Of a DNA stretch of 45,072 nucleotides, positions 1 through 45,072 are shown piece by piece. The translations under genes were made by a program, and so were the position numbers. The stretch is from the NCBI GenBank assembly GCA_016184305.1, contig JACPCX010000180.1:1-45072 (forward strand), written 5' to 3'. The notes beneath the pieces were generated by a model that saw only the letters and a list, made by a program, of their open reading frames with translations, made no database searches and was not told the DNA's origin. Within the stretch, counting starts at the first letter, position 1. Every line of letters starts with the position of its first letter. This DNA comes from Candidatus Rokuibacteriota bacterium. GTDB taxonomy: Bacteria; Methylomirabilota; Methylomirabilia; Rokubacteriales; CSP1-6.

Positions 1-831
1 AAGGTGCGCGACATCTATGCCGTGGGCGAGGACAAGCTGCTCATCGTCCAGACCGATCGCCTGTCCGCCTTCGACGTCGTGCTCGACGACCCGATCCCCG
101 GCAAGGGCGAGGTCCTGACCGCCCTGTCCGAGTTCTGGTTCAAGAAGCTCGGCCACCTCGTGCGGAACCACACCACGGGCATCGAGCCGGAGTCGGTGGT
201 CTCGGGCGAGGCCGAGCGCGCGCAGGTGCGCGGCCGCGCGATGGTGGTGAGGAAGCTCACGCCGCTGACCATCGAGGCGATCGTGCGCGGCTACATCATC
301 GGCTCGGGATGGAAGGAGTACCAGAAGACCGGGGCGATCTGCGGCATCGCGCTGCCGGCGGGCCTCAAGGAGGCGCAGAAGCTCCCGGAGACGATCTTCA
401 CGCCCTCCAGCAAGGCGCCGGCCGGCGAGCACGACGAGAACATTCCGTTCGCGGAAGCGGAGCGGCGCGTGGGCCCCGCGATCGCCCACGAGGTGCGCGC
501 GGCGGCCATCGCCCTCTATACCCACGCCGCGGAATACGCCGCCACCCGCGGCATCATCATCGCCGACACCAAGTTCGAGTTCGGCACCGATGCCGCTGGC
601 ACGATGTACCTCATCGACGAGATCCTCACGCCCGATTCCTCGCGCTTCTGGCCGGCGAGCCAGTACCGGGTGGGCATGAGCCCGCCCTCGTTCGACAAGC
701 AGTTCGTGCGTGACTGGCTGGAAACGCAGCCCTGGAACAAGAAGGCGCCGGCCCCGCGCCTCCCTGCCGACATCATCGCCAAGACCGCCGAGAAGTACCG
801 CGAAGCGCTGCGGCGGCTCACGGGGCCGTGA
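1..831 (+). CDS. purC: SAICAR synthetase (5' truncated by window edge)
   Basis: [54 protein letters not shown] and [11 protein letters not shown] are PurC motifs; frame open from base 1. Confidence 0.95.
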
Positions 832-1003
832 CGTCGGCCCGGGCCGCGCCCGGGAAGAAGGGGCCGGTGGCTCGTGGGTCATGCGCGGAGGGGGTTCACG
901 CCGTGCATCTTCCGAGGCGCGACCGGCCTCTAAAGAGTGTCGGTGTATACTGCGGATCGGCCCCTCGGACGAGGGGCCACACCCATGCCCAAGGAGAGTG
1001 CCC

Positions 1004-1189
1004 ATGTCCGTGACCATGAAGGTCCTCGAGAACGGCCCGGTGATGGTGACCGGAGAGTGCCAGGTGACTGACGCCAGCGGCAAAGCGCTGACCCCGAAGG
1101 GGAACCCGTTCCACCTGTGCCGCTGCGGCGCCTCGGCCAACAAGCCGTTCTGCGACGGCCAGCACAAGAAGATCGAGTTCAAGGGCTAG
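1004..1189 (+). CDS. CDGSH-type iron-sulfur domain protein (61 aa)
   Basis: LCRCGASANKPFCDGQH CDGSH motif, NGP..V.G N-terminal motif, AAGGAG RBS at 991-996. Confidence 0.9.
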   Translation: MSVTMKVLENGPVMVTGECQVTDASGKALTPKGNPFHLCRCGASANKPFCDGQHKKIEFKG

Positions 1190-1216
1190 CAGCCTGCGGG
1201 TTCTTCAGCAGCCTCG

Positions 1217-2614
<1,398 letters not shown>

Positions 2615-2642
2615 GAGCACCTCCCCGATCATGCGGCGCCCG

Positions 2643-3482
2643 TCACCCCGGCAACTTCCAACCCAGCCACTCGCAGACGGCGCGCCCCATGATCCAGTCC
2701 TTGTCGGCGGCCGAGAGCCACGGGAGCTCCTCGGTGAACAGCGTGATGGCCTGCCGCCACGTGCAGGGCAGCCGCGTCCAGTCCGTCCCCCAGAAGACGC
2801 GCCGCGGCCCGAACGCGTCGACGACCTGGCGAAGGTGCTTGTGCAGCCCCCGGTACGGGTACGGCTCCGTCGAGCAGCAGGGCAGCGCCGAGGCCTTCAC
2901 CGCCACGTTGGGCCGCTTGGCCAGCGCGAGCAGATGCGGCAGGTCCGCGAAGGCGGCATCGTCCTTCCGGCCGATTGCCAGCGCCAAGTGGTCGATGACG
3001 AGGCGGAGCCCAGGGTGGCGGGCGGCGATCCCGTCCACGAGCGGCAGCGAGCCGGGCACAAAGATCATCACCGGAAGGCCGGCCTTCTCGGCGGCAGTCC
3101 AGAGCCAGTCGGCCGTGCCGTCAGTGAGCCACGGCTTCTGGACGTCGGTGTGGAAGGTGAAGCGCAGGCCGAGCATGCCCGGCTGGCGCGTCCAGTCCGC
3201 GACGAGCGACCGGCTCTCGGGCCGCTCGATGGCGAGCCGGCCCATGACGGCGAAGCGGTCCGGGTGCAGGCGCGCCGCCTCCAGCGCCAGGTCGTTGCGG
3301 TCCCCTTCCCACGAGGGCGGCACGACCACCACGCGGCTGACGCCGGCCTCGTCCATCCCCTGCAGGAGCATGTCCTTGGTCACCGGATACGGCTTCTGGG
3401 CCTGATGCGCCCGGCCCGGCGGCCAGGGGCGGTCGGGCGTGTCGGCTCCCCAGATATGCGCCTGCGAATCGACGATGAGCAT
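2643..3482 (-). CDS. amidohydrolase family 2 protein (LigI/lactonase-like)
   Basis: [23 protein letters not shown] motifs; AAGGAGGAG RBS upstream of ATG 3482. Confidence 0.85.
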
Positions 3483-3819
3483 CAATGGCTCCTCCTTGAG
3501 TGCGGGTAGGATACCACGGACAAGACAGGGGCAGGCCACGCCCACCGGCTCGGTGGAGGGCGGGCGCGCGGTGTCAGGCCACGTGTTCAGCCGCCGCCTG
3601 GACGCCGGCCTCGAGGCGGGCGGCAACGACCCCGCCTGCGTGGTCGAGGCTGCTCGCTCTCGCACCTCGGCTTCCGCCACCTCACCCGCCCCAAGAGCTT
3701 TCTCCTGCGGACCCGCGCCTGACGGCATCGCCGGCGCGTCCCCCGCGCCGCGCTCGCGCCGACCCGAACATGCCGCGTGCGTGCGCCGTCGAGAGCGCGA
3801 TGGCGCGGCGCCTCTGGAA

Positions 3820-4977
3820 TCACCGCGTGGCAGCGAGCGGGCGCCACAGCAGCCGCGCGCCCGCCGTGAGCGCGGCGACGCCCACGGCGGCCACGAACCA
3901 GCCCGCCGCCCGGGCGCCGAGCAGCCCGCTCACGACGGGGCCGAGGAACACCGCCGCGTCCACGCCGGCGCGGTAGAGGCCCGTGCGCCACGCGAGTCCC
4001 TCGCGTCCGGCGTGCTCGCGGATCACGCCGAGCGGCAGCATCCAGCCCGCCAGGCCGAGGCCGAAGCCGGCGCAGCCCAGGACGAAGAGCGGAAAAGAGC
4101 CGAGCCCCGTCCCCAGCGTCCCCAGCCCCAGCGCCAGTGCGACGGCCCCGAGCACCCGGCTGCGCCCCAACCGGTCGGCAAGCTGGCCCACCGGGATCAG
4201 GGCCATGAGGTCCACGACCTGCGCCATGGCGAGGAGACGCGAGATCCCGGCGCGGTCGAGGCCGAACTCCCGCGTGCCCCGGAGCGGGATGAGGAACTGG
4301 CTCACCGACGACCAGCAGAACGCGAACAGCATGCCGACGCCCAGCATCATCCAGACCACGGCCGGCGTGCGCGCGGTGGACGAATGCTCGGAATCGGATG
4401 GGTCGGGGGCGACGTGCGGCCGAGAGGGAGGCGGACCCGGAAGGTGCCGGCGCAGCAGCGGGACCACGGCGGCACCGAGCAGCACCGGAGAGGAGGCGGC
4501 CAGCAGCGATACATTCCAGCCCCACGTCTTCGGGAGCAACCCGACCAGAGTCAGGCCGCCGAGGATGCCGAACATGCCGGAGAACTCGTAGGTGTTGAGC
4601 CTCACCGCGGCGCCGGCGCCGCGGTCGTCCTCGAGCACGGCGGTGAGGCCACTGACCATGCCCAGCGTGTGGGCGAGCCCCATGAGGGCGCGGCCGAGGA
4701 CCAGCACCGGGAACGGCCCGCCGGTGCCGAGCACGAGCAGGCCCATCACCATGACGCCGGGGGCGAGGGTGAAGCTCGTGGCGAGACGGCGGCCGGCGAG
4801 GAGGCCCGCCGGCATCGCGCCCGCCATGCGGGCGAAGCCGAAGGCGCCGGCCACGACGCCGAGTTGCCAGTCGGCCAGCTCGTGCGAGCGAGCGATCTCC
4901 GGGAGGACCGGGCCGAAGGCCCCGTTGCAGAACGTGCTGAAGAAGAGGAACAGGCACACCAGCCATGTGCCGCTCAA
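3820..4977 (-). CDS. MFS transporter
   Basis: About 12 hydrophobic segments and GQLADRLGRSRVL MFS loop motif; start uncertain. Confidence 0.8.
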   Translation of the reverse strand: MSGTWLVCLFLFFSTFCNGAFGPVLPEIARSHELADWQLGVVAGAFGFARMAGAMPAGLLAGRRLATSFTLAPGVMVMGLLVLGTGGPFPVLVLGRALMGLAHTLGMVSGLTAVLEDDRGAGAAVRLNTYEFSGMFGILGGLTLVGLLPKTWGWNVSLLAASSPVLLGAAVVPLLRRHLPGPPPSRPHVAPDPSDSEHSSTARTPAVVWMMLGVGMLFAFCWSSVSQFLIPLRGTREFGLDRAGISRLLAMAQVVDLMALIPVGQLADRLGRSRVLGAVALALGLGTLGTGLGSFPLFVLGCAGFGLGLAGWMLPLGVIREHAGREGLAWRTGLYRAGVDAAVFLGPVVSGLLGARAAGWFVAAVGVAALTAGARLLWRPLAATR

Positions 4978-5015
4978 GGCTGGAACGAGGGGGCGGGCCT
5001 CCCGAAAGCCACGGC

Positions 5016-6462
<1,447 letters not shown>

Positions 6463-6470
<8 letters not shown>

Positions 6471-7761
6471 GCTCGGCCCTCTTGATCGGAAGCGAGATGG
6501 TGAAGGTGGTGCCCGCCCCGATGACGCTGCTCCAGCCGATGCGGCCGCCGTGCTCCTCCACGATCTGGCGGGAGATGGAGAGCCCGAGTCCCGTGCCCTG
6601 CGGCTTGGTGGTGAAGAACTGCTCGAACAGCCGCTGGCCGACCTCGAGCGGGATGCCCGGGCCGGTGTCGCTCACCGCGATCTCCACGGTGCCGTCGAGG
6701 CACCGTGTGGTCGCGGTGAGCACCCCGCCCTGGGAGAGCGCCTCGAGCCCGTTCTTGACGAGATTGAGCACGGCCTGGCGCAGCAGCGAGCGGTCGATGG
6801 CCATGGGCGGCACGGCCGGGTCTGTCTCGAGGCGCACGGAGATGCCCTGGCGCGTGGCCAGTGGCCGCACGAACTCCGCCACCGCCGCGACCATCTCGTT
6901 GACGGAGTCCTCCTCGAACTGCGGGCGCGGGAAGCGGGCGAAGGCGAGGTACTCCTCCGTGAGAGCGTCCAGCGCCGTCACCTGCTCGCGGATGGCGGTC
7001 AGGAGGCTCGCGGCCTCGTCCATCTCGGGTCCCTGGTGCTCGCCCACGATGTCGCCCAGCATCTCGGCGTTCAGCTCGATGGCGGCGATGGGGTTGCGCA
7101 CCTCGTGCGCGACCTTCAGCGAGAGCCGGCCCACGGTGGCCATGCGCTCGGCCACCACCAGCTCCTGCTGCGCAGCCTGCAGCCGGGTCAGCGTGCCCGT
7201 CACCTCGGCATTCAGCCGCTCCACCTCGGCCCGCGCCCGGCGCTCGCGCTCGGCCACGTGCCCCAGCGCGAAGGCCGGGAGGCCCACGAGCCCCATGAGG
7301 ATGATGACCGGCGTCCAGCCCACCCAGGGCGGCGCCAGCGCGGCGGCCGCGGCGTAGAGCAGCCCCGCCACCAGGGCCACGAGGAGCCCGACCCAGCGGC
7401 CAAAGTAGTACGCATTCACCGCCACCAGCGGGAAGAAGAGGAGATAGAAGAGGCTGTCGGCACCGCCGGTGAGGTACAGGAGCGAGAAGACCAGGAGGAG
7501 ATCCACCGCGAGCGCGGCCGTGAAGATGGGGCCCGTCGCGCGGGGGTTCACGGTGACCAGCGCCAGGATGCACGCCTTGTACGCCGCGAACCACATGACG
7601 AGCGAGTAGACGTCGAAGCGGTAGCGGGGGCGCAGCGGCGCCAGCCCGAGCGTGGCGAGGCCGCCGACCATGACCAGGGCCAGCAGGAAGGCGAAGACGC
7701 GTTCGTCGCGCTCGAGGAGGCGCACCACCGCCAGCCAGCATCTGCGCGCCAGAGTGTTCAT
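6463..7761 (-). CDS. multi-TM sensor histidine kinase, partner of the adjacent regulator
   Basis: About 5-6 TM N-terminus, AHEVRNP H-box, NLVKNG, DTGPGI, FFTTK, GTGLGL; overlaps regulator start. Confidence 0.9.
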
Positions 7762-7774
7762 GGGGCTGCGCGCT

Positions 7775-9274
7775 TCATGCGGGGGCTTCGCCGGGGGCGG
7801 GGGCGCGCGCCGAGCCCAGGTGAACTTCCTCCCGCTTGAGAAGCGGGATCACCACCAGCGGCAGGAGGCCGATCAGGCCCACCACGATCATGAGCCGGCC
7901 CAGGTTCCCGTAGTCCTGCTGGGTGACCGCGAAGTACGTGTTCAGGTAGCGCGTGCCGAGCTCGCTGGCGGACAGCGCCAGGTTCATCAGCGAGGCCATG
8001 ATCGCGAACATGGTGGCCTCCGCCCCCCGGGGCGCCGTGCGTGCGATCAGGACCAGCATGGGCACCATGGCGAGCTGCGACAGCGGCGCCGAGATGGTGG
8101 TGTCGAGGAAGGCGAAGGTCCGGGGGCTGACCCCGATCCACTCGTTGGCGCCATAGAAGAGCCCGATGGTCGGCAGGTAGAGCACGGTCCCGGCGATGCT
8201 CACCCACAGGATGGTGAAGCTCACGGGGCGCTTCGTGATGGGCTTGCGGAAGAGGACAAGCCCCACCAGGCTCAGCACGCTGCTGGCCTGGGCCAGGAGG
8301 CCGAGGAACTGCTGATCGAAGCCCAGCCTGTCGATGGCCCAGTAGCTGTAGCCCTGGCCCACGCCGGGCGTGGCCCGGAAGAGGAAGATCACGAAGGCCG
8401 CGACCGCCACCGGGCGCGACAGCCCGACGCGATTGAGGAGCAGGACGATCAGCGTCGCGGACACCGCGAGGATCAGCTCCTGGGCGAAGGGGACGTCGAA
8501 GTACTCGAGCAGGACGCCCAGCCCCGCATAGGACACCCCCACGCTCATGACCAGGCGCGCCTTGCCCCCACCGAGCGGGTCGTCCTCGGTCGGTGCCACC
8601 CCGACCGCAACCGCGAGCGGGGCCGGTGCGGCGCGGCGTCGCTCGCGTCCCGCAAGAAGCGCGATGACGCTCACCAGCACCGGCAGCCCCGCCGCGATGG
8701 CGAAGACCGGCCGGGAGCCAAGTCGCCCCGCGAGAAAGCCGCTGAGATAGCCGACGCTGATGCTCCCCGCGAGGAGCGCCATCCGCCCGAGGGTCTGGAT
8801 CTGCGCCATCTCCTCGTCGGACTGCGCCACCTCCACGCTGAGCGCGTCGGCCACCACATCCTGGATCATGTACCCCACGGTCACCATGACCATGACCGCG
8901 AGGTACGGGCCCTTGGTGGTGATGACGGTGGCGAGGAGGACATAGCCCACGAAGGAGCAGAGCCCGCCCAGGACCAGGTAGGCCTTCCGGCGGCTGCCGA
9001 GGATCGGATAGACGTCGGAGGCGACGCCGACGACCATCTTCATGGTCCACGGCAGGCCCAGCCAGAAGCCGATGCCGGCCGCCTCGGCGGGCGTGATCCG
9101 CAGGGCGTCCTTCTGGAAGTACAGCATCGCGACGCCGGTGATGGCGCTCGCCCCGTAGCAGAAGTACGTGACGAGCACCGGCAGATACGCGAGCCGGACG
9201 GTGCCGAACACGCGCCCGAGCAGCGGGAGAAAGCCGGAGCGGGCCGGGGAGGCGGGCGCGGAGGGATCCGGCAT
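7775..9274 (-). CDS. BT1/folate-biopterin family MFS transporter
   Basis: LPWTMKMVVGVASDVYPILGSRRKAY, DVVADALSVE, APRGAEATMFAIMASLMNL resemble the FBT family; start uncertain (9274 or 9346). Confidence 0.75.
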   Translation of the reverse strand: MPDPSAPASPARSGFLPLLGRVFGTVRLAYLPVLVTYFCYGASAITGVAMLYFQKDALRITPAEAAGIGFWLGLPWTMKMVVGVASDVYPILGSRRKAYLVLGGLCSFVGYVLLATVITTKGPYLAVMVMVTVGYMIQDVVADALSVEVAQSDEEMAQIQTLGRMALLAGSISVGYLSGFLAGRLGSRPVFAIAAGLPVLVSVIALLAGRERRRAAPAPLAVAVGVAPTEDDPLGGGKARLVMSVGVSYAGLGVLLEYFDVPFAQELILAVSATLIVLLLNRVGLSRPVAVAAFVIFLFRATPGVGQGYSYWAIDRLGFDQQFLGLLAQASSVLSLVGLVLFRKPITKRPVSFTILWVSIAGTVLYLPTIGLFYGANEWIGVSPRTFAFLDTTISAPLSQLAMVPMLVLIARTAPRGAEATMFAIMASLMNLALSASELGTRYLNTYFAVTQQDYGNLGRLMIVVGLIGLLPLVVIPLLKREEVHLGSARAPAPGEAPA

Positions 9275-9339
9275 GGCCCATAGTCTATCCCATCGGAAGC
9301 CCCTTGACGCCGGCGCGTCGCCCCCGGTAGGGTCGGGCC

Positions 9340-10017
9340 ATGGCACTTCGAGGCGGCGCCGTGCTGGCCATCTGGAACGACATCGCGCCCGGCGGCGACG
9401 CCGAGTTCAACCACTGGCACACGCGGGAGCACGTGCCGGAGCGCGTCGGCATCGCGGGCTTCCTCCGCGGGCGGCGCTACGAGGCCCTCGCGGGCAGCCC
9501 CCGGTACTTCACGCTCTACGAGACGGAGAGCGTGACGACACTCAACGGGCCGGCCTACCTCGCGCGACTCAACGAGCCCACGCCGTGGACGCGCTCGTCG
9601 CTCCAGCTCTTCAGGAACAACAAGCGCACCGTCTGCCGCGTGGCGCTGACCCTCGGTCACGGCATCGGTGGCGCGCTCGCCACGCTCGACCTCGGCCCGG
9701 CCCCGGGGCGTGACGAGGACTTCAAGGCCTGGCTCACGGCCACGACGGTGCCCGCCATGGCCGACCGGCCCGGCATCGTCGGGGCGCATTTCTGCCAGGC
9801 CGATGTGGCGGCGACGCAGGTAATGACCGAGGAGAAAAAGCTCCGGGATCGGGCCGATGCCCTCGCCCGCTGGGTGCTCCTCGTGGAGGGGCTCGATCAG
9901 GCAACGGTGCAGGGTGCATGCCGCGACTTCCTGACCGCCGAGACCCTCACCCGCCACGGCGCCGCGCCCGACATCGCAGCCGCCGTGTACCGCCTGACCT
10001 ACAGCCTGGAGCGCTGA
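9340..10017 (+). CDS. dimeric alpha/beta-barrel protein (DUF4286/EthD-like)
   Basis: EFNHWHTREHVPERVGIAGFLRGRRY...YFTLYE...YLARLNEPTPW pattern. Confidence 0.65.
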   Translation: MALRGGAVLAIWNDIAPGGDAEFNHWHTREHVPERVGIAGFLRGRRYEALAGSPRYFTLYETESVTTLNGPAYLARLNEPTPWTRSSLQLFRNNKRTVCRVALTLGHGIGGALATLDLGPAPGRDEDFKAWLTATTVPAMADRPGIVGAHFCQADVAATQVMTEEKKLRDRADALARWVLLVEGLDQATVQGACRDFLTAETLTRHGAAPDIAAAVYRLTYSLER

Positions 10018-10035
10018 GCGAGGCAGCGCGCGGCG

Positions 10036-10250
10036 CCGGGGCCCGGAGGGCGGGGACGCCGGGCGCGCTCCGGACGGCTCGCCTGTACGCCGATTCTCGC
10101 TCGGGCGGGGCTCCCGCGGCCCCCCATCCCCCAGAGGCGGCGGCGCGAGGGCAGTCCCCCCGCGATCGCGCACTCGCCCTGCCCTGCGCTTCGGCCGGCG
10201 ACACGCCTCGCCACAGGGCGCGCCCGGCGTCCCCGCCCTCCGGGCCCCGG
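10036..10250. repeat. 215-bp palindromic element with perfect 33-bp terminal inverted repeats
   Basis: CCGGGGCCCGGAGGGCGGGGACGCCGGGCGCGC (10036-10068) is the exact reverse complement of 10218-10250; lies between convergent genes. Confidence 0.85.
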
Positions 10251-10271
10251 GGTCAACGGCTTCCGCGAGCG

Positions 10272-11678
10272 TCAGTGGTCGAGCGGGGGGCGTCGCAGGT
10301 GCCAGCCGGCCGCCTGCTCGTAGGCGTGGCCCAGCCGCAGCACCGTGACCTCGTCGAAGGGGCGCCCCACGATCTGGAAGCCCAGCGGCAGCCCAGCCCC
10401 CGAGAACCCGCACGGCACCGACAAGGCCGGCAGCCCGAGCCCGTTCCAGGGCCGGGTCAGCCGCGAGAACTGCTTCATGCGCGCCGTCACGTCCTCGGTC
10501 GTGCCCGCCTTCACGTCCGCGAGGGCCGGCGCCGGCTCGGGGATCACGGGCACCGCCAGCGCGTCCGCCTCCGAGAAGACCTCGCGGATGAACTCGCGGG
10601 CCAGGCGCGCGCGGAGGCGCAGGGCCTGGAGATAGTCATGGGCGGGGATGCGGACGCCCAGCTCGAGCCTGGCGCGCACGGCGGGCTGGAGGTCTTGCGG
10701 CCGCTCCCGCAGGAGGCGCGAGTGGATCGCCGCGCTCTCGGCGCGCGCGATGATGTTGGCCACATCCGTGATCAGCCCAGGATCCGGAATGCGCACCTCG
10801 GACACGCGGGCGCCGAGCGCCTCGAGCGCCCCCGCCGCACGGCGCACGCCGGCTTCCATCTCGGGGTCGACGCCATGGAAGTAGTAGTTCTCCGGCACGC
10901 CGACGCGAAGCCCGGCGATGGGATGTCCGAGGGCCGCCGCGCAGTCGGCCGCGGCGCGGGGACTCGAGGTCGCATCCTCCGGGTCATGACCGGCGATGAC
11001 CCCGAGCAGGAGCGCCACATCCCGCACCGTCAGCGCCATGGGGCCCACGTGGTCCATGGACCAGGACAGCGGCATGACTCCCGCGCGGCTCACGCGGCCG
11101 TAGGTGGGCTTGAGTCCGACGATGCCGCAACAGCCCGCCGGCAGCCGGATGGAGCCGCCCGTGTCGGTGCCGAGGGCGCCCATGGCCAGCCCAGCGGCCA
11201 CCGCGGCGCCCGAGCCGCTCGAGGAGCCGCCCGCGCAGTGCCCGAGACGCCAGGGGTTCTGGACGTCCCCGTGGTGGGCGTTGTCACCGAAGGGCCCCAT
11301 CGCCAGCTCCGACATGTTGAGCTTGCCCAGCGTCACGGCACCCGCCCCGACCAGACGGCGGACCGCGGTGCACTCGGCCTCGGCGAAGAAGTAGTGGGGC
11401 GTCTTCGTCCCGCAGGAGGACGGCAGGCCGCGGATGTGACAGAGGTCCTTGAAGGCGAGCGGCACCCCGTGGAGCGGGCCGCGCCAGCGCCCCGCGCGCG
11501 CGTCGGCCTCGAGGGTGCGGGCGGTCGCCAGCGCGCCCTCGCCATCCAGCGTGATGAAGGCGCGCAGCCGCCCGTCGAGTCGGGCAATGCGATCGAGGCA
11601 GGCGCGCGTCGCCTCCACCGGGGAGAGGCGCCCCGCGCGGATGTCGGCGGCGACGGAGGCGAGCGTCCAGTCGGTCAT
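10272..11678 (-). CDS. amidase signature family enzyme (GatA/AtzE-like)
   Basis: GVPLAFKDL, GGSSSGS and GTDTGGSIRLPA give the Ser-cisSer-Lys triad; ATGA overlap with upstream gene. Confidence 0.9.
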   Translation of the reverse strand: MTDWTLASVAADIRAGRLSPVEATRACLDRIARLDGRLRAFITLDGEGALATARTLEADARAGRWRGPLHGVPLAFKDLCHIRGLPSSCGTKTPHYFFAEAECTAVRRLVGAGAVTLGKLNMSELAMGPFGDNAHHGDVQNPWRLGHCAGGSSSGSGAAVAAGLAMGALGTDTGGSIRLPAGCCGIVGLKPTYGRVSRAGVMPLSWSMDHVGPMALTVRDVALLLGVIAGHDPEDATSSPRAAADCAAALGHPIAGLRVGVPENYYFHGVDPEMEAGVRRAAGALEALGARVSEVRIPDPGLITDVANIIARAESAAIHSRLLRERPQDLQPAVRARLELGVRIPAHDYLQALRLRARLAREFIREVFSEADALAVPVIPEPAPALADVKAGTTEDVTARMKQFSRLTRPWNGLGLPALSVPCGFSGAGLPLGFQIVGRPFDEVTVLRLGHAYEQAAGWHLRRPPLDH

Positions 11679-11857
11679 GACGCTGCGGCCTCGGACGGAG
11701 CGCCCGGCCCCTGACCATGGACGTCCGCCGGCGCGCCGGCCTCGAGGGCGGCCAGGAAGCGGGCCGGCTCCTCGGCGAGCGCGAGATCCCCCTCCGCGCG
11801 CTCGATGGCCGCCGCCATGCTCGCGAGGTCGATCTCCCGGGGGGCGGTGGGCGTCAT
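11675..11857 (-). CDS. small (60 aa) putative amidase accessory protein, AtzG/GatC-like position
   Basis: MTPTAPREIDLASMAAAIERAEGDLALAEEPARF...; ATGA overlaps at both ends, filling the gap exactly. Confidence 0.55.
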   Translation of the reverse strand: MTPTAPREIDLASMAAAIERAEGDLALAEEPARFLAALEAGAPADVHGQGPGAPSEAAAS

Positions 11858-12660
11858 GGGGCGAGCGGGGCGCGCGCAGCCGCGAGCATCTCGACCAGCA
11901 CCGCGCGGCACTCCTCGGCCGTTCTGACCTCGCGCGGGAACGCGATCCGGGCGCTGTGCACGCGCGCGTCAGTCCTGAGCCTGAGCCTGAGGCCGAGCCG
12001 GTCCACGGCGACCATCCACGCCTCGTCGACCGGGGCGCCGGCTCGCGCATGCGCGAGGACCCGCAGCGCGGCGGCGTGGTCGCGGTTCATGTGCTCGATG
12101 ATGCCGGCGGCCACGTCGGCCAGCGGGTCCGGCCGCGCGTCGCCGTACTCCCCGGCCCCCACCCAGTCCATGGCCCCGAAGCCGCCGACGAAGTACACGT
12201 CCTCCACACGCAGACGCCAGAAGGCGAAGTCCTGGAAATCCACCCAGTGCTGCGCCTTGGGGTGGCGCGCCAGGTAGGCCGCGCGCGCGGAGGCCCGCTC
12301 GTCCTCGGCCAGCCGAGCCGCAGCGCCCATGAGCGTGACGCGTCCACCTCCGAGCGGGTCGTCCTCCCATCCCGGCTGGACCACGAGCAGACTGGTTCGC
12401 GGATCGGCCGCGAGATTCTGGGTGTGCATCGCCATGCTGCTGATCAGGAACAGCGGGCCGCCGCGCTCGTCGGGCACGTACGGCATCACCGAGCCGAAGG
12501 GAGCGCCGGGGTGCTTGCGCGAGAGAGTGGACAGCGTGCCCGTTCGGCCCAGGGAGACGAGCGTGCGCGCCCGCTCGGCGTACGTGGGCTCGGGCGGCGG
12601 CGGGGTTTGCGGCTCCCCTGGACCGGCATGGCGGTTCACCCGGCTGGCCTCCTCGGTCAC
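11854..12660 (-). CDS. HugZ/PNPOx-like split-barrel protein with C-terminal DUF2470-like domain
   Basis: GTLSTLS...PFGSVMPY, MHTQNLAADPRTSLLV, RVTLMG, YFVGGFG, IIEHMNRDH; GTGA overlap with upstream stop. Confidence 0.85.
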   Translation of the reverse strand: MTEEASRVNRHAGPGEPQTPPPPEPTYAERARTLVSLGRTGTLSTLSRKHPGAPFGSVMPYVPDERGGPLFLISSMAMHTQNLAADPRTSLLVVQPGWEDDPLGGGRVTLMGAAARLAEDERASARAAYLARHPKAQHWVDFQDFAFWRLRVEDVYFVGGFGAMDWVGAGEYGDARPDPLADVAAGIIEHMNRDHAAALRVLAHARAGAPVDEAWMVAVDRLGLRLRLRTDARVHSARIAFPREVRTAEECRAVLVEMLAAARAPLAP

Positions 12661-12929
12661 AGCGCGCTGCGCCCCGTTGCCTTGCCGAGGAAGCCCAGGA
12701 GGGCCCGGGTGAACTCGGCCGGCTGCTCGAGCGTGTAGGGCCCTGCCGGCGCGCTCGTCCGGCCGTGACCGCGCGTGTCGAAGCGCAGCACGCGGTAGCG
12801 CCCCGCGAGGGCGCGGGCCTGCTCGTCCCACAGCGAAAGATTGGCCCCGAGGGCATGCCCCATCGTCACCACGGGGCCCTCGCCTTCGATCGTGTCGTTG
12901 ATCTCGATGCCGTTGGCGGTGAGCTTCAT
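12657..12929 (-). pseudogene. PcaD-like (3-oxoadipate enol-lactonase) alpha/beta hydrolase with large in-frame internal deletion
   Basis: N-terminus GHALGANLSLWDEQ...RFDTRGHG...GPYTLEQ joined directly to the family's C-terminal EQPAEFTRALLGFL; no GxSxG; 90 aa. Confidence 0.75.
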
Positions 12930-12961
12930 CGTCCCTGCCCTGGCTTCCGGATGCCTAGCGA

Positions 12962-13366
12962 CTAGGGGATTATGGAGAACCGGCCGATCCGCGCCGGGCG
13001 GTAGATGGTGAAGTCGCGGCGGTCCACGGTGAACATCTGGCGAATTCCCTCACGCTCCGCGATGGTCACGAGCGCCGCGTCGGCGAGATCCATGGGGAGA
13101 TCTCGGTATTTCCGCATCAACTCCCGCATTCTTGGCCCATCGCCTGCCCCGAGCGGGAGCATCTCCAGCCCGCCCGTGAGCACCATGTCCCAGACGGCTT
13201 CCTGTGCCGCCCACGAGAACCCGAGCAGGTACATCGCCTCCGTGAGGGCCGGCCACACCGTGCCGAGCGGCTCGCGGATCGCCCGCAATGCGTCCCGGCA
13301 GCGTTCATGGTTCCGGTCATCGCGGTGGACCAGCGCCACGATCGGGCCGGCGTCGACGAGAATCAC
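12962..13366 (-). CDS. VapC-type PIN domain toxin
   Basis: ILVDAGPIVAL, LTEAMYL, MDLADAALV, FTVDRRDF acidic PIN residues. Confidence 0.9.
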   Translation of the reverse strand: MILVDAGPIVALVHRDDRNHERCRDALRAIREPLGTVWPALTEAMYLLGFSWAAQEAVWDMVLTGGLEMLPLGAGDGPRMRELMRKYRDLPMDLADAALVTIAEREGIRQMFTVDRRDFTIYRPARIGRFSIIP

Positions 13367-13623
13367 CGGCGCTTCCGGGCGAGCAACAGCTTGCGGAACT
13401 TCTCCCCCGTCCGCTCAGAGAGATCCTTGGGCCCCCCCCGGACGCAGCCGAGCAGATGCCCCATGACTTCGTAGGGAACGGCTGGACCCTCCGGCCGGGA
13501 GCCGCGCGACACGTACACACCTACGGCGTTCCGGATGATCTCTGATTTCGTCAGGCCGGTCTTCCTCGCCAACCTCGACACCATTCCCTCTGTCTTCGGG
13601 TCAAGTCGCACGCTCGTAGGCAT
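13363..13623 (-). CDS. ribbon-helix-helix (CopG-like) antitoxin
   Basis: TSVRLD...LARKTGLTKSEIIRNAV RHH pattern; 4-nt overlap with PIN gene. Confidence 0.85.
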   Translation of the reverse strand: MPTSVRLDPKTEGMVSRLARKTGLTKSEIIRNAVGVYVSRGSRPEGPAVPYEVMGHLLGCVRGGPKDLSERTGEKFRKLLLARKRR

Positions 13624-13642
13624 CCCCCGCTCCCTCCGACGA

Positions 13643-13668
13643 TGTGTAGGACGCCATTGTACTACACA
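13643..13668 (-). promoter_or_regulatory. putative antitoxin operator overlapping a TACAAT -10 box
   Basis: TGTGTAGGAC-N6-GTACTACACA (9/10 inverted repeat), 20 nt upstream of antitoxin ATG; ATTGTA 13656-13661 reads TACAAT on minus strand. Confidence 0.6.
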
Positions 13669-13686
13669 GACGTGCTTCGAGGTTCG

Positions 13687-16600
13687 TCACTCGCGGGTGG
13701 CGGTGCTGGGACAGATCTGATTGTACGCGCAGTAGCGGCAGGCCTGGTACCCGGGCGTCGGCTCGAAGCGGCGCGCGCGGATGCCGGCGGCCGCGGCCGT
13801 GATCGCGCTCTCGGCCTCCGCCAGGTTCTGGGCGGTGGGCGTGTGCCGGCCCGCGAGCCCCGACTCCAGAAAGCGAAGCTCCACCCGGGCGGGCAGCCGG
13901 CCGGTCATGGCCTGCTGGGCCAGGGCATAGATCTTGAGCTGGAGGCTCTCACGCGCGCGCTTGTCGGCGGCCTTCTGCTCGGTCACGTCGCTGGACTTGT
14001 AGTCCACGATCACCGTGCCCTCGGGCGTCTCGTCCACGCGATCGAAGCGCCCGCGCACCCGGTTGGCCCCGAGGGTGAACCCGAACTCGCGCTCCACCTC
14101 GGTGGGCTTCTGCCCCGAGGCCTCCTCCTCGTGGTAGAAGCGCGTGAGCGCCTCCACCCCTGCCCGCTTGCGCTGCTCCTCGTGCTCGCGCGTGAGGAAC
14201 CCCTCGTTGCGCCAGGCGTCGTCGAAGGCCCGGAGGAAGTCCTCGAGCGAGGTGTAGTTGCCCGCCGCGCGCCGGCGCAGGTAGAACTCCACGGCCTTGT
14301 GGAGCGCGCTGCCATAGACGATCGAGTGATGCTGGCGCAGCGGGATCCGCAGCACGTGGATGTACTGGTACTTGAGCGGGCAGGTCTCGTAATCGTCCAC
14401 CTGGTTGTGGCTCACCGCCAGCACCTCGCCGTCCGGGATCGGCGCAAGGCCCAGCGACGGGGGCAACGGGGGCGGGGCGTGGCGGCCGAGCTCCTCGATG
14501 GCCCGGGCCCTGAATGGGCGCGTGGCATCCTTGGGCAGGTCCAGCGCCTCCAGCACGAACTGGCTCACCTTCCACTTGCGCCGCCCGCCCATGTCCTCGG
14601 CGCTCGTGAGGTAGAGCGCCTCCTTCGCGCGCGTCATGGCCACGTAGAAGAGCCGCCGCTCCTCCTGGAGGTGGAAGTCGCCCGCCGGCAGCGTGTCCTT
14701 GATGAGAGACGCCGGCATCTCGATGGGCTCGCTCCGCCGCACCGAGGGGAACTTGTTCTGCACGCAGTTGACCAGGAAGACCACCGGCCACTCGAGCCCC
14801 TTGGCCTTGTGGATCGTCAGCACCTGGACCGCGGGCGTCTCGGTATCGGCCTCGGCCACCGCGGGGTCGTCGCCCGCGTCGATGAGGGCGTCCAGGTGGG
14901 TCACGAACTCCCGGACGTTGTCGTACTTGAGCACGCGCGAGGCGTCGCGGACGCGGGAGAAGAACTTGCTGACGTTCTGGACCTCCTGCTCCAGCTCCGC
15001 CGGCGCCTTCGCGTAGCGGGTCATCTCGCCGGAGTCCATCAGGAACTGGTAGAGGAGCTCCCCCGTCGGGCTCTCCCGCGCCAGCTCCATGTAGCGCTCG
15101 AGGTCGGCCGTCAAGCGCCGGATGGCCGCCGCGCCCTCCTCGCCCACCTGCACCTCCACCGGAATCCCGCGCAGCACGTCGAAGAGCCAGCGGTGCTTGC
15201 GGTCGGCGTAGGTGCTGCACTTCGTGAGATCCACGATCGGGACCTGGTAAATCGCCGACGAGGCGAGGTAGTGGAGACTCACCGAGTCGTCGGGATGAGC
15301 GACGGCCCGGAGGAAGGCGATCAGGAGGCGGATCTCCGGCCGGCCGTACAGCCCGGCGTTGCCGGAGAACGTCCACGGGATGCCGCGCACGTTGAGCGCG
15401 CGCAGGAAGGGCTCGGCGTCGTTGTTCGCGCGCACCAGGATGGCGCAGTCCTTGTACGGCCGCCCGCCCGCGCGCTCCCGGGCGATGAGGTCCACAACGG
15501 CGTCGGCCTGCGAGGAGATCGTGTCGTAGGCGAGGTGCGCCGGCCCCTTCCCCTCCGCGGCGTCGGCCGGGAGCGCGCGCCGCAGCTTCTTCGCGATGCC
15601 GTACTTCACTTCCAGGCGATCGGGATTGTTGTGCTGGATGAGCCGGTAGGCGGCGTCCAGCACGTCCTGCGGGCACCGGTAGTTGTCCGTGAGCACGATG
15701 TCGCGCGCGTCGGGGTACTGCTCCTTGAACTCCATGACGTTCGACAGCGCGGCGCCGCGCCACTTATAGATCGAGTTGTGCACCACGATCCCGCTGGCCA
15801 CGAAGTTGTGGGTCCGGTCCACCTCGAGGTCGAAGACGGGCTCCGTTCTCCACTCCTCCGAGACCCTCACGACGGGATCGTAGACGACGCGGTTCCCGCG
15901 CACCACCGGCAGCGAATGCCCGGGCAGCACGTTGCCGGCCGGCATCGCCAGGGCGGAGCGGTGCTGGATGTTCGCCGTCCCGGCATTGAAACGCACCTCC
16001 AGCACGCCCTCCGTCAGCTCGCGGAGGAACTCGGCCTTGAGCCCGATCTCGCGGATCGAGGCGCTGGTGGTGCGCACCAGCCAGCCCCTTCTCGCTTTCC
16101 GCAGCGGGACCCCGGCGGCCCGCAGGCGCTCCTCGATGACCGGAGCGGAGGTTTCCAGCGCCACCGCGTGGAGAATCTGGGCGGCCTTGAGGAGGCGCCC
16201 CCGCCCCGTCGGGCTGTGCCGGCGATAGCACATCGTCATGATGATCTTGACCCTCGACTGCCCGCCCCGATGCACCGCGCCGAGGGTGAAATGGTGGGCG
16301 CTCAGATCGACGCCCAGGTCGGAGGCCAGCCGCTCGGCGTTCTTCCGCGTGTCGACCTCGTGGAAAAGGCGCTCGAGGTACTCTCCGACCACCACCATCG
16401 CCTTCCGCGGCTTGAACGGCAGCGTCGGGATGCCGTACTGGAGCGACCACAGGGCCTCCAGGTACCGGGCCTCGGCAGCCGTGGCGCATGCGCGCAGGCC
16501 GACGATCCGGTCGGCCGAGCGCTCGAGGCCAAGCCTGACCGACAGATCGTTGGTCACGCCAATGCGCCACCCGAGATCCCGCCGCTCCATCAGGTACACG

Positions 16601-17694
16601 TAGGTGAACGCCTTCGACGTCGCCACCCGCGGCACGTAGCAGAACATCTTGTGGTTGTCGGTCACCGTCACGCGGTGCCCGCCCTCGGTCTCGAAGGTGA
16701 GGAAACGGGCGCGGCGCTCGCGCCGGAACACGCGCGATACCTGCGCCGTCCCGAGGAACCCCTTCCCGACGGCGGTGAGGATCGGATCCCCGGTCTGGAG
16801 CGTCTCGATGGAGCGTGGGCCCCCGGGGGTCTCCACCGGCGTCCCAGCCGGCAGGCACTGATCGTCATCAGCGACGACCGTGAGGTTCTTGTGGCCGGCG
16901 GCGAGGAGCTGCACGACCTGGTTCTGCGCGTAGTTCGTGTCCTGGAACTCGTCCACCAGGATGTGCCGGAAGCGCCCCTGGTAGCGCCGGAGGACGTGCG
17001 GGCGCGTGCGGAAGAGCCGCAGCGCCTCCACGATCTGGTCGCCGAAGTCCACCTGGCCGAGCCGCGCCATCAGGATCTGGTACTGCGCGTAGAAGCGGGC
17101 CACCTCCAGGTGCTCCTCGGCCTCGAGCCGGCTCTCGCCGTCCCGCGCGCCGGCCAGCAGCGCCTCGGCGTGGGCCAGGTACTCCTCCGGACTCACGTCC
17201 TCGTCCTTGAGCCGGCTGATCAGGCTCGTGATGGCCTGGAGATGCCGCGTGGGGTCGCCCAGCGGACGGTAGTGCTTGAGCGGGAACTCGAAGAGGTGGT
17301 CGCGGAGGAAGATGATCTGCTCGGCGCGCGTCAGCACCCGGAAGTCGGGCGTGAGCCCCAGCTCCAGCGCGTTCTCCTTGATGAGCCGGTCGCCGAAGGC
17401 GTGGAAGGTCGAGATCTGCACGTCGGCGTAGCCGTAGGGGACGAGCGTGTCCACGCGCTCCTCCATCTCGGCCGCCGCCTTGTCCGTGAAGGTGAGCGCC
17501 AGGATCTCCGAGGGGCGCGCCCGGCGCGTGGCGATGAGGTGGGCGATGCGCCGGGTGATGACGGTGGTCTTCCCGGTGCCCGCCCCGGCGATGATGAGCA
17601 GCGGCCCCGCCTCGTGGGTGACGGCCAGCCGCTGTCCCTCGTTGAGGCCGTCGAGGATCCGCTCGACCCCGCGCGCGGCCTCCCCGGAAGTCAC
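13687..17694 (-). CDS. UvrD/PcrA-family SF1 helicase fused to C-terminal PD-(D/E)XK Fe-S nuclease (AdnAB-like), intein-containing
   Basis: AGAGTGKT, LTFTDKAA, VDEFQD, DDDQ/SIYKWRGA, NYR, TIHKAKGLEW, EERRLFYVAMTRA; nuclease GRFDRVD..IVDYKS, QLKIY, Cys in TCPLKY plus CRYCAYNQIC; GGAGG RBS before GTG 17694. Confidence 0.9.
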   Translation of the reverse strand: MTSGEAARGVERILDGLNEGQRLAVTHEAGPLLIIAGAGTGKTTVITRRIAHLIATRRARPSEILALTFTDKAAAEMEERVDTLVPYGYADVQISTFHAFGDRLIKENALELGLTPDFRVLTRAEQIIFLRDHLFEFPLKHYRPLGDPTRHLQAITSLISRLKDEDVSPEEYLAHAEALLAGARDGESRLEAEEHLEVARFYAQYQILMARLGQVDFGDQIVEALRLFRTRPHVLRRYQGRFRHILVDEFQDTNYAQNQVVQLLAAGHKNLTVVADDDQCLPAGTPVETPGGPRSIETLQTGDPILTAVGKGFLGTAQVSRVFRRERRARFLTFETEGGHRVTVTDNHKMFCYVPRVATSKAFTYVYLMERRDLGWRIGVTNDLSVRLGLERSADRIVGLRACATAAEARYLEALWSLQYGIPTLPFKPRKAMVVVGEYLERLFHEVDTRKNAERLASDLGVDLSAHHFTLGAVHRGGQSRVKIIMTMCYRRHSPTGRGRLLKAAQILHAVALETSAPVIEERLRAAGVPLRKARRGWLVRTTSASIREIGLKAEFLRELTEGVLEVRFNAGTANIQHRSALAMPAGNVLPGHSLPVVRGNRVVYDPVVRVSEEWRTEPVFDLEVDRTHNFVASGIVVHNSIYKWRGAALSNVMEFKEQYPDARDIVLTDNYRCPQDVLDAAYRLIQHNNPDRLEVKYGIAKKLRRALPADAAEGKGPAHLAYDTISSQADAVVDLIARERAGGRPYKDCAILVRANNDAEPFLRALNVRGIPWTFSGNAGLYGRPEIRLLIAFLRAVAHPDDSVSLHYLASSAIYQVPIVDLTKCSTYADRKHRWLFDVLRGIPVEVQVGEEGAAAIRRLTADLERYMELARESPTGELLYQFLMDSGEMTRYAKAPAELEQEVQNVSKFFSRVRDASRVLKYDNVREFVTHLDALIDAGDDPAVAEADTETPAVQVLTIHKAKGLEWPVVFLVNCVQNKFPSVRRSEPIEMPASLIKDTLPAGDFHLQEERRLFYVAMTRAKEALYLTSAEDMGGRRKWKVSQFVLEALDLPKDATRPFRARAIEELGRHAPPPLPPSLGLAPIPDGEVLAVSHNQVDDYETCPLKYQYIHVLRIPLRQHHSIVYGSALHKAVEFYLRRRAAGNYTSLEDFLRAFDDAWRNEGFLTREHEEQRKRAGVEALTRFYHEEEASGQKPTEVEREFGFTLGANRVRGRFDRVDETPEGTVIVDYKSSDVTEQKAADKRARESLQLKIYALAQQAMTGRLPARVELRFLESGLAGRHTPTAQNLAEAESAITAAAAGIRARRFEPTPGYQACRYCAYNQICPSTATRE
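15775..16857 (-). mobile_element. intein (361 aa) in helicase motif III
   Basis: Block A CLPAGTPV, block B VTDNH, blocks F/G VFDLEVDRTHNFVASGIVVHN followed by Ser+1; removal restores DDDQ-SIYKWRGA. Confidence 0.93.
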
Positions 17695-17711
17695 GCCCTC
17701 GCGGCCTCCGA

Positions 17712-18623
17712 TCAGGCCCGCCCGTACACCGGCGTGAGCCAGCCGCGGTACCCGGGCATCTCCCCCCGCACCGCGCGGAAGTACGTGTCCGCGATGGCGC
17801 GCGTCAGGGGCCCCGGCGCCGGCTGGCCGAGCGGCAGCCGGTCCACCGAGGCGACGGGCGTCACCTCCCAGCCGCTGCCGCAGAAGAAGGCCTCCTCGGC
17901 CACATAGAGCTCCGTGCGGTCCACGTCGCGCTCCGCGACGGTGAGCCCGTGCTGCTCGCGGAAGAGCTGCACGAGCGTCGTCCGGGTGATGGACTCCAGC
18001 ACATCGGCCGTGAGCGGTGGAGTGGTGGGCACGCCCCCGCGCACCAGGAAGAACGCCGCGCCGGGGGCCTCGGAGACCTTCCCCCGCGTGTTGAGGAGCA
18101 CCGTGTAGTCGTAGCCGCCGGCCTTCGCCTCGAGGAATGCCAGGCGCCCGTTCTGGTAGTTGGCCGAGCACTTGATACGCGGGGGCATCGCGGTGTCGGG
18201 AATGCGCACCCACGAGCTCACGCAGATGTCGACCGCCTTGCCCGCCATCTTCCGCGGGCGAGCGTCCACCGCGAGCCCCGTGGGGCCGGTTGCCTCCACG
18301 TTGCCGTCGGCCGCCACGTACGCCGTCTGGCGCACGTGGACGTCCTCTCGGTACTCGTTCTTGCGGAGCGTCTCGAGGATGGAGTGCCGCATTTCGTCGA
18401 GCGTCAGCTCGTGGTCCATGCGCATGAGCTTGAGCGAGTCGAAGAGCCGCCGGCAGTGCTCGTCGAGCCGGAACACGTACAGCTCCTGCTGGGGCTCGCT
18501 CCAGTAGGCGCGCACCCCCTCGAAGACGCTCGTGCCGTACTTGACGGCGTTGGACTGGACGTGGATCGTCGCCTCGCTGTAGGGGACCAGCCGCCCGTTC
18601 ATGTAGAGATAGCGCTCGCTCAC
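17712..18623 (-). CDS. class IV (branched-chain/D-amino acid) aminotransferase
   Basis: YGTSVFEGVRAY, FRLDEHCRRL, RIKCSANY (PLP lysine), LESITR, EEAFFCGS. Confidence 0.9.
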   Translation of the reverse strand: MSERYLYMNGRLVPYSEATIHVQSNAVKYGTSVFEGVRAYWSEPQQELYVFRLDEHCRRLFDSLKLMRMDHELTLDEMRHSILETLRKNEYREDVHVRQTAYVAADGNVEATGPTGLAVDARPRKMAGKAVDICVSSWVRIPDTAMPPRIKCSANYQNGRLAFLEAKAGGYDYTVLLNTRGKVSEAPGAAFFLVRGGVPTTPPLTADVLESITRTTLVQLFREQHGLTVAERDVDRTELYVAEEAFFCGSGWEVTPVASVDRLPLGQPAPGPLTRAIADTYFRAVRGEMPGYRGWLTPVYGRA

Positions 18624-18651
18624 GATGGACCCTCCTTTGGCAGGAACTATA

Positions 18652-19560
18652 TCACCGGCGCGCGGCGAATCCTCGGGGCGCGGTGGAACATCGGGGCGCG
18701 AGAACGGAGACGGCCGCAGGGATGCACTCGAAGTTCATGGGGAGCCGCCCGGCCAGCTCTCCGTCCACCTGCACCTCCGCCTCCCGCGCCCCGTGCGCCC
18801 GCAGGCTCCGCGCCTGCAGGGACGTGACGCCCGGCAGCCCGAGGTGCGCGCCCCTGAATGCCGCGACGACGCACCGGACGAGTCGCAGCCGGTCGGTCGA
18901 GTCGAGGAGACAGACATCGAGCAGGGCGTCGTCCATGCGCGCCCGCGGGGTGAACCGAAGCCCCCCGCCGTACGCGGCGGCATTGGCCACCACCGCCAGG
19001 GTGGCGGGCTCGGTGCGGCCGTCGGCCTCCACGAGGAAGCGCGGCGGCGGCCACGCGGCCAGCTGCCGGAGCGCGGCCAGCCAGTAGGCCCCTTCCCCGA
19101 GGAGGCGCTTGACCGCGGGGCTCACCCTGCGCACGACGGCCGCATCGAGACCGATGCCGGCCATCACGATGAAGTACCGAGTGCCCGCCCGGCCGACCGA
19201 CACGCGCCGCACGTCCCCCGCCGCCAGCACGTCGGCGATGTCGTCGAGCCGCCGCGGTATCCCTAGCTCCAGGGCGAGCAGGTTGGCCGTACCGGCCGGC
19301 CAGACCCCGAGGCAGGCGGAGGTCCCGACCACGCCCTGGAGCACCTCGTTGACGGTGCCGTCTCCGCCGCAGGCGACGACCACCTCGACCCCCTCGAGCG
19401 CGGCCGCCCGCGCGAGGTGGCTGGCGTCGCCGGGACCCGCCGTGGCCAGGGCGGTCGCAGTCACCCCGCGGGCGCCGAGCGCCTGGATCATGCGGCGTAC
19501 GGGGCCTTCGCGAGCGCTGCCGCGCCCCGCCCCCGGGTTATACACGAGCGCGGCCCGCAT
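18652..19560 (-). CDS. diacylglycerol/lipid kinase family (YegS/DagK-like)
   Basis: YNPGAG, CGGDGTVNEV, PAGTANLLA, QVDGE. Confidence 0.9.
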   Translation of the reverse strand: MRAALVYNPGAGRGSAREGPVRRMIQALGARGVTATALATAGPGDASHLARAAALEGVEVVVACGGDGTVNEVLQGVVGTSACLGVWPAGTANLLALELGIPRRLDDIADVLAAGDVRRVSVGRAGTRYFIVMAGIGLDAAVVRRVSPAVKRLLGEGAYWLAALRQLAAWPPPRFLVEADGRTEPATLAVVANAAAYGGGLRFTPRARMDDALLDVCLLDSTDRLRLVRCVVAAFRGAHLGLPGVTSLQARSLRAHGAREAEVQVDGELAGRLPMNFECIPAAVSVLAPRCSTAPRGFAARR

Positions 19561-19573
19561 GCGGAGTCCACCC

Positions 19574-20539
19574 TCAGCGGCGGATCTCGGTGCTGTCCGA
19601 CGCCAGCAGCTCCTCCAGCTCGGGACGCGTCACCAGCGGGATGTCGCCCCGGATGGTGCACTTGAGCGCGGCCAGTGCCGTCGCCGCATCCGCCGCCCCC
19701 TGAACCGAGCGACCCGCGAGCGTGGCCCACAGAAAGCCCGCGGCATACGCGTCCCCCGCTCCCACGCGATCCACCACCGTGACCGTGTAGAGCTTTGACG
19801 GGCGCACGACTGCACCATCGGCCAGCACGACCGAGCCGGCCTCCCCGAGCGTGACCGCGATCGTCGCGCGGGGCGCCAGCCCGCGCAGCCCGCTCAGCAC
19901 CGCCTCGGGCGCCCCGCGGAGGCCGAAGACCGTCTCGGCGTCGTCCGCCCCCACGAAGAGATAGCGCAGGGCCGGGAGGATCTCCTCGAAGAAGTCGCGC
20001 GCCGCCTCCGGGCCCCAGAGGCGCGAGCGGTAGTTGACATCGAAGGACACCGGCACACCGCGGGCCGCCGCCTCTTGCACTGCGCGCCGGAGCACGTCCC
20101 GGAGGGTATCGCCGAGCGCCGCCGTGACGCCCGAGAGATGCAGAAGCCGGGCCCCGTCGAGGCGCGACCAATCCACCTCGTCCGCGGTGAGGCAACTCGC
20201 CGCCGAGTCGCGCCGGTCGTAGAGGACGCGGACGGGGCGCGGTGCCGAACCGTACTCGAGAAAGTAGAGGCCCATGCGGGAACCGGGGCGACGGAGCACC
20301 CCCGCGCAATCGACACCATGGCCCGACAGCTCGCGCACCGTCCGGTCGCCCCAGGCGTGGTCCGCCGGCAGCGCGGAGATCAGGGCGGTTCGCAGCCCGA
20401 GCCGGGCGCAGGCCGCCGCCACGTTGGCCTCGGCCCCGCCGATCTGGACATCCAGGGTTGTCGCCTGCTCGAGACGCTGAGGCGGCGGGGCGGCGAGGCG
20501 GAGCATGACCTCGCCCAGCGCCACCAGGTCGTGACCCAT
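19574..20539 (-). CDS. PfkB sugar kinase (KdgK-like)
   Basis: GEVMLRL, GGAEANVA, FDVNYR, VDRVGAGDAYAAG. Confidence 0.88.
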   Translation of the reverse strand: MGHDLVALGEVMLRLAAPPPQRLEQATTLDVQIGGAEANVAAACARLGLRTALISALPADHAWGDRTVRELSGHGVDCAGVLRRPGSRMGLYFLEYGSAPRPVRVLYDRRDSAASCLTADEVDWSRLDGARLLHLSGVTAALGDTLRDVLRRAVQEAAARGVPVSFDVNYRSRLWGPEAARDFFEEILPALRYLFVGADDAETVFGLRGAPEAVLSGLRGLAPRATIAVTLGEAGSVVLADGAVVRPSKLYTVTVVDRVGAGDAYAAGFLWATLAGRSVQGAADAATALAALKCTIRGDIPLVTRPELEELLASDSTEIRR

Positions 20540-20549
20540 CACGGGGCGG

Positions 20550-21350
20550 TCACGCGCCCGCGGCGAGGCGAACCTTGACGGAGCTGCCGAGGATGAGGGA
20601 GGAGTCGACCGACTCCAGATGGCGGCGCGCATCGAAGGTGATGCGGGCGGGCCGGCTGGAGCGCGCCCAGGAGGAGAAACCCGTCAGATCCACCAGGGCG
20701 GTGAGCTGGCCGGTGACGGGATCTACGCTCACCCGGAACCGGAGTGGCACGATCTCCGCGCGATAGCCACTTGCGGACACGTCATCCGGGCCCTCGTTCT
20801 CGGCTCGGGCCCGGCGCACCACTGCCGTCCGAGACGAGCCATCCGCGTCCAGATCCAGCTTGTTGGCGGCGAAGTTGAGGGTGGCCGAGAGCACGTCGTC
20901 CAGCGGCTGGTCGATCGGGAGCGGCAGCACATCGTCCACCTGGCGGCGACGGCCCAGCAGCAGCGTGTGACCCACCGAGTGGTACTCGACCCGTCCCCGC
21001 TCGTAGTCGTAGCGGACGTCCACCCGGTTTTCACGCCCCCTCACGGTGCCAGTGCTTTTCGTCTCGACCGGCATGAAGCGACCGGCCCGGATGATCCCCG
21101 TGGCCTCCGTCCGGTTCGTGATCCCGGATCCCTCGCCAGAGAACGCCACGCGGTAGCGACCCGCCTGGACGTCGACCTCCTCCACCAGCGCGCCGGCGAC
21201 AGTGAACGTCAGGAGATCGAAGAGAACGCCCACATCTACCCGAAATGTAAAGTCTTTTCTCGTCGACGTAGCCGCGACGGAGGGACGCGGGACCAGCAGG
21301 AGGCCGAGCGGAAGAGCCAGGAAGTGCCGTCTCGCGATTTGGAGCACCAT
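20550..21350 (-). CDS. exported hypothetical protein with twin-arginine signal
   Basis: ARRHFLAL + hydrophobic stretch + VAA cleavage site; beta-rich body. Confidence 0.6.
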   Translation of the reverse strand: MVLQIARRHFLALPLGLLLVPRPSVAATSTRKDFTFRVDVGVLFDLLTFTVAGALVEEVDVQAGRYRVAFSGEGSGITNRTEATGIIRAGRFMPVETKSTGTVRGRENRVDVRYDYERGRVEYHSVGHTLLLGRRRQVDDVLPLPIDQPLDDVLSATLNFAANKLDLDADGSSRTAVVRRARAENEGPDDVSASGYRAEIVPLRFRVSVDPVTGQLTALVDLTGFSSWARSSRPARITFDARRHLESVDSSLILGSSVKVRLAAGA

Positions 21351-21391
21351 GGCAACCCGTATTGTACCCGAGCGCGCCGCTTCAGGAAACC

Positions 21392-21420
21392 TTGGCCCGC
21401 AAAACCTTTCCTGTTATCGT
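21392..21420 (+). promoter_or_regulatory. putative sigma70 promoter of the ketosynthase-kinase operon
   Basis: TTGGCC-N17-TATCGT with TGn extension, 50 nt before ATG 21470. Confidence 0.4.
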
Positions 21421-21469
21421 CGACCCTACCTTCCTTTAACTTTCGGGCTGTTAGGGGGCAGCCAATCCG

Positions 21470-22717
21470 ATGAAAAGTAAGCGTCGCGTCGTGATCACCG
21501 GGCTCGGTGTCGTGGCCCCCAACGGCATCGGCAAGGACGCATTCTGGGACGCCCTAGTTGCCGGCAAGTCCGCCGTCGACTGGATCAGCTCCTTCGACAC
21601 CTCTCCCTACCCGTGCAAGGTCGCCGCCGAGGTGCGGGACTTCAGACCAGAGGAGTTCACGAAGTCTCGGCAGTTGAAGCACTGGGGGCGGTTCTCGCAG
21701 TTCGCCGTTGCAGCCGCTAAGCTCGCGCTCGATGACGCAAACCTTAATCTGGCCCGGGAGGTGCCACCCTTGCGAGTTCTCGCGTGTATCGGGAACGCAA
21801 TGAATGGTTCTGGGGACGTTTACAACACCGCTCGCACGGGCTTCGACCGTCAAGGTCTAGCAGGAATCCCGATGCTCAGCGCCATCGAGTTCGCCGCTCA
21901 CGCTCCGGTAACGCATGTTTCCATGGAATTGGGCATTCGCGGCCAAGCCATCACCATGGCATCGGCCTGCTCGACCGGTCTCGACGTAATGCAGTGGGCA
22001 ACCGCTCAGATACAGGCGAACAAAGCGGACGTCGTGTTCGCGGGAAGTACTGAGGCGCCGATCTCCGAGTTCTGCTTTGCCGCGCTCTGTGCCTTTGGAT
22101 CAATCTCCACGTTCGACGATCCTCCCCATCGAGCGTCCCGCCCGTTCGATCTGAGAAGAAAGGGACTCATCTTGGGCGAAGGGGCAACAGTTTGCGTAAT
22201 CGAAGAGCTAGGACATGCCCTCGACCGCGGAGCCCGCATTTATGCGGAACTTATCGGGTTTGGCAGTGGAAACGAGGCCGGCAGAAAGCGACACGCCCGG
22301 GAGGCGGCCCTATCGCAGGCCATCGTGGGGGCCCTGAGCCAAGCAGGCATCGACGCCTCACGGGTCGACTACATCAACGCTCACGGAAACTCGATGGAGG
22401 ACTACGATCGACTTGACACCGAATCCTTCCGTTTAGTGTTCGGCGCGAAGGCTTACAACATCCCAGTAAGTTCGATTAAGTCAATGATCGGCCATGCGAT
22501 GGGAGCAGCTGCCTCCTTTCAGGTCGCTGCCACTTGCCTTGCTCTTCACAACTCCGTGATCCCGCCTACCATCAACTACGAAGTGCCAGATCCGGAGTGT
22601 GATCTGGATTATGTCCCGAATACCGCTCGATTCGCTCGTATTCGGATCGCTCTTGTCAACGCTCACGCCATCGGCGGGACGTACTCGGCTCTTCTTCTTG
22701 CAGCACCGGAAGGCTGA
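21470..22717 (+). CDS. FabF-like beta-ketoacyl synthase, stand-alone
   Basis: RRVVITGLG, SACSTG (Cys), NAHG (His), KSMIGH (His), PPTIN; TGATG coupling to next gene. Confidence 0.88.
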   Translation: MKSKRRVVITGLGVVAPNGIGKDAFWDALVAGKSAVDWISSFDTSPYPCKVAAEVRDFRPEEFTKSRQLKHWGRFSQFAVAAAKLALDDANLNLAREVPPLRVLACIGNAMNGSGDVYNTARTGFDRQGLAGIPMLSAIEFAAHAPVTHVSMELGIRGQAITMASACSTGLDVMQWATAQIQANKADVVFAGSTEAPISEFCFAALCAFGSISTFDDPPHRASRPFDLRRKGLILGEGATVCVIEELGHALDRGARIYAELIGFGSGNEAGRKRHAREAALSQAIVGALSQAGIDASRVDYINAHGNSMEDYDRLDTESFRLVFGAKAYNIPVSSIKSMIGHAMGAAASFQVAATCLALHNSVIPPTINYEVPDPECDLDYVPNTARFARIRIALVNAHAIGGTYSALLLAAPEG

Positions 22718-25215
22718 TGACGGGCCACCTAGCACTCATCGCTGCGGTTGCCGTTGCAAATCTCGCCCTCGGCGCAGCCGTACTAGCCAAGCAGCCTCGG
22801 GGCAAGATCAACCGATACTTCGCCCTCTTCTCCTTCGCGGTGGCTGCATGGACGCTCAGCAATGGCCTTGCCCTTACCTACCCGGAAGCCCAATGGGGCT
22901 ACCTCCTGGCACGATTCGCTTTCGCCTCGGCCTCCATCATTCCAATTGCATTTTTCCTTTTTGCAAGCGTATTCCCCACCCCCCAACCGACTCCGGCCGC
23001 AAGACTGCTCTCAGGCTTCACGATCGCTGGGGCAGCCTCGTGTCTTGCTTCGTTCACGCCACTCCTGGTTCGTGGAACAACGTCAGCCAGCGGGACGCTC
23101 CAAGTAGTGTACGGGCCCTTGCACCTGCCATTCGCGATCTACTTCATTTCCTGCCTGAGCGTCAGCTTGCTTCTGTTGAGCCGGAAACTCTTACTCTTGA
23201 CGGGCTTCCAGAGACTACAAGTTCGCTACCTATTCGTCGGAGTCCTGGCTGCGGGCCTCGGAGCGACTGTTACTAACCTCGTAATTCCCCTCCTCGTCGG
23301 CAGCTCCAGGTTCAGTCGCTACGGACCGCTGTTCGGCCTGTTGATGGTCGCCTTCGTCGCGCACTCGATCATCCGGCACCGCCTGATGAATATTCGCCTC
23401 GTGGTTCGCCGAGGCTTCGTGTATCTAGTGGCAGCGGCGATTGCGGGTGCGGTATTCACGGTACTGATCGTCATTTTGGCGGACGTTGCTGGACAACGTA
23501 GTCAGGACGTCTCGCTACCAATTCAGGTGGGTGTGGCTCTACTCATGGCCCTCGCGTTTCAACCCTTAAAGCGCCGCATCCAAAGCTCGCTTGACCGCTA
23601 TCTCTATCGAGAAACGTACGACTACCAGCGCATTATTCGCGACGCAAGCAAGACCATTGGTGCTACGCTCGATCTGAAATCCCTACTGGAATACGTGTGC
23701 CGGATAATGATCCAGACCCTGCGCCCTGACTTCGTGGCCGTGTTCACTCGGGATGCGGGCGCTAACGCATTCGCCCTGGCTACGAAGACAGCCTTTTCGG
23801 AGAACCACGATGTCCCTGGACAAGTTCCCCTGGAGTCATCGGATCCCCTCCCTCGCTTTCTTGTCATGTCGGGGCGGGCGCTTATCAAGGACGAGCTTGG
23901 CCGGGCCATTAGCGGGGGTGACGCCGAGAGCGCAGTAAAGCATCTCTCGGTCCTAGGGGGAGAGATCGCTCTGCCGATGTTCTCCGAGAATCAACTCATT
24001 GGATTACTCGTGGTGGGACCTAAGCTGTCTGGCGACGCATATTTCGTCGAAGATGTGGAACTTCTCACGACACTGGCTAATCAGGCCGCCATCGCGGTCA
24101 ACAACGCGCAACTCTATCGACAAGTCGTCGTCGTGAACGAGCACATTGAGAACATCCTCCGCACGATGGACAGCGCTGTCATCACCGTTGATGCCAGCGG
24201 GAAGGTGGCAATCTGCAACTCGACGGCTGAGCATCTCACGGGCCTGTCGCGCTCCCAACTCATGTCCCTTAGCGTGGACGGGCTCCCTCACGCCCTCGGC
24301 AACCAACTGAAAGCCACCTTGGCGGATGGGCTTTCCAGGCTCCAGACCGAGACAACACTGCCAAGCGACGCCCATCCAGTGCTCCCGATCGTGTCCTCGA
24401 CCTCAGCTCTTCACGGTAGCCAGGGCGCCATTCTGGGCGCCCTCGTCGTATTCAGCGACCTGTCCAAACTCAAGGCCCTTGAAAGCGAAAAAAGGAGGGC
24501 CGAGAGACTGGCTGCGTTTGGCACCCTTGTTTCGGGTATCGCCCACGAGATCAAGAATCCCCTCGTTGCGATCAGGACGTTTGCTGAGTTGCTCCCCGAA
24601 CGTTTCACCGACACGGAATTTCGCGAGGACTTCTCGAAAGTGGTCATCAACGAGATCGACCGCATCGACGATCTCGTGGCACGCCTAAGAGGCCTTGCTG
24701 TTCCGTCCGCTCAGGCAGGGGTCCCGATCGACATTCGCGAGCCGATTATCGATACGCTTGTCTTGCTTCGAGGGCAATTGGAGCAGGCTCGAATCGCTGT
24801 TCATCGTGAACTTGAAGATCCGGCGCCCCGTGTGGCAATCGATGCCGCACAGGTGAAACAACTATTCCTCAACTTGTTCATTAACGCCATTGAGGCGATG
24901 GGGCCAGGCGGTGTATTAACGGTACGCGTTAGGCGCAGGATCACGCCGTCTGGCAACTGGGTGGCCGCGGAGGTATCGGACACGGGACCCGGTATCCCGG
25001 AGGCGATCAGAGCACACATCTTCGATCCATTCTTCACTACTAAACCTCGGGGTTCGGGACTCGGTCTCGCGATATGTCGCGGGATCACGGATGCGCATCG
25101 CGGTATCTTGCGAGCAGAATCCAACCGAAGTGGTTCTGGGGCCACCATAGTCGTTGAGTTCCCGGTGTCGACCGCCACACCTACTGTGATCGAGGAGCAG
25201 GCGCTCCGTGGTTAG
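22717..25215 (+). CDS. sensor histidine kinase, N-terminal 7TM-type domain + GAF + PAS + HisKA + HATPase (paralog 1)
   Basis: Multi-TM N-terminus ending AHSIIRHRLM, GAF tail GPKLSGDAY...LANQAAIA, AHEIKNP, NLFINA, DTGPGI, FFTTK, GSGLGL. Confidence 0.9.
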   Translation: MTGHLALIAAVAVANLALGAAVLAKQPRGKINRYFALFSFAVAAWTLSNGLALTYPEAQWGYLLARFAFASASIIPIAFFLFASVFPTPQPTPAARLLSGFTIAGAASCLASFTPLLVRGTTSASGTLQVVYGPLHLPFAIYFISCLSVSLLLLSRKLLLLTGFQRLQVRYLFVGVLAAGLGATVTNLVIPLLVGSSRFSRYGPLFGLLMVAFVAHSIIRHRLMNIRLVVRRGFVYLVAAAIAGAVFTVLIVILADVAGQRSQDVSLPIQVGVALLMALAFQPLKRRIQSSLDRYLYRETYDYQRIIRDASKTIGATLDLKSLLEYVCRIMIQTLRPDFVAVFTRDAGANAFALATKTAFSENHDVPGQVPLESSDPLPRFLVMSGRALIKDELGRAISGGDAESAVKHLSVLGGEIALPMFSENQLIGLLVVGPKLSGDAYFVEDVELLTTLANQAAIAVNNAQLYRQVVVVNEHIENILRTMDSAVITVDASGKVAICNSTAEHLTGLSRSQLMSLSVDGLPHALGNQLKATLADGLSRLQTETTLPSDAHPVLPIVSSTSALHGSQGAILGALVVFSDLSKLKALESEKRRAERLAAFGTLVSGIAHEIKNPLVAIRTFAELLPERFTDTEFREDFSKVVINEIDRIDDLVARLRGLAVPSAQAGVPIDIREPIIDTLVLLRGQLEQARIAVHRELEDPAPRVAIDAAQVKQLFLNLFINAIEAMGPGGVLTVRVRRRITPSGNWVAAEVSDTGPGIPEAIRAHIFDPFFTTKPRGSGLGLAICRGITDAHRGILRAESNRSGSGATIVVEFPVSTATPTVIEEQALRG

Positions 25216-25286
25216 TCGATCAGGCTGTCGAATGTCTTGACGGAGACGAGCCCTCACCAGCAAGAAACTGCATACCGGCGGACAAT

Positions 25287-25682
25287 ATGCAACTTAGCCT
25301 GAGCGCCATTCCACTGCTTGTGGTTGCTTGGCTGTATCTAGCCATCGGGCTGTACGTATATCGAAGAAACCCCAACTGCCAACCTGACCGCGCGTTTGCT
25401 CTCATGGCTTCGACCACTGCCCTCTGGACCGTAGCAGTGGCACTTCCCCATTGCTCCACACCGCCCGCCGTGCAATTCGTCCGCCTCGCCCTTGCCGCCG
25501 GCAGCTTGATGGCCCTCGGGATTCTTGCATTTCCAGAGAGCTTCCCTGACACATCCCGCCCGATGCACAGTCTGCCGCTGCAGGTGTTTGCTCCGGTCGC
25601 GGTAGCGTTCAGTGGACGTGGAACCGCTATCCTGATCGAATTCCCGACGGCACCAGATATGGAGGCGGCGAGGGCCTTCTAG
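25287..25682 (+). pseudogene. internally deleted third 7TM kinase paralog (first ~110 aa fused to last ~20 aa)
   Basis: N-terminus aligns by eye with both flanking kinases (LAIGLYVYRRNP...RAFALM...W...ESFP); ends GRGTAILIEFP like their GATIVVEFP and GATFTVEFP. Confidence 0.7.
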
Positions 25683-25683
25683 C

Positions 25684-28140
25684 GTGACCGTTACAGCTTA
25701 CGCAGTCCTAGTAGTCTGCACGCTCAACCTTGCTATTGCGCTCTATGTACTCCGACAGAATCGCCATCACGTCCAAAACCAGGCCTTCGCGTTCTTTGCG
25801 GTCTCTGTCGCGACATGGAGCTTCACTGTCACGGTCGCCACACAGACAGCGACACCTTCGCTCTTCCTGGCTCAGATCCCGTTCGCGGCGGCAAGCCTCA
25901 TACTCTTGGCCTTTCTCCTCGTACTTGAGACCTTTCCACGAACTGACACCCTCAGGCTGACCTTCCGAACCAAGTGCCTTCTATCGTTCGGCGTCGCACT
26001 GTCCGCGTTGTCGTTCAGCCCGTATGTGGTGTCCTCGGTCACCAGGACAGTTGAGGGAGTGACGCTGACCTACGGGCCCCTCCATGGCCTCTTCGTGATC
26101 TATGCCTTCGCCTCGGTAGCGACAGCGGCGTGGACTCTCCTGCGAGATGGTCACGCATCGGATCCGCAGACGCGACTCCAACGGAAGTATCTCGCCATCG
26201 GCTTTCTCGTACCGGCGAGTCTCTCGGTGACGACCAACCTGCTGGTTCCTTTCTTCTCTGGCAGCTCACGACTCGGTCTCTATGGGCCCCTGGGTAGCCT
26301 GTTGATGATCGCGATGGTTGCGCACGCGATCATCCGGCATCGGCTGATGGACATCCGGGTGGTGATCAAGCGCGGCGCGGTGTACCTGGCGGCCTTCGGG
26401 GCATCGGGCCTGATCCTGCTGGCGCTGCTGGTCGGCTCCAACCTCCTGTTTCACGACAACCCTCAGGTGCCGCTGCGGGAGATTCTGATCGCGCTCGTCG
26501 TGGCGGTCCTGTTCCACCCGCTCAAGGGGCGGATCCAGCAGGTGTTCGACCGGTACCTGTACCGGGAGCCGTACGACTACCAGCGGACGGTGCGACAGGC
26601 GAGTCGCACCCTGACGGGGACCATCGATCTCCCCACGCTTCTCGGGCACGTCAGCGCCGTCGTGAGCCAGACCCTGCGCCCCGAAGGGCTCGCCATCTAC
26701 CTGCTCGACGAGGAGGAGGGGTTGTTCGAGCGCGCATTCGCCGCCGGCAGCGCTCCTACCCCGGTGAGCGTTCCGTCGTCCTCGCCGCTCCTGGAGGCGG
26801 TGAGCCGGGACCGCAAACTCATCTTCCGTGACGAGATCGGCCAGGATCGCGCCCCCCCGGGCGGGGCCGTGGTGCTGGACGACCTGGCCCGGCTCGGAGC
26901 CGAAGTGATCGTCCCCCTGCTGGAGGAAGACCGCCTGATCGGCTTTGTCTCGATGGGAGCCAAGCGGGCGGGCGATCCGTATTTCAGCGATGATGCCGAC
27001 CTGCTGACCACGCTCGCCAATCAGTCGGCCGTGGCCATCCGGAATGCCCAGGCCCACCAGCAAGTGATCCAGTTCAACGAGGACATCCAGAAGATCCTGG
27101 CGACCATTGACAGCGGCGTGATCGCCACCGGCGCGAAGGGGCGGGTCACGCTGTGCAACCGCGCGGCCGAGCTCCTGACGGCCACTCCGCCCGGCACGCT
27201 CCGTGGCCAGCCTGCGGACCACCTCCCGGCGGCCCTGGCGCACTTGATCGACGCCACGGTCCGCGATGGCCAGTCGAGGCCGCAGATGGAGCTCTCCCTG
27301 CCGGATCCGGCGGGCCAGCTCATCCCGATCATGTGCTCGACCTCGCCGCTGGTGGACCCCCAGGGCGCGCCGATCGGAGCCGTGGCGGTGTTCAGCGATC
27401 TGTCACGGCTGAAGGATCTCGAGCAGGACCGGCGGAGGGCTGAGCGGTTGGCCTCCCTGGAGGCCATTGCCTCCGGCATGGTGCACGAGATCCGAAACCC
27501 GCTCGTCTCCCTCAAGGCGTTCGCGCAGCTCCTGCCGACGCGCGGTCAGGAGCACGAGTTCCGTGACCGCTTCGCCCGCGTCGCGGAACGGGAAATCACA
27601 CGTATTGACGATCTCTTGGGCCGCTTCCGGACGCTGTCCTCGGCTCCTTCTCAGCCGATGGAGCCAGTGGACATCCCGACGCCGCTCCGCGCCACCCTGG
27701 AGCTGCTCGAGCCCGAGATGCAGGCCAGGCACATCCGGCTGCGTCAGGTGGCTGACGGAAACCCCCGTCCGGTGCTGGGCAACGCGCCTCAATTACAACA
27801 GCTTTTCCATAACTTGTGCTTAAATGCCATCGAGGCCATGAAACCCGGCGGCGAGCTCACGGTGAGGGTGGCAGACCTGATAGAGTGTGGGGGAATGACC
27901 CTACACGTCGAGGTGTCCGACACCGGCCCGGGAATCCCGGAGGATCTCCTGCCCCGAATCTTCAATCCGTTCGTCACCACCAAGAGCCGCGGCTCCGGGC
28001 TCGGGCTGGCCATCTGCAGCAGCATCGCCGACGCCCATCGGGCCACGCTGCGCGCCCGCAACAACACCCATCGGTCGGGCGCCACCTTCACCGTCGAGTT
28101 CCCCGTCATCGCGGAACGCGCAGCCCGGGTGACGATATGA
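25684..28140 (+). CDS. sensor histidine kinase, 7TM-GAF-PAS-HisKA-HATPase (paralog 2)
   Basis: Same architecture as 22717; AHAIIRHRLM, VHEIRNP, NLCLNA, DTGPGI, GSGLGL. Confidence 0.9.
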   Translation: MTVTAYAVLVVCTLNLAIALYVLRQNRHHVQNQAFAFFAVSVATWSFTVTVATQTATPSLFLAQIPFAAASLILLAFLLVLETFPRTDTLRLTFRTKCLLSFGVALSALSFSPYVVSSVTRTVEGVTLTYGPLHGLFVIYAFASVATAAWTLLRDGHASDPQTRLQRKYLAIGFLVPASLSVTTNLLVPFFSGSSRLGLYGPLGSLLMIAMVAHAIIRHRLMDIRVVIKRGAVYLAAFGASGLILLALLVGSNLLFHDNPQVPLREILIALVVAVLFHPLKGRIQQVFDRYLYREPYDYQRTVRQASRTLTGTIDLPTLLGHVSAVVSQTLRPEGLAIYLLDEEEGLFERAFAAGSAPTPVSVPSSSPLLEAVSRDRKLIFRDEIGQDRAPPGGAVVLDDLARLGAEVIVPLLEEDRLIGFVSMGAKRAGDPYFSDDADLLTTLANQSAVAIRNAQAHQQVIQFNEDIQKILATIDSGVIATGAKGRVTLCNRAAELLTATPPGTLRGQPADHLPAALAHLIDATVRDGQSRPQMELSLPDPAGQLIPIMCSTSPLVDPQGAPIGAVAVFSDLSRLKDLEQDRRRAERLASLEAIASGMVHEIRNPLVSLKAFAQLLPTRGQEHEFRDRFARVAEREITRIDDLLGRFRTLSSAPSQPMEPVDIPTPLRATLELLEPEMQARHIRLRQVADGNPRPVLGNAPQLQQLFHNLCLNAIEAMKPGGELTVRVADLIECGGMTLHVEVSDTGPGIPEDLLPRIFNPFVTTKSRGSGLGLAICSSIADAHRATLRARNNTHRSGATFTVEFPVIAERAARVTI

Positions 28141-30179
28141 GAACCGCCCTCGTGGTGGCCACCGACGAGACCCTCCGGAACCGGCTCGTCCGGAGCCTCG
28201 AGGGCTGCTCGGTCTTCACCGCCACCTCGGACGAGGAAGCCCTCAGGAAGCTCCGCTTCACCGAGGTGGAGCTGATCGTCAAGGAAGCCGCCGTCTCCAT
28301 GCGCGACCTCCCGGGCTTCCTGGACCGGGCGCGCCACCTCTGCCCCTCGTCCGTCGTGGTGTGCGTGCTCCCCGCGGACAGCAGCAGCCCGGAAGACGAG
28401 GCGCTGGTGGAGGACGCCGACTTCGTCCTGCTCCAGCCGTTCACCTCCCCGCAGTGGCGGGGCATGCTCCGGCAGGTGGAGGACAAGCTGCTGCTGATGC
28501 AGGAAGTCTCGGCCCTGCGCACGCTCCGCAAGCCATCCGACGCGCTCGGGGTGGCGGTGGAGCCACCGGTCTTCGACGTGCCCTCGGATGTGCTCGGTCG
28601 CATGGTCACGGAGTTCGCCAAGTCCCTCTCGGCCGGCTTCGATCTGGCCCGCGTGCTGGACCTGTTCCTCGACGCGGTGGCCGAGCTGGCGCGGCCCAGC
28701 CGGAGCGCGATCCTCGTCGCCGATCCGGTCGGCCGGCAGTACCACGTGACGGCGTTCCGCGGCCTGGCGCCCCACGTGGTGGAGTCGGTGAGCCTGCGGG
28801 CCGACGCGGGGCTGCCCCTGTGGCTCGCGGCCGAGGGGCGGCTGATCCACATTGACGAGGCGCACGCGCGCGCCGCCGACCCGGCGGCACGGGACATGGC
28901 CCGGGAGCTGGCGCTGCTCCAGGCCGTCGTGGCGGTCCCGCTGATCTCCCACGGCGAGCTCGTGGCCATCCTGACGATCGGCCAGCGGGTGACCGGGGGG
29001 GCCTACAGCCGCCGCGAGGCCGAGATCCTCTTCGATCTGGCGACTCACCTCGCCACGGCCATCAGCGACATCCGCACCCATCACCTGCTGCGGTACGAGA
29101 AACAGTTCAACGAGCGCATCCTCGCCCACATGGCGAACGGCGTGATCACCATCGGCCCCGACGAGCGCGTCGTCATCATGAACCGCCGGGCCGAGGAGAT
29201 CCTCGGCATGCCGGCGGCGGACGTCCTGCACCGCGACCTGCGCCAGCTCCCCTCGCCGCTGGGCGACCTGCTGTTCGAGACGCTCACCCGCGATCGCACG
29301 GTGACGCGCGAGGAGATCCAGCTTGCGCTGCGGAGCCTGCCGCTGGAGGTCTCGACCTATCGCGTGATGGGCGAGGGCCCGACGCCGATCGGGGCGGTGC
29401 TCGTCTTCGAGGACCTCACGCTGCAGCGGCAGGCGGCGCGGGAGCGGCGGGAAACGGAGCAGCTCCAGCTCCTGACGCGCATCGTGGCCCGCATCGCCGA
29501 CGAGATCAAGAACCCGCTGGTCTCCATCCGGACCTTCATGGAGCTCCTCGAGGAGCGGTATGACGACGCGGGGTTCCGCCACCACTTCGCGGGGGTGGTG
29601 GGCCGCGACGTGCGCCGGCTGGTGCAGATGTTCGAGAAGCTCGCGGCGCTGGTCAACGAAGGGGATTACAAGCTGGAGCCGGTGGACGTGCGCATGGCCG
29701 TCGAGGAGTGCCTCACCGAGCTGGGCGCCCAGCAGCCGGTGCCGGCCGCGGGCGCCGAGGCGTGCCTGCTCACCTTCGTCGACGAGTCGACCCAGAAGCA
29801 CGTCTCGGCGACATTCTCCTACGAGGGCGGCTCGTTCCTCACGCGAGGCGATCGCGGCATGCTCAAGAAGGCCGTCGCCTACCTCGTCTGGTATCTGCTG
29901 CGGAAAACCCAGGGACAGGACGCCAAGGTGTCCGTCTCCCTCTCCCGTCTGGACAAGGAGGATCGCGTGCGTCTCACCGTGGCTTCTCGTACCGCCGAAA
30001 TCCGGCCTGACGAGCTGCACCGCCTCTTCGACCCGATCCAGGTCGTCCAGCAGAACCTCCTCGACGTGGGCCCGTGCGTCAGCCAGCGGATCGTGGAGGC
30101 CCAGGGCGGCCACCTCGAGGTGAAGCAGGGACGCGCGGAGGTGGCCTTCAGCGTGGACCTGCCGGGGGGGCCGTCGTGA
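28137..30179 (+). CDS. cytoplasmic pseudokinase: degenerate REC + GAF + PAS + His-less HisKA + degenerate HATPase
   Basis: ATGA overlap; RIADEIKNPL (His replaced by Asp); N/G boxes replaced by AVAYLVWY, TVASRT, LDVGPCVSQRIVEAQGG. Confidence 0.8.
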   Translation: MRTALVVATDETLRNRLVRSLEGCSVFTATSDEEALRKLRFTEVELIVKEAAVSMRDLPGFLDRARHLCPSSVVVCVLPADSSSPEDEALVEDADFVLLQPFTSPQWRGMLRQVEDKLLLMQEVSALRTLRKPSDALGVAVEPPVFDVPSDVLGRMVTEFAKSLSAGFDLARVLDLFLDAVAELARPSRSAILVADPVGRQYHVTAFRGLAPHVVESVSLRADAGLPLWLAAEGRLIHIDEAHARAADPAARDMARELALLQAVVAVPLISHGELVAILTIGQRVTGGAYSRREAEILFDLATHLATAISDIRTHHLLRYEKQFNERILAHMANGVITIGPDERVVIMNRRAEEILGMPAADVLHRDLRQLPSPLGDLLFETLTRDRTVTREEIQLALRSLPLEVSTYRVMGEGPTPIGAVLVFEDLTLQRQAARERRETEQLQLLTRIVARIADEIKNPLVSIRTFMELLEERYDDAGFRHHFAGVVGRDVRRLVQMFEKLAALVNEGDYKLEPVDVRMAVEECLTELGAQQPVPAAGAEACLLTFVDESTQKHVSATFSYEGGSFLTRGDRGMLKKAVAYLVWYLLRKTQGQDAKVSVSLSRLDKEDRVRLTVASRTAEIRPDELHRLFDPIQVVQQNLLDVGPCVSQRIVEAQGGHLEVKQGRAEVAFSVDLPGGPS

Positions 30180-32485
30180 CGGACCGGGCGCGGATCCTCG
30201 TGGTCGACGACGAGATGGGGCCGCGGGAGTCTCTGCGCATGATCCTGAAGCCCCGGCACGACATCGCGACGGCGGACAGCGGCGAGGCGGCGCTCCAGAC
30301 GCTGAAGACCTTCCACCCGGATCTGATGTTCATGGACATCAAGATGCCGCAGATGGACGGCATCGAGCTGCTCCGGCGGGTCAAGGCCATCGATCCGAGC
30401 ATCGAGGTGGTGATGATCACCGCCTATGCCTCCCTCGAGACGGTCAAGAACGCGCTGACGCACGGGGCCTTCGAGTACCTGATCAAGCCGTTCAGCCGGC
30501 AGGATCTCGAGGACACAACCCGTCGCGCCCTGGCGCGCCGGCAGACGGAGCTGGGAACGCGCAGCCAGCTGACGACCCTCGTGGACGAGATGCGCTCGCT
30601 GTCGTCCAAGACCCGCACCCTCGAGGAGGAGGCGCGGCGCGAGCAGGCCGAGCAATCCCTCCGCGTGACCCAGCTCTCCATCCTCCGGGAGATCTCCCGG
30701 GGCATCCTGGGGCAGCTCGACCTGACCCAGCTCACCGCCACCATCACCGAGCTGCTCCGCGACGCGCTCGGCTACGACGAGGTGACCATCCATCTCGGAC
30801 CGAGCCCCGCCGGCGGCCCGGGCGGCGACAGAACGGTCATGTGCCCGATCCGCGACGACGGCGCCACCCTCGGCTACCTCGCGGCGGCCAACCGCGCCGA
30901 GGGGCGCCCGATCGACCCGCGCGAGGGCGAGCTCCTCGAGATGCTCTCGGAGTACCTGGCGGTCGCGATCCGCAACTCGCGCCTCTACGGCGAGGTGACG
31001 GAGACAAAGCGATCGCTGGAGCAGCTCATCCACTCGGCCGGTGACGGGATCATCTCGGTGGACCGCGACGAGAGGATCGTCGCCTGGAACCCCGCCGCCG
31101 AGCGCATCTTCGGCCTGCCGGCCCGGGAGGCGGTGGGCCAGCCGCTGACCGAGCTCCTGCCCCAGGACCGCTATCGTGCGGCCCGCGCGGCCCTGACGCC
31201 CGGCACGCCGATGAAGGCGTTCGAGGTGGCGTCCAAGCGCGCGGACGGCACCGCCCTCACGCTGGCGGTGACGCTGTCCGCGCTCACCGGCCGCGACGGC
31301 CAGATCGAGGGCATGCTCGCGATCGTGCATGACGCGACGGTGCAGCGCGAGCTCGAGACCCAGCTCCTCCAGTCGGAGAAGCTCACCGCGCTGGGACAGA
31401 TGGCCGGCGGCATCGCCCACGACTTCAACAATCTGCTCCAGGCCATCATGGGCTACGCGCAGCTCATGGGGAAGAACCCCGCCAACCTGGACGTGGTCCG
31501 CCGGGGGCTGGATGTCATCGAGGCGGCGGCCGCGGGCGGGGCCGAGACCGTCCGGCGCATCCAGAAGTTCGCCCGGCTGCGTCCCGACGAACCGTTCGTC
31601 TCGCTGGATCTGAACCAGGTCATCCACGACGCCGTGGCCATCACCCAGCCGCGCTGGGAGGAGCGCTCGGCCAAGAGCGGCCTGCCCCTCCGGCTCGAGC
31701 TGACCCTGCCCGCGGTCCCGGCCGTGATGGGCCGTCCCTCGGAGCTGAACGAGGTCGTGACCAATCTGATCCTGAACGCCCTCGACGCCATGCCCAAGGG
31801 CGGCACCCTGAGCCTCCAGACGCGCATCGGCGGCGGCGAGTCGGTGGTCCTCACGGTCAGCGACACCGGCACCGGCATGCCCGAAGCGGTGCGGACGCGG
31901 ATCTTCGATCCCTTCTTCACCACGAAGGGCGACGCGGGCACGGGCCTCGGGCTGTCCGTGTCCTACTCGATCGTGAAGCGGCACGGCGGCGAGATGCGCG
32001 TGGACAGCCATCTCGGGCGCGGCACCACCTTCACCATCGTCTTGCCCGTCGGCAAGCCGGCGGCGGCGGCGGCGGGCTCAACTGACCGGGAGCCCGTGGG
32101 CAGCCGGCACGGCCGCATCCTCCTGGTGGACAACGACGCCCAGGTCCTGACCATCCTCGGCGAGATGCTCCGGGATGCCGGCCATCACGTCCTGCCGGTG
32201 TCGAGCGGAGCCGAAGCCATGCGGGTCTTCGTGCCCGGCGGGTTCGATCTCGTGCTGACCAACATCGGCATGGCCGGCATGACCGGGTGGGAGGTCGCGC
32301 AGCGGGTCCGCACGCGGGACCGGAACGTTCCCGTGGTCTTCATCACGGGCTGGGGGCTCCAGGAGGAGGATCAGGAGCGGTGCCGGGCGCTGGGAGTGAC
32401 GAGCGTCCTGTTCAAGCCCGTGACCCCACCGGAGTTCCACCGGGCGGTCCAGAGCGTCCTCGGGGAGCACGCGAGCCACGCCTGA
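30176..32485 (+). CDS. hybrid histidine kinase REC-GAF-PAS-HisKA-HATPase-REC
   Basis: GTGA overlap; intact REC (VDDE, MDIKMP, KPF), AHDFNN, NLILNA, DTGTGM, GTGLGL; C-terminal REC has LTNIGM. Confidence 0.9.
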   Translation: MTDRARILVVDDEMGPRESLRMILKPRHDIATADSGEAALQTLKTFHPDLMFMDIKMPQMDGIELLRRVKAIDPSIEVVMITAYASLETVKNALTHGAFEYLIKPFSRQDLEDTTRRALARRQTELGTRSQLTTLVDEMRSLSSKTRTLEEEARREQAEQSLRVTQLSILREISRGILGQLDLTQLTATITELLRDALGYDEVTIHLGPSPAGGPGGDRTVMCPIRDDGATLGYLAAANRAEGRPIDPREGELLEMLSEYLAVAIRNSRLYGEVTETKRSLEQLIHSAGDGIISVDRDERIVAWNPAAERIFGLPAREAVGQPLTELLPQDRYRAARAALTPGTPMKAFEVASKRADGTALTLAVTLSALTGRDGQIEGMLAIVHDATVQRELETQLLQSEKLTALGQMAGGIAHDFNNLLQAIMGYAQLMGKNPANLDVVRRGLDVIEAAAAGGAETVRRIQKFARLRPDEPFVSLDLNQVIHDAVAITQPRWEERSAKSGLPLRLELTLPAVPAVMGRPSELNEVVTNLILNALDAMPKGGTLSLQTRIGGGESVVLTVSDTGTGMPEAVRTRIFDPFFTTKGDAGTGLGLSVSYSIVKRHGGEMRVDSHLGRGTTFTIVLPVGKPAAAAAGSTDREPVGSRHGRILLVDNDAQVLTILGEMLRDAGHHVLPVSSGAEAMRVFVPGGFDLVLTNIGMAGMTGWEVAQRVRTRDRNVPVVFITGWGLQEEDQERCRALGVTSVLFKPVTPPEFHRAVQSVLGEHASHA

Positions 32486-32500
32486 CGCGCCCGCGGCCCC

Positions 32501-32688
32501 GCCGGCCGCTCAAAAAGGCCCAGATGCAAGGCGGCGCCCGACGGCCGCACGCGAGGCGTACTCCGCTTGGGGAGCCGAGCCGGAGGCGAGACGAGCGGAT
32601 CCGGAGATCCGGGCGAGCGTGAGCGAGCCACGTCGAGCGCGCGGCCGAGGGCGCCAACGAAGCAGATGGGCCTTTATCGGCGGCCGGC
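32501..32688. repeat. MITE/REP-like element with imperfect 27-bp terminal inverted repeats
   Basis: GCCGGCCGCTCAAAAAGGCCCAGATGC versus reverse complement of GCAGATGGGCCTTTATCGGCGGCCGGC, 22/27 match; between convergent genes, abuts thiolase stop. Confidence 0.75.
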
Positions 32689-33833
32689 TACAGCCGCTCG
32701 ATGATGGTGCCAATCCCCTGCCCGAAGCCGATGCACATGGTCTGAAGCCCGAAGCGCTTCCCTCGCCGCTCGAGCTCGTGCAGCAGCGTCGTCATGAGGC
32801 GCGCGCCGGAGCACCCGAGCGGATGACCGAGCGCGATGGCCCCGCCGTTGACGTTCACCCGATCCATGTCAGGGTGAAGCTCCCGCTCCCAGGCCAGCAC
32901 CACGGAGGCGAAGGCCTCGTTGATCTCGAAGAGGTCCATCTGCTCGAGCTTGAGCCCGGCCTTCCTCAGCACGCGCTGCGTCGCCGGGATCGGTCCGGTG
33001 AGCATGATGGCCGGGTCCACGCCGGCCAGCGAGGTGGCCACGATCCGGGCGCGGGGAGGGAGCCCGAGGGCCTTGGCCCGCGCTTCGGACATGATCAGGA
33101 GCGCCGCGGCGCCGTCCGAGATCTGGGAGGAGTTCGCGGCCGTGACGACTCCGTCGGACTTGAACGACGGCGCCAGCGCGGCCATCTTCTCCCGGTTCAC
33201 CGGCACGCGCACCCCCTCGTCCGTGTCGAACACGCTGCCGTCGGGCAGCGTGAGGGGCGCGATCTCCCGCGTGAAGCGCCCCTCGGCGATGGCCCGGCCC
33301 GCCTTCTCGTGGCTCCGGGCGGAGAAGTCGTCGAGATCCTCGCGCTTGAGCCCCCACCGCTCGGCCACCATCTCGGCGGAGAGCCCCTGCGGGATGATGG
33401 TGTAGAGGGCCTGGAGCCGCGGGGACAGCGGCCCCTCGCCGGGCCCTGAGCCGTCCGACCCCATGGGCACCCGGGTCATGTTCTCCACCCCGCCTGCGAT
33501 CACGCACTCGTACTGCCCGGCCATGACGCCCATGGCGGCGAAGTTCGCGGCCTGCTGTCCGGAGCCGCACATCCGGTCGAGCGTGGTCCCGCAGACATCG
33601 AGCGGGAAGCCGGCGATGAGGGCGGCGTTCCGGGCGATGTTGAAGCCCTGCTCGCCGACCTTGCTGACGCAGCCGATCACGACATCCTCCACCTCGGTGG
33701 GATCGATCCTGGTGCGCTGCACGAGGGCCGTGAGGGTGTCGGCCAGGAGATCGTCCGGTCGCACCCCGGACAGCGTTCCGTTCTTCCGCCCCACCGCGCT
33801 CCGCACCGCTCCGACGATCACCGCGTTCTGCAT
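32688..33833 (-). CDS. acetyl-CoA acyltransferase (thiolase)
   Basis: DRMCGSG, NSSQISDGAAA, EINEAFA, NGGAIALGHPLG, TMCIGFGQG. Confidence 0.93.
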   Translation of the reverse strand: MQNAVIVGAVRSAVGRKNGTLSGVRPDDLLADTLTALVQRTRIDPTEVEDVVIGCVSKVGEQGFNIARNAALIAGFPLDVCGTTLDRMCGSGQQAANFAAMGVMAGQYECVIAGGVENMTRVPMGSDGSGPGEGPLSPRLQALYTIIPQGLSAEMVAERWGLKREDLDDFSARSHEKAGRAIAEGRFTREIAPLTLPDGSVFDTDEGVRVPVNREKMAALAPSFKSDGVVTAANSSQISDGAAALLIMSEARAKALGLPPRARIVATSLAGVDPAIMLTGPIPATQRVLRKAGLKLEQMDLFEINEAFASVVLAWERELHPDMDRVNVNGGAIALGHPLGCSGARLMTTLLHELERRGKRFGLQTMCIGFGQGIGTIIERL

Positions 33834-33855
33834 GAGCGCCTCCCTGTCCCCCGGA

Positions 33856-34794
33856 TCACTGAGATGGGTCGCCACTCGGGCGCGTCAGCGGGGTGCTGCG
33901 GCGCTTGACCTGGTCGGCGAGCTTGCAGAACGCGCAGATCTCGCCCGTGGTCACCTGACCGCAGGACGCACACTCCGTGAGCTGGACATCCTGCCCGCGC
34001 TCGAAGGCGGGCCGCGCCTTTTCCAGGAAGCCGAAGAGGAAGTTGTGCTTGACGCCCGGCGAGGCGGCCTCCAGCCGGTTGAGGGCCTCCTTGTGCGCCA
34101 GCGAGGTCGCGCCCGCCGCGAAGGGGCACTCCTCCACGATGTAGTCGATCCCCCGCAGGAAGGCGAAGGCCGCCGTCTCCAGCTCCGAGAGCCGGTACAG
34201 CGGCTTCACCCGGCGGACCAGCTTGGGGTGCGTGGAGGCGAGCGCCGGCGACTGGCGCGACAGGGCGTCGGTTTGCCAGTGCATCACCGAGCCGAACAGC
34301 GTGGCTGCCTCGTCGTCGAGGTTGTGGCCGGTGGCCACGACCACGAACCCGTGGGTCAGGGCGGCACGGTTCATCAGGTAGCGCTTGCTCAGCCCGCAGG
34401 CCGAGCAGGTCGGTCGCCGCGTGGCCTTCTGGACCTCCGGGATCGGCGCGCCGATGGCGGCGTCCACGCGCTCGATCAGGAGCCGCTGGCGGCGCGCCGC
34501 CGCGAAGGCCTCGCACTTCTCCCGGGACTCCCGCGAGTAGTCGAAGATGCCCAGGTCCAGGTACAGGCCGACGGTCGGATACCCCTCCTCGATGAGCACG
34601 TCCCAGAGCGCCAGCGAGTCCTTGCCGCCCGAGACGGCCACCATCACGGTCTCGTCCGGGGTGAACATCCGGTAATGATGGATCGCCTCGCGCACCTGCT
34701 TCCGGAAGAACTCGGTGAAGTGAGGCACGCAGAACGCGGCGTTGTGGCGGCGCAGGTCGAGCGCCGCTGACTCTCCGCACTTGCGGCACTTCAT
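33856..34794 (-). CDS. ttuA: tRNA 2-thiolation protein TtuA (PP-loop, Fe-S/Zn)
   Basis: CRKC...C..H zinc finger, SGGKDS, CSACG..KRY, TGHNLDDEA, EECP, C-terminal CASC...CAFC; coupled to a sulfur carrier gene. Confidence 0.85.
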   Translation of the reverse strand: MKCRKCGESAALDLRRHNAAFCVPHFTEFFRKQVREAIHHYRMFTPDETVMVAVSGGKDSLALWDVLIEEGYPTVGLYLDLGIFDYSRESREKCEAFAAARRQRLLIERVDAAIGAPIPEVQKATRRPTCSACGLSKRYLMNRAALTHGFVVVATGHNLDDEAATLFGSVMHWQTDALSRQSPALASTHPKLVRRVKPLYRLSELETAAFAFLRGIDYIVEECPFAAGATSLAHKEALNRLEAASPGVKHNFLFGFLEKARPAFERGQDVQLTECASCGQVTTGEICAFCKLADQVKRRSTPLTRPSGDPSQ

Positions 34795-35003
34795 GGCCTG
34801 TCCTCCCGCCCGCCGCCCGAGATCACGGGACGCAGCTCGATCACGTCCTCGTCCCCGACGACGGCGTCGCCTGTCAGGAGCTCGGAGCCGCGGATGACGA
34901 GCACGGTCTCCGGCAACACCTCGAGCTCCTTGAGCAGCTCCTTCACGCGGCGCCGGCCGGCGATCTCGACCTCCCGCTTCGGGTAGCGGAGGATGACCTT
35001 CAT
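34791..35003 (-). CDS. ttuB: TtuB/ThiS/MoaD-like ubiquitin-fold sulfur carrier
   Basis: MKVILRYPKREVEIAG...ETVLVIRG...IELRPVISGG plus 6-residue tail; ATGA overlap with ttuA. Confidence 0.8.
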   Translation of the reverse strand: MKVILRYPKREVEIAGRRRVKELLKELEVLPETVLVIRGSELLTGDAVVGDEDVIELRPVISGGGREDRP

Positions 35004-35026
35004 GTCTGGGACGCGGCCGGGCCCGC

Positions 35027-35566
35027 TCAGCGCGCCGGGAAGCCAGGCGTCGACTTCAAGGTGCGCAGCTGCCGGAGATGATCGGCGTCGTGCCAGGCCT
35101 GGAGCTGCCACCACTGCGACAGGTCCATCTCTCCGAACGTCGCGTGGGTCCAGGTCAAGCGGCGGAAGTCCACCGCCCCCATCCGCTCGATGGATTGCCG
35201 GCTCCGCTCCCGCGCGGTCTTGAAGTCGGCCACGAGCTGCCCGATGGGATGCCCGCTCTCGGGGCGAACGCCCGGAGGCGCCTCGGTGGGGCCCGCAACC
35301 CGCGACGGCAGCGGGCGCAGCGCCGTCAGGTCCGCAGGATACGCAGCGAGCCCGGGGCCCGCCTCCTTGAGGAGCTTGGAGGTGAGCTTGCCGGTGCCGA
35401 CCTCGGCGAGCATGAGGTGATGGATGATCTCGCCGGCCGACCAGTCCGCGTCGCCCGGACGCCAGTCGGCCTGGGCCTGGGAGCACCCTTCCACCTCCTT
35501 CAGGATGTCGGCGCGCACGGACTGCAGCTCGTTCCACAGAGTCTCGACCGGGGGCGGCAGGGGCAT
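35027..35566 (-). CDS. DinB superfamily protein
   Basis: WSAGEIIHHL, HATFG, WHDADHLRQL histidine triad; AAGGAG RBS. Confidence 0.85.
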   Translation of the reverse strand: MPLPPPVETLWNELQSVRADILKEVEGCSQAQADWRPGDADWSAGEIIHHLMLAEVGTGKLTSKLLKEAGPGLAAYPADLTALRPLPSRVAGPTEAPPGVRPESGHPIGQLVADFKTARERSRQSIERMGAVDFRRLTWTHATFGEMDLSQWWQLQAWHDADHLRQLRTLKSTPGFPAR

Positions 35567-35604
35567 GGGGCTCTCCTTGAGCGAGGGGTGGCGATGCGCA
35601 CTTG

Positions 35605-35633
35605 ATTATAGCCGCCACCCTGGCGCGAGACAA
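35605..35633 (-). promoter_or_regulatory. sigma70 promoter for the dinB-ttuB-ttuA-thiolase operon
   Basis: Minus strand TTGTCT (35633-35628), 17-nt spacer, TATAAT (35610-35605). Confidence 0.7.
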
Positions 35634-35682
35634 TCAACGGCTGGTTGCCGCGGCGCATGCATGGTACAAGAAAGCGATCGCC

Positions 35683-36112
35683 ATGAGCGTCCCGCCAGCG
35701 CCCGGTCCCCCGACGCCGCATCCGTCGTCCCGCATGCCCTGGCGAACAGCCTCCACGCGGCCGATCTACGAGAACCGCTGGATCACGGTGCACGAGGACA
35801 TCGCCGAGCTGCCCGACGGCAGCACCACGATCTACGGCGTCGTCCAGTGCGCCGAGTGCGTGGGCATCCTCCCGTTCGTCGACCGCGACACGGTCCTGCT
35901 GGTCGGCCAGTACCGCTACGTGGCCCGGGACTTCTACTGGGAGATGCCGACGGGCGGCCAGCACGGCGGCGAGACGCTGGAGGAGGCGGCGCAGCGCGAG
36001 CTCAGCGAGGAGGCGGGCTACGAGGCCGGCCGCCTCGTCAAGCTCTGCGACTTCCACACCTCCAAGAGCATCCTTCGCGGTGCTCCACGCCGCCAGGCTG
36101 CGAGGCCGGTAG
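35683..36112 (+). pseudogene. NUDIX hydrolase (ADP-ribose pyrophosphatase-like) with frameshifting deletion near 36078
   Basis: QYRY and Nudix box GGQHGGETLEEAAQRELSEEAGY; similarity stops at SKSILR; plausible native end AVLHAARLRGR-TAG (36110-36112) is in another frame. Confidence 0.65.
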
Positions 36113-36116
36113 CCCC

Positions 36117-36614
36117 GTGGACCTCACGCCCGTCACGCTCCGGGGCCGGCACATCACCCTCGAGCCCATCGAGGAGCGGCATGCGCCTGACCTCTTCGAG
36201 GCCATGAAGGACGAGGAGGTATGCCGCTACCTGGCCTGGGCGCCGCCGGCGCGGATCGAGGAGACGCTCGCGCTGGTGCGCCAGGCCCGGGAGCAGATGG
36301 AGCGGCGGCAGACGATCGTCTTCGCCCAGGTGTGGAACGAGACGGGCCGCGCCATCGGCTCGACGCGCCTGCTCGACGTGCGCCCGGCCGACCGCCAGGT
36401 GGAGATCGGCTCCACCTTCCTCGCGCGGGGCTACTGGCGCACGCCCGCGAACACCGAGAGCAAGTACCTCTTCCTCCGCCACTGCTTCGAGACGCTCGGC
36501 TGCATCCGGGTGGCGCTGAAGACGGACGGCCGGAACCTGCGGGCGCAGGAGGCCATCGCCCGCCTCGGCGCCATGCGCGAGGGGACCTTGCGCAAGCACA
36601 TGAACGTGAGGGGC
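36117..36614 (+). pseudogene. RimJ/RimL-type GNAT acetyltransferase, 3' truncated
   Basis: IGSTR, VEIGSTFL...WRTPANTESKYL, RVALKTD.RN.R.QEAI.RLGA.REG.LRKH; expected final strand/helix absent, frame runs on into unrelated sequence. Confidence 0.7.
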
Positions 36615-36692
36615 TGTGCAGGCCCGTCTTGCCGCCCGACTGGCAGAGTGAGCGGCCCCGGGCCGATGCCTGCCCTCGGTGTCAGGTCCGGA

Positions 36693-37040
36693 ATCCGGGA
36701 GGTGACCTACCAGTCCATCCTGCAGGCCCGGCGGCGGGAGCTTCACGCGCGCATCGGCGCGGCCATCGAGGCGCTGCACGCCGACCGGCTCGAGGAGTGG
36801 AGCGAGGAGCTGGCGCGCCACTACGAGCGCTGCGAGGTGTGGGAGAGGGCCGCCCACTTCTGCCGGCTGGCCGGGGACCGAGCCGCCGCCCTGTGCGCGG
36901 ACGACAAGGCCGTGGAGCTGTACGAGCGGGCGCTGGCGGCGCTGGGCCGCGTGCCGGAGACGCCCGAGACAGGCCGTGCCGGGATCGACATCCGGCTCGC
37001 GCTGCGCGCGCCGCTCTGGCGCCCTGGGCTGCTCGATCGT
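36693..37040 (+). pseudogene. internal fragment of an AAA-ATPase/TPR (cyclase- or LuxR-associated STAND-type) protein
   Basis: IREVTYQSILQARRRELHARIGAAIE...ELARHY...AGDRAA...YERAL post-ATPase helical pattern; no ATPase domain and no own start. Confidence 0.65.
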
Positions 37041-37513
37041 TCTGTTCCGCGAAGCGGAAGGCCGCGCGACCCGGCACGGCGAAACGGAGCGGCTCGACCC
37101 TGCCGCCACCGCTCGCCTCCTTCCCGACGCTGCTGGCCTTCCCAGGGGCCGGGCCATGGTTCCCGGGCGGACCGGATGTCCGTCGCTGCCCGTTGGCCCC
37201 CGTTGCCCCGCGGAGATGACGTTAGTGGCCAGGTGTCAGCATTCCTCGGTCACTTTGAACGCTGAATCACTGGAGAGTGGCGGGACCTACCGGTCACCGA
37301 GAGAGCGTCGGCCACCGGGTCCGAGCACCGCGTTTCGTAAGACTCTTTCGGGCGCCACCGTTCCTTTCGGCGATCCGGTTGCTTGATCACACCGACCGCG
37401 AGGTCATGGCACTTCAGCTGACCGAGGGATGGTGGCACTTGGCCAGTCTGGGCGTGCCGGCGGATCGGGGCCCACGCGATCTGGCTCGGCCTGCACCTCT
37501 ACCTTGCTCGCGT

Positions 37514-39580
37514 CTAGTTCAATCCCAAAGCCATGATCACGGCGCGGGTCGGCGAGTCGTAGAACTGCCACTGGATCTTGGTGAGGACGGAATCCGGGAC
37601 CTCGGCCACGTCGCGCTTATTCTCGCTGGGAATGAGGATGCGCTTCGCGCCCGCCTCGACCGCGAGTTGCATGCGCTCCGGAAGGCCGTTCACCTTGAGC
37701 AGCATCCCCTGGACGCTCATCTCGCCGAGGACGACTGTCTGCTCGAGAACCGTCTTTTCGAGCAGCGCCGAGACCATCGAAACGAAGAACGCGACGGCCG
37801 TCTCGCTCCCCTCCTTGGCCTGGTTCAGGTTGATGGCCTGGACGGAGAAGTCGTACTCCTTCGGCTCGCGCTCGATCCCGAGGTTCTTGAGGTTTGCCTT
37901 GAGGTAGGCATCGGCGGTCTTGATCGCCTCCTTCATCGTCCCGGACAGGTTGCCCAGCGGGATGATGCGCCCGGATCCCCGGTTGGTCTGAGTCTGAATG
38001 AGGAACAGCGCCAGCTTGCGATCAGCGGTGTCCGTCCCGATGGTGTAGACGGAGCCGGGTGGCAAGGGGCCCTGGACGATGAGCGAGCCCCCCCCGCTCT
38101 CCGGCACGGTGACGTAGCGTTCCTGCCCGCTGTCCCGCTCCAGGTAGGAGAAGCTCGTGTCCCAGTATTCGAGCCCGGCGATTTTCTTCAGCTGCTCCTT
38201 GACGCGACGGCGCATCTCCATGGCGAATTCGACGTACTCGCGCAGCTCGTCGCGGAACACTTCGCCGTGAGGGTTGAGCAGCTTGATGAGGCCCGACACG
38301 GTCTTCCGGACCGCCTTCTGATCGCGACCGGACAGGTGCGTCCCGAACCGCAAGTCGCGCTCGGCGTAGTCGGCGTAGCTCTGCTTGCGCAGCTCGCGGA
38401 AGACCTCGGCAAGGTAGTCGGTCACGAGGCCGAAGTGGCTGGTGTACGTCTCGTCTCGCGTCTTCTGAAGCTCCCACCCCGGCAGGTAGACGTGGATACG
38501 GTCATAGAACGCGGCGTCCATCTCCCGCGGCATCGGATAGAAGAGGTGCGAGGTCTTGACGATAGTGCCGATGTCACCGTCGAGGTTGCCCACGAAGACG
38601 ACGGAGCCTGCGGCGTTGATGATGTCGCTTCCCCGACTGAACGCGCCGTCCTCCATGTACCCCTTCATGATGTTGATGCCGTTCTTGTCCTTGAAGCTGA
38701 CGCCAGCGGCTTCGTCGAAGGCGACGACGTCCCAGAGGCACACGAGGCCCCGCTGGCCGGTCGCGAGGTTGACGAACATTTGCGCGACGGTGGTCTGCCC
38801 CCCGGAAATCAGGTGGCAATAGGGGCTGATCTGCTGGTAGACGAAGCTCTTTCCGGTGCCTCGCGGTCCAAGCTCGACCAGGTTGAAGTTCTTCTCCACC
38901 AGGGGCAGGAGCCGCGCGAGGTAGAGAAGCTTGCGCCGGTGCGTGAAGTAAGAATGGCTCGGCTCATAGCCGAGGCTGCGGAGCAGAAGATCGATCCACT
39001 TGTCCCGATCGCCCACCCGCTTGCGGCCTTCGATGAAGCTGGCCACGTCGCGGTTCGAGAGCTGGATCGGGCGGATCTTGTCGATGAAGAACGGCCTGTT
39101 CTGGCCCTTGAAGACGAAGCTGTCGTCGTAGCGGAGGGTCACCTCGGCCCAGATGCCGCCCATCAGGAGCCGGTCGTGGCGGCGGATCTCCGTCTGGTCG
39201 ATGTTGACGTAGTCGATGCTCAGGTTGGCCAGGTGGGCCCAGTACTTGTCGTGCGTCTCGACCAGAGTCACCCCGATCTTGTCGATGATCTCGTACGTGG
39301 AGTGCTGCTTGATGGCGCTCTTGACCCGCTCGCGCTCGTCGGGCTTTACGAACTTCTCCGAGAGGGTCTGCCGGACGAACTCCAGGCCCTCGCGGATGAC
39401 CTCGTCGTCGGTCGAGGAGCAGTACTTGCCGAGGAGGAACTCGATGACGAAGGCCGGCACGCCGAAGGCGCTGCGCATGCGGCGGAGGAGGTCCTTGCGG
39501 ACCACCAGGCCAGGGAAGAGGTCCACCGCGAGGGTGTCCAGCTCGTCGAGGGGTGTGGCGTGTGTCATGGGAGTCCTCAC
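37514..39580 (-). CDS. brxL: BREX Lon-related AAA+ protein BrxL
   Basis: FPGLVVRKDL...VPAFVIEFLLGKYC, ELGPRGTGKS, WDVVAFDE, MKGYMEDGAFSRG, AFYDRIH, LSGRD, C-terminal Lon-like domain; start 39580 or 39568. Confidence 0.92.
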   Translation of the reverse strand: MRTPMTHATPLDELDTLAVDLFPGLVVRKDLLRRMRSAFGVPAFVIEFLLGKYCSSTDDEVIREGLEFVRQTLSEKFVKPDERERVKSAIKQHSTYEIIDKIGVTLVETHDKYWAHLANLSIDYVNIDQTEIRRHDRLLMGGIWAEVTLRYDDSFVFKGQNRPFFIDKIRPIQLSNRDVASFIEGRKRVGDRDKWIDLLLRSLGYEPSHSYFTHRRKLLYLARLLPLVEKNFNLVELGPRGTGKSFVYQQISPYCHLISGGQTTVAQMFVNLATGQRGLVCLWDVVAFDEAAGVSFKDKNGINIMKGYMEDGAFSRGSDIINAAGSVVFVGNLDGDIGTIVKTSHLFYPMPREMDAAFYDRIHVYLPGWELQKTRDETYTSHFGLVTDYLAEVFRELRKQSYADYAERDLRFGTHLSGRDQKAVRKTVSGLIKLLNPHGEVFRDELREYVEFAMEMRRRVKEQLKKIAGLEYWDTSFSYLERDSGQERYVTVPESGGGSLIVQGPLPPGSVYTIGTDTADRKLALFLIQTQTNRGSGRIIPLGNLSGTMKEAIKTADAYLKANLKNLGIEREPKEYDFSVQAINLNQAKEGSETAVAFFVSMVSALLEKTVLEQTVVLGEMSVQGMLLKVNGLPERMQLAVEAGAKRILIPSENKRDVAEVPDSVLTKIQWQFYDSPTRAVIMALGLN

Positions 39581-42174
39581 AGGTTCCGTGCGACGGTGAG
39601 GCGGAGGCCGGCGGGCGAGAGCAGCTCCTGGTTGTCGACATCGCGGACCACCAGGTCGAGCAGATCCCCCTGCGCGAAGGAAAGCTTGTCGTCAAGCAGC
39701 AAGACCACGGTCGTGGCCTGCGCCAGGTCTGGCACGATCTCCTTGCGCACGGGCCTGACCAGCACGCTTGCGTCCTGTCGCCGGAGATCGACCTCGACCG
39801 TCCGGCCAAGGATCCGGATGAAGAGATCCACGCGCTCCGGCGGGAGCGGCTCGAGGATCACCTTCACGGCGTGAGTCTTCACCTCGTAGGCGGCGGGCAG
39901 CACACGGATGCCGACGCGCTCCGGGACCGTCTCCTTGCGGGAGACGAGGTGGGGGATCACGACCTCCTGCACGGCGACGCCGCCGTGGGCGAAGGACTTC
40001 TCCTCCTTGAAGCACGCCATTCCGGGCGGGACGGCGACGCGGACCGTGGGATCGAGCGGGAAGGGGAAGGTCTTGGCGTCGACGACCGCTCCCTCGACGA
40101 GGATCGCGTAGCGCGCCTTCGCGACGAGGGCGCGGTCGGCCGCAATGGGCACGACGGGGGGCGTCACCTCATCGCTGGTCATCACGAACCCATGGTCCGT
40201 GAGGAGGTGGACCTCCGGGTAGCCCCACTTGTGGAGCTTGCCGATGAGATTGACCAGACGCTCGACCTCGACGTGGAGGTGTCGGATGAGGTCGCTCGCG
40301 TTGTCGTGTCCGAGGCTGTCGATGGTCTCGTGCCCGAAGACGCAGAGGACGTCCGGCAGCGGCTTGGGCGGGCGGGGCGCATCCTCCGCTTCCTTGATCT
40401 CCATGCACGTCGCGCCGACGCGCTCGCGCAGGAACTGCAGGCGGGTCTGCCGATCGGAGAAGTTGGCGCCCGTCTTAGCGCTCCGAAGTCGCCCCTCGCC
40501 CGGCCCTGGCTCGTAGCGCAGCTCCTCGCCGCCGAGCGGCAAGAGGGCCGTCATCCCGACCCACGTGTGCGTGGGGATGCACGCCAGCGCCGGGGCGAGC
40601 GCCGACTCGGGCAGGTGCAGCCTCTCGCGGATGTCGAGCGCGCAGTCGTAGCGGAGCGCATCGACGATGACCACGGCGAAGGGGCGGCGGCCGCTCCACA
40701 CGCCGGCCACGATATCAGTGATCGCCGGAGCTCCCCCGATAGCCCAGGCATCAAAGCCGCGCAAGGCTTCAAAGAAGACGCTGTTCAGGCTCGTCAGGTA
40801 CTCGCCGTAGGCACGGTTGGCGACGGCGACGACCTCCTCGAGGTCGGACTCCCGCGCGGCATCGGCCACGAGGCGCCAGTGGGCCCGATCGACACGCCCC
40901 GCATAGCCGAGGTACAGGCGCACGATCTCCTCGGTGGTCGTGCAGGCGCGTGCCTTCTCTACGGCTTCCTCGCACGCAATGGCGAGCAGGGCAAGGCGGT
41001 GCAGGATCTCGAACCCGCGGACCGGCTCCGGGCTCGCGCGGGTGAAGTCGGCCTCGGCGCCGAGCTCCTTGGCACGCTCTCACAGGAGCGGGAGGTACTG
41101 GCTCTTCTGCCGTGCCGCGTCACGGAACTGGTCGTAGAAGGTGCGGAAGCGAAGGCGCGTGAGGTGGGGGAAGGCGAACGAGGTACCGGCGCGCCCCTTC
41201 GCCCAAGTCGAGAGATCGTGGTCGCGCTCGACCCGCCGGACCAGCCGGTGGTAGTCAGCCGCGGCCGAGCCGTCCTTCAGCCAGCGCCTCAGGAACTGCA
41301 CGTAGCGCGCGCGGTAGGGTGGATCCGGAAGCACTGACGCGAAGGGGAAGTCGGTCGGTTCGCCGTAGGCCTCGTAGGTCTCGGTGAGTGCCAGGCGCAG
41401 CACGAGGTCGGCCAGCCACTCGTCCATCACCAGGTCCGGCGGGAGGCCAGGCTGCGAATCCGGCAGCGGGGCGGGGCGGGAGAAGCCGAACGCGTCCCGC
41501 ACCTGCTGCACGAACTCGCCGAGGAGCCCATCCTGGACGAGCTGTGCAAGCCGCTCGGCAGGATCGGCGGCGAGGTCGAGGATGGCTTGCTCGACGTCGC
41601 CCACGACCTGTTGCCGGGCCCAGGCCGGCGTCAGCGCGTGCTCCCAGAATCGGGCATCGCGCTCCGCGAAGCGGGCGGCGAACTTGGCGAGGAGGGAATC
41701 GCGGCCTCCATCCCAGAGCACGCGCTGCTCCTTCGGGTCGCTGGGGAGCTTGACGCCCGCCCGGCGCAGGAAGGCGAAGAGCGTCGGCTTCTTGCCGTCC
41801 ACCAGCCAGGTGGCTCCGAGGTACCGGTACTCGAGGAGGAAGTCGGCCGAGAAGCCGCCTTCTTCCTCCGGACCGTCGAGCCTCTCCGCCGGGAACGGCA
41901 GGTAGAGCACGTACCGGCGCGCCTCGCGCTCCGCAGGCGGAAGATCGCGGGTCGTCCAGTGGATCTGGTGCTTCATCCAGAGCTGGCCGTGGCTAGCCTT
42001 CTCCTCGTAGCGGAGCAGCGTGAACGGCGGCGTCTTGAGGGAAAACAGGTGCTTCTCGATCGCGGGGAGGAGCCGCTCGAACTCGCGCTTCTCGTCGAAC
42101 CAGAGCGCGATCCGGGCCTGGGCATGCCGCCCGAAGAGGGCCCGGAACTCCTCGGTGAGCGCGGCGAGGATCAT
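39577..42174 (-). pseudogene. pglZ: BREX alkaline-phosphatase-family protein PglZ interrupted by one in-frame TGA at 41082-41080
   Basis: ORFs 41080-42174 and 39577-40923 share a frame with a single stop between them; VIVDALRYD, PTHTWVGMTALLP, IDSLGH, TDHGF, FAHGG...QEVVIP. Confidence 0.85.
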
Positions 42175-42665
42175 TTGTCGGGAGGCTCTCCGGCTCGCTC
42201 CAGCACCGCGGCGCGCGTGTGTGCGGCCAGACGAAAACCCAATGCATCGAGCTGATCGAGCAGCGGACGAATGCTCGACACCAGGCCCGCGCGTTTCGCG
42301 TCGAGAAGGATGCCCAGAGTCCCCGTCAAGCGCAGCTTCAAGGTTTCGGCCACGCGGCGCGCAACCGCGTCGTCAATCACGACCACCGACTCCGGGCTCT
42401 CCAGACCCAACGCCAGGACCTCGGTTTCGCCCGGGCCGAGATCGGTGACCAACGGAAGAGCGGCAAAGCTCGCCGGCCGCCGCATGGTGATCCAGCTGAA
42501 CGCCACTACATCGGGGACGTTCAGGCCGAGACTTCGCCCCGCCGCCAGCTCGTGAACCACCGCCGGGGGCACGACCACGGTCGTCGCGAGTGGGCGCAGC
42601 ACGCGAACGAGCTCCAGTTGGTGGAGGTACTGCAGCGGCGAGGTGTTGCAGATCAGGTCAGGCAA
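42171..42665 (-). CDS. DUF3368-like PIN domain protein (putative toxin)
   Basis: ICNTSPLQYL, VPPAVVHEL, LGPGETEVL, IDDAVARR, GTLGILLDAK. Confidence 0.88.
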   Translation of the reverse strand: MPDLICNTSPLQYLHQLELVRVLRPLATTVVVPPAVVHELAAGRSLGLNVPDVVAFSWITMRRPASFAALPLVTDLGPGETEVLALGLESPESVVVIDDAVARRVAETLKLRLTGTLGILLDAKRAGLVSSIRPLLDQLDALGFRLAAHTRAAVLERAGEPPDK

Positions 42666-42909
42666 GCCGCGTCTCCCGGTCGAGCTGCTCGCCGGTGAGG
42701 CGGAACGTCTCGACCCCGTAGTCAGCGAGCTTGTTGAGGAACGCGACGCGCGGCAGCCCGGCCAGCTTCGCCGCCGCGCCCGAGGAGAGGCGGCCGAGTT
42801 CGTAGAGCTTGACCGCAGCCGCCAGGCGCAGCTCGGCGCCGACCTGTTCAGGATTCAGCTTGAGCGCCAGGAGCGTTTCGTCAGGAATGCTCAGTGTCAC
42901 TTCGCTCAT
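42658..42909 (-). CDS. UPF0175-family putative antitoxin
   Basis: ELRLAAAVKLYELGRLSSGAAAKLAGLPRVAFL pattern; overlaps the PIN gene. Confidence 0.88.
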   Translation of the reverse strand: MSEVTLSIPDETLLALKLNPEQVGAELRLAAAVKLYELGRLSSGAAAKLAGLPRVAFLNKLADYGVETFRLTGEQLDRETRLA

Positions 42910-42964
42910 GAGTCACCTCGCTGCGACGATTCGTCGCTCGCGCCGATCGTCTCTGTCGCACACG

Positions 42965-44884
42965 TCACTCCTCGTCGATTCCCTTGGTCGAGACCACCTT
43001 GGCGATGCGCAGGAGGCCCGCCGTCTGGAGCGGCAGGATGTTCACCTTGACGCCGTCGTCGATGTCGGGGTCCCAGCCCTTTGGCTGCTCGGCGGCCTTC
43101 TTCCACGGCACGCGGATGGGGAAGCGCCCCTCTTCGAGGGCCTGGAGTTTCTTGTCGAACGCCTGCGCCTCCTCGATGTCCCGCTGGATCTCCAGCGCCT
43201 CATCGGTCCGGTTGGCCTGACGCGCCAGCGCTAGGTCGCGCCCGCGGCGCTCGATGAAGGACCGCACATGGGTCCCGCGCAGCTTGCGTAGGGCGTCCTT
43301 CCGGAACCGGTGGTAGTGGGCGAGCACCGCGAACGCCGGCGTGCCCCCTCCCTCGGGTGCGGAGGCCAGATGCCAGAAGATCGGCCGGCTCTTGTAGAGG
43401 CGGACGTGGTGCTCGAAGTAAGCGTTGGCGAGGAAGTCCCCGATCGACTCAACGCGCCTGTACCCGGGCACTTTCTTTCGTAGCTCGGATGCCAGCTCGC
43501 CCTCGAGGATGTGTGCCCGGTCTTCACTTACGAGCGCCGCGAGCTCCCTGAGGACGCGATCTTCTAACGGCGGCTCGTTGTTGCAGGCAACGAGCGGCAC
43601 GATGCCGTCGTCGTCCCCCTCGACGGTCCCCTTCACGTAGAACGACAGGAGCCGAATGACGTGCTCCACCCGCTTCTGTTCGGCGCTCTTGCCCTCCATC
43701 TGGGGCCAGATGACTTCCGGCGGGCGCGGCCCCAGATCCTTGACAACCACCTCCCGGGTTTCTGGAGAGAGCCCGTAGGCGTCGAAGACCGCCCCATCGA
43801 GCTCGGCATACCAGGCCTGGATCTCTGCGTCCGCCGCGGCCTCGCGGGCGAGCAGTGCGTCAAGCGCCTCGGCGACGGGCCGTTCTGGGCGCTCGCGAAG
43901 CGCGGCCGCCAGCCAGGGCTCCCTGAAGCGCGTTGAGGTCTCGTTTCCCCCGGCCCAAGCCGCCTTGGCGTCGTGGATGTGGCGCGCGAGCGAAGCAATA
44001 TGCTGTCTCGGTTCGGCCCCCGGGCGGGGAATTGGTAGCTTCTGGATGACGCCAACTTCCCACCGCCCTCCCATCTGCTCCCGGGATGTCCGCGCCTTGC
44101 ATAAGTAGAAGACGATTGAACTGTTCAGAACACCGAGAAGATAGTCACTATCGGCAGGATCCTTCGGAAAGATCGCCGGGCCTTTGTGGCCGAAGATGCA
44201 GCCCCCGGGCATCGCCCGCACGTTGAAGACTTTCGCCGCAAGGGGCCACGTTAGACCGGGACGAAGGTACCAACCCACGGACTTGATGATGCGCGACCAG
44301 CCCGAGTTGCCGTATAGCGGGTCGGCCCAAGCCTTAATCTCGGTGCCTTCGTGCTCCCAGTTGACCGCGAGGAAGACATCAGAGTAGAAGGGCGAGTACG
44401 CGCCACCCTTGGCAAAAGGAACCCACTTCCTGTCCCGGCCAAGAGTGCTAGGAAGCACTTCCCACCGATGCCGAACGAATCGCGGATCGTTCGCCGTTGC
44501 CATCCCCTGGCGAGCATCGGCAAGGGCGGGCTGAAGGGCAGCGGCCGTACGGAAGAGGTGCAGGACGGCAGCAGGCAACCAGTACGAAAGCGGCGCGCCT
44601 TCGACAGCGAGCAGGTCCCGGCGCGATATGTCGAATCGGACCCCCTGCGCCTCACCCGCAAGCGCCTTGACGAGCAACTTCTCGCGCGCGTCATCCGCCT
44701 GAGTTAGCCGGAGGAACGCCACACGCGGCTCCTCGAAGACGATCCTGTAGACTTCCTCCGCGCGAGCGTCGGAGATCTCGATGCCCTCCTGGCGCTGGGA
44801 GGCCGCGATCGCCGATAGCATCAGGCGCCTTTTCTTGTCGGGATCCCTCAGGAACGGGTTCTTCTCGCTCAAACGCTTGCCCAT
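42965..44884 (-). CDS. pglX: BREX methyltransferase PglX/BrxX C-terminal half (TRD + C-terminal domain) with N-terminal Fic-antitoxin-like segment
   Basis: FLRL...GAPLSYW, QGMATANDPRFVRHRWEV, KWVPFAKGG, GLTW, LGVLNS, HVRLYKSRPIFWHL, PDIDDGVKVNILPL; no NPPY or SAM-binding motif; GGGGGAG RBS and TGATG coupling. Confidence 0.82.
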   Translation of the reverse strand: MGKRLSEKNPFLRDPDKKRRLMLSAIAASQRQEGIEISDARAEEVYRIVFEEPRVAFLRLTQADDAREKLLVKALAGEAQGVRFDISRRDLLAVEGAPLSYWLPAAVLHLFRTAAALQPALADARQGMATANDPRFVRHRWEVLPSTLGRDRKWVPFAKGGAYSPFYSDVFLAVNWEHEGTEIKAWADPLYGNSGWSRIIKSVGWYLRPGLTWPLAAKVFNVRAMPGGCIFGHKGPAIFPKDPADSDYLLGVLNSSIVFYLCKARTSREQMGGRWEVGVIQKLPIPRPGAEPRQHIASLARHIHDAKAAWAGGNETSTRFREPWLAAALRERPERPVAEALDALLAREAAADAEIQAWYAELDGAVFDAYGLSPETREVVVKDLGPRPPEVIWPQMEGKSAEQKRVEHVIRLLSFYVKGTVEGDDDGIVPLVACNNEPPLEDRVLRELAALVSEDRAHILEGELASELRKKVPGYRRVESIGDFLANAYFEHHVRLYKSRPIFWHLASAPEGGGTPAFAVLAHYHRFRKDALRKLRGTHVRSFIERRGRDLALARQANRTDEALEIQRDIEEAQAFDKKLQALEEGRFPIRVPWKKAAEQPKGWDPDIDDGVKVNILPLQTAGLLRIAKVVSTKGIDEE

Positions 44885-45072
44885 CACGCTCCCCCACGTG
44901 CCAGCGCGGCGTCCAGCCAGCGCCGGAGCAGTGTCGCCAGCGGCCCGTGATTGGCCCGGACTCGCCCTTCCTCGCAGGCGTGGATATAGTCGTTCCCGTC
45001 CCGGTCACGATCCCATTCGGCGATGGGCGGGAGATCGTTCTGAAGGAAGAGCAAGGACCCGACGACGCGCAC
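44884..45072 (-). CDS. 3' end of an ORF resembling the C-terminal helices of a Fic/Doc domain (5' part outside window)
   Basis: VRVVGSLLFLQNDLPPI...DYIHAC...NHGPLATLL fits the segment after HPFxDGNGRxxR; the catalytic motif itself is not visible. Confidence 0.5.
   Translation of the reverse strand: MRVVGSLLFLQNDLPPIAEWDRDRDGNDYIHACEEGRVRANHGPLATLLRRWLDAALARGGA

What the first reader, a model, noticed from the sequence alone, without database searches (positions are those of the whole stretch)
42965..45072. BREX PglX split in two by an embedded Fic toxin-antitoxin-like module, with the antitoxin fused to the PglX C-terminal half
Seen: the pglX-like ORF has its own RBS (GGGGGAG) and a TGATG-coupled start at 44884. 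It lacks methyltransferase catalytic motifs, and PglX similarity begins only near residue 54 (RVAFLRL...GAPLSYW). The first 53 aa (NPFLRDPDKKRRLMLSAIAASQRQEGI) carry S-Q-R-Q-E-G at 44800-44783. The coupled upstream ORF ends in a sequence resembling the post-catalytic helices of a Fic domain. Known: (S/T)xxxE(G/N) is the inhibitory helix of VbhA-type Fic antitoxins; PglX is normally one polypeptide and is the target of phage DNA mimics such as Ocr. Inference: a Fic module was inserted at the MTase/TRD boundary. Either toxin-antitoxin binding re-joins a split methyltransferase (MTase-Fic + antitoxin-TRD), or the Fic toxin guards BREX and is released when PglX is inhibited, degraded or lost (abortive infection or addiction). 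I do not know of a described case.
Basis: partly seen in the sequence, partly recalled or inferred. Interest (0 to 1): 0.88.

Follow-up and report, generated by a model that had tools for sequence, protein, structure and literature searches.

The report
Fic toxin gene inside split BREX pglX
In this phage-defence (BREX) locus the DNA methyltransferase gene is naturally split in two, a Fic-type toxin-like enzyme gene sits in the gap, and the second half carries a small plug that probably keeps that enzyme switched off, a plug that uncultured phages also carry as a free-standing gene.

Summary
ORF 42965-44887(-) is the recognition (C-terminal) half of BREX-1 PglX, with an extra ~55-aa N-terminal module carrying S-Q-R-Q-E-G. 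The ORF upstream, cut by the contig end, is the last 62 aa of a Fic protein.

The window is a whole contig, so the Fic motif cannot be read here. Its closest full-length relatives (94-69% identical over those 62 aa) have HPFREGNGRxxR in 7 of 7.

All 8 genome relatives with upstream DNA show brxC, pglX-N (NPPY), a separate Fic gene of 285-291 aa, module+pglX-C, then pglZ. Among metagenome and viral loci, 40 of 46 fused forms have Fic directly upstream.

The Fic proteins have no inhibitory helix of their own (0 of 29). A complex model puts the module's motif helix on the Fic active-site loop (score 0.93, best control 0.00). No sequence family, VbhA and YhfG included, recognises the module.

New here: 50 free-standing 55-75-aa copies of the module, none next to a Fic gene. 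26 come from the viral-contig scan, and several of the metagenome ones are the same contigs.

Best reading: a toxin guarded by PglX-C, countered by phage-borne inhibitor copies. This copy may be decaying, since pglZ has an in-frame TGA. Earlier notes of this scan report split pglX with cargo genes on other DNA, but not this fusion.

The parts
44884..45072 (-). 3' end of a Fic-family gene: 62 codons (45072-44887) plus stop TGA 44886-44884. It is cut by the contig end just inside the Fic signature; only its last two residues, V-R, are present.
   Evidence: Alignment to 8 Fic proteins at 39-47% identity with 17 invariant columns. 94% identical to the C-terminus of the 274-aa Fic protein P0280, which has HPFREGNGRAVR.
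44889..44895 (-). Shine-Dalgarno-like GGGGGAG, 4 nt before ATG 44884
   Evidence: Relatives have GGGAGG at the same junction.
42965..44887 (-). pglX-C: the recognition (TRD plus C-terminal) half of BREX-1 PglX with an N-terminal add-on. 640 aa from GTG 44887, or 639 aa from ATG 44884 (TGATG overlap with the Fic stop).
   Evidence: PADLOC PglX PDLC02532 4.4e-57; NCBIfam NF033452 2.2e-67 over model positions 638-1209. AlphaFold model mean pLDDT 84.5.
44723..44887 (-). N-terminal ~55-aa module (helices 2-8, 15-32 and 39-51 in the model, numbered from ATG 44884). It lies outside all PglX models and is the candidate Fic-inhibitory domain.
   Evidence: In the homologous L008 pair, residues 3-10, 25-38 and 42-51 are modelled against Fic.
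44783..44800 (-). S30-Q-R-Q-E34-G35, matching (S/T)xxxE(G/N). It sits at the C-terminal end of the long helix.
   Evidence: Conservation: E 30 of 30, G/N 30 of 30, S/T 25 of 30.
42968..44722 (-). PglX TRD, long spacer helices and C-terminal region
   Evidence: Domain names taken from passages of PMC11341690.
39577..42174 (-). pglZ, one frame, interrupted by an in-frame TGA at 41080-41082
   Evidence: A single tblastn alignment covers residues 1-860 of L006 PglZ. Codon read. Logan contigs of runs X1-X4 show no difference there.
37514..39580 (-). brxL (Lon-like)
   Evidence: Pfam BrxL_ATPase 5.2e-128, BrxL_N 1.7e-42, Lon_C 5.6e-23
42171..42909 (-). UPF0175 (83 aa) and DUF3368 (164 aa) gene pair lying between pglX-C and pglZ. 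It is an extra insert of this locus, not part of the Fic module.
   Evidence: Pfam PF03683 1.8e-25 and PF11848 4.1e-13. Not present at that place in L006 or L008.

Best explanation
This is a conserved variant of type 1 BREX. pglX is encoded as two genes, cut at the hinge between the methyltransferase domain and the target-recognition domain. A Fic-fold enzyme gene with no inhibitory helix of its own (class-I-like) sits in the gap, translationally coupled to both halves.

The recognition half (PglX-C) begins with a ~55-aa helical module. Its (S/T)QxxEG helix end is predicted to sit on the Fic active-site loop, as the antitoxins VbhA and FicA do, so PglX-C doubles as the antitoxin.

Inferred function: Fic is a back-up effector (toxin) held off one-to-one by intact PglX-C. 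If PglX-C is bound, displaced, degraded or no longer made, for example by a phage anti-BREX factor, Fic is freed. It then modifies a cellular target by AMPylation or a related transfer and stops growth, giving abortive infection. Phages answer with free-standing copies of the inhibitory module.

Shown: gene order, conservation, Fic fold, absence of an internal inhibitory motif, and free copies on viral contigs. Predicted only: binding. Inferred: toxicity, trigger and target.
For: Gene order:
- brxC, pglX-N (NPPY), Fic, module+pglX-C, pglZ in 8 of 8 genome relatives that have upstream DNA, from at least three phyla by record title.
- In metagenome and viral loci, 40 of 46 fused forms with >=400 bp upstream have Fic directly upstream.

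Split point:
- pglX-N ends and pglX-C begins at adjacent positions of one PglX model (657 and 662 of PDLC02527).

Fic identity:
- Pfam PF02661 4e-14 to 7e-13.
- PDB profile hits: FICD 2.4e-14, VbhT 2e-10.
- Foldseek: FICD 6.9e-7, VbhT 3.8e-5.
- PADLOC: PDC-S04 8.4e-34, SoFic 2e-8.
- H, N and the first R of the signature are invariant in 29 of 29. 0 of 29 have [ST]xxxE[GN] anywhere.

The module:
- E34 is invariant. PADLOC's split-form PglX-C model PDLC02532 starts at window residue 58, so the module is an add-on.

Complex model of the L008 pair:
- ipSAE 0.93, 0.93 and 0.92; best of 3 controls 0.00.
- That mark was reached by 116 of 157 solved complexes and 2 of 215 mismatched pairs.
- Runs agree in at least 85% of contacts; partner pLDDT 70-72.
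- Module residues 25-38 touch Fic 220, 222, 223, 226 (signature loop) and 105-117.

Free-standing copies:
- 50 loci, 0 with a Fic gene nearby.
- 34 loci came from the viral-contig scan. In 10 of these examined, neighbours include large and small terminase, phage RNA polymerase and integrase.

Window's own clade:
- Canonical HPFREGNGRxxR in 7 of 7.
Against: - No experiment; binding is only a model. The tool warns that pairs resembling solved complexes (VbhA/VbhT, BiaA/Bep, FicA/FicT exist) can pass from memory.
- No sequence family links the module to VbhA or YhfG: Pfam and NCBIfam give nothing. A PDB profile search finds no antitoxin chain. hhalign against YhfG aligns 12-15 columns with P 0.008-0.39.
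- In the abundant L006-type clade the second Arg of the Fic signature is Phe in 29 of 29. In canonical Fic enzymes that Arg holds the ATP gamma-phosphate, at the place the inhibitory Glu occupies (passages of PMC3667792). That clade may therefore not be a standard AMP-transferase, or may not be inhibited in the standard way.
- S/T of the motif is I, V or L in 5 of 30.
- 6 of 46 fused forms lack an adjacent intact Fic (L030, L032, L045, L060, L098, L101).
- In this window only 62 aa of Fic are seen, pglZ carries an in-frame TGA, and the rest of the system is not in the 88.8%-complete assembly.
Confidence: 0.55

Rival explanations
1. Fic is an assembly or regulatory subunit of BREX, not a toxin. 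Its core grips the module on PglX-C, and its extra ~90-aa N-terminal domain may grip PglX-N. This would re-join the split methyltransferase, or Fic would modify a BREX component or a phage protein. The free phage copies would then be decoys that pull PglX-C off the complex and disable BREX.
For: All Fic proteins of the family carry a conserved extra N-terminal domain with no known family. Phe replaces the second Arg in 29 of 29 of the large clade, which fits a non-canonical role. Coupling to both halves is tight. Free phage copies fit a decoy as well as an antitoxin. A Fic-antitoxin complex can itself be an enzyme, a deAMPylase (abstract of PMC13327609).
Against: Catalytic His, Asn and the first Arg are invariant in 29 of 29, and the window's own clade keeps the full canonical signature. 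Other split pglX lineages work without Fic: PADLOC has models for separate halves. Binding of Fic to PglX-N was not tested.
Confidence: 0.2
2. The Fic gene and the module are unrelated passengers. Fic is one more cargo defence gene in the known slot between the pglX halves. The module has another job, such as DNA or partner binding, both in PglX-C and in phages.
For: Earlier notes of this scan describe the same slot filled by other cargo on other DNA (untested here). 0 of 50 free-standing copies have a Fic neighbour. The module belongs to no antitoxin family by sequence.
Against: Module and Fic co-occur in 8 of 8 genome loci and 40 of 46 metagenome and viral loci. The complex model scores 0.93 against 0.00, with the motif on the signature loop. 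The only local match to E. coli YhfG is motif on motif.
Confidence: 0.12
3. It is an addiction module. The Fic/module pair mainly stabilises the BREX island, killing cells that lose or break pglX-C, with no role during infection.
For: Class I Fic pairs are toxin-antitoxin modules (passages of PMC3667792). This system is rare and patchy: 0 of 250 other genomes of the window's phylum and 0 of 400 others sampled from L008's phylum. That suggests horizontal spread.
Against: Post-segregational killing needs an antitoxin less stable than the toxin, and here it is fused to a 640-aa structural protein. Phage-borne copies are hard to explain by addiction alone.
Confidence: 0.1
4. It is an artefact: a frameshift, an assembly error or a chance motif in a continuous pglX.
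For: The window is a metagenome-assembled contig that ends inside the Fic gene.
Against: The same three-ORF layout occurs in dozens of independent assemblies. Logan contigs of 4 runs cover the junction without difference, apart from one low-depth variant in X3. The module profile has 154 hits at E<=1e-10.
Confidence: 0.02

Closest known systems
Class I Fic toxin-antitoxin pairs (VbhT/VbhA of Bartonella; FicT/FicA = Fic/YhfG of E. coli)
   Same: Fic-fold enzyme without an inhibitory helix of its own. A partner provides a helix ending in (S/T)xxxE(G/N), which is modelled on the signature loop. Profile hit to VbhT 2e-10. The motif aligns in register with YhfG's S-R-R-L-E-G.
   Different: The inhibitor is not a small free protein. 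It is the N-terminus of a 640-aa BREX subunit and lies downstream of the toxin. It has no detectable sequence membership in the VbhA or YhfG families. The Fic has an extra ~90-aa N-terminal domain. One clade has Phe at the second signature Arg.
PrrC anticodon nuclease embedded in the EcoprrI type I R-M operon
   Same: A toxic enzyme gene nested between subunits of a modification-based defence system, held inactive by those subunits and thought to fire when a phage inhibits them (discussion passage of preprint 10.1101/2024.01.29.577857).
   Different: Different toxin (Fic, not an ABC-type RNase) and different host system (BREX). Here the masking element is a recognisable add-on domain fused to the specificity subunit. 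The trigger is unknown.
SoFic / Sofic defence protein with small antitoxin AS1
   Same: A Fic-domain protein that protects against phage by toxicity, with a small downstream antitoxin gene (abstract and section 2.1 of PMC12249575; passage of 10.1101/2022.05.11.491447). PADLOC SoFic model hit 2e-8.
   Different: SoFic is class II, with an internal inhibitory helix, and stands alone. It is not tied to BREX. The match here is weak compared with PDC-S04 (8.4e-34).
Two-gene (split) PglX with a cargo slot; PADLOC candidate PDC-S04 from genes embedded in BREX, DISARM or type I R-M
   Same: The split lies at the MTase/TRD hinge with accessory genes in the gap (earlier scan notes). PDC models were built from embedded genes (methods passage of 10.1101/2024.01.29.577857). 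The Fic here matches PDC-S04.
   Different: The main text of that preprint holds 0 mentions of Fic, PglX or split. Neither it nor the scan notes report a cargo-specific inhibitory domain fused onto PglX-C, or phage-borne copies.
Phage-encoded antitoxin substitutes (e.g. T4 Dmd against RnlA/LsoA; recalled, not checked here)
   Same: A phage carries its own inhibitor of a host toxin that would otherwise abort infection.
   Different: The function of the free copies is only inferred here. They were not found in 50,697 cultured-phage records with two queries.

Membership tests
BREX type 1 PglX (C-terminal half) | Homology to the PglX TRD and C-terminal region | tested here: met
   NF033452 2.2e-67 over model positions 638-1209. 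The score of 227.9 bits is below the full-length cut-off of 500, as expected for half a protein. 13 PADLOC PglX models match at E<=1e-9.
BREX type 1 PglX (C-terminal half) | Partner methyltransferase half with NPPY, and the brxA/B/C genes, in the same locus | not testable with these tools
   These lie beyond the contig end. They were not found elsewhere in the 88.8%-complete assembly. They are present in 8 of 8 relatives (Eco57I Pfam 6.9e-18 for L013).
BREX type 1 PglX (C-terminal half) | Linked pglZ and brxL | tested here: met
   Both are present, but pglZ has an in-frame TGA.
Fic/Fido (PF02661) | Signature HxFx(D/E)GNGRxxR | tested here: inconclusive
   The window holds only the last x-R (V-R) at its very end. 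The closest full-length relatives have HPFREGNGR(A/T)(V/A)R in 7 of 7. The L006-type clade has HPFREGNGRxAF in 27 of 29, and Phe at the second-Arg place in 29 of 29.
Fic/Fido (PF02661) | Fic fold and Pfam match | tested here: met
   Tested on relatives only: PF02661 4.3e-14. Model pLDDT 78; Foldseek FICD 6.9e-7, probability 1.00.
Class I Fic toxin-antitoxin (VbhT/VbhA, FicT/FicA) | Toxin lacks an internal (S/T)xxxE(G/N) helix | tested here: met
   0 of 29 Fic proteins contain the motif anywhere.
Class I Fic toxin-antitoxin (VbhT/VbhA, FicT/FicA) | Partner carries (S/T)xxxE(G/N) | tested here: met
   E 30 of 30, G/N 30 of 30, S/T 25 of 30 (I, V or L in 5). The partner is fused to PglX-C, not free.
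Class I Fic toxin-antitoxin (VbhT/VbhA, FicT/FicA) | Partner belongs to the VbhA or YhfG sequence family | tested here: not met
   No Pfam or NCBIfam hit at E<=1 to 10. No antitoxin chain in the PDB profile search at E<=10. hhalign against 16 YhfG proteins aligns 14-15 columns, P 0.0078-0.13, probability <=5%. The ESM Atlas lists a YhfG cluster only at rank 12, score 0.85.
Class I Fic toxin-antitoxin (VbhT/VbhA, FicT/FicA) | Partner binds the toxin and its Glu blocks the ATP gamma-phosphate site | tested here: inconclusive
   Model only: ipSAE 0.93 against 0.00, with the motif helix touching signature residues 220, 222, 223 and 226. It may reflect likeness to solved complexes.
Class I Fic toxin-antitoxin (VbhT/VbhA, FicT/FicA) | Toxicity through AMPylation of a target, relieved by the antitoxin | not testable with these tools
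   Needs expression and biochemical assays.
Guard-type embedded toxin (PrrC/EcoprrI-like) | Toxin activated when a phage factor disables the host defence complex | not testable with these tools
   Only the embedding and the predicted masking contact are seen.
PADLOC candidate PDC-S04 | HMM match | tested here: met
   PDLC04839 8.4e-34 (L008 Fic) and 5.8e-30 (L013 Fic). The window's own 62-aa piece gives no PADLOC hit.

The most novel reading that the evidence does not exclude
A three-layer arms race written in one domain. BREX carries a Fic toxin whose inhibitor is welded onto the very subunit (PglX-C) that phage anti-BREX factors attack, so disabling BREX unleashes the toxin. Uncultured phages, several on contigs over 100 kb, have in turn acquired free-standing copies of that inhibitory domain as a new class of anti-defence protein. 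In one case the domain lies inside a 2537-aa open frame. The copies would work either by keeping Fic plugged or by prising PglX-C off it.
Probability: 0.4. Interest if true: 0.88.

Novelty: new variant of a known kind. Interest (0 to 1): 0.78.

Why it matters
How BREX stops phage, and what happens when phages inhibit PglX with mimics such as Ocr, is still open. A toxin physically tied to the specificity subunit would be a sequence-readable example of a defence system guarding itself. Until now PrrC/EcoprrI has been the textbook case.

It gives directly testable parts: a ~290-aa Fic, a 55-aa inhibitor and a one-residue E-to-G switch. It also provides a family of small phage proteins that may be new anti-defence factors.

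It shows too that the gap between the two pglX halves is not only a passive cargo slot. Here the flanking gene has co-evolved with its cargo.

Tried and rejected
Finding the rest of the locus in the same genome:
- No Fic (PF02661), no PglX N-half (NF033452, PDLC02521) and no BrxC (L008 protein as query) outside this contig. The assembly is 88.8% complete, so this does not show absence.

Reading past the contig end with public runs:
- Logan contigs of X1, X2 and X4 run 80, 439 and 1223 nt past 45072, but the tool does not print those letters.

Family assignment of the module:
- Pfam, NCBIfam and a PDB profile search (top hit a serine hydrolase at 0.0044 over 22 residues, taken as chance) gave nothing.
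- hhalign against E. coli YhfG, alone and as a 16-row alignment, aligned only the motif.
- ESM Atlas gave leads only: viral hypothetical clusters at 0.88-0.89 and YhfG at rank 12.

Wider searches:
- Cultured phages: no tblastn match for two free-standing copies.
- Plasmids: no match for the Fic.
- Loci of the window's own subclade: 0 of 400 other genomes sampled from L008's phylum matched P0280 at E<=1e-30.
- 0 of 250 other genomes of the window's phylum carry the module.

Other:
- Pfam on the 2537-aa phage frame and on 11 mid-length proteins carrying the module: nothing at E<=1e-3.
- The supplement of PMC12839542 could not be read. It may list embedded genes.
- The 'joints' and most loose ends are 22-31-nt matches of other contigs and were ignored.
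Full report
OBSERVATION. On the minus strand, an ORF running off the window's end stops with TGA at 44886-44884. The next ORF can start at ATG 44884 (TGATG overlap) or at GTG 44887. GGGGGAG lies at 44895-44889. Numbered from GTG 44887, S30-Q-R-Q-E34-G35 is at 44800-44783. Pfam sees nothing in the 640-aa product. PADLOC and NCBIfam PglX models match from residues 51-67 onward, at model positions ~590-660 of ~1200. Examples are NF033452 (2.2e-67, positions 638-981 and 1013-1209 of 1210) and PDLC02521 (positions 592-924 of 1174). PADLOC also holds models of separate C-terminal halves. PDLC02532 (682 positions) starts at window residue 58, so the first ~55 aa are an add-on to an already known two-gene form.

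WHAT CANNOT BE READ HERE. The window is the whole of contig C169 of a metagenome-assembled genome (239 contigs, 88.8% complete). The upstream ORF is cut after 62 codons. Its first two residues (V-R) correspond to the last two of the Fic signature. No Fic domain, PglX N-half or BrxC was found elsewhere in the assembly. In an incomplete genome that does not show absence. Logan contigs of runs X1-X4 (one study; three may be the source sample) cover 40500-45072. The only differences are a T>C at 42002 in X4 and a low-depth variant contig in X3. Three contigs run past 45072 by 80, 439 and 1223 nt, but those letters are not shown.

RELATIVES SHOW THE ARCHITECTURE. A scan of one genome per species returned 9 loci encoding relatives at 41-47% identity. 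By record title they are Polyangiaceae, Myxococcaceae, three Vicinamibacterales, Bryobacteraceae, a gammaproteobacterium, Syntrophobacteraceae and an Armatimonadia contig that starts inside the gene. All 8 with upstream DNA have the same order. First comes brxC, which lies beyond the start of L011's short contig. Then comes an ORF with NPPY that ends in ...GILDDATVE.... Next is a separate 285-291-aa ORF with HPFREGNGRTAF, then the PglX-C homologue with the N-terminal module, then pglZ. Each junction has a Shine-Dalgarno site and a few bases of overlap. The NPPY ORF of L013 matches PglX model PDLC02527 at positions 150-657, and the window's ORF matches the same model from position 662. So the cut removes nothing. 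It lies at the hinge that separates the methyltransferase domain (227-661) from the TRD (662-849) in Salmonella PglX (passages of PMC11341690). The window's 62-aa piece aligns to these Fic proteins at 39-47% identity with 17 invariant columns.

THE FIC PROTEIN.
- Pfam PF02661: 4e-14 to 7e-13.
- Profile search of PDB sequences: FICD 2.4e-14, VbhT 2e-10.
- AlphaFold model pLDDT 78.1, with Foldseek matches to FICD (6.9e-7), Bep Fic domains and VbhT (3.8e-5).
- PADLOC: PDC-S04 8.4e-34, SoFic 2e-8.
- It belongs to a sizeable family: 747 proteins at E<=1e-3 among 5612 candidates. The 120 listed are 66-90% identical, 266-353 aa long, and named only 'Fic family protein' or 'cell filamentation protein'.
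- In 29 aligned members, His, Asn and the first Arg of the signature are invariant, and no member has [ST]xxxE[GN] anywhere (0 of 29). So there is no class II or III internal inhibitor.
- Two points depart from the textbook. All members have an extra ~90-aa N-terminal domain (three strands and a helix; WRWxEKDFGFRF...) of no known family. This clade also has Phe where the second signature Arg should be (29 of 29). In canonical enzymes that Arg binds the ATP gamma-phosphate, at the spot the inhibitory Glu occupies (passages of PMC3667792).
- The window belongs to a second clade. Seven full-length proteins of 273-274 aa are 94-69% identical to its 62-aa piece and all have the canonical HPFREGNGR(A/T)(V/A)R. 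The window itself has that Arg.

THE MODULE ON PglX-C. In 30 aligned sequences, L13, R20, M23, A29, Q31, E34, A43, Y47, V50 and E52 are invariant. The motif reads A(T/S/I/V/L)Q(A/R)(R/Q)E(G/N), with S/T in 25 of 30. In the model of the window's protein (pLDDT 84.5; numbered from ATG 44884, one less than the GTG numbering used above) the module forms helices 2-8, 15-32 and 39-51. The E-G sits at the end of the long helix, ahead of the TRD. No curated family covers it, and a PDB profile search finds no antitoxin. Profile-profile comparison with E. coli YhfG (FicA) aligns only 12-15 columns. These are motif on motif, (T)IQA(T)QAREGIE against NFQASRRLEGV(D/E), with pairwise P 0.0078-0.39 and probability <=5%. 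So it works like a VbhA/FicA inhibitory helix by motif and position, but it is not a demonstrable member of those families.

PREDICTED CONTACT. The L008 Fic (alignment of 29) was folded with the first 78 aa of L008 PglX-C (alignment of 30). It scored ipSAE 0.93, 0.93 and 0.92, against 0.00 for the best of 3 controls. That mark was reached by 116 of 157 solved complexes and 2 of 215 mismatched pairs; these counts hold only roughly because my own alignments were used. The runs agree in at least 85% of contacts, and partner pLDDT is 70-72. Module residues 3-10, 25-38 and 42-51 touch Fic 105-117, 195-197, 220, 222-223, 226-227 and 236-246. T30 pairs with R223 and F226 of the signature. The tool warns that likeness to solved complexes can produce such a pass, so this shows the likeness, not binding.

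FREE-STANDING COPIES IN PHAGES. A profile of the module found 341 representatives at E<=1e-3 and 154 at E<=1e-10. Many are 55-72-aa proteins with the same core (RRVxIxAILxDPxLRRxLMVxxIxATQAREGIxTTxEQAExAYDxV). Ten were looked up: they are unnamed or 'hypothetical', some on contigs up to 465 kb. I fetched 80 metagenome loci (the best of 241) and 34 viral-contig loci. Some are the same contigs twice (e.g. L090/L106, L091/L105). My script sorted these 114 loci:
- 48 fused forms. Of these, 46 have >=400 bp upstream: 40 with Fic directly upstream, 1 with Fic 2.5 kb away behind an 814-aa ORF (L030), and 5 without (L032, L045, L060, L098, L101). L101 keeps a 71-aa Fic remnant, and L098 is not a PglX-C.
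- 50 free-standing forms, 0 with a Fic gene in the flanks.
- 5 cut by a contig end, and 11 of intermediate length.
Of the 34 viral loci, 3 are fused BREX forms, 1 has the module inside a 2537-aa open frame, 26 are free-standing and 4 are of intermediate length. In 10 viral loci, 32 of 134 neighbouring ORFs hit PHROGs at E<=1e-5. The hits include large terminase, phage RNA polymerase and integrase (L103), small terminase (L116), homing and HNH endonucleases, an exonuclease, a sigma factor and a helicase. The free copies are closer to the L006-type fused module (mean 55% identity, up to 73%) than the window's module is (40%). None was found in 50,697 cultured-phage records with two queries.

MECHANISM. 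Shown: a conserved three-gene unit, a Fic fold with catalytic residues kept, no internal inhibitor, a cargo-specific add-on on PglX-C bearing the inhibitory-type motif, and homologous free copies on viral contigs. Predicted: the add-on sits on the active site. Inferred: Fic is a toxin or back-up effector kept off one-to-one by PglX-C and released when that subunit is bound, removed or no longer made. Phages would then carry spare inhibitor. The main rival keeps the contact but reads Fic as an assembly or regulatory subunit, and the phage copies as decoys that break the complex. I cannot separate these readings by computation. Addiction, unrelated cargo and artefact are less likely, for the reasons given under rivals.

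COMPARISON AND PRINT SEARCH. The closest known systems are class I Fic pairs, PrrC/EcoprrI, SoFic with its antitoxin AS1, and the two-gene pglX with a cargo slot. Full-text searches:
- 'BREX + PglX + Fic' found 4 papers. I opened two and saw the two Acinetobacter plasmid papers only in the listing. PMC9881135 mentions a differently split PglX and, separately, a Fic/DOC gene inside a type I R-M locus.
- 'BREX + Fic domain + antitoxin' found 6 papers. Of these I opened only the two preprints, in passages; neither describes this arrangement.
- The BREX diversity survey PMC12839542 has 0 occurrences of 'Fic' or 'split' in its main text. Its supplement could not be read.
- The 'embedded defences' preprint 10.1101/2024.01.29.577857 has 0 occurrences of Fic, PglX or split in its main text. 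Its PDC models come from genes embedded in BREX, DISARM or type I R-M.
So Fic-like genes embedded in such loci are catalogued (PDC-S04). I found no description of the fusion of an inhibitory module to PglX-C or of phage-borne copies. Unread supplements may bear on this.

THIS COPY. The locus here may be decaying. pglZ is one frame with an in-frame TGA at 41080-41082, which is present in the contigs of all four runs. A UPF0175/DUF3368 pair has been inserted between pglX-C and pglZ. The system is rare in the searched genomes: 0 of 250 others in the window's phylum and 0 of 400 others sampled from L008's phylum.

Noticed in passing
window 41080-41082 (-): pglZ is a single reading frame (one tblastn alignment to residues 1-860 of L006 PglZ, 38% identity) broken by one in-frame TGA. 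Contigs of runs X1-X4 show the same letters. It is either a real nonsense codon, making the gene a likely pseudogene, or a recoded codon.
   Followed up: partly
window 42171-42909 (-): A UPF0175 (83 aa) plus DUF3368 (164 aa) pair, with overlapping ORFs, looks like a toxin-antitoxin pair. It lies between pglX-C and pglZ, and its last codons overlap the pglZ start. It is absent at this place in L006 and L008.
   Followed up: partly
window 44837-44961, run X3: A minor variant contig (depth 5.2 of 12.1) carries 4 substitutions and a 1-nt deletion at 44891, three codons before the Fic stop. The deletion would shift the Fic frame into the third frame, which stays open down to 44691.
   Followed up: no
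L098:1821-9431 (IMG/VR contig): The 55-aa module lies at residues 1058-1114 of a 2537-aa open frame in a viral contig. There is no Pfam hit at E<=1e-3. It may be a large multi-domain phage protein.
   Followed up: partly
L030:1357-4004; L101:4784-4999; L045:2-625: Variants of the unit. L030 has an 814-aa and a 68-aa ORF inserted between Fic and pglX-C. L101 has only a 71-aa Fic remnant. L045 has a different upstream ORF.
   Followed up: partly
L008:9106-9375 and all Fic proteins of alignment A5: A conserved extra N-terminal ~90-aa domain on the Fic protein (WRWxEKDFGFRF..., three strands and a helix in the model), with no family match and no known function.
   Followed up: no
alignment A5 (29 Fic proteins) against P0280-P0286: There are two clades. 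The abundant one has Phe at the second-Arg position of the Fic signature (29 of 29). The window's clade has the canonical Arg (7 of 7), is ~15 aa shorter, and goes with a diverged module (SQRQEG rather than TQAREG).
   Followed up: partly
P0164 (299 aa) and other 120-300-aa proteins: Some proteins carry the module at their C-terminus, behind unrelated sequence. P0164, for example, has an HELGH stretch that looks like a metalloprotease motif. None of the 11 tested has a Pfam hit.
   Followed up: partly
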